A stretch of DNA of 32,000 nucleotides from Blattabacterium cuenoti (GCA_014251975.1 CP059204.1:420001-452000); one strand, 5' to 3'. Positions 1 to 32,000 are shown, counted from the stretch's first letter. The notes: generated by a model not told the origin, from the letters alone. Numbers and translations are program-made.

Positions 1-670
1 AGGTATAGGATCAAATTTATTAGAAATAATAGGTGTTAATAAATTAAAAGGATGTACCCATAAAATATTACCAGATATGATAGAAATTGGTAGCTGGATA
101 GGGCTATCAGCTATTACAAGTTCTGAAATTACAATTAAAAATGTTAGTTGGAAAAACTTAGGCCTTATTCCAAATATATTTGAACAAATGGGTATAAAAA
201 TAGAAAAAAAAAAAGATGATATATATATACCATCACAAAAAAACTATAATATTAAACAATTATTAAATAATTCTATTTTAACTATATCAGATTCTCCATG
301 GCCAGGATTGACCCCAGATTTATTAAGCATACTAATAGTAGTTGCTACACAGGCTAAAGGTAGTGTTTTGTTTCACCAAAAAATGTTCGAAAGTAGATTA
401 TTTTTTGTAGATAAATTAATTGAAATGGGTGCACAAATAATTTTATGTGATCCACATAGAGCGACTGTTATTGGTTTAAACCATAAATCAAATTTAAAAG
501 GGTCTATATTATATTCTCCAGATATTAGAGCTGGAATTTCACTTCTTATTGCAGCTTTATCTGCAAAAGGTATAAGCATAATACAAAATATAGAACAGAT
601 AGATAGAGGATATGAAAAAATAGATTATAGATTACGTAGTATAGGGGCTAATATTATAAGAATAGAATAA
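1..670 (+). CDS. murA: UDP-N-acetylglucosamine 1-carboxyvinyltransferase, C-terminal part (5' end lies outside the window; codon phase starts at nt 2)
   Basis: The frame is open from nt 2 (GIGSNLLEIIGVNKLKGCTHKILPDMIEIGSW...), upstream of the listed ATG at 77. MurA-like C-terminal motifs are present (SPWPGLTPDL, FESRLFFVDKL, DIRAGISLLIAAL, IDRGYEKID). Confidence 0.9.
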   Translation, partial: GIGSNLLEIIGVNKLKGCTHKILPDMIEIGSWIGLSAITSSEITIKNVSWKNLGLIPNIFEQMGIKIEKKKDDIYIPSQKNYNIKQLLNNSILTISDSPWPGLTPDLLSILIVVATQAKGSVLFHQKMFESRLFFVDKLIEMGAQIILCDPHRATVIGLNHKSNLKGSILYSPDIRAGISLLIAALSAKGISIIQNIEQIDRGYEKIDYRLRSIGANIIRIE

Positions 671-720
671 TAAATAAAATATTTTAATAACCATATAACA
701 TTTTTAAAAATGATAAAATT

Positions 721-1203
721 ATGGAAAAAGTTGAATATATTACTAAAAAAGGATTAGAAATATTAAAACAAAAAATAAAAAAATTAGAAAATATAGAAAG
801 ACAAAAAATATCAATTCAGATAGCAGAAGCTAGAGATAAAGGAGATTTATCAGAAAATGCTGAATATGATGCTATAAAAGAAGTACAACAATTATTAGAA
901 ATAAATATTGCTAAATTAAAAAAAAAGTTATTTAATTCTAGAGTTATAGACGGAAAAAAAATTGATAAAAATAGAGTTTCTATTTTATCTACCGTAAAAA
1001 TACAAAATATAAAAAATAAAAAAGAACAAATATATACTTTAGTACCAGAAGGAGAAGCAAATTTAAAATATGGTAAAATTTCTATAAATACTCCAATATC
1101 TATTGGATTATTAGGGAAAAAAATAGGAGAAATATCTTATATAAAATTACCTAATAATATGATACTTAGTTATAAAATTTTAGAAATAATATTCAATGAA
1201 TAA
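721..1203 (+). CDS. greA: transcription elongation factor GreA
   Basis: 160 aa with the GreA N-terminal coiled-coil motif GDLSENAEYDA and a typical C-terminal globular domain length. Confidence 0.9.
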   Translation: MEKVEYITKKGLEILKQKIKKLENIERQKISIQIAEARDKGDLSENAEYDAIKEVQQLLEINIAKLKKKLFNSRVIDGKKIDKNRVSILSTVKIQNIKNKKEQIYTLVPEGEANLKYGKISINTPISIGLLGKKIGEISYIKLPNNMILSYKILEIIFNE

Positions 1204-1603
1204 TAATAATATATTCAAAAAAATTATAAATAACAAAATAAAATCTTATAAAATAATAGAAAATTATGACAATATTGCAATATTAGATATTCATCCAATT
1301 AAATATGGACATACTTTAGTAATACCAAAAAATATAAATACAGATAATATATTTAATATATCTGAAAAAGATTATATATCACTTATGATTTTTACTAAAA
1401 AAATAGCATTAGGTTTAAAAAAATCTATAAAATGTAAAAGAATAGGATTATTTATTATGGGTTTTGATGTTCCTCATGTACATATTCATCTAATACCTAT
1501 TAATAAGGAAAGTGATATAGATTTTTCTAAAAAAAGAAAAACTTTATCTGAAGAAAAATTTTTGTTTTTATTAAATAAAATTAAAAAATTACTAATTTTT
1601 TAA
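1196..1603 (+). CDS. HIT (histidine triad) family protein
   Basis: 135 aa with the histidine triad HVHIHLIP. It overlaps the greA stop by 8 nt. Confidence 0.85.
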   Translation: MNNNNIFKKIINNKIKSYKIIENYDNIAILDIHPIKYGHTLVIPKNINTDNIFNISEKDYISLMIFTKKIALGLKKSIKCKRIGLFIMGFDVPHVHIHLIPINKESDIDFSKKRKTLSEEKFLFLLNKIKKLLIF

Positions 1604-1606
1604 TTA

Positions 1607-2377
1607 TTATTTATTAAAATGAAATAAAAATTTTAATCCTCTTATTGTGTGTAATTTATCATAAAAATGTATCATTTTTGTTAATGATGAATAAATATGT
1701 GATAAACCACCAGTTGCAATGACAAAACAATTTGTATTTAATTCTTTATTTATTTTATTAATTAAACCCTCTATCATACTTAAATATCCATAAATGATTC
1801 CACTTTGAATACATGTTTCTGTATTATTACCTAATATATTAAATGGTTTTTTTAATTTAACATTTGATAATAAAGAAGTATTACTAATTAATGATAATAA
1901 TGAAGTTTTTACACCTGGAGCTATAATTATACCCTTCAAAAATCCTTTTTTACCAACACATGTAAAACTTAATGCAGTACCTATATCAATTATCAATATA
2001 TTTTTTTCTTTATATAATTCATATCCAGCTATTGCATTAGCATATAAATCTACACCTAACTGATTTGAATTATGATATACTGATGAAATAGAATATCTAT
2101 TAACTATAGTGGGATAAATTTTATGTATTTTATATAAAGATTTTATAAAAATATTTGTTAAAAATGGGACTACAGATCCTATAACAATATTTTTAATTAA
2201 TTGTAAAGATATTTTATGTTTTATATATGTATTTTTAATTAAAAAAATATATTTATATAATGATTTTTTTAAATTACTTTTAATTATCCAAGATTTAAAA
2301 CATTTCATATTATTTATGTTATTATCAAATAATCCAAAACGTATATTGGAATTTCCTATATTTACAGTTAATAACAT
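1607..2377 (-). CDS. coaX: type III pantothenate kinase
   Basis: Motifs LLTVNIGNSNIRFGLF and IIDIGTA match the acetate/sugar-kinase fold of CoaX. I place the start at the internal ATG at 2377 (MLLTVNIGN...) rather than 2437. The family N-terminus starts right at the DxGN(T/S)N motif, and the longer form would overlap the divergent neighbour. Confidence 0.8.
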   Translation of the reverse strand: MLLTVNIGNSNIRFGLFDNNINNMKCFKSWIIKSNLKKSLYKYIFLIKNTYIKHKISLQLIKNIVIGSVVPFLTNIFIKSLYKIHKIYPTIVNRYSISSVYHNSNQLGVDLYANAIAGYELYKEKNILIIDIGTALSFTCVGKKGFLKGIIIAPGVKTSLLSLISNTSLLSNVKLKKPFNILGNNTETCIQSGIIYGYLSMIEGLINKINKELNTNCFVIATGGLSHIYSSLTKMIHFYDKLHTIRGLKFLFHFNK

Positions 2378-2406
2378 AATTGTTTTTTTTATAAAAATTT
2401 TTATAT

Positions 2407-3216
2407 ATGTTAAAAAATAACATTTTTTATAAAACAAATTTTAAAGAAATAAATACAAAATACCCTATAATAATATTTTTACATGGGTTAATTGAAAATT
2501 ATACAATATGGAATAAAATTTATACAATATTATCAAAAAAATATAAAATAATATTAATTGATTTACCTGGTCATGGGAATAGCATGTCACCATTAGTAGG
2601 AAAAGATATTTTTACAATGGAAGAAATGGCAGATTTAATTGTAAATAATGTATTAAAAAAAGAAAAAATAACAAAGGCTTTTTTTATTGGGCATTCTATG
2701 GGAGGATATGTAGCACTAGCTATCGCAGAAAAATATCCAAACTATTTTTCTAGTTTATGTTTACTTAATTCTACAGCAGAATCTGATACCATAGAAAAAA
2801 AAAAATATCGATTAAATTTAATTAATCTAATTGAGAAAGATTATGATTCATATATATCAAAAAGTATTAAATATTGGTTTAATGATAATTTAAAAGATTC
2901 TTTTAAAGAAGAAAAAAAATTATTAAAAAATATAGCATTATCTATGTGTAGTAAAAATGTAATTTCAATACTAAAAGGAATATCCATACGTAAAGATAGA
3001 AAATTCATAATACAAAATACATTTTTTCCTAAATTATATATATATGGAAAATATGATAAAATGTTTAATAAAGATGATATTTATAAAGAATCTAATAAAG
3101 GTAAAAATACTAATCTTGTAGAGGTTAACACCGGACATATGAGCCATTTAGAGATTCCTGAAAGAATAGCAAATATTTTAAAAAATTTTATAATATGTTT
3201 TAATCATCAATTATGA
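2407..3216 (+). CDS. alpha/beta-fold hydrolase (possibly MenH-like; specific function not resolved)
   Basis: 269 aa with the nucleophile elbow GHSMGG, an HG oxyanion motif (IIFLHGL) and a C-terminal GHMSHLE catalytic His region. Confidence 0.75.
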   Translation: MLKNNIFYKTNFKEINTKYPIIIFLHGLIENYTIWNKIYTILSKKYKIILIDLPGHGNSMSPLVGKDIFTMEEMADLIVNNVLKKEKITKAFFIGHSMGGYVALAIAEKYPNYFSSLCLLNSTAESDTIEKKKYRLNLINLIEKDYDSYISKSIKYWFNDNLKDSFKEEKKLLKNIALSMCSKNVISILKGISIRKDRKFIIQNTFFPKLYIYGKYDKMFNKDDIYKESNKGKNTNLVEVNTGHMSHLEIPERIANILKNFIICFNHQL

Positions 3217-3781
3217 ATAAAGAAGAAATAAGAAAAATATATTATATGTATAGAAAAAAATTATCTAAAAAAGATATTAAAAAATTTAGTATTAATATAT
3301 TCAAAATGTTAAAAAATATACCTATATGGGATAATAAATATTATCATATTTATATACCAATAAAAAAATTAAAAGAAGTAGATACATATTACATTATTAA
3401 TTTTTTATTAAAAAAAAAAAAAAAGTTATTGTACCATATACTGATTTTACTAATATTTCTATGATAAATTGTTTTTTTAAAAGTGACACAATCTTAAAGA
3501 AAAATAAATATGATATTTTAGAACCTGTATATAAAAATACTTTATTAAATAATAATTTAATTGATGTTATATTTATTCCTTTATTTGTCTTTGATATATA
3601 TGGATATAGAATTGGATATGGAAAGGGGTTTTATGATAAATTTATATATTTATGTAGGAAGAATATAATTAAAATAGGATTAGGTTATTTCCCACCAATA
3701 GAAAAAATTCCATACATACATAAAAACGATCTTGTTTTAGATATTGGAATAACACCTAATAAAATTTTTATTTTTCAATAA
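3213..3781 (+). pseudogene. 5-formyltetrahydrofolate cyclo-ligase, split into two ORFs (3213-3464 and 3461-3781) by a frameshift in an A15 run at 3410-3424
   Basis: The N-terminal ORF ends ...EVDTYYIINFLLKKKKK. In the other frame the sequence continues immediately as KVIVPYTDF...ILEP...DVIFIPLFVFDIYGYRIGYGKGFYDKF, the conserved 5-FCL core. One extra A or two fewer A would make a single ~189-aa ORF. Confidence 0.75.
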
Positions 3782-5106
3782 ATAAAAATTTTAATTATAT
3801 CCCAAATAACAATTGATATCATAATTAAACTTAAAATTATAAATCCAATAATATTACATTTTTGTGAAATTTTTTCACTTATATTTCTACCTAAAAACAT
3901 TTCCAATATAATAAAAAATAAATGACCACCATCTAGTGATGGAATAGGTAATAAATTTAAAAACGCAATCCATATAGATAATGCTCCAGTTAAACTCCAA
4001 AACAAAATCCAATTCCATTTTCCCGAAAATTCTCTTGAAACAGATAAAAAACTACCTATTTGTTTATAAGAATTAGTATTTATAATATTCTTTAAATATA
4101 ATATTTGATTTTTTATTATTTCATATAATCTAATTAATCCAATATTGATACTATCTAAAATATTATATTTATTTTTTTTAAAAGAAAAAATATTATTCAT
4201 TTGTATAAATTCTTTGAAAAAAATATTATTATATTGTTTTAAAGTGATTTTTTTTTCAGAAATAATACCATTTCTATATATACCCAATGAAATAATTTTA
4301 TTTTTATTTTTTAAAATTTTATCTATTTTATCTCTTAATTGATCAAAAAAATTAACATGATTATTATTTATACTTATTATTTTATCTCCACTTTTTAATA
4401 TTTCTTTATTATATTTTGAATTTTTTATATAATCTATAATAATTGGAATACGAGGTGTTATAAAATATTTTTCTTCATTTCTATTAAATAAATATTTTTT
4501 TTTATTATCATTTAATAATATATTTTTTATTTTTCCTTCTCTATTTATTGTTATTTTATTACTAAAAATAATTTTTTGTATAATTTCATTAAAATATGGA
4601 ACATATTTATTATCTATATATAAAATTTTGTCACCATTTTTAAATCCTATTTTTTCTCCTAAATTATTTACTTCTATACCATATTTATTTACACTATTTA
4701 GAGTTATATCATAATCACCATATTTATATAATAAATAAGAAAATATAAAAAGAGAAAATATAAAATTAAATATAATTCCTCCAGAAATAATTAAGAATCT
4801 TTTTATAGATGATTTATAATAAAACTTTAAATTATTATTTTTATTATAACTTTTATGATTATGATTTTCGAACATACCATAAATTTTTACATAACCACCT
4901 AATGGTAACCAACCAATACCATATGTTGTATCTCCTATCTTTTTTTTAAAAAGATGAAACCATAAATCAAAAAATAAAAAAAATCTTTCTACTTTAACTT
5001 TAAATAACCTAGCTAAAGTAAAATGCCCCAATTCATGAACTATTATTAATATTGATATACTAATAATAAATTGAATAATTTTAATGAATACAAATGTAAT
5101 TTTCAA
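3775..5106 (-). CDS. rseP: RIP metalloprotease RseP (site-2 protease)
   Basis: 443 aa with the zinc motif HELGHF near the N-terminus, a PDZ-like middle region and a C-terminal NLLPIPSLDGG motif. Confidence 0.85.
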   Translation of the reverse strand: MKITFVFIKIIQFIISISILIIVHELGHFTLARLFKVKVERFFLFFDLWFHLFKKKIGDTTYGIGWLPLGGYVKIYGMFENHNHKSYNKNNNLKFYYKSSIKRFLIISGGIIFNFIFSLFIFSYLLYKYGDYDITLNSVNKYGIEVNNLGEKIGFKNGDKILYIDNKYVPYFNEIIQKIIFSNKITINREGKIKNILLNDNKKKYLFNRNEEKYFITPRIPIIIDYIKNSKYNKEILKSGDKIISINNNHVNFFDQLRDKIDKILKNKNKIISLGIYRNGIISEKKITLKQYNNIFFKEFIQMNNIFSFKKNKYNILDSINIGLIRLYEIIKNQILYLKNIINTNSYKQIGSFLSVSREFSGKWNWILFWSLTGALSIWIAFLNLLPIPSLDGGHLFFIILEMFLGRNISEKISQKCNIIGFIILSLIMISIVIWDIIKIFIY

Positions 5107-5183
5107 AATTTAAAAGAAATTAATAAATTTAAAAACTATAATATTCTATATTATCTTATTATTTTTTGCAATATAAATAAATT

Positions 5184-5408
5184 TTGAACTTATATAATCT
5201 TAAAAAAGGAAAAAAAGGGATTATTAAAGGATATAAAAATGATAATTTCCCTGTAAAATTATTAGAATTAGGTATTTTACCTGGAGTAAAATGTGAAGTA
5301 GTTTTTATTTCAATATTTTCTGATCCATTATGTATTCAATACGAACAATCATATTTAGCTTTAAGAAAAAAAGAAGCAGAAAATATTTTAATTGAACCAA
5401 TAGATTAG
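5184..5408 (+). CDS. feoA: ferrous iron transport protein A (FeoA domain)
   Basis: 74 aa, TTG start. The pattern is SH3-like FeoA (LKKGKKGIIKGY...LLELGILPGVKCEVVF), and the gene sits directly upstream of feoB. Confidence 0.8.
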   Translation: MNLYNLKKGKKGIIKGYKNDNFPVKLLELGILPGVKCEVVFISIFSDPLCIQYEQSYLALRKKEAENILIEPID

Positions 5409-5420
5409 ATATAATAAAAA

Positions 5421-7481
5421 ATGCAAAAAAAAATAGTGAAATTAGCACTTATTGGTAATCCAAATGTAGGAAAAACTTCTTTATTTAATAAATTAACAGG
5501 TTTAAACCAAAAAGTAGGTAATTATATTGGTGTTACAGTAGATAAAAAAATTGGATATTTTTTTTATGAAAATATTCATTATCAAATAATTGATTTACCT
5601 GGAACATATAGTATATATCCATCATCTGATGATGAAGAAATTGTAAATAAATTACTTATAAAAAATAAGTATTATTCAGATTATCCAGATAAAATAATTA
5701 TAATTGCTGATTCATCAAACCTAAAAAAAAATCTTCTATTACTTTTACAAATAAAAGATTTAGGTTATCCTGTTTTGTTTGTATTAAATATGTTAGATGA
5801 AGCTAAAAAAAAAGGTATTGTAATAAATATTAATAAATTAAAAAAATTACTTTCTACGGATATTGTTTTAATTAATGCAAGAGAAGGTATTGGATTAAAT
5901 AATATAAAAAAAAAATTAAAGTATATAAAAAAAAATTCAGAAAATTCATATACAGAAGCTCAAGAAAAAAATAGAAAATATTTTTTTAATTTTAAATTAT
6001 ATTATCCTTATGCTATAAAAGAAATAAAAGATAATTATAAAATAAGTGATTATAAAGCTTGGATATATTTAGCATCTAATGATAATTTTTCAAAAAATGA
6101 TACTTTTTTAAAAAATATAAAAAAAAAATATAAAATAATATCTAAAAGATTACAAGTTAAAGAAACAATAAGTAGATATGAAATAATTCAAAAAATATTA
6201 TATAAAACTGTTAGTCATAATATATCAAATAAAGAAAAAAAATATTTAGAATTTTATAAAAAAATAGATAATAATTTTATATTACATCCTATTTTTGGAT
6301 ATATAATTTTCTTTTCTTTTATATTTATTATATTTCAATGTGTATTTTTTGGAGCAGATTTTTCTGAAAAATATATAGATATTTTATTTAATATTATTAA
6401 TAATAAAATATCATCTATTTGGGATGGGCCTTTAAATAATTTGTTATTACAAGGAATATTACCAGGTATACAAACAATTATTACTTTTATTCCACAGATT
6501 TTAATTTTATTATTTTTTATTTCTTTTATGGAAGAAAGTGGGTATATAAGTAGAGTTATTTTTTTAATGGATAGAATAATGAGGCCTTTTGGATTAAATG
6601 GGAAAAGTGTTGTACCAATAATTTCTAGTATGGCATGTGCTATACCTGCAATAATATCTTCTAGACATATAGAAAATACAAGAGATAGGTTAATTACTAT
6701 TTTAATAACCCCTTTTATAACATGTTCGGCTAGATTACCAGTATATACTTTAATAATATCTTTAGTAATACCAGATAAAAAATGGTATTTTTTTAAACTT
6801 AGGGGTTTGGTATTAATGGGTATGTATTTAATAGGATTTATATCTTCTTTAATTATAGCATTTATACTTAATAATATTATAAAAAAAAATTATAAAAGCC
6901 ATCTTATTCTTGAAATACCTACATACAAAATTCCTATGTTAAAAAACATATTTATTAGTCTTTTTGTTTATATAAAATCTTTTGTATATAACATAGGTAG
7001 AATAATTATTTTAGTAAATATTATTATATGGAGTTTAGGTACATTTGGTCCTACACAAAATTACATTATGCAAAGTAAAAGTATTGAAAATTCTTATTTA
7101 GGTATTTTGGGTAAAAAGATAGAACCAGTAATAAAACCATTAGGATTTGATTGGAAAATAGGTGTAGGTATTTTATCATCTCTTATTGCTAGAGAGGTAT
7201 TTGTAAGCACTATGAATTCTATTTATGAAATTGAAAAAAAAGGTGATATACTTATAGATAAAATGACTAAAGATATTAATCCAGAGGATAATAAGCCAAT
7301 TTATAACTTAGCAACTGGAATGTCTTTGTTATTTTTTTATGCATTTTCTATGCAATGTATCAGCACATTATCTATAATTAAAAAAGAAACAAAATCATGG
7401 AAATGGCCAGTTATACAAATTATATTAATGACTTTATTAGCATATTTATCTTCTTTTATTATATATCAATTATTTATATAG
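5421..7481 (+). CDS. feoB: ferrous iron transporter FeoB
   Basis: 686 aa with N-terminal G-domain motifs GNPNVGKTSLFN and DLPG, followed by a polytopic membrane domain. Confidence 0.95.
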   Translation: MQKKIVKLALIGNPNVGKTSLFNKLTGLNQKVGNYIGVTVDKKIGYFFYENIHYQIIDLPGTYSIYPSSDDEEIVNKLLIKNKYYSDYPDKIIIIADSSNLKKNLLLLLQIKDLGYPVLFVLNMLDEAKKKGIVININKLKKLLSTDIVLINAREGIGLNNIKKKLKYIKKNSENSYTEAQEKNRKYFFNFKLYYPYAIKEIKDNYKISDYKAWIYLASNDNFSKNDTFLKNIKKKYKIISKRLQVKETISRYEIIQKILYKTVSHNISNKEKKYLEFYKKIDNNFILHPIFGYIIFFSFIFIIFQCVFFGADFSEKYIDILFNIINNKISSIWDGPLNNLLLQGILPGIQTIITFIPQILILLFFISFMEESGYISRVIFLMDRIMRPFGLNGKSVVPIISSMACAIPAIISSRHIENTRDRLITILITPFITCSARLPVYTLIISLVIPDKKWYFFKLRGLVLMGMYLIGFISSLIIAFILNNIIKKNYKSHLILEIPTYKIPMLKNIFISLFVYIKSFVYNIGRIIILVNIIIWSLGTFGPTQNYIMQSKSIENSYLGILGKKIEPVIKPLGFDWKIGVGILSSLIAREVFVSTMNSIYEIEKKGDILIDKMTKDINPEDNKPIYNLATGMSLLFFYAFSMQCISTLSIIKKETKSWKWPVIQIILMTLLAYLSSFIIYQLFI

Positions 7482-7594
7482 AATATTTTATAATTATAAT
7501 TATATTTTTATTATCATTATTATTTTTTATACGAAAAGTAATTAATTTTTTTTTAAATGGGAAAAAAAATTGTTGTGATAAAAAATGTATATAA
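7397..7594 (+). CDS. candidate FeoB-associated Cys-rich small membrane protein. The family-like part is only 7490-7594, and the start codon is uncertain.
   Basis: The segment after the feoB stop encodes IIIIIFLLSLLFFIRKVINFFLNGKKNCCDKKCI, which is one hydrophobic helix, a basic stretch and a Cys-rich tail. That is the architecture of the small protein commonly found right after feoB in Bacteroidota. The only ATGs (7397, 7403) lie 85 nt inside feoB. After the feoB stop only ATA/ATT codons are available. Confidence 0.35.
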   Translation: MEMASYTNYINDFISIFIFFYYISIIYIEYFIIIIIFLLSLLFFIRKVINFFLNGKKNCCDKKCI

Positions 7595-7627
7595 TTTTTA
7601 ATAAAAAAATATTTTTGTTTTTTATTA

Positions 7628-8608
7628 TTATTTTGTAATACTTGAGCTTATAATTCTATGAAAAAAATAAGATAAAGAAATACCTGCTGCTTTTAATTGT
7701 TTTGGTAAAATACTATTTTTAGATAAAGCTGGTATTGTATTGATTTCTAAGAAATATGGTATATTGTTAACTATAATATATTCTGATCTTGATACACCGG
7801 ATAAATTTAAAATTTTATATATTTTTTTAGATATTTGTTGTAGTTTATTTTCTAAATTTTTTGATATATTCGCAGGAGTAATTATTTTTGATTCTCCAGA
7901 ATATTTTGACTCAAAATCAAAAAAATCATTTTTACTAATTATTTCTGTAATTGGTAAAACAAAAATTTTTTTATTATTAAATGAAAAAACACCTACAGAA
8001 ACTTCTATACCTGATAAAAAAGATTCAATGATAACTTCATCATCTTCTTTAAATGCATTATTAATTGCAAAATTTAATTCAATTTTATTTTTAACTTTAC
8101 TCACACCTAAACTGGAGCCAGATTTATTAGGTTTTACAAAACAAGGTATTCCAATAGTTTCTATTATTTTATTTTTACAAAATTTTTCTTTTTTATTTAA
8201 AAAAACAAACTTAGTGGTATTTATACCAAAATTATTTAAAAAAGAAAGACAATATTTTTTATTAAATGTAATACTAGAATTATAAAAATCACATCCAGTA
8301 TATGGAATATTTAACAATTCAAAATATGCTTGAAAAATACCATTTTCTCCAGGAGATCCATGAATAGCTATGAAAACACAATCAAACTTTATAGTATTAC
8401 CATATACTAAAACAGAAAAATTTTTTTTATTAATTGGATATTCTTTATTATTTTCATCTATCATAACCCACTTATTTTTTGAGACAAAAACTTTGTAAGG
8501 ATAATATTTATTTCTACATAAATTTTGATAAATAATTTTACCACTTTCTAATGAAATTACAGATTCTTTTGAATATCCCCCAACAAGAATAGCAATTTTT
8601 TTTATCAT
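7628..8608 (-). CDS. ddl: D-alanine--D-alanine ligase
   Basis: 326 aa ATP-grasp protein with motifs IAILVGGYS.E..ISL.S, HGSPGENG and LEINTIP. Confidence 0.9.
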   Translation of the reverse strand: MIKKIAILVGGYSKESVISLESGKIIYQNLCRNKYYPYKVFVSKNKWVMIDENNKEYPINKKNFSVLVYGNTIKFDCVFIAIHGSPGENGIFQAYFELLNIPYTGCDFYNSSITFNKKYCLSFLNNFGINTTKFVFLNKKEKFCKNKIIETIGIPCFVKPNKSGSSLGVSKVKNKIELNFAINNAFKEDDEVIIESFLSGIEVSVGVFSFNNKKIFVLPITEIISKNDFFDFESKYSGESKIITPANISKNLENKLQQISKKIYKILNLSGVSRSEYIIVNNIPYFLEINTIPALSKNSILPKQLKAAGISLSYFFHRIISSSITK

Positions 8609-8690
8609 TATTATTTTTTTTATTATTTTTTTATTGTTATTTTACTATAAATAAAATATAAAATACAATTTTTTTTAGTACATGTAAATT

Positions 8691-10691
8691 ATGAAATATT
8701 ACAGATATATTATTTCCATTTCTATAAATATATTAGTTTCTATATTTTTTCTTCATTTATTGACACAATCTGCATTAAAATATATTGATTCATATACGCA
8801 ACACGGAATTACTGTAACGGTACCAAACTTATATAATAATAATATACAACAATCTATATCGAAATTGAAAAAAATAGGATTAAAACATAATATAAAATAT
8901 ACGTTTGAAAATAATCCAAAATTTTCCAAATATAAAAAAGATGGTATAATATATAATTATCCATTATCCGGAGAACATGTAAAAATAGGTAGGAAAATAT
9001 GTATTTATGTAAATGTTTGCAATAAATACAACTTATTAAATAGAGATAAGTTAAGTAGAAATAAAAGAAACATATCATCAGAAGAAATTCTTAATTTTTG
9101 TAAGACTAATAAAATAGATCCAACTGATTTTACGTCCATAAATAAAAGTTTATGTAGAAAAAAAAGATATAAACGCTCTTTAAGCTATATGGATACTTTT
9201 TTTAAAAATAATAAATTAGATAAAAAAAAATCAGATGAAATAACATCTGATGAAAATAAACTTGGTACAAATAAATCAGGGGTAAAAGTAACAGTAAAAT
9301 CTGATAAAGACAAAAAAATAGATTCAGATATAATAATACCTGATGAAAATAAATTAATAACAAATAAAATAAATGTAAATAAACTAAGTAAAAGTAAAAA
9401 AAAGATTAATTCAAAAAATAAATTACAAAAAAAAAGAAAAAATAAAAAATTTATAAGAAAATATAATAAAAGAAAATTAGGAACAAATAATAAAAGAAAA
9501 TTAGGAACAAATAATAAAAGAAAATTAGGAACAAAAAGAAAATTAGAAATAATTAATCGTAATTCAAAAAAATTAAATAATAATAAAAAATATTTATATG
9601 CAAAAAAATCAGATTTAGAAAAAGCTTTAGATTCAAAAAAACCAGATTTAGAAAAATCTTTAGATTCAAAAAAATTAGATTTAGAAAAATCTTTAGATTC
9701 AAAAAAACCAGATTTAGAAAAATCTTTAGATTCAAATAAATCATATGGTAAAAAATCTAAGTTTAATAAATTAGATGAAAATAAATCATATGGTAAAAAA
9801 TCTAAGTTTAATAAATTAGATGAAAATAAATCATATGGTAAAAAATCTAAGTTTAATAAATTAGATGAAAATAAATCATATGGTAAAAAATCTAAGTTTA
9901 ACAAATTAGATGCAAATAAATCATATGGTAAAAAATCTAAGTTTAACAAATTAGATGAAAATAAATCATATGGTAAAAAATCTAAGTTTAACAAATTAGA
10001 TGCAAATAAATCATATGGTAAAAAATCTAAGTTTAATAAATTAGATGCAAATAAATCATATGGTAAAAAATCTAAGTTTAATAAATTAGATGCAAATAAA
10101 TTATATGGTAAAAAATCTAAATTTAATAAATTAAGTGTAAAAAAATCATATGGTAAAAAAACTAAGTTTAATAAATTAAATGCAAATAAATCATATGGTA
10201 AAAAAACTAAGTTTAATAAATTAAATGCAAATAAATCATATGGCAAAAAATCTAAGTTTAATAAATTAGAGACAAAGAAATCATATGGTAAAAAAATTAA
10301 GTTTAATAAATTAAATGTAAAGAAATCATATGGTAAAAAAATTAAGTTTAATAAATTAAATGTAAAAAAATCATATGGTAAAAAAATTAAGTTTAATAAA
10401 TTAAATGTAAAAAAATCATATGGTAAAAAAACTAAGTTTAATAAATTAAATGCAAATAAATCATATGGTAAAAAAGCTAAGTCTAACAAATTAAATGCAA
10501 ATAAATCAAATGATAAAAAATATAAGTCTAACAAATTAGATGCAAATAAATCAAATGGTAAAAAAGCTAAGTCTAACAAATTAGATGCAAATAAATCAAA
10601 TGGTAAAAAAGCTAAGTCTAACAAATTAGATGCAAATAAATCAAATGGTAAAAAAGCTAAGTCTAACAAATTAGATGCAAATAAATCATGA
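8691..10691 (+). CDS. single-pass membrane PASTA-domain protein with a ~540-aa Lys-rich low-complexity / tandem-repeat C-terminal extension
   Basis: The N-terminus is basic, followed by a hydrophobic helix (IISISINILVSIFFLHLL). A PASTA-like segment lies at about nt 8805-9014 (GITVTVPNL...GLKHNIKY...GEHVKIGRKICIYVN). The rest is K/N/S-rich and ends in three in-frame tandem repeat modules. TGA stop. The ORF is continuous with the repeats. Confidence 0.8.
   Translation: MKYYRYIISISINILVSIFFLHLLTQSALKYIDSYTQHGITVTVPNLYNNNIQQSISKLKKIGLKHNIKYTFENNPKFSKYKKDGIIYNYPLSGEHVKIGRKICIYVNVCNKYNLLNRDKLSRNKRNISSEEILNFCKTNKIDPTDFTSINKSLCRKKRYKRSLSYMDTFFKNNKLDKKKSDEITSDENKLGTNKSGVKVTVKSDKDKKIDSDIIIPDENKLITNKINVNKLSKSKKKINSKNKLQKKRKNKKFIRKYNKRKLGTNNKRKLGTNNKRKLGTKRKLEIINRNSKKLNNNKKYLYAKKSDLEKALDSKKPDLEKSLDSKKLDLEKSLDSKKPDLEKSLDSNKSYGKKSKFNKLDENKSYGKKSKFNKLDENKSYGKKSKFNKLDENKSYGKKSKFNKLDANKSYGKKSKFNKLDENKSYGKKSKFNKLDANKSYGKKSKFNKLDANKSYGKKSKFNKLDANKLYGKKSKFNKLSVKKSYGKKTKFNKLNANKSYGKKTKFNKLNANKSYGKKSKFNKLETKKSYGKKIKFNKLNVKKSYGKKIKFNKLNVKKSYGKKIKFNKLNVKKSYGKKTKFNKLNANKSYGKKAKSNKLNANKSNDKKYKSNKLDANKSNGKKAKSNKLDANKSNGKKAKSNKLDANKSNGKKAKSNKLDANKS
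9465..9551 (+). repeat. 24-bp in-frame tandem repeat, about 3.6 copies (NKRKLGTN units)
   Basis: aataaaagaaaattaggaacaaat is repeated identically at 9465 and 9489. A third copy starts at 9513 and then degenerates (KRKLEI). Confidence 0.95.
9603..9734 (+). repeat. 33-bp in-frame tandem repeat, 4 copies (KKxDLEK(A/S)LDS units)
   Basis: Units start at 9603, 9636, 9669 and 9702. They differ only at codon 3 (S/P/L/P) and at one A/S codon. Confidence 0.95.
9735..10688 (+). repeat. 45-bp in-frame tandem repeat, 21 full copies plus 9 nt (NKSYGKKSKFNKLDE consensus)
   Basis: Units are phased every 45 nt from 9735. Units 1-3 are identical, and units 4-8 differ from them by 1-2 nt. Sub-blocks are units 10-11 and 16 (KKTKFNKLNA), 13-15 (KKIKFNKLNV) and 19-21 (NKSNGKKAKSNKLDA). 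The array runs straight into the TGA stop. Confidence 0.95.
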
Positions 10692-10769
10692 TTAAAAAAT
10701 AAAATAAATAAAAAAAAATATTAAAATATTGTAAAAATTTTAATACAATTAATATAATAAAAAATATTA

Positions 10770-10779
10770 GGGGGGGGGG
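10770..10779. repeat. G10 homopolymer in the intergenic spacer
   Basis: attaGGGGGGGGGGtatagatc, read directly from the sequence. It is the only long G/C run I see in the window. Confidence 0.9.
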
Positions 10780-10915
10780 TATAGATCTAATTATGGGAGG
10801 ATTATATATATAATAAAATATTTTTAAAAAATTTTAATAGAAAAAAAAATCTATTTATAGTTAAACTAATTTATTATATATTTTGTAATTATTTAATAAT
10901 ATAAAATTTTATCAA

Positions 10916-11935
10916 ATGTCTATAAAAACTAGAGATTTAGTATACAAAGGGAAAACAAAAATACGAATAGATCATTTTTTAATGAACAAATTTTCTAGTA
11001 TTAGTAGAAACCAAATACAAAAAAATATTAAATTAGGGAACATATTAATAAATAATTATTGCATTAAAAAAAATAGTTTTAAAATAAATTATTTAGATAA
11101 AATAACATTTGATATTTATGTTAATAAAAAAAATTATAAGAATATTACTGCAAAAAAAATAAATTTTGATATTATATACGAAGATGAAGATGTTATAGTA
11201 ATAAATAAACCTTATGGAATAGTAGTATATCCAGGATGTGGAAATGAAGAAAATACATTAATTCATGGGATAAAATATTTAAATAAAAATTTTGATAATC
11301 TATATAGAGGAGGTATAATACATAGATTAGATAAAGATACATCAGGTTTATTAATAATAGCAAAAAACAAATACTCACAAGAATATTTGTCTAAACAATT
11401 TTATTACAAAACAATTTATAGAAAATATATAGCTTTAATTACAGGTGATTTATCAAATGAAAAAGGTACTATTTCTGGATTTATTGGAAGAGATCCTAAA
11501 AATAGAAAAAGAATGACTGTTTTTAATAGAAAAAAAAATAAAATATATAATGGTAAATATTCTATAACACATTATAAAGTACTAAAAAGATTTAATTATA
11601 TAACTTATATATCTTGTAAATTAGAAACTGGAAGAACTCATCAAATTAGAACTCATTTTAAATATATAGGACATCCATTATTTCAAGATTCAAAATATGG
11701 TGGTAATTACGAAAAATTTATAAGAAAAAATAAATTAAATAAAGAATTTATATTATTTTTTAAAAATTGTTATAATACAATGAATAGACATGCATTACAT
11801 GCAAAAAATATATCTTTTATTCATCCAAGAATAGGAAAATGTAGTTTTTCTTGTCCAATACCAAATGATTTTAAAACTATTTTAATAAAATGTAAAAAAA
11901 AATTCTATAATAAAATTCCATGCAAAATTATATAA
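10916..11935 (+). CDS. rluD: RluA-family 23S rRNA pseudouridine synthase (RluD-like)
   Basis: 339 aa with an N-terminal S4-like segment, the catalytic motif HRLDKDTSGLL and GRTHQIRTH. Confidence 0.9.
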   Translation: MSIKTRDLVYKGKTKIRIDHFLMNKFSSISRNQIQKNIKLGNILINNYCIKKNSFKINYLDKITFDIYVNKKNYKNITAKKINFDIIYEDEDVIVINKPYGIVVYPGCGNEENTLIHGIKYLNKNFDNLYRGGIIHRLDKDTSGLLIIAKNKYSQEYLSKQFYYKTIYRKYIALITGDLSNEKGTISGFIGRDPKNRKRMTVFNRKKNKIYNGKYSITHYKVLKRFNYITYISCKLETGRTHQIRTHFKYIGHPLFQDSKYGGNYEKFIRKNKLNKEFILFFKNCYNTMNRHALHAKNISFIHPRIGKCSFSCPIPNDFKTILIKCKKKFYNKIPCKII

Positions 11936-13251
11936 GCTATAAAAAAATAAATTATTAATCCTACAACATCTACTAATGTTGCTACAAAAGGTGCAGATGA
12001 ACTAGCTGGATCACCACCTAATTTTTTAATAACAAATGGTAACATCCCTCCACTTAACGTGCCCCACAAAACTATACCAATTAGAGAAAAAAAAACAGTA
12101 ATACCTATTTTTATCCAATATATTCCATAATCAAATAAATTAAAATTTTGCCATATAATAATTCTTATAAATCCAGTAAATCCTAAAATAATACCCAAAA
12201 AAAAACCACAAATAATTTCTCTTTTCATGACCCTATACCAATCTTTAATTTTTACTTCTCCCAATGCCATAGCTTGAATAATTAAACTGGAAGCTTGAGA
12301 GCCACTATTACCACCACTTGAAACAACTAATGGTATAAATAATGACAAAACAACAGCCTTTTCTATCCAATTTGAAAAATTTTGCATTACTGTTGTTGTT
12401 AATAATTCACCTACAAAAAGGAATATCAACCATCTAGCCCTTTTTATTATTAATTTGTATAAAGAAATATTAAAATATGATTTATTTAAATACTCTATAC
12501 TACCAATTTTTTTAAAATTTTTTTTATAATTCTTATTTAAAACATACAATATATCATCAACAGTAACAATTCCTAAAAGATAATTTTTGTCATCTACTAC
12601 TGGTAATGATACTCTATTATTTATAGAAAATTTTTTTATTGCTACTTCCTCTGTATCAGTAGCCCTTAAAAAATCAATATTTTCTCTATCCATTAATTTT
12701 AATACTTTTGTATTAGGACTAACTAATAAAAATTTTCCAATTTTTATATTATCTATTAATTTACCTCTTTTATCTATAACATATATAATTTCTACAACAT
12801 CGAAATTTTTAATTTCTTTTCGTATATAATTTAAAACGTTTTTTATAATCCAATTTTCTTTTACAGAAATATTATAAGGTATAATTAATCTACCAACGCT
12901 ATTTTCTGGATAACCTAAAGAAACTAAAGTTTTTTTTTTTTCTTTTGGATTTAAATACTTTATTAAATCCTTCAAAAAAATATATGGTAATTTTTCTAAA
13001 AAAGAAATTCTATTATCTACTGATAATTTATTTAAAAATTCTTTTTTTTTATCAGAAGATAATTTTTCAATAATTTTTTTTTTTATATCAAAATCTAGTA
13101 ATTTAAACACAGAAATTGCTTTATAAATATTTAATAAATTGAAAATTTTAATAATATTATTATCTGAATTTTTTTGAATTAATTTTATCAGACTATTAAT
13201 ACTTTGTTTATTTAAAATTCTTTTATTAAAAAAATTTTTTTTATTAAACAT
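11905..13251 (-). CDS. mgtE: magnesium transporter MgtE
   Basis: 448 aa with an N-domain, a tandem CBS region and a membrane domain carrying the SSGGNSGSQ motif. Its 3' end overlaps the rluD 3' end by 31 nt. Confidence 0.9.
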   Translation of the reverse strand: MFNKKNFFNKRILNKQSINSLIKLIQKNSDNNIIKIFNLLNIYKAISVFKLLDFDIKKKIIEKLSSDKKKEFLNKLSVDNRISFLEKLPYIFLKDLIKYLNPKEKKKTLVSLGYPENSVGRLIIPYNISVKENWIIKNVLNYIRKEIKNFDVVEIIYVIDKRGKLIDNIKIGKFLLVSPNTKVLKLMDRENIDFLRATDTEEVAIKKFSINNRVSLPVVDDKNYLLGIVTVDDILYVLNKNYKKNFKKIGSIEYLNKSYFNISLYKLIIKRARWLIFLFVGELLTTTVMQNFSNWIEKAVVLSLFIPLVVSSGGNSGSQASSLIIQAMALGEVKIKDWYRVMKREIICGFFLGIILGFTGFIRIIIWQNFNLFDYGIYWIKIGITVFFSLIGIVLWGTLSGGMLPFVIKKLGGDPASSSAPFVATLVDVVGLIIYFFIAYIILHGILL

Positions 13252-13314
13252 TGTTTTTATGTTTTTTATTTTATTATATCTTAAAATTATAAAATCATAA
13301 TAATTTTAAAAAAA

Positions 13315-16059
13315 ATGAAATATAATTTTCGTAAATTAGAACAATATTGGCAACATTATTGGAAAAAAAACAAAATATTTTATACCAAAGAAAATAAAAA
13401 AAAAAAATTTTACATACTAAATATGTTTCCATATCCTTCTGGGTCCGGATTGCATATAGGACATTGTTTATGTTACATAGCTTCAGATATATATGCTAGA
13501 TATTTACGGGGTAAAGGGTTTAATGTCCTAAATCCAATGGGATTTGATTCATTTGGATTACCAACAGAACAATATGCAATACAAACTGGGAAACACCCAC
13601 ATGATATAACATATGAAAATGAAAAAAAATATCAAAATCAAATAAATAGTATAGGTATATCATTTGATTGGAATAGAAAATTAAGTACTAGTAATCCAAA
13701 TTATTATCGTTGGACACAATGGATGTTTATTAAACTATTTAATTCATGGTATGATAAAAATGATTGCAAAGCAAAATCAATAAAAATTTTAATCAATGAA
13801 TTTAATAAACAAGGGAATATATCTATTAACGCAAATTCTTCATATAAAGAAAAATTTGATTCAAAATTTTGGATTAAATGTAGTTATAATAAAAAAGAAA
13901 AAATACTACATAATTATAGACTAGCATACTTATGTAATAGTTTAGTTAATTGGTGTCCAGAATTAAATACTGTTTTATCAAATGAAGAAATAAAAAATGG
14001 TAAAAGTATACGTGGTGATTATCCTATTTATAAAAAAACAATGTTACAATGGCACATAAGGATAAGTGCATATGCAGATAGATTAATTAGAGGATTAAAT
14101 TATATAAATTGCTCTGAATCATTAAAAAAAGCTCAAATAAACTGGATTGGTAAATCAATATCATATTCTATTATGCTAGAAATAGTTTATACTAATAATA
14201 AAAATTCTAAATTAGAATGTATTATTGATTACCCAGAATTTATATTTGGAATTACATTTATTGTTCTATCTATAGATCACCCTATATTATATAAAATAAG
14301 TCATATTAATAATAAAAAAAATGTATTTAACTATATAAATAAAACAATAGGTAAAAAAAACAAAGAAAATATTTCTGCAGTTTTTACAGGAAATTATGTT
14401 ATTCATCCTTTTACCAAAATTAGAATACCTATTTATATAAGTGACTTTTTTTATTTTAATAATGGTAAAAGATCATTAGCTATAATATCTGAACAAAATG
14501 AAATATGTAAAAAATTTTCTAAAAAATTGAAAATAAAAACTATACCTATTATATCTATAGATAAAAAATTAATAAATTCTTATTCTTTAAATGGATTAAA
14601 CATAAAAGAAGCTAGATTACAATCATTAAAAATGTTGAAAAAAATAGGACAAAATAAAATAAATTATAAAATTCGTGATGCAATATTTTCTAGACAAAGA
14701 TATTGGGGTGAACCAATACCTATTTATTTCAAAAATAATATACCTAAACCTATTCCATTAGAAAAACTTCCATTAATTTTACCAAAAATTAAAAATAATT
14801 ATTCATTAAACACAAAAATTGATAATTGGGCTTGGCATGAAAAAAAAATGAAAGTAGTATCTAATAAACTCATAGATAACAAAAAAATTTTCCCTATAGA
14901 AACAGATACTATGCCTAGTTGGGCTGGATCAAGTTGGTATTTCCTTCGTTATATGGATGTGAATAATAATAATTTTTTTTTAGATTCAAAAAAAGAAAAT
15001 TATTGGAAAAATGTAGATTTATATATAGGTGGTTCTGAACACAGCACAGGACATTTAATATACTCTAGATTTTGGAATAAATTCTTAAAGGATATATGTT
15101 GTATAAAAAAAGAAGAACCTTTTATTAAAATAATAAATCAAGGAATGATTTTATGTTATTCAGCTTGTATTTTAAAAGTAATTGGGAAAAATATTTTTGT
15201 ATCTTATGGATTAAAAAATAAAAGTAATTTTTTTTCTTTTCAAAATGTATATGTTGATGTTTCTTTTATTAAAAATAATAATATATTAGATATATGTAAA
15301 TTAAAAAAAAATAAATCAGAATTTAAAAATTCTATTTTTGTATTAGAAAAAGGAAATTTTCTTTGTAAAAGAAAATTAGAAAAAATGTCAAAATCAAAAT
15401 ATAATATAGTAAATCCAGAATTTATTATTGAAAAATATGGTGCTGATGTTTTCAGAATATATGAAATGTTTTTAGGTCCTATAACACAATCAAAATTATG
15501 GGATGAAAAAAAAATAAATGGGATTAGTAACTTTATTAAAAAATTTTGGAATTTGTTTCATAATAATGGTGTTTTTACAGTAGTTGATAAAAAGCCAACA
15601 TACGATGAATTTAGTATACTACATGAGACTATTAAAAATATAAATAAAAAAATGAATTTATTATCTTTTAATACATGTATTAGTAGCTTTATGATTATTG
15701 TTAATAAACTATCAATTTTTAAATGTAATAAAAAAAAAATTTTAGTACCATTATTAAAATTAATATCTCCATTTTCTCCTCATATAGCAGAAGAATTATG
15801 GAAAAAACTAGGATATAAAAAATCTATAATATATTCCAATATACCTAATTTTAATAAAAAATATATACCAAAAAATATTAAATATCTTGTAATGTTGAAT
15901 GGAATTTTCAAATTTGTAATGATGTTTAACTGTAATATAACTTTAGAAGAAATAAAAATGAAAGCTTTAAAAAATCCAAAAACTAAATCAATTTTAAAAG
16001 AACAATCTATAAAAAAAATTATGATTATTAAAAAAAAAATAATAAATATTTTATTTTAG
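13315..16059 (+). CDS. leuS: leucine--tRNA ligase
   Basis: 914 aa with a HIGH-type motif (GLHIGHCL), a KMSKS motif (EKMSKSKYN) and bacterial LeuS N-terminal signature sequences (MFPYPSG). Confidence 0.95.
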   Translation: MKYNFRKLEQYWQHYWKKNKIFYTKENKKKKFYILNMFPYPSGSGLHIGHCLCYIASDIYARYLRGKGFNVLNPMGFDSFGLPTEQYAIQTGKHPHDITYENEKKYQNQINSIGISFDWNRKLSTSNPNYYRWTQWMFIKLFNSWYDKNDCKAKSIKILINEFNKQGNISINANSSYKEKFDSKFWIKCSYNKKEKILHNYRLAYLCNSLVNWCPELNTVLSNEEIKNGKSIRGDYPIYKKTMLQWHIRISAYADRLIRGLNYINCSESLKKAQINWIGKSISYSIMLEIVYTNNKNSKLECIIDYPEFIFGITFIVLSIDHPILYKISHINNKKNVFNYINKTIGKKNKENISAVFTGNYVIHPFTKIRIPIYISDFFYFNNGKRSLAIISEQNEICKKFSKKLKIKTIPIISIDKKLINSYSLNGLNIKEARLQSLKMLKKIGQNKINYKIRDAIFSRQRYWGEPIPIYFKNNIPKPIPLEKLPLILPKIKNNYSLNTKIDNWAWHEKKMKVVSNKLIDNKKIFPIETDTMPSWAGSSWYFLRYMDVNNNNFFLDSKKENYWKNVDLYIGGSEHSTGHLIYSRFWNKFLKDICCIKKEEPFIKIINQGMILCYSACILKVIGKNIFVSYGLKNKSNFFSFQNVYVDVSFIKNNNILDICKLKKNKSEFKNSIFVLEKGNFLCKRKLEKMSKSKYNIVNPEFIIEKYGADVFRIYEMFLGPITQSKLWDEKKINGISNFIKKFWNLFHNNGVFTVVDKKPTYDEFSILHETIKNINKKMNLLSFNTCISSFMIIVNKLSIFKCNKKKILVPLLKLISPFSPHIAEELWKKLGYKKSIIYSNIPNFNKKYIPKNIKYLVMLNGIFKFVMMFNCNITLEEIKMKALKNPKTKSILKEQSIKKIMIIKKKIINILF

Positions 16060-16114
16060 CTATAAATAAATTAAAATTATTCTATGATTTTAGAAATGTA
16101 TAAAATATTTTTTT

Positions 16115-17542
16115 ATGTTAAAAAAAAATCAAAACATAACCGATACTTGTAGTTTTTTTAATTGTATAGAAAAAAATTTAGATAAAGCCGCACAATTTAT
16201 TTCTGTTGATAAAAAATTATTAAAACAAATTAAATTATGTAATTCTGTATATAGAATTAATTTCCCTGTAGAAATATATGGAAAAATTCAGGTTATAGAA
16301 GCGTATAGAGTACAACATTCTCATCATAAATTACCTTGTAAAGGAGGTATAAGATATAGTCTAAAAGTTAATCAAGATGAAATTATGACACTAGCAGCTT
16401 TAATGACATATAAATGTGCTATAATGGATATACCTTTTGGTGGTGCTAAAGGTGGAATTAAAATAGATCCTCAAAAAATACCAGTAAAATATTTGGAAAA
16501 AATTACAAGACGATATACTTCTGAACTTGTAAAAAAAAATTTTATTGGTCCTGGGATAGATGTACCGGCACCGGATTATGGTACTGGAGAAAAAGAAATG
16601 AGTTGGATATTTGATACATTTTCATCACTTTGTCCTGGAAATATTGATTCAATGGCTTGTGTTACAGGAAAACCAATATCTCAAGGTGGAGTTAGAGGTA
16701 GAAAAGAAGCTACAGGTTTAGGCGTGTTTTATGGAATTAGAGAATTATGTAATCTTAAAGAAGAAATGTCTTTTTTAGGGCTAGATACTGGATTAATGGG
16801 AAAAAAAATTATTATTCAAGGTTTAGGAAATGTAGGATATCATGCAGCTAAATTCTTATATAAATCTGGAGCTATAATTGTAGCTTTGGCAGAAAGAGAA
16901 GGTGCAATATATAATAAAAATGGATTAAATGTCTCTGACGTAATTTTACATTTAAAAGAGACAGGATCTATATTAAATTTTCCAGGATCAAAAAATATAC
17001 AAAAAACAGAAAAAGCTTTAGAGTTAGAATGTGATATTTTAATTCCAGCAGCATTAGAAAATGTTATTAATAAAAATAATGCTAATAGTATAAAATCTAA
17101 AATTATTGGAGAAGCTGCTAATGGGCCTATTACACCAGAAGCTGAAAATATATTAGAAAAAAAAGGTATTACAATAATTCCAGATATTTATTTAAATGCC
17201 GGAGGTGTTACAGTATCTTATTTTGAATGGATAAAAAACTTAAGTCATATACGTTATGGAAGAATAGAAAAAAAATTTAGTGAAAATATTAATGCAAAAT
17301 TTATTAAAATTATAGAAACTATTTGTAAAAGAAAAATTTTAAAAAAAGAAAAAGATATTTTCTTAAAAGGCGCTGATGAAATTGATTTTATATATAGTGG
17401 ATTAGAAGATACTATGATAAATGGATTTCATACTATTAGAGATATAAAAAATTCTCTAAACATTAATATTAGAACGGCATCATATATACTTGCTATTAAT
17501 AAAATTATTGATTCTTATAAAAAATTAGGAATTTTTCCATAA
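16115..17542 (+). CDS. gdh: Glu/Leu/Phe/Val-family glutamate dehydrogenase (long, GLUD-like type)
   Basis: 475 aa with motifs CKGGIRYS, LMTYKCAIMDIPFGGAKGGIKIDP and the Rossmann GLGNVG. Confidence 0.9.
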   Translation: MLKKNQNITDTCSFFNCIEKNLDKAAQFISVDKKLLKQIKLCNSVYRINFPVEIYGKIQVIEAYRVQHSHHKLPCKGGIRYSLKVNQDEIMTLAALMTYKCAIMDIPFGGAKGGIKIDPQKIPVKYLEKITRRYTSELVKKNFIGPGIDVPAPDYGTGEKEMSWIFDTFSSLCPGNIDSMACVTGKPISQGGVRGRKEATGLGVFYGIRELCNLKEEMSFLGLDTGLMGKKIIIQGLGNVGYHAAKFLYKSGAIIVALAEREGAIYNKNGLNVSDVILHLKETGSILNFPGSKNIQKTEKALELECDILIPAALENVINKNNANSIKSKIIGEAANGPITPEAENILEKKGITIIPDIYLNAGGVTVSYFEWIKNLSHIRYGRIEKKFSENINAKFIKIIETICKRKILKKEKDIFLKGADEIDFIYSGLEDTMINGFHTIRDIKNSLNINIRTASYILAINKIIDSYKKLGIFP

Positions 17543-17573
17543 AAATTTTTTATTAAAAATTATAAAAATATTA

Positions 17574-18287
17574 ATGAAGTACAAAAGATTATTATTAAAA
17601 CTAAGTGGTGAATCCCTAATGGGTAATAATGAATTTGGTTTACATTCTATTCGTCTTAAACAATATGCATATGAAGTTAAAAAAGTAGTAGATATGGGTT
17701 CGCAAGTAGCTATAGTAATAGGTGGAGGTAATATATTTAGAGGATACTCTAAAATTAAAAAAAAAATTATTTCTAGAGTAGAAGGTGATTATATTGGTAT
17801 GTTAGCTACTGTAATAAATGGTATTGCATTAAAATCTTATTTAGAAAATATTGGTATTTGCACTAGACTTCAAACTGCAATAAGAATTGATCAAATAGCA
17901 GAACCATTTATAAAAAATAAAGCAATTAATCATCTTGAAAATGGTAAAGTAGTAATATTTGTAGCTGGTATAGGAAATCCATTTTTTACTACAGATACTG
18001 CTGCAGTATTAAGAGCTATAGAAATAAAAGCAGATGTTCTATTAAAAGGGACTAGAGTAGATGGAGTATATACTACTGATCCAGAAAAAAATAAATATGC
18101 AAAAAAATTAAAAAATATATCATTTGATATGGTACGTAAAATGAAAATTAAAGTTATGGATCAAACAGCATTTATATTAGGAAGTGAAAATAATTTACCA
18201 ATTATTATTTTTAATATTAATATAAAAGGAAATTTTAAAAAAGTTATTTCTGGAGAAAAAATAGGGACCATAGTATATAAAAAATAA
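17574..18287 (+). CDS. pyrH: UMP kinase
   Basis: 237 aa with motifs RLLLKLSGE, IVIGGGNIFRG, TTDTAAVLRA and GVYTTDP. Confidence 0.95.
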   Translation: MKYKRLLLKLSGESLMGNNEFGLHSIRLKQYAYEVKKVVDMGSQVAIVIGGGNIFRGYSKIKKKIISRVEGDYIGMLATVINGIALKSYLENIGICTRLQTAIRIDQIAEPFIKNKAINHLENGKVVIFVAGIGNPFFTTDTAAVLRAIEIKADVLLKGTRVDGVYTTDPEKNKYAKKLKNISFDMVRKMKIKVMDQTAFILGSENNLPIIIFNINIKGNFKKVISGEKIGTIVYKK

Positions 18288-18298
18288 ATAATTTATTT

Positions 18299-18853
18299 AT
18301 GGAAGAAATAAATCAAATAACATATTTTTGTAAAAAAAAAATGAGATATGTTTTAAATAATCTTTACAAAGAAATTCATCATATTAGGATAGGGAGCCGC
18401 TCTATTGCTGCTCTTTTGGAAAAAATAAAGGTTAAATGTTATGATACTAAATTATTTTTACCTGAAATATCTACTATAACAATAATTGATAATATGAATA
18501 TTACTATTCAACCATGGGATATATCTATAATTTCAAATATTGATAAAACAATTATTAATGAAAATTTAGGTATCGTACCTACTAATAATGGTAAATTAAT
18601 TCATATAAAAATTCCTATAATTACAGAAGAAGGTAGAAAAATTTTAATAAAAAAAATAAAAAAATTAACAGAGTTATCCAAAATTCTTATAAGAAACATA
18701 AGAAAAAAAAGTAAACAAAGTATAAAAAAATTAAATATATCTGAAGATTTATGTAAAACAAGTGAGAATAAAATTCAAAATATAACTACAGATTATATAA
18801 AAAAAATAGATTTTTTTTTTCTTAAAAAAGAACAAGAAATACTAAGAATTTAA
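18299..18853 (+). CDS. frr: ribosome recycling factor
   Basis: 184 aa. Position directly after pyrH, length and pattern (ITIQPWD, PIITEEGRK, IRNIRKK) all fit Frr. Confidence 0.9.
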   Translation: MEEINQITYFCKKKMRYVLNNLYKEIHHIRIGSRSIAALLEKIKVKCYDTKLFLPEISTITIIDNMNITIQPWDISIISNIDKTIINENLGIVPTNNGKLIHIKIPIITEEGRKILIKKIKKLTELSKILIRNIRKKSKQSIKKLNISEDLCKTSENKIQNITTDYIKKIDFFFLKKEQEILRI

Positions 18854-18855
18854 AA

Positions 18856-20262
18856 ATGGTAAATAAATATTATATAAAAGAATTATTAAAAAATGAAAAA
18901 TTATTTTTAAATAAAAAGATATTAATTGAAGGATGGGTCCGGTCAATTCGTTATTCTATTTTTGTTTCTTTGAATGATGGTTCAACAGTAAAAAATTTAC
19001 AGATAATTTTACAAAAAAATTTAGATAAAAGTATTTTAAAAAAAATTACTATTGGAACTTCTATAAAAGTAGTAGGATTTATTGAAAAAAGTTTAGGAAG
19101 AGAACAATCAATTGAATTAAAGTCTATATATTTATATATTCATAAATCAGTAGATACTACATATATTCAAAAATCTATTTTACAACCTAAAAAGCACACA
19201 TTAGAAAAACTTAGAAAACAAGCACATCTACGTTTTCAAACAAATATTTTTAGTTGTATTATGAGAATACGTCATTATACTTCTTTTTGCATACATAAAT
19301 ATTTTAATAAAAAAAATTTTTTTTATATTCATACACCAATTATTACTACTTCAAATTGTGAAGGTAATAGTAAAATGTTTCATATAACTACAATAGATAA
19401 TAATTCTACCTTATCTTATAAAGATTATTATAAAGATTTTTTTAAAAAAAAAACTTATTTAAGTGTTTCGGGGCAATTAGAAGCAGAATCTGCAGCAATA
19501 GGATTAGGTAAAGTATATACTTTTGGTCCAGTATTTCGTGCAGAAAATTCAAATACATCAAAACATCTCGCTGAATTTTGGATGGTTGAACCAGAAATAG
19601 CATTTTATGACCTTAATGATAATATTAATTTAGCTGAAGATTGTATAAAAAATATTATTAAATATGTTCTTTATAATTGTTTAGATGACTTATATTTTTT
19701 AGAAAAAAATTTAAAAAAGTGGAATAATAAAAAACAAGATTTTCTTATAAATAGATTAAAATTTGTATTAAAAAAACCATTTCAAAGAATTAATTATACA
19801 GAAGCTATTAAAATTATTAATAAAGAATATAAAAAAATAAAATATAATCCTATTGTATGGGGTATGGATTTTCAATCAGAACATGAACAATTTTTAGTTA
19901 ATAAATATTTCAATATTCCTATTGTAATATATAATTATCCGTCTTGTATAAAACCTTTTTATATGAAAATAAATGAAGATGGTTTAACAGTTAAAGCTAT
20001 GGACATAATATTTCCATATATAGGAGAAATAATTGGAGGATCTCAAAGAGAAGAACGATATGAATTTCTTATTAATAGAATAAAAAAAACTAAAATAAGT
20101 AAAAAAAATCTATGGTGGTATATAGAGACTAGACTTTTTGGATCAGTTCCTCATAGTGGGTTTGGATTGGGTTTAGATAGATTAATTCAATTTATAACTG
20201 GTATGAAAAATATTCGTGATGTAATACCATTTCCAAGAACGCCAAATAATGCAGAATTTTAA
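18856..20262 (+). CDS. asnS: asparagine--tRNA ligase
   Basis: 468 aa class IIb aaRS with an N-terminal OB fold and motifs FRAENSNTSKHLAEFWMVEPE, GGSQRE and GFGLGLDRL. Confidence 0.95.
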   Translation: MVNKYYIKELLKNEKLFLNKKILIEGWVRSIRYSIFVSLNDGSTVKNLQIILQKNLDKSILKKITIGTSIKVVGFIEKSLGREQSIELKSIYLYIHKSVDTTYIQKSILQPKKHTLEKLRKQAHLRFQTNIFSCIMRIRHYTSFCIHKYFNKKNFFYIHTPIITTSNCEGNSKMFHITTIDNNSTLSYKDYYKDFFKKKTYLSVSGQLEAESAAIGLGKVYTFGPVFRAENSNTSKHLAEFWMVEPEIAFYDLNDNINLAEDCIKNIIKYVLYNCLDDLYFLEKNLKKWNNKKQDFLINRLKFVLKKPFQRINYTEAIKIINKEYKKIKYNPIVWGMDFQSEHEQFLVNKYFNIPIVIYNYPSCIKPFYMKINEDGLTVKAMDIIFPYIGEIIGGSQREERYEFLINRIKKTKISKKNLWWYIETRLFGSVPHSGFGLGLDRLIQFITGMKNIRDVIPFPRTPNNAEF

Positions 20263-20267
20263 TTATT

Positions 20268-21731
20268 ATGTTATTAAAAAATGAATTATTACAAAAAAAA
20301 CAATATAAACTCTCTCCAATACAAATAAAATTAATGAAATTAGTTCAATTATCTACTTTAGATTTTGAAAAAATAATTCAAAAAGAAATTGAAGAAAATC
20401 CTGCTTTAGAAGAAAACTTATTATACGATAGTGATGAAGAATTTAATATAGATATTTTAAATAAAGAAAATAAAATAAATGAACAAAAAGGTCGTTTTTA
20501 TGAACATTTTAATAATTCTAAAATAGAATATTATAAAAATAATAATTTTAAAATAAATAATATAAATATAGACAATGTAGAAGAAAATAATATATTTATA
20601 ACTTATAATATATCTTTTCAAGAATATTTAAAAAATCAATTAAATACTTTTACATTAAATAAAGAAGATTTACTTATATCTGAATTTATATTGGGAAATA
20701 TAGATGACGATGGTTACTTAAGAATTAAGTCTAAAAATATTGTAAATGATATTTTTATAATTATGGGAAAATTAATAAAAGAAGATAAAATTGAATATCT
20801 TATAAAAAAATATATACAAAAATTAGAACCTATTGGTACAGGATCAAGAAATATACAAGAATGTTTATTAATTCAATTAAATGAAATAAGAAATAAAAAT
20901 TTATATATATTATTAGCAATAAAAATGGTAAAAAATTATTTTAATTATTTTGTAAAAAAATATTACTTAAAATTGCAAAAAAAATTAAATGTAACGAAAA
21001 ATGAATTAAAACAAATTATTTTTATAGTAAAAAAATTAAATCCAAAACCAGGTAGAATTTATTCTGAAAATATAAAAATTTCAGATAATATAATTCCTGA
21101 TTTTACTATATATATTTCAGATAACGAAAAATTAGAGTTAGTTTTAAATAAAAGTAACTATCCAAATCTAAAAATATCATGTTCATATTTAAATATGTTA
21201 AAATATTATAAAAATTTAAAAAGAAAATATAAAACAACAATAGTATATATTAACAATAAAATTAATTCAGCAAAATTGTTCATCGATACTGTAAAAAAAC
21301 GAAAAAATACATTAATTTCAACTATGAATGCAATTATAAATTATCAAAAAGAATATTTTTTAACTGGAGATATTCTAAAAATAAAACCAATGATTTTAAA
21401 AAATATATCTGAAAAAATTGGAGTGGATATATCTACAGTATCTAGAGTAGCTAATAATAAATATGTAAATACACCATATGGAACATTTTTGATTAAAAGT
21501 TTTTTCTCAGAAAAAATTAAAAATATAAAAGGAAAATATATATCATCTATTGAAATTAAAAAATTACTAGATGAATCAATATCCAAAGAAAATAAAGAAT
21601 ATCCTTTTACTGATTATAAATTATCAGAAATACTAAAAAAACAGGGATATATTATTGCTAGAAGGACTATTACAAAATATAGAGATCAAATGAATATACC
21701 TATAGCTAGTATGAGAAAATCATTATTGTAA
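20268..21731 (+). CDS. rpoN: RNA polymerase sigma-54 factor
   Basis: 487 aa with an N-terminal Q/L-rich region I, a core-binding region, an HTH (ISTVSRVANNKYV) and a C-terminal RpoN box (ARRTITKYR). Confidence 0.9.
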   Translation: MLLKNELLQKKQYKLSPIQIKLMKLVQLSTLDFEKIIQKEIEENPALEENLLYDSDEEFNIDILNKENKINEQKGRFYEHFNNSKIEYYKNNNFKINNINIDNVEENNIFITYNISFQEYLKNQLNTFTLNKEDLLISEFILGNIDDDGYLRIKSKNIVNDIFIIMGKLIKEDKIEYLIKKYIQKLEPIGTGSRNIQECLLIQLNEIRNKNLYILLAIKMVKNYFNYFVKKYYLKLQKKLNVTKNELKQIIFIVKKLNPKPGRIYSENIKISDNIIPDFTIYISDNEKLELVLNKSNYPNLKISCSYLNMLKYYKNLKRKYKTTIVYINNKINSAKLFIDTVKKRKNTLISTMNAIINYQKEYFLTGDILKIKPMILKNISEKIGVDISTVSRVANNKYVNTPYGTFLIKSFFSEKIKNIKGKYISSIEIKKLLDESISKENKEYPFTDYKLSEILKKQGYIIARRTITKYRDQMNIPIASMRKSLL

Positions 21732-21749
21732 TTTAATTAATTACAATAA
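21723..21749. repeat. perfect 11-bp inverted repeat with a 5-nt loop, spanning the rpoN stop codon (possible weak hairpin)
   Basis: ttattgtaatt-taatt-aattacaataa. All pairs are A-T except one G-C, and no T-run follows immediately, so terminator function is doubtful. Confidence 0.4.
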
Positions 21750-21761
21750 ATACATATATAT

Positions 21762-21797
21762 ATCTTTTTGTTTATTAGAATCTTTTTGTTTGTTAGA
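21762..21797. repeat. 18-bp tandem duplication (2 copies, 1 mismatch) in the convergent rpoN/sufE spacer
   Basis: atctttttgtttattaga followed by atctttttgtttgttaga. Confidence 0.85.
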
Positions 21798-21804
21798 AAA
21801 AAAA

Positions 21805-22263
21805 TTATTTTTGTAAAATATTTTTATTATAATTATTCTCAACAGAATTTTTGTATTCAAAATTTATAGAATATAGTTTTATTTTTTTTACTAACAATAT
21901 CATACCGTTAGATCTATTTGGTGATAAAAAGTTAGAAAAACCAATTTCAGAAATAAAATCATAATTAGAATTAATAATTTCTGTAGTTAACAATCCAGAA
22001 TATAAATAAATAATAAGTGCAGCAATTCCTCTTGGTAATAATGCATCACTATCTGCATCAAAAAAAATACGTTTTTTATTATATTTAGCTTCTAACCACA
22101 AATTAGATTGGCATCCATAAATTAATTTATCTTTAGATCTAAATTTATCTGATTTTTTTTTTAATTTATTCCCTAAATCTATTAAATATTCATATCTATT
22201 TTCCCAGTTTTCAAGAAGTTTAAAATTTTCTTTTATTTTTTTTTTTCTATATTTTAGATTCAT
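21805..22263 (-). CDS. sufE: SufE-family cysteine desulfuration / sulfur acceptor protein
   Basis: 152 aa with the acceptor-cysteine motif YGCQSNLWL and a SufE-like length. Confidence 0.85.
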   Translation of the reverse strand: MNLKYRKKKIKENFKLLENWENRYEYLIDLGNKLKKKSDKFRSKDKLIYGCQSNLWLEAKYNKKRIFFDADSDALLPRGIAALIIYLYSGLLTTEIINSNYDFISEIGFSNFLSPNRSNGMILLVKKIKLYSINFEYKNSVENNYNKNILQK

Positions 22264-22700
22264 TATTTTTTTTAAATTTATTTATTATTTTTATAATTTA
22301 ATTTGTTTGAGAAAATAGGGGATAATTGTAAATTAAATCTTTGTATGTTATTTTTTTAGTATTACACTAAAAATATTTTTTCTTTTTTCATAACTATTTT
22401 TTATATATACCCTTATTACCCTTATACTTATTCTCCTTATACCCTACCAAAAATATTTATTTTTATTATCTAAATTGTAATTTATGTGAATTTATTTATT
22501 ATTAAATTAGTAATTTTAGTTATATAATTTCAATCAATATAATATGATTAAATAATTAAAAATAAGTAATTTTACTTAACCACAAAAAAACAAATAAATA
22601 AAATATATTATTTATTTTTTTATAAAAACATTTTAACAATCTTTTTTTAACTGTAATATAAAAATTTTAAATTTATTATTGGTAATTATAGCTAATTTTA

Positions 22701-22955
22701 TTATAATTTTTTGAATTTTTCATATTTTCTTTTAAATTTTTCAGCAGGACCTGTTTTACCTAAAAATCTTTTTTCTCCTGTAAAAAATGGATGAGAATAG
22801 CTAGATATTTCCATTTTATATAATGGATAATTTTTATCTTTTATTTTTATTGATTCTTTTGTATTTACCGTAGATTTACAAATAAATGTTTTATCATTAT
22901 TAATATCTTTAAATACAACAAATCTATAATTTTCTGGATGTATATTTTCTTTCAT
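22701..22955 (-). CDS. rpmE2: 50S ribosomal protein L31, type B
   Basis: 84 aa, MKENIHPENY...HPFFTG. It lacks the CxxC zinc pair, which indicates type B. Confidence 0.9.
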   Translation of the reverse strand: MKENIHPENYRFVVFKDINNDKTFICKSTVNTKESIKIKDKNYPLYKMEISSYSHPFFTGEKRFLGKTGPAEKFKRKYEKFKKL

Positions 22956-23262
22956 ATTAGTTATTTTAAAATATTCTATATGTATTTATAAGAAATTTTT
23001 TTATTTTCCAAATCATGACAATAATTTTATAAACTTTTTAAGTTTTAAAAATAAAATTTTAATATGTTAATATTTTAATTGTAAATTTATTTTTAAAGTT
23101 GTTTTTATAATTTTTTTTATTATTTGTAAAAATAAAAACATTGTAATTACAGAAAATACAAAAAAGTTTAATTCTACTAAATAAAAAATATAAATTTTTA
23201 TAATTTTTTGTTTAATTATTAATAAACATTGTATTTTTTAATAAAACCATTTTTTTATTTTT

Positions 23263-24012
23263 ATGAAAAAAATCTACAATTCTACTTATAACGAAGAAAA
23301 TATAAAAAATATGTTTAATAAAATATCTAAAAAATATGATATAATTAATTTTTTTCTATCTTTTGGATTAGATTATTTATGGAGGCAACAATCTGTTAAC
23401 TTACTAAAAATGAAAATTATTAAACATAAGAATATTTACAAAATATTAGATTTAGCTACTGGCACAGGTAATTTAGCAATAGCGTTAGCTAAAAAGTTTA
23501 AAAATTCTTACGTTATTGGAATAGATTATTCTGATAAAATGATTGAAATAGCAAAAAAAAAAATTTCATTAAAACTAAAAAAAAGAATAAAATTTATTGT
23601 TGGTAATTCTATAAATATTCCATTTGATAATGAAACATTTGATATTGTTACAATTTCTTTTGGAATAAGAAATTTTACTGATATAGATAATTCTATTAAA
23701 GAAATATATCGTGTATTAAAACCATATGGTATAATTGATATACTAGAATTTTCTAGACCATCTAATTTATTTATTAGAAAAATATATTATTTATATAATT
23801 ATTTAATTACTTATAAAATAGGAGGATTATTATCCAATAATTATTATGCCTATAATTATTTACAAAAATCAATTAAGTTATTTCGTTATAATGGTCTATA
23901 CATGAAAAAATTATTAGAATATCATAAATTCATTAATATTTACATTAAACAATTAACTTTTGGAATAGTATCTATCTATTTATTTAACAAAAACAATATT
24001 AAAAATAATTAA
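23263..24012 (+). CDS. ubiE: demethylmenaquinone / ubiquinone-menaquinone C-methyltransferase
   Basis: 249 aa with N-terminal MFNKISKKYD, LSFGLD..WR, the SAM motif ILDLATGTGN and ISFGIRN. Confidence 0.9.
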   Translation: MKKIYNSTYNEENIKNMFNKISKKYDIINFFLSFGLDYLWRQQSVNLLKMKIIKHKNIYKILDLATGTGNLAIALAKKFKNSYVIGIDYSDKMIEIAKKKISLKLKKRIKFIVGNSINIPFDNETFDIVTISFGIRNFTDIDNSIKEIYRVLKPYGIIDILEFSRPSNLFIRKIYYLYNYLITYKIGGLLSNNYYAYNYLQKSIKLFRYNGLYMKKLLEYHKFINIYIKQLTFGIVSIYLFNKNNIKNN

Positions 24013-24013
24013 A

Positions 24014-25528
24014 ATGATAAACTATTTATCAGGTTATTTATCTTCTTTTTTTTTAAAAAAAAGAATTAAAGAAATTAATTTATTTATGCGTTATCCAGTA
24101 GATATTCAATATAAATTAATGTATCAATTGGTATTATCCGCAAAAAATACAGAATTTGGTAAAAAATATGGATTTAATGACATAAAAAAATATAAACTTT
24201 TCTCTGAAAGAATACCAATATCTAATTATAATGATTTGAAAAAAAATATTGATAGAATTAGAAAAGGAGAAAAAAATATTTTATGGCCCGGAAGAGTAAA
24301 ATGGTTTGCCAGATCTTCTGGAACCACTGGTGAAAAAAGTAAATATATACCAATTACATCATCATCGATGTATGATTGTCATTATAAAGCAGGTAAAGAT
24401 ATGTTATCTGTTTATATTCATAATAATCCAAATACAAAAATTTTTTTTGGTAAAGCAGTCCGTTTAGGAGGAAGTTATTCTATATACAAAGAATATAAAA
24501 CTTTTTATGGTGATCTTTCATCTATTTTAATTAAGAATCTTCCATTGTGGATAGAATATATTTGTATACCTGGAAAAAAAATAACTTTAATTAATTCATG
24601 GGAAAAAAAAATTTATAAAATAATACAAGAAACAGTATTTAAAGATGTTAGAATAATTTTGGGGGTTTGTTCTTGGTTATTATTTTTTTTAAACAAATTG
24701 TTATCAAAATTTAATAAAAAAAATATTTATGAAATATGGCCAAATATGGAAGTAATTTTTCATGGGGGTGTTAGTTTAAAACCTTACTTAATTCAATATA
24801 ATAAATTATTTAATAATTCTGTTAATTATTGTGAAGTATATAGTGCTTCAGAAGGATTTTTTGCTATACAAGACCAAAAAAATTCTAAAGATCTTCTATT
24901 ATTATTAAATCACGGAATTTTTTATGAGTTTATTGCTATAGAAGATATAAATAAATCTAATCCTAAAATAATTCCTATTTCTGATGTAAAATTAAATAAA
25001 AATTATGCTATTGTAATATCTACTAATTCAGGTCTATGGAGATACATTGTAGGTGATACAATAAAATTTACTAATTTATGTCCATATAGAATTTTAATAT
25101 CTGGTAGAACTCAACATTATATTAATTCTTTTGGAGAAGAATTAATTATTGATAATACAGAAGAAGCAATAAAAATAGCTTGTAAAAAAACAAATTCTAT
25201 TGTTTATGAATATACTGTTGCCCCAATTTATATGGATAATGGGAAATCTGGTTCTCACGAATGGATTATAGAATTTCAAAAAAGACCTAATGATATACAA
25301 GAATTTAGATATATTTTGGATCATGAGCTAAAAAAATTAAATTCTGATTATGAAACAAAAAGATATAAAAATATGATTCTACAACCTCCAATTATTAATG
25401 TTGCTAGAAAAGGATTATTCTATGACTGGTTGAAAAAATACAATAAACTAGGAGGACAAAATAAAATACCTCGTTTATCTAACAATAGAAAATATATAAA
25501 TTCTATATTAGAATTAATTAATAATTAA
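24014..25528 (+). CDS. GH3 auxin-responsive-promoter family protein (bacterial GH3-like acyl-adenylate-forming enzyme)
   Basis: 504 aa with an adenylation-type motif SSGTTGEKSKYIP, the YSASEG motif, and the overall length and pattern of the Bacteroidota GH3 family. Confidence 0.85.
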   Translation: MINYLSGYLSSFFLKKRIKEINLFMRYPVDIQYKLMYQLVLSAKNTEFGKKYGFNDIKKYKLFSERIPISNYNDLKKNIDRIRKGEKNILWPGRVKWFARSSGTTGEKSKYIPITSSSMYDCHYKAGKDMLSVYIHNNPNTKIFFGKAVRLGGSYSIYKEYKTFYGDLSSILIKNLPLWIEYICIPGKKITLINSWEKKIYKIIQETVFKDVRIILGVCSWLLFFLNKLLSKFNKKNIYEIWPNMEVIFHGGVSLKPYLIQYNKLFNNSVNYCEVYSASEGFFAIQDQKNSKDLLLLLNHGIFYEFIAIEDINKSNPKIIPISDVKLNKNYAIVISTNSGLWRYIVGDTIKFTNLCPYRILISGRTQHYINSFGEELIIDNTEEAIKIACKKTNSIVYEYTVAPIYMDNGKSGSHEWIIEFQKRPNDIQEFRYILDHELKKLNSDYETKRYKNMILQPPIINVARKGLFYDWLKKYNKLGGQNKIPRLSNNRKYINSILELINN

Positions 25529-25559
25529 ATTGAAAAAATATTTTTAATTTTAAAAGTAC

Positions 25560-25829
25560 ATGAATCTAACTTTGGGGGAAAAAAAAAAAATATTTAAAGA
25601 TTATGGAAAATCAATTTTTGACACAGGAAATACAAAAGTACAAGTTGCATTATTAACTTATCGTATTAATCACTTAAATGTCCATTTAAAAAAAAATAAA
25701 AAAGATTTCAATACAGAAAGATCTCTAATTAAGTTAGTTGGTAAAAGAAAAAAATTATTAAAATACATTAAAAAAAATAGTGAAGAAAATTATAAAAAAA
25801 TCATAAAACGTCTAGGTTTAAGAAAATAA
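25560..25829 (+). CDS. rpsO: 30S ribosomal protein S15
   Basis: 89 aa with DTGNTKVQVALLT.RI..L..HLK..KKD..S. It sits directly upstream of pnp. Confidence 0.95.
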   Translation: MNLTLGEKKKIFKDYGKSIFDTGNTKVQVALLTYRINHLNVHLKKNKKDFNTERSLIKLVGKRKKLLKYIKKNSEENYKKIIKRLGLRK

Positions 25830-25848
25830 TAATGAAAAATATGTAATT

Positions 25849-27978
25849 ATGCCAGATCTTATACAAGAAAATATTTCTTTAAATGATGGTCGTAAAATAA
25901 TAATAGAAACTGGATCTTTGGCAAGACAATCGGATGGATCTGCTACTGTACGTCTTAATAATACAATACTATTAGCTACTGTAGTTGAATCTCATAAAGA
26001 AATTAAAAATGAAACAAATTTTTTACCATTAACTGTAGATTATAGAGAAAAATATTCAGCATGTGGTAAAATACCAGGGGGTTACATAAAAAGAGAGGGA
26101 AGACCATCTAACGAAGAAATTTTAACTATGAGGCTTGTAGACAGAACCTTGAGGCCTATGGTCCCAGAAAATTTAAATAAAGAAATACAAATAATGATTT
26201 CTTTATTATCGTATGATAATACAGTTATACCTGATATTTTAGCAGGATTAGCAGCATCTGCTGCACTATCAATATCAGGGATACAATTCTATGGCCCAGT
26301 ATCAGTAATTAGAATTATACGAATAAATAAAAAATTCTTTGTTAATCCTAGTTTAGATCAACTAAAAGAAGCTGATATTGATTTAATTGTTGGTGCATCA
26401 AAAGATTCAATTATTATGATAGAAGGAGAAATGAAAGAAATTAAAGAGGAAGATTTTATATATATAGTTGAAGAAGCACATAAATTAATTATTCCTCAAA
26501 TTAAAGCACAAAAACATTTAATTAATAAACTTAAAATTTCAAAAAAGAATGTAACAAAAAAAGAAAATAAAGATGATTTAACAATAAAAAAAAAAATGTT
26601 TTCTTCACTTTATGATAAAATAAAAAATGTCTTTGAAAAATTATTAGATAAAAAAAGTAGGTTAATTCAAGAAAGAAAAATATTGAATAATTTTAAACAA
26701 CAATTTTTTACAGAAAAGGAAATAGAAGAAAAAGAATTTATATTTGACAAATTTTATAATGAAATAAAAAAAAAACTAATTAGAAAATTACTTATTGAAA
26801 ACGGTATACGGCTAGATGGTAGAAATAATAAACAAATTCGTTCAATATCTAGTTATGTAGATTACTTACCTGGAGTCCACGGTTCAAACTTGTTTTCTAG
26901 AGGAGATACCCAATCTTTAACAACAGTAACATTAGGATCATCATTAGATGTTAATAAAATAGATAATGTTACTATGGAAAACAATGAAAAATTTTATTTA
27001 CATTATAATTTTCCACCTTTTTCTACTGGAGAAATTAGACATATTAGAGGTGTTTCTAGGCGTGAAGTAGGTCACGGGAATTTAGCACAACGCGCATTAA
27101 AAAATATAATACCTAAAAATCCTTATACTATACGTATTGTATCCGATATTTTAGAATCTAATGGATCATCTTCTATGGCTACTGTTTGTGCAGCAAGTTT
27201 AGCACTAATGGATGCTGGTATCCCTATTAAAAGCCCAGTATCTGGTATATCTATGGGTTTAATTATGGATAATGATAAACATATTATTATTTCTGATCTT
27301 ATAGGAGAAGAAGATTATTTTGGTGATTTAGATTTTAAAATTACAGGTACAAAGAAAGGTATTACAGCATGCCAAATGGATGTAAAAAAAATAAAAGGAC
27401 TAACATTACAAATATTAAGAAATATTTTAAAACAAGCATTAGAAGGTAGAATATTTATTTTAAAAAAAATGTTTAAAATATTACCTATTCATAGAAAAGA
27501 AATGAAACAAAATGTACCTAAAATATATACTTTTAGTATACCAAAAAGATGTATTGGATTAGTTATTGGTGCTGGTGGAAAAATTATTCAAGAAATACAA
27601 TCTAAAACTAATACTAATATAATTATAGAAGAAAAAGAAAATCTTGGTTATATTGAAATTATAGGAAAAAGTTTTGAAGAAATTGATAAAGCGATTGAAA
27701 AAATTAAGAATATTACTTTTATACCAGAATTAGGTAAAATTTATAATGCTAAAGTAAAATCAATAAAAGATTTTGGAGTATTTGTTGAAATATCTAAAGG
27801 TATAGAAGGTTTATTACATATTTCTGAAATAGAATGGAAAAATATAAATATAAAAGAAAAATTTAATATAGGAGATATTATTGATGTAAAAGTAATAGGT
27901 ATCGATGAAAAAAATAAAAAAATAAAATTGTCCAGAAAAATTTTACTTCCTAAAAATAAAAAAAATTATAAACAATAG
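25849..27978 (+). CDS. pnp: polyribonucleotide nucleotidyltransferase (PNPase)
   Basis: 709 aa with two RNase PH-like halves, a KH motif (IGLVIGAGGKIIQEI) and an S1 domain (GKIYNAKVKSIKDFGVFVEI). Confidence 0.95.
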   Translation: MPDLIQENISLNDGRKIIIETGSLARQSDGSATVRLNNTILLATVVESHKEIKNETNFLPLTVDYREKYSACGKIPGGYIKREGRPSNEEILTMRLVDRTLRPMVPENLNKEIQIMISLLSYDNTVIPDILAGLAASAALSISGIQFYGPVSVIRIIRINKKFFVNPSLDQLKEADIDLIVGASKDSIIMIEGEMKEIKEEDFIYIVEEAHKLIIPQIKAQKHLINKLKISKKNVTKKENKDDLTIKKKMFSSLYDKIKNVFEKLLDKKSRLIQERKILNNFKQQFFTEKEIEEKEFIFDKFYNEIKKKLIRKLLIENGIRLDGRNNKQIRSISSYVDYLPGVHGSNLFSRGDTQSLTTVTLGSSLDVNKIDNVTMENNEKFYLHYNFPPFSTGEIRHIRGVSRREVGHGNLAQRALKNIIPKNPYTIRIVSDILESNGSSSMATVCAASLALMDAGIPIKSPVSGISMGLIMDNDKHIIISDLIGEEDYFGDLDFKITGTKKGITACQMDVKKIKGLTLQILRNILKQALEGRIFILKKMFKILPIHRKEMKQNVPKIYTFSIPKRCIGLVIGAGGKIIQEIQSKTNTNIIIEEKENLGYIEIIGKSFEEIDKAIEKIKNITFIPELGKIYNAKVKSIKDFGVFVEISKGIEGLLHISEIEWKNINIKEKFNIGDIIDVKVIGIDEKNKKIKLSRKILLPKNKKNYKQ

Positions 27979-27989
27979 AATTAATTATT

Positions 27990-28853
27990 ATGAGACAGCT
28001 TAAGATAACTAAACAAGTTACCAATAGAGAATCAGAATCATTAGATAAATATCTTCACGAAATTGGTAAAATACCATTACTTACACCTGAAGAAGAAGTA
28101 GAATATGCTAGAAAAGCAAGAAAAGGTGATACATCATCTATAAATAAATTAGTTAATGCAAATTTAAGATTTGTAGTATCCGTAGCTAAACAATATCAAA
28201 ATCAGGGTTTAAGTTTATGTGATTTAATAAATGAAGGAAATTTAGGATTAATAAAAGGAATATTACGTTTTGATGAAACAAGAGGTTTTAAATGTATTTC
28301 TTATGTTGTTTGGTGGATAAGACAAGCAATTTTGCAAGCAATAGCCGAACAATCACGTTCTATAAGGCAACCAACAAATAAATTAGCTTTACTAAATAAA
28401 ATATTAAAAACTCTAGCACAATTAGAGCAAGAATTACAAAGAACACCATCTATAAGTGAAATATCTGATCATTTAAATATGAATGAAAAAGATGTTGAAG
28501 ATTCAATAAAAAATTCAGGTAGACATATATCCATGGATGCTCCATTAGTAGAAGGAGAAGATTCTAATTTATATGATTTAGTTAGATCAGATGAATCCCC
28601 TAGACCAGATGAAGATTTAGAAAAAGAATCATTAAAAAAAGATATAAAAAGAATATTAGAAACATTAAGTGAAAGAGAACGGCGTGTTATTATATTACAC
28701 TTTGGATTAAATGGATCTCCTCCTATGACTTTAGAAGAAGTTGGTCAATTTTGTGATTTAACTAGAGAAAGAGTAAGACAAATTGAAAGTATTGCTTTAA
28801 AAAGATTGAAACATTCATCTAGAAGCAAAATATTAAAACCTTATTTAGGGTAA
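27990..28853 (+). CDS. rpoD: primary RNA polymerase sigma factor (short Bacteroidota SigA/RpoD type)
   Basis: 287 aa with region 2 (DLINEGNLGLIKGILRFD, YVVWWIRQAI) and region 4.2 (TLEEVGQFCDLTRERVRQIES). It is visibly more GC-rich than its surroundings. Confidence 0.95.
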   Translation: MRQLKITKQVTNRESESLDKYLHEIGKIPLLTPEEEVEYARKARKGDTSSINKLVNANLRFVVSVAKQYQNQGLSLCDLINEGNLGLIKGILRFDETRGFKCISYVVWWIRQAILQAIAEQSRSIRQPTNKLALLNKILKTLAQLEQELQRTPSISEISDHLNMNEKDVEDSIKNSGRHISMDAPLVEGEDSNLYDLVRSDESPRPDEDLEKESLKKDIKRILETLSERERRVIILHFGLNGSPPMTLEEVGQFCDLTRERVRQIESIALKRLKHSSRSKILKPYLG

Positions 28854-28860
28854 AAAAAAA

Positions 28861-28933
28861 GACCCCGAAGGGATTCGAACCCATAACCTTCTGATCCGTA
28901 ATCAGATGCTCTATCCATTTAAGCTACGAGGCC
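28861..28933 (-). tRNA. tRNA-Arg (anticodon ACG)
   Basis: The reverse complement GGCCTCGTAGCTTAAATGGATAGAGCATCTGATTACGGATCAGAAGGTTATGGGTTCGAATCCCTTCGGGGTC folds by hand into a cloverleaf. It has a 7-bp acceptor stem (2 G-U pairs), a 4-bp D stem, a 5-bp anticodon stem with loop TTACGGA, and a T arm with loop TTCGAAT (one U-U mismatch). No CCA is encoded. Confidence 0.9.
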
Positions 28934-28973
28934 TTAAAAATATTTTTAAAAGCAAATATACTTTAATTTTATT

Positions 28974-29735
28974 TTAAGAATTAATTATTTTTAAAAAATT
29001 GTCCAATTTTAGTGAAGAATTCCCTATTAATCCACCATCAACATCTTTTTCATAAAGTATTCTTTTTACGTTAGTATGGTTTATACTACCGCCATATAAA
29101 ATATATATATTGTTAGCGACATAACTCCCATATTTTTTAAAAAATAAAGATCTAATAAATTTATGCATAATTTGAATTTGTTCATTAGTTGCATTTTTAC
29201 CAGTACCTATAGCCCATATCGGTTCATATGCTATACATAAATATGAAATTTCTTTTTCAGTGCAATTAAATACAGTTTCATATAACTGATTTTTTATAAC
29301 AGAAAAATGTTTATTTTTTTTTCTATCATCAAGCGTTTCTCCTACGCAAAAAATAACATAAATATTATGTTTTATTGATACTTTTATTTTTTTTAAAAAA
29401 ATACTTTCTTTTTCGAAAAAATATTTTTTTCTTTCACTATGACCAACAATTACACTTCTAATACCTATAGATTTTAACATTATAGCAGATACTTCTCCTG
29501 TATATGCTCCATGTTCCATACAACATACATTTTGCGATGCAATATTTATAAAAGTTCCTTGAACAATTTGATTAGAAATATGTAAAAATGGATAAGAAGG
29601 TGCTATAATAATTTTTTTATTATGTTCTATTTTTTTTTCAAATACAATTTTTAAAATGTTTCTTAAAAAAGAAGTAGTTTCATAAAAATCATGATTCATT
29701 TTCCAATTTGCAACTATAATCTTTTTTTTCATCAT
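28974..29735 (-). CDS. tpiA: triose-phosphate isomerase
   Basis: 253 aa with motifs ANWKMN, VGHSERK and AYEPIWAIGTG. Confidence 0.95.
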   Translation of the reverse strand: MMKKKIIVANWKMNHDFYETTSFLRNILKIVFEKKIEHNKKIIIAPSYPFLHISNQIVQGTFINIASQNVCCMEHGAYTGEVSAIMLKSIGIRSVIVGHSERKKYFFEKESIFLKKIKVSIKHNIYVIFCVGETLDDRKKNKHFSVIKNQLYETVFNCTEKEISYLCIAYEPIWAIGTGKNATNEQIQIMHKFIRSLFFKKYGSYVANNIYILYGGSINHTNVKRILYEKDVDGGLIGNSSLKLDNFLKIINS

Positions 29736-30236
29736 TTATCTTTTTACTTTTAAAAAAACAATAATTTTAATTAATAGATCTAAATAATTTTTTTTTAATT
29801 GATAATAAGATAGTTTTTTAAATGTTTTTTTTAAAAATAATATATTATTTAAAATATTATCCGTAGAATAATTTACAAATTTTGATTTATTTATATAAAA
29901 TTTTATTTTAATTTTATATATTATATTATCATATAAATTAATAATATATTCTAAGTTTGATATTTTAACTTTATTATATTTTACATATAATTTTATTAAC
30001 GCAATAATCAAATAATTTACAATATCTATATATGTATTTTTTATTTTATTGTTTTTAAATGAATCATTTTCTAATTTATTAAAAGTAATATTTTTTATTC
30101 TAATAATTTTCATAAAAATTTGATCTATTATAGAATAATTTTTCATATATATCCAAGATAATCCATAATAACTAAATTTTTCTAAAAATAACTTTCTACA
30201 TTTTTTTAAAACATATTCAATAAAGCTTACATTCAT
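29736..30236 (-). CDS. hypothetical protein, probably DUF1599-family
   Basis: 166 aa that abuts the tpiA start with no gap. The N-terminal pattern CRKLF..K...YG.SW......SIIDQIF.KI.RI resembles what I recall of the two-repeat DUF1599 proteins of Flavobacteriia. The family assignment is from memory only. Confidence 0.5.
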   Translation of the reverse strand: MNVSFIEYVLKKCRKLFLEKFSYYGLSWIYMKNYSIIDQIFMKIIRIKNITFNKLENDSFKNNKIKNTYIDIVNYLIIALIKLYVKYNKVKISNLEYIINLYDNIIYKIKIKFYINKSKFVNYSTDNILNNILFLKKTFKKLSYYQLKKNYLDLLIKIIVFLKVKR

Positions 30237-30819
30237 ATAATTAGAATTTATAAGTAATAACTAATTATTTTAAATAAAAATTTGTATTGTTTGTATATTT
30301 TAATTATTATTTAGAATAAAAATTATAATTTATCATTTTATCATTACATTTTATATAAATTACATTATTAACAAAAATATTCATATTTTTTTTTAATTTA
30401 GAACTAGAAATTTAACTATACAAAATTAATATTTTTAATATAAAGTATAAAAAAGTATAATTAATCTCATAAATATTATAAATATATTATCATTATTAAA
30501 TTTTACTTATTTTTTTTATTTTAATAAAAAATTTTTTCTATCACTTAACTTTATATCACTTAACTAATACAAAAAATTATCAACTTTTATAAAAATTTTT
30601 ACAATAGAATAATAAAATATTGTGAAGTGAAGTTTTTTCATAAAAAATTCTATTCAATTACAAATAAAATTAAATTTTATACAAAATGTACATAGTAGTA
30701 TAAATTCTATAGTAAATTTACCTATATTAGAAAGTATATTTTAGACCATTACATAATGGACATTCCATAATGGAACTATATAAAAATAAAATTATAAAAA
30801 GATTTACTTGGTAAGTTTT

Positions 30820-32000
30820 ATGGATATTATTAAAAATGTTTATAGTATATATACTATTTCTAGTGGTATAGAAATAGATAGTAGAAAAGTAAAAAATGGT
30901 TCAATTTTTTTTTCTTTAAAAGGAAAAAGATTTAATGGTAATAAATTTGCATCAGAAGCTATTTCAAAAGGTGCTATATTATCTATTATAGACGATAAAA
31001 AATATTTTTTTTCATGTAATAAAAAAATGATATTTGTACATGATTCATTATTATTTTTACAAAAATTAGCAATGTATCATAGATATAAAAATAAAAATAT
31101 CCCTATTATAGTTATAGCTGGAAGTAACGGTAAAACAACAACAAAAGAATTAATAAAAGAAATTTTAAAAAAAAAATATAATAAAGTTCATTTTACTAAA
31201 GAAAATTTTAATAATCATATAGGTATTCCATTAACTATACTTTCTATATCTAGAAATACTCAAATATCTGTTATAGAAATAGGAGCTAATCATAAAAATG
31301 AAATAAAAAATATGTGCAACATAGTTTATCCTAATTATGGTTATATTACAAATTTTGGTAAAGCTCATTTAGAAGGATTTTTAAGTGAACAAGGTGTAAT
31401 TACTAGTAAACTAGAATTATATAATTTTTTAAGAAAAAAAAATGGATTAGTATTTATAAATGGTGATGATCCAATACAAAATATAAACAGTATATATATG
31501 AAAAAATTTATTTTTTCATCATATAAAGATCAAGTATCAGATATAAAATTTAAATATTTTTTTAACTCAATAGGAAAAAATTTGAAAAAATCTTTTTTAC
31601 TATTTAATAATATAAAAATTATTTCTCCTCTTATAGGGGATTATAATTTATATAATATCGCTGCATCTGTAACTATTGGTATTTATTTTAAAGTATCTTT
31701 AATAGATATTAAAAATGCTGTAGAGAAATATATACCAAATAACTATAGATCTCAAATTATAAAAAAAAAAAATAAAAAAATTTTTTTAGATTGTTATAAT
31801 GCAAATCCTACTAGTATGATTAAATCACTAAATTTTTTCGTTAATAATATTAATGGTAAAAAAATAATTATATTAGGAGATATGTTAGAATTAGGGAAGT
31901 ATTCCATTGAAGAACATGAAAAAATAATATTTTTTTTAATGGGGAAAAATATTATATCTTACTTAATAGGAAAAAATTTTTTTTATAGTAAAAATATTAA
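30820..32000 (+). CDS. murF: UDP-N-acetylmuramoyl-tripeptide--D-alanyl-D-alanine ligase, N-terminal ~393 aa (3' end lies outside the window)
   Basis: It is absent from the ORF track because no stop is reached. My own translation from the ATG at 30820 gives MDIIKNVYSI...IDSRKVKNGSIFFSLKG.RFNGNKF...AGSNGKTTTKE...DCYNANPTSM...LGDMLELG, which carries Mur ligase P-loop and MurF motifs. Confidence 0.85.
   Translation, partial: MDIIKNVYSIYTISSGIEIDSRKVKNGSIFFSLKGKRFNGNKFASEAISKGAILSIIDDKKYFFSCNKKMIFVHDSLLFLQKLAMYHRYKNKNIPIIVIAGSNGKTTTKELIKEILKKKYNKVHFTKENFNNHIGIPLTILSISRNTQISVIEIGANHKNEIKNMCNIVYPNYGYITNFGKAHLEGFLSEQGVITSKLELYNFLRKKNGLVFINGDDPIQNINSIYMKKFIFSSYKDQVSDIKFKYFFNSIGKNLKKSFLLFNNIKIISPLIGDYNLYNIAASVTIGIYFKVSLIDIKNAVEKYIPNNYRSQIIKKKNKKIFLDCYNANPTSMIKSLNFFVNNINGKKIIILGDMLELGKYSIEEHEKIIFFLMGKNIISYLIGKNFFYSKNI

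Follow-up and report, generated by a model that had tools for sequence, protein, structure and literature searches.

An expanded lysine-rich repeat tail on the ddl-linked PASTA protein of a highly reduced Blattabacterium genome

Plasmodium falciparum is the classic case of Lys/Asn-rich low-complexity and tandem-repeat inserts in AT-rich genomes. The Vsa/Vlp-type repeat proteins of Mycoplasma are surface lipoproteins with demonstrated phase and size variation and shielding phenotypes, and the (EP)n(KP)n segment of TonB and domain II of TolA are charged repeat spacers that span the periplasm. The nearest relatives of the gene described here are ddl-linked genes annotated 'PASTA domain-containing protein' (for example WP_185873226.1, here P0001, and BLBBGE_125 of strain Bge, here P0096), uncharacterised, in which the usual core consists of two to three tandem PASTA-like modules over ~265 aa. 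The member of this family found in the window, by which we mean the whole 32,000-nt stretch of Blattabacterium cuenoti DNA that was analysed, does not have that core (Table 1). Three features are peculiar to its product: the length of the tail, a shift of that tail from polyampholyte to polycation, and the loss of PASTA modules 2 and 3.

Table 1. Features of the PASTA locus, in window coordinates
Feature	Position	Strand	Basis or remark
ddl (D-alanine-D-alanine ligase), divergent upstream neighbour	7628..8608	-	Conserved synteny partner
PASTA gene, complete ORF (ATG start, 666 aa, TGA stop)	8691..10691	+	Orthologue of the ddl-linked Bacteroidota/Blattabacterium 'PASTA domain-containing protein'
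Single TM/signal-anchor helix (aa 5-29) after basic stub MKYY(R)	8703..8777	+	Only hydrophobic window in the protein; AF2 helix
PASTA module 1 (aa 42-108), the sole one kept	8814..9014	+	Sub-threshold Pfam; orthologue HMM; predicted fold
Non-periodic K/N/S-rich low-complexity segment (aa 111-257)	9021..9461	+	No match to modules 2-3; 0 in-frame stops; low pLDDT
24-nt array, x3.4 (NKRKLGTN), 96% matches	9463..9542	+	TRF
33-nt array, four clean KKxDLEKSLDS copies, charge-balanced	9586..9734	+	TRF and protein-level copies
45-nt array, 21 full units (NKSYGKKSKFNKLDx and variants), then 3 codons of unit 22	9735..10688	+	TRF
rluD-type pseudouridine synthase, downstream neighbour	10916..11935	+	Conserved synteny partner

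The anchored PASTA module and its locus

The gene belongs, as the Blattabacterium orthologue, to a family of ddl-linked PASTA proteins that are anchored in the inner membrane and occur throughout the phylum. At 66 of 79 Bacteroidota loci a member of the family is encoded within ~4 kb of ddl, and the order seen in the window (ddl on the minus strand, then the PASTA gene, rluD, mgtE and leuS) recurs at six further loci (L001, L002, L080, L081, L082 and L083), with an identical rseP-feoB-ddl-PASTA-rluD-mgtE-leuS arrangement in L001 and L080; the placement between ddl and rluD, given in the first-pass annotation, is thus seen both in the window and in relatives. Residues 1-124 of the window protein match an HMM of 50 orthologues (E 2.3e-31), and the top matches in an exhaustive phmmer search were all from Blattabacterium cuenoti (P0001 at 6e-17, P0002 and P0003). 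It is important to note that orthologues were recovered only by exhaustive phmmer and by the orthologue profile; word-indexed searches gave no matches, whether aa 1-130 or the whole protein served as query. The Pfam PASTA model (PF03793) scores aa 42-108 at 16.6 bits in the full-length protein and 18.4 bits in aa 1-130, below its gathering score of 23.2 bits; ten orthologues and relatives, at 25.6-76.8 bits, lie above that threshold.

AlphaFold2 models aa 1-110 at pLDDT ~90, with a helix at aa 3-36 (pLDDT >90) that takes in the TM segment, and no hydrophobic segment occurs past aa 40. In a Foldseek search of the PDB the best 29 matches of the model were all PASTA domains (3py9, 5e10, 5nod, 3ouv and PBP2x), superposed at rmsd 1.6-2.9 Å with target TM-scores up to 0.80, and a PDB sequence search gave one marginal match, to the PASTA region of an S. 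aureus kinase (E 0.64). Residues ~40-110 are accordingly modelled as an alpha/beta PASTA fold of ~65-70 aa, and the invariant family residues of the TM segment and first module are intact (T36, H38, P45, L64, P91, G94, K98, G100 and R101). The flank on the N-terminal side of the helix, MKYYRY, is basic (+2), and the 15 residues after the helix have a net charge of 0. The protein is predicted to have an N-in signal anchor followed by an extracytoplasmic PASTA fold, a location that conservation of the fold itself implies; TM segment, orthologue HMM and predicted fold together bear out the earlier description of the front end as a membrane-anchored PASTA module.

Both murA and ddl are kept in the window, so that peptidoglycan is probably still made. 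The extreme genome reduction supposed from the sequence is real, the window's ddl and rluD proteins belonging to a genome of 511,065 bp; the 511-kb Euphyllodromia strain is missing 130 genes, the highest gene loss, and the DNA polymerase III sliding clamp has been lost in genomes under 600 kb (PMC8382890). GC content across the window is 14-28% per kb, and all 22 neighbouring proteins are basic (pI 8.6-9.9), which makes the positive charge of the tail look like an exaggeration of a genome-wide drift. An Rfam scan of 8500-11000 found no RNA family, a promoter and terminator scan at the locus did no better than on shuffles, and megablast against a plasmid collection gave no match.

Architecture and reading frame of the tail

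The tail proper (aa 111-666, 1.67 kb) is K/N/S-rich and carries a net charge of +136, within a protein of 184 Lys and net +147. Its non-periodic first part sits where the lost PASTA modules 2-3 and the tail start would be, and holds decayed short repeats (ENKLGTNK / ENKLITNK) and weak TRF arrays at 9213-9260 and 9343-9403. The three in-frame modules proposed to follow it are real: TRF recovers the 24-nt array, the 33-nt array (x5.2 over 9586-9758, including the four clean copies) and the 45-nt array (x21.4, 94% matches, 0% indels, 9726-10689, running into the TGA at 10689-10691). The 11-aa unit is charge-neutral, as had been stated, and the 21 full 15-aa units carry +3 to +6 apiece, so that the high positive charge first claimed for them stands and its upper bound of +5 does not. 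Lysine makes up 30.8% of the tail, 2.4 times the local proteome level, and isoleucine is depleted, a composition not accounted for by AT bias alone.

Disorder, topology and structure prediction, as suggested in the first-pass annotation, gives one TM helix, a PASTA fold and a tail that is predicted to be disordered throughout its 556 residues: pLDDT is below 65, and mostly below 40, in aa 111-257, and from aa ~160 to 666 there is no secondary structure (pLDDT <50). Pfam and protein searches gave neither a homologue of the tail nor a known domain in it, no homologue occurring among the best 8,000 candidates listed from 5.8 billion proteins, and the repeat-unit sequence, used as an exact pattern against metagenome contigs, gave 0 matches. 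A candidate antibody target on the tail is NKSYGKKSKFNKLD. On the complementary strand, a 494-aa ORF (9185..10669, -) has no conserved part and was rejected as a gene, being a by-product of the stop-free repeat frame.

The history of the gene has not been a simple gain of tail, as was first supposed, since PASTA modules 2-3 (~145 aa) are also gone and undetectable in any frame. The corresponding positions of the orthologue HMM (121-267) match neither the protein nor any of the six frames of 8600-10950, and a search of the other frames for remnants by tblastn and six-frame HMM found none; tblastn without composition correction did give long alignments to P0001, which were discarded as compositional only. 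KELLDxLIQ, the conserved motif at which the tails of orthologues start, is likewise not detectable in the window protein.

No stop interrupts the reading frame between the conserved PASTA module and the end of the array. Over the 147 codons of the non-repetitive segment there is no in-frame stop, against a mean of 16.1 and a minimum of 4 in 20,000 dinucleotide shuffles, and 19 and 34 stops in the two other forward frames; nor is there a frameshift over the 2 kb of the gene, despite 20 A-runs of seven or more bases. At this locus five strains have seven arrays between them, with indels at 0-1% and unit lengths that are in every case whole numbers of codons. By their sequence the window arrays have the character of coding tandem repeats and not of non-coding satellites. 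Among the 21 45-nt units a minimum of 3 synonymous and 16 nonsynonymous events is needed (omega ~1.3-2, no departure from neutral). The comparison of dN/dS among units, proposed at the outset, points two ways: an omega of ~1 or higher lends no support to a sequence-specific function, while the five Lys columns of the unit are invariant, all 16 nonsynonymous events falling in the other ten codons (P 0.001-0.04, depending on the GC-to-AT bias assumed).

Repeat tails across the genus and readings of the tail

Annotated orthologues in ~50 Blattabacterium strains are 263-404 aa long, several of them truncated by assembly gaps (one of these is at least 505 aa); the orthologue in a Flavobacterium MAG has 204 aa, and family members of free-living relatives at the 66 Bacteroidota loci have 109-305 aa. 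Relatives are thus much shorter, as had been stated, and the claimed tripling of the gene holds against free-living Flavobacteriia only, the gene having roughly doubled within its genus. A tail is retained to some extent in all ~50 orthologues, and a low-complexity tail is found in free-living relatives too. Most Blattabacterium orthologues close with a K/E/D/N-rich tandem repeat peculiar to the strain. The tail is strongly periodic in 20 of the 50 and has two to three copies in about 10 more. Among the repeat units are (KKGEE)n, (KKPEE)n, (EEKDFKKQT)n, (KEKEEKI)n, (NEKKDLK)n and a 21-aa unit x3. The DNA arrays at the locus in four other strains are 63 nt x3, 27 nt x at least 28, 27 nt x15.8 and 15 nt x18.5. 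In the second of these, from CP059211.1, the units are 100% identical, interrupted by an N-gap in the assembly, and such identity suggests very recent, probably transient expansions. Outside the window strain, units measure 5-29 aa, tails 8-155+ aa as annotated (median ~50) and net charge -6 to +18.

Repeat units and tail lengths differ between strains whose cores are 90-96% identical, and in one clade conserved flanks (TSKELLDQFIQIK ... NSNCCKTRSKRNSH) enclose differing repeats. Tested for shared ancestry with the 63-nt unit in the tail of P0001, the 45-nt unit of the window showed no significant resemblance (P ~0.15 relative to codon shuffles). The tail is a genus-wide hotspot, in which in-frame repeats arise, amplify and are replaced far faster than the folded core changes. 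Its description as lineage-specific consequently applies to the sequence of the unit and fails for the tail itself, in-frame repeat tails occurring across the genus. All arrays in the 32-kb window with a TRF score of at least 100 lie in the PASTA gene, bar one marginal case at 18713-18806 (score 100, 2.2 copies), and no comparable array (TRF score above 100) was found elsewhere in the window, in L001 or in L080. A literature search found no paper mentioning the repeat tail of this gene.

The reading that we favour, with moderate confidence, is a translated, weakly constrained, disordered periplasmic tail grown by slippage, an extreme case of a genus-wide tendency and not a new machine. Replication slippage or unequal exchange on the purine-rich coding strand would lengthen the arrays, in a region that may tolerate nearly any hydrophilic sequence because it is presumably an intrinsically disordered periplasmic extension. 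The window lineage, probably a Euphyllodromia symbiont, appears to be the most eroded known (511 kb, ~18-20% GC, highest gene loss) and would be without the sliding-clamp gene (PMC8382890). In this lineage PASTA modules 2-3 may have decayed or been deleted, and successive amplifications, of 24-, 33- and then 45-nt units, would have swelled the tail to its present length. Extreme AT pressure on the A-rich strand would favour AAA and AAT codons, and selection that only keeps the segment open, hydrophilic and perhaps basic could, together with that pressure, convert a K/E polyampholyte into a K/N/S polycation. Production of the protein probably continues, and what is left for it to do is presumably whatever the TM segment and first PASTA module do near peptidoglycan synthesis; the tail would be at most a non-specific spacer or electrostatic tether, not a new sequence-specific device. 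More constraint than pure junk would have is suggested by 147 open codons where ~16 stops are expected, by array periods that are all multiples of 3, by the invariant Lys columns, by the retention of some tail in every orthologue, by the Lys excess of the tail and by a genome that has shed 130 genes yet keeps 1.67 kb of it.

It is possible, if a good deal less probable, that length and charge are themselves selected, the tail acting as a periplasmic spacer or electrostatic tether in which the polycation binds anionic peptidoglycan, phospholipid or LPS. It might then replace peptidoglycan contacts lost with PASTA 2-3 or set the spacing of the envelope, and slippage would be the tuning mechanism, as in size-variable repeat proteins. 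The preserved frame of the non-repetitive tail, the period and indel record of the five strains and the invariant Lys columns are all in keeping with this, as are the presence of a tail in every orthologue and in free-living relatives, the conserved flanks around differing repeats, the coincidence of PASTA 2-3 loss with the largest and most cationic tail, and the retention of murA and ddl. Against it, unit sequence, unit length, tail length and net charge are not conserved among strains, omega among units is ~1 or higher, and the 100% identical units imply expansions that are recent and probably transient. Strongly polycationic segments are, moreover, poor Sec substrates, so that export of a +136 chain is not assured.

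It is tempting to extend the idea of selected length and charge to the whole genus and to see in the tails a rapidly evolving module with a function, a charged, disordered brush or tether carried by an anchor that binds peptidoglycan. Selection at the symbiont envelope or host-membrane interface would retune such a module in length and charge by way of slippage, a polycation in the most reduced strain replacing the lost PASTA 2-3 by electrostatic binding; we hold this fuller version to be doubtful. The decoy or sink for host cationic peptides suggested in the first-pass annotation seems an unlikely role, as a polycation would be electrostatically poor at such a job.

It seems improbable that the gene is simply decaying, with only the TM segment and PASTA1 (or nothing) functional and the 556 codons an uninterrupted remnant that is poorly or not translated. 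Loss of modules 2-3, a first module under the Pfam threshold, neutral omega among units and the highest gene-loss rate are what decay would produce, and the 666-aa product is absent from a protein collection that holds the ddl and rluD products of the same genome, consistent with a locus not annotated as an intact CDS. A remnant would sit poorly, however, with the intact invariant residues of TM and PASTA1, a fold predicted at pLDDT ~90, the stop-free 147 codons and the lack of any frameshift among so many A-runs.

We think it very unlikely that the array, or its size, is an artefact of short-read assembly. The first three units are indistinguishable, the first eight vary at two positions at most over 360 nt, a peculiar G10 run occurs 80 nt past the end of the array, another genome has an N-gap inside its array at this locus, and 8 of the 50 orthologues are flagged 'partial' and end inside the repeat; the recurrent partial annotations and the gap are attributable to the repeat tails. 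However, the 45-nt units fall into ordered subfamilies (units 1-8, 9-16 and 17-21) and contain 19 variant sites, as is typical of a genuine array that has diverged over time, and four further strains, each assembled independently, have in-frame arrays at the corresponding position. The doubt is limited to copy number, which is uncertain in the window because units 1-8 are near-identical in a short-read assembly, and does not touch the existence of the array. Least likely of all is a Lys-rich tail left in the cytoplasm by inverted topology or failed export, as a nucleic-acid binder like histone H1 or Hc2: beyond the extreme positive charge C-terminal to the TM helix it has in its favour a Pfam HC2 (PF07382) match, rejected as membership since its 18.2-18.4 bits (E ~0.003) come from Lys-rich repeats only and lie far below the 40-bit gathering score, and both the charges flanking the helix, which favour N-in, and the extracytoplasmic location implied by the PASTA fold oppose it.

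Blattabacterium genomes are taken to be structurally static and nearly repeat-free. In every strain examined this locus departs from that picture, as a single envelope-related gene in which the tail is rebuilt by tandem amplification faster than the core diverges. It offers a high-resolution strain marker, with the proviso that copy numbers at the locus in short-read genomes are not to be trusted. The ~50 independent outcomes form a natural series on the evolution of disordered tails where AT pressure, relaxed selection and less processive replication act together, and the locus allows one to test whether the charge or length of a periplasmic tail matters on a putative peptidoglycan-binding anchor. 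A functional tail would count among the few cases in which a genome shaped mainly by loss has gained sequence, and if the selected module is real, the locus would be the one gene that is hypervariable and evolves adaptively while the rest of this endosymbiont genome stays frozen.

Comparison with known systems

The ddl-linked orthologues share with the window protein the TM helix and first PASTA module, the position between ddl and rluD, and a low-complexity C-terminal tail that in Blattabacterium is mostly an in-frame repeat. The window protein differs in keeping one of the usual two to three PASTA modules, in the length (556 aa against 8-155 aa annotated), charge (+136 against -6 to +18) and composition (K/N/S against K/E/D) of its tail, and in having no detectable KELLDxLIQ. 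Its fold superposes on the PASTA domains of PknB/PrkC/StkP and PBP2x (PF03793; rmsd as above, over ~70 columns), and in the PASTA kinases too the domain follows a single TM helix; unlike these proteins it has no kinase or transpeptidase domain, comes from a Gram-negative member of the Bacteroidota, is 7-20% identical and scores below the Pfam threshold.

The inserts of Plasmodium falciparum resemble the tail in being AAA/AAT-dominated, hydrophilic, disordered, variable between close relatives and, presumably in the tail as well, made by slippage, under weak or no sequence constraint, whereas here one gene is affected, at the same site across a genus, in a repeat-poor and structurally static endosymbiont genome. 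With Mycoplasma Vsa/Vlp proteins the tail has in common near-identical in-frame DNA units whose number changes quickly, and an effect, for the tail a putative one, by length and not by sequence; the window protein, unlike those surface lipoproteins, is predicted to be anchored in the inner membrane. Chlamydial Hc2 also has short Lys-rich tandem repeats of variable copy number, which yield the weak 18.2-bit match, but it is cytoplasmic and Ala/Lys/Arg-rich, and the likeness is compositional only. Like the window protein as predicted, TonB and TolA have an inner-membrane anchor and a long, charged, repetitive periplasmic segment, and the (KKPEE)n tail of one orthologue (P0106) resembles their spacers; in contrast, the window protein has neither the C-terminal domain of TonB/TolA nor an ExbBD/TolQR context, and its tail is Pro-free and terminal, not a link between domains.

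The PASTA anchor and its relatives

By homology, predicted fold and synteny, the protein encoded by the window gene belongs with the PASTA anchors, and the gene is an orthologue of the ddl-linked PASTA anchor, an uncharacterised family. Word-indexed homology searches with the protein found no relatives; an exhaustive phmmer search with aa 1-130 recovered 87, the best being 'PASTA domain-containing protein [Blattabacterium cuenoti]'. The gene order rseP-feoB-ddl(-)-PASTA-rluD-mgtE(-)-leuS is common to the window and the other Blattabacterium strains examined, and a family member of 109-305 aa lies within ~4 kb of ddl in 66 of 79 Bacteroidota ddl loci. The first-pass annotation had placed a much shorter PASTA protein between ddl and rluD in Flavobacteriia, and a Flavobacterium MAG does carry a 204-aa orthologue in that interval. 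Three orthologues of ordinary, non-AT-biased composition (P0004, P0009 and P0013), presumably from free-living Flavobacteriia, share a C-terminal '...IIE' after an acidic/Ser-rich low-complexity tail; Blattabacterium tails do not have this ending, which may be a conserved motif. At the locus of another Blattabacterium strain (CP059208.1, 2723-3774), the rluD downstream of the PASTA gene is called as two ORFs of 135 aa (S4 domain) and 215 aa (PseudoU_synth_2 domain); a frameshift, a sequencing error or the onset of pseudogenisation may account for the split.

The only hydrophobic segment of the 666-aa protein is aa 5-29, preceded by the basic stub MKYYRY; a scan of the whole protein found none past aa 40. 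Two family features are missing: its own sequence scores under the Pfam PASTA threshold (16.6-18.4 bits against 23.2, at aa 42-108), and it departs from the usual architecture of two to three modules. NCBIfam likewise gives only a weak match, to the PASTA region of Stk1-type kinases. In an AlphaFold2 model built from an alignment of 40 sequences, aa 1-110 (pLDDT ~90) form a long helix and then an alpha/beta domain, followed by weak helices at aa 115-160, and the top 29 matches in a PDB fold search are all PASTA domains (PrkC, PknB, StkP, PBP2x, PBP1; rmsd 1.6-2.9 A over ~70 columns). The single N-terminal hydrophobic segment and the predicted fold therefore make the front end a membrane-anchored PASTA module, as the first-pass annotation had read it. 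Positions 1-120 of a profile HMM built from the orthologue core align with aa 1-124 (E 2.3e-31), and the invariant residues of the TM helix and PASTA module 1 are intact; positions 121-267, covering PASTA modules 2-3, found no match in the protein or in a six-frame translation of 8600-10950. Judged from sequence, modules 2-3 are lost in the window protein.

Reading frame and composition of the tail

Nearly all tandem arrays scoring at least 100 in the 32-kb window lie within the PASTA gene, the one exception being marginal (Table). The 45-nt array reads in frame as 21 full units of NKSYGKKSKFNKLDx, with a TGA stop three codons into the 22nd. The whole protein contains 184 Lys at a net charge of +147, and the tail (aa 111-666) has a net charge of +136, 30.8% Lys and a pI of 10.3; the arrays, Lys richness and large positive charge described in the first-pass annotation are thus borne out in all particulars. 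The tail is also predicted to be disordered, as had been supposed, with pLDDT <50 and no secondary structure from ~aa 160 to 666 of the model. It belongs to no family: no tail homologues were found among the matches listed (8,000 candidates; 5.8 billion proteins searched), and assignment to HC2 was rejected (18 bits against a cut-off of 40).

Table. Coordinates of the PASTA gene and of tandem arrays in the window and in other Blattabacterium strains
Feature	Position	Strand	Detail	Source
PASTA gene (window)	8691..10691	+	666 aa	ORF call
24-nt array (window)	9463-9542	+	x3.4, NKRKLGTN	TRF
33-nt array (window)	9586-9758	+	x5.2, KKxDLEKSLDS (four clean copies)	TRF
45-nt array (window)	9726-10689	+	x21.4, 94% matches, 0% indels	TRF
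Marginal array outside the PASTA gene (window)	18713-18806		score 100, 2.2 copies	TRF
27-nt array (CP059211.1)	3745-4628		x(11.9 + 16.3), 100% identical units, split by Ns 4067-4187	
63-nt array (other strain)			x3.0, 98% matches	
27-nt array (other strain)			x15.8, 93% matches	
15-nt array (other strain)			x18.5, 96% matches	

The window is extremely AT-rich (14-28% GC per kb), and openness across the repeat array is little proof of coding: one antisense frame is likewise open. That 494-aa ORF (9185..10669, -) was rejected as a gene, being a spurious, stop-free antisense frame of the repeat units; it consists of hydrophobic repeats (LDLAFLPFDLFASNL...) and is at risk of being mis-called. The non-periodic tail segment at 9021-9461 (147 codons) is more telling, with 0 in-frame stops where 20,000 dinucleotide shuffles gave a mean of 16.1 and a minimum of 4, against 19 and 34 in the two remaining forward frames. 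The tail frame moreover runs on without a break from the conserved PASTA module. Coding has therefore been maintained in the sense ORF, either to this day or until a very recent time. Elsewhere, the ~1.8 kb at 30237-32000 contain a single complete ORF of at least 45 aa (45 aa, 31231-31368, -), with no tRNA or Rfam family found there, and may represent eroded or non-coding DNA, or else a gene that continues past the edge of the window.

AT bias alone is insufficient for the tail composition. All 22 other window ORFs of at least 100 aa are basic (pI 8.6-9.9, pooled Lys 12.6%), and relative to these neighbours Lys in the tail is raised 2.4 times and Ile falls from 14.6% to 3.2%, on a purine-rich coding strand (A 52-64%). 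Lys codons in the neighbouring proteins are 995 AAA to 39 AAG; AAG accounts for 25 of 171 in the tail, because one AAG codon was copied along with the 45-nt unit.

That the array itself is an artefact is highly improbable, while its copy number is genuinely uncertain. A G10 homopolymer (10770-10779) occupies the 224-nt spacer between the PASTA stop and rluD, ~80 nt past the 45-nt array, which short reads cannot span. It is the sole run of at least 7 G in this ~19% GC window (0.28 expected; the observed count occurred in no shuffle), and the equivalent spacer of strain EUPOLsin is without it. The run may be genuine, or it may have been produced by poly-G sequencing error or at an assembly join.

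A hypervariable tail across Blattabacterium

About 50 Blattabacterium orthologues (263-404 aa) were recovered by a profile search. They share a conserved core of ~265 aa, made up of a TM helix, three PASTA-like modules and the short motif 'KELLDxLIQ', beyond which each strain has a tail of its own, in most cases tandemly repeated in frame. Units include (KKGEE)n, (KKPEE)n, (EEKDFKKQT)n, (KEKEEKI)n, (NEKKDLK)n, (NNKKKDLD)n, (GKNEE)n and a 21-aa K/N/S unit in three copies; tails are strongly periodic in 20 of 50 orthologues, and about ten more carry two or three copies. Annotated tails span 8-155 aa (median ~50) with net charges of -6 to +18 across the 50 orthologues. The window tail, at 556 aa, is about ten times that median, and is a K/N/S polycation as opposed to the K/E polyampholyte of other strains, with P0001 (WP_185873226.1, from a 571-kb genome) intermediate in charge at +18 over 88 aa.

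At the DNA level, arrays were compared in four strains besides the window (Table). The copies flanking the N-run in CP059211.1 imply a tail of at least 28 units (at least 254 aa), in a gene annotated as a 'partial' protein (P0111) and a separate 150-aa ORF. Since 8 of 50 orthologues are flagged 'partial' and end inside a repeat, assembly and annotation go wrong repeatedly at this locus.

Strains with 90-96% identical cores have differing units and tail lengths, so tail turnover must be much faster than that of the core. Within one clade (P0126, P0134, P0135 and P0136; cores 89-95% identical), conserved flanks, TSKELLDQFIQIK ... (E)NSNCCKT(R/K)SKRNSH, enclose wholly different repeats, (NQDLKNEVK)n, (NEDLK/KKDFK)n, (EEKDFKH)n and (GKNEE)n, and hence a variable array whose two ends are preserved in frame. 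In-frame tandem amplification has recurred in this tail throughout the genus, and the sequence of the unit is under no evident constraint. The lineage-specific innovation proposed in the first-pass annotation is only partly upheld as a one-off, in-frame repeat tails being present on the same gene genus-wide. The window protein is the most extreme case of a hypervariable repeat tail that the whole genus shares, and its folded part has eroded as well. The genus-wide tail is apparently undescribed, and a literature search joining Blattabacterium and 'PASTA domain' found no paper.

Slippage, selection and decay

We consider it rather probable that the tail is a slippage-grown, disordered and tolerated periplasmic extension with at most a non-specific role. 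Replication slippage or unequal exchange on the purine-rich coding strand would generate the arrays, and in the window lineage a high mutation rate and loss of the sliding clamp would plausibly aggravate the process. The DNA polymerase III sliding clamp is reported as lost in genomes under 600 kb, and the Blattabacterium of Euphyllodromia sp., whose 511-kb genome is the smallest of the 67 studied, is without 130 genes (PMC8382890). Arrays would be tolerated in the tail because it would form a hydrophilic, disordered periplasmic extension, in which AT pressure and weak selection for an open, soluble, perhaps basic chain may yield Lys/Asn/Ser, and whose role would not go beyond that of a non-specific spacer or an electrostatic tether.

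The main rival, that tail length or charge is under selection, is a less likely though serious alternative; on this view a polycationic tail held to anionic peptidoglycan or membranes would make up for the lost PASTA modules. At least 19 variant events, of which 3 are synonymous and 16 nonsynonymous, are needed to account for the 21 units; against a neutral synonymous fraction of 0.19-0.28, this corresponds to an omega of ~1.3-2, not significantly different from 1. The lack of stops in the 45-nt array is uninformative, given ~19 events and 4-8% of changes giving stops. Nevertheless, the open non-repetitive frame, the periods of seven arrays at the locus in five strains (all divisible by 3, with 0-1% indels) and the spared Lys codons argue against total neutrality: all 16 nonsynonymous events lie outside the five Lys codons of the 45-nt unit (P = 0.001 under uniform mutation, 0.014 under 5-fold and 0.08 under 20-fold GC-site bias). 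The window's specific tail is probably weakly constrained. That the PASTA gene is instead decaying seems improbable. A cytoplasmic, histone-like role for the tail is scarcely credible. Long polycationic segments are poor Sec substrates, so export of the tail is not a given. Acting as decoy or sink for cationic peptides of the host, one of the roles put forward in the first-pass annotation, is electrostatically implausible for a polycation.

At the level of the locus, the presence of just one repeat hotspot in an endosymbiont genome that is otherwise static merits a short comparative study. By analogy rather than membership, the window tail behaves like the low-complexity Lys/Asn repeats inserted in AT-rich genomes, its dynamics resemble those of size-variable repeat proteins in Mycoplasma, and some sister Blattabacterium tails are similar to the charged spacers of TonB-type proteins.
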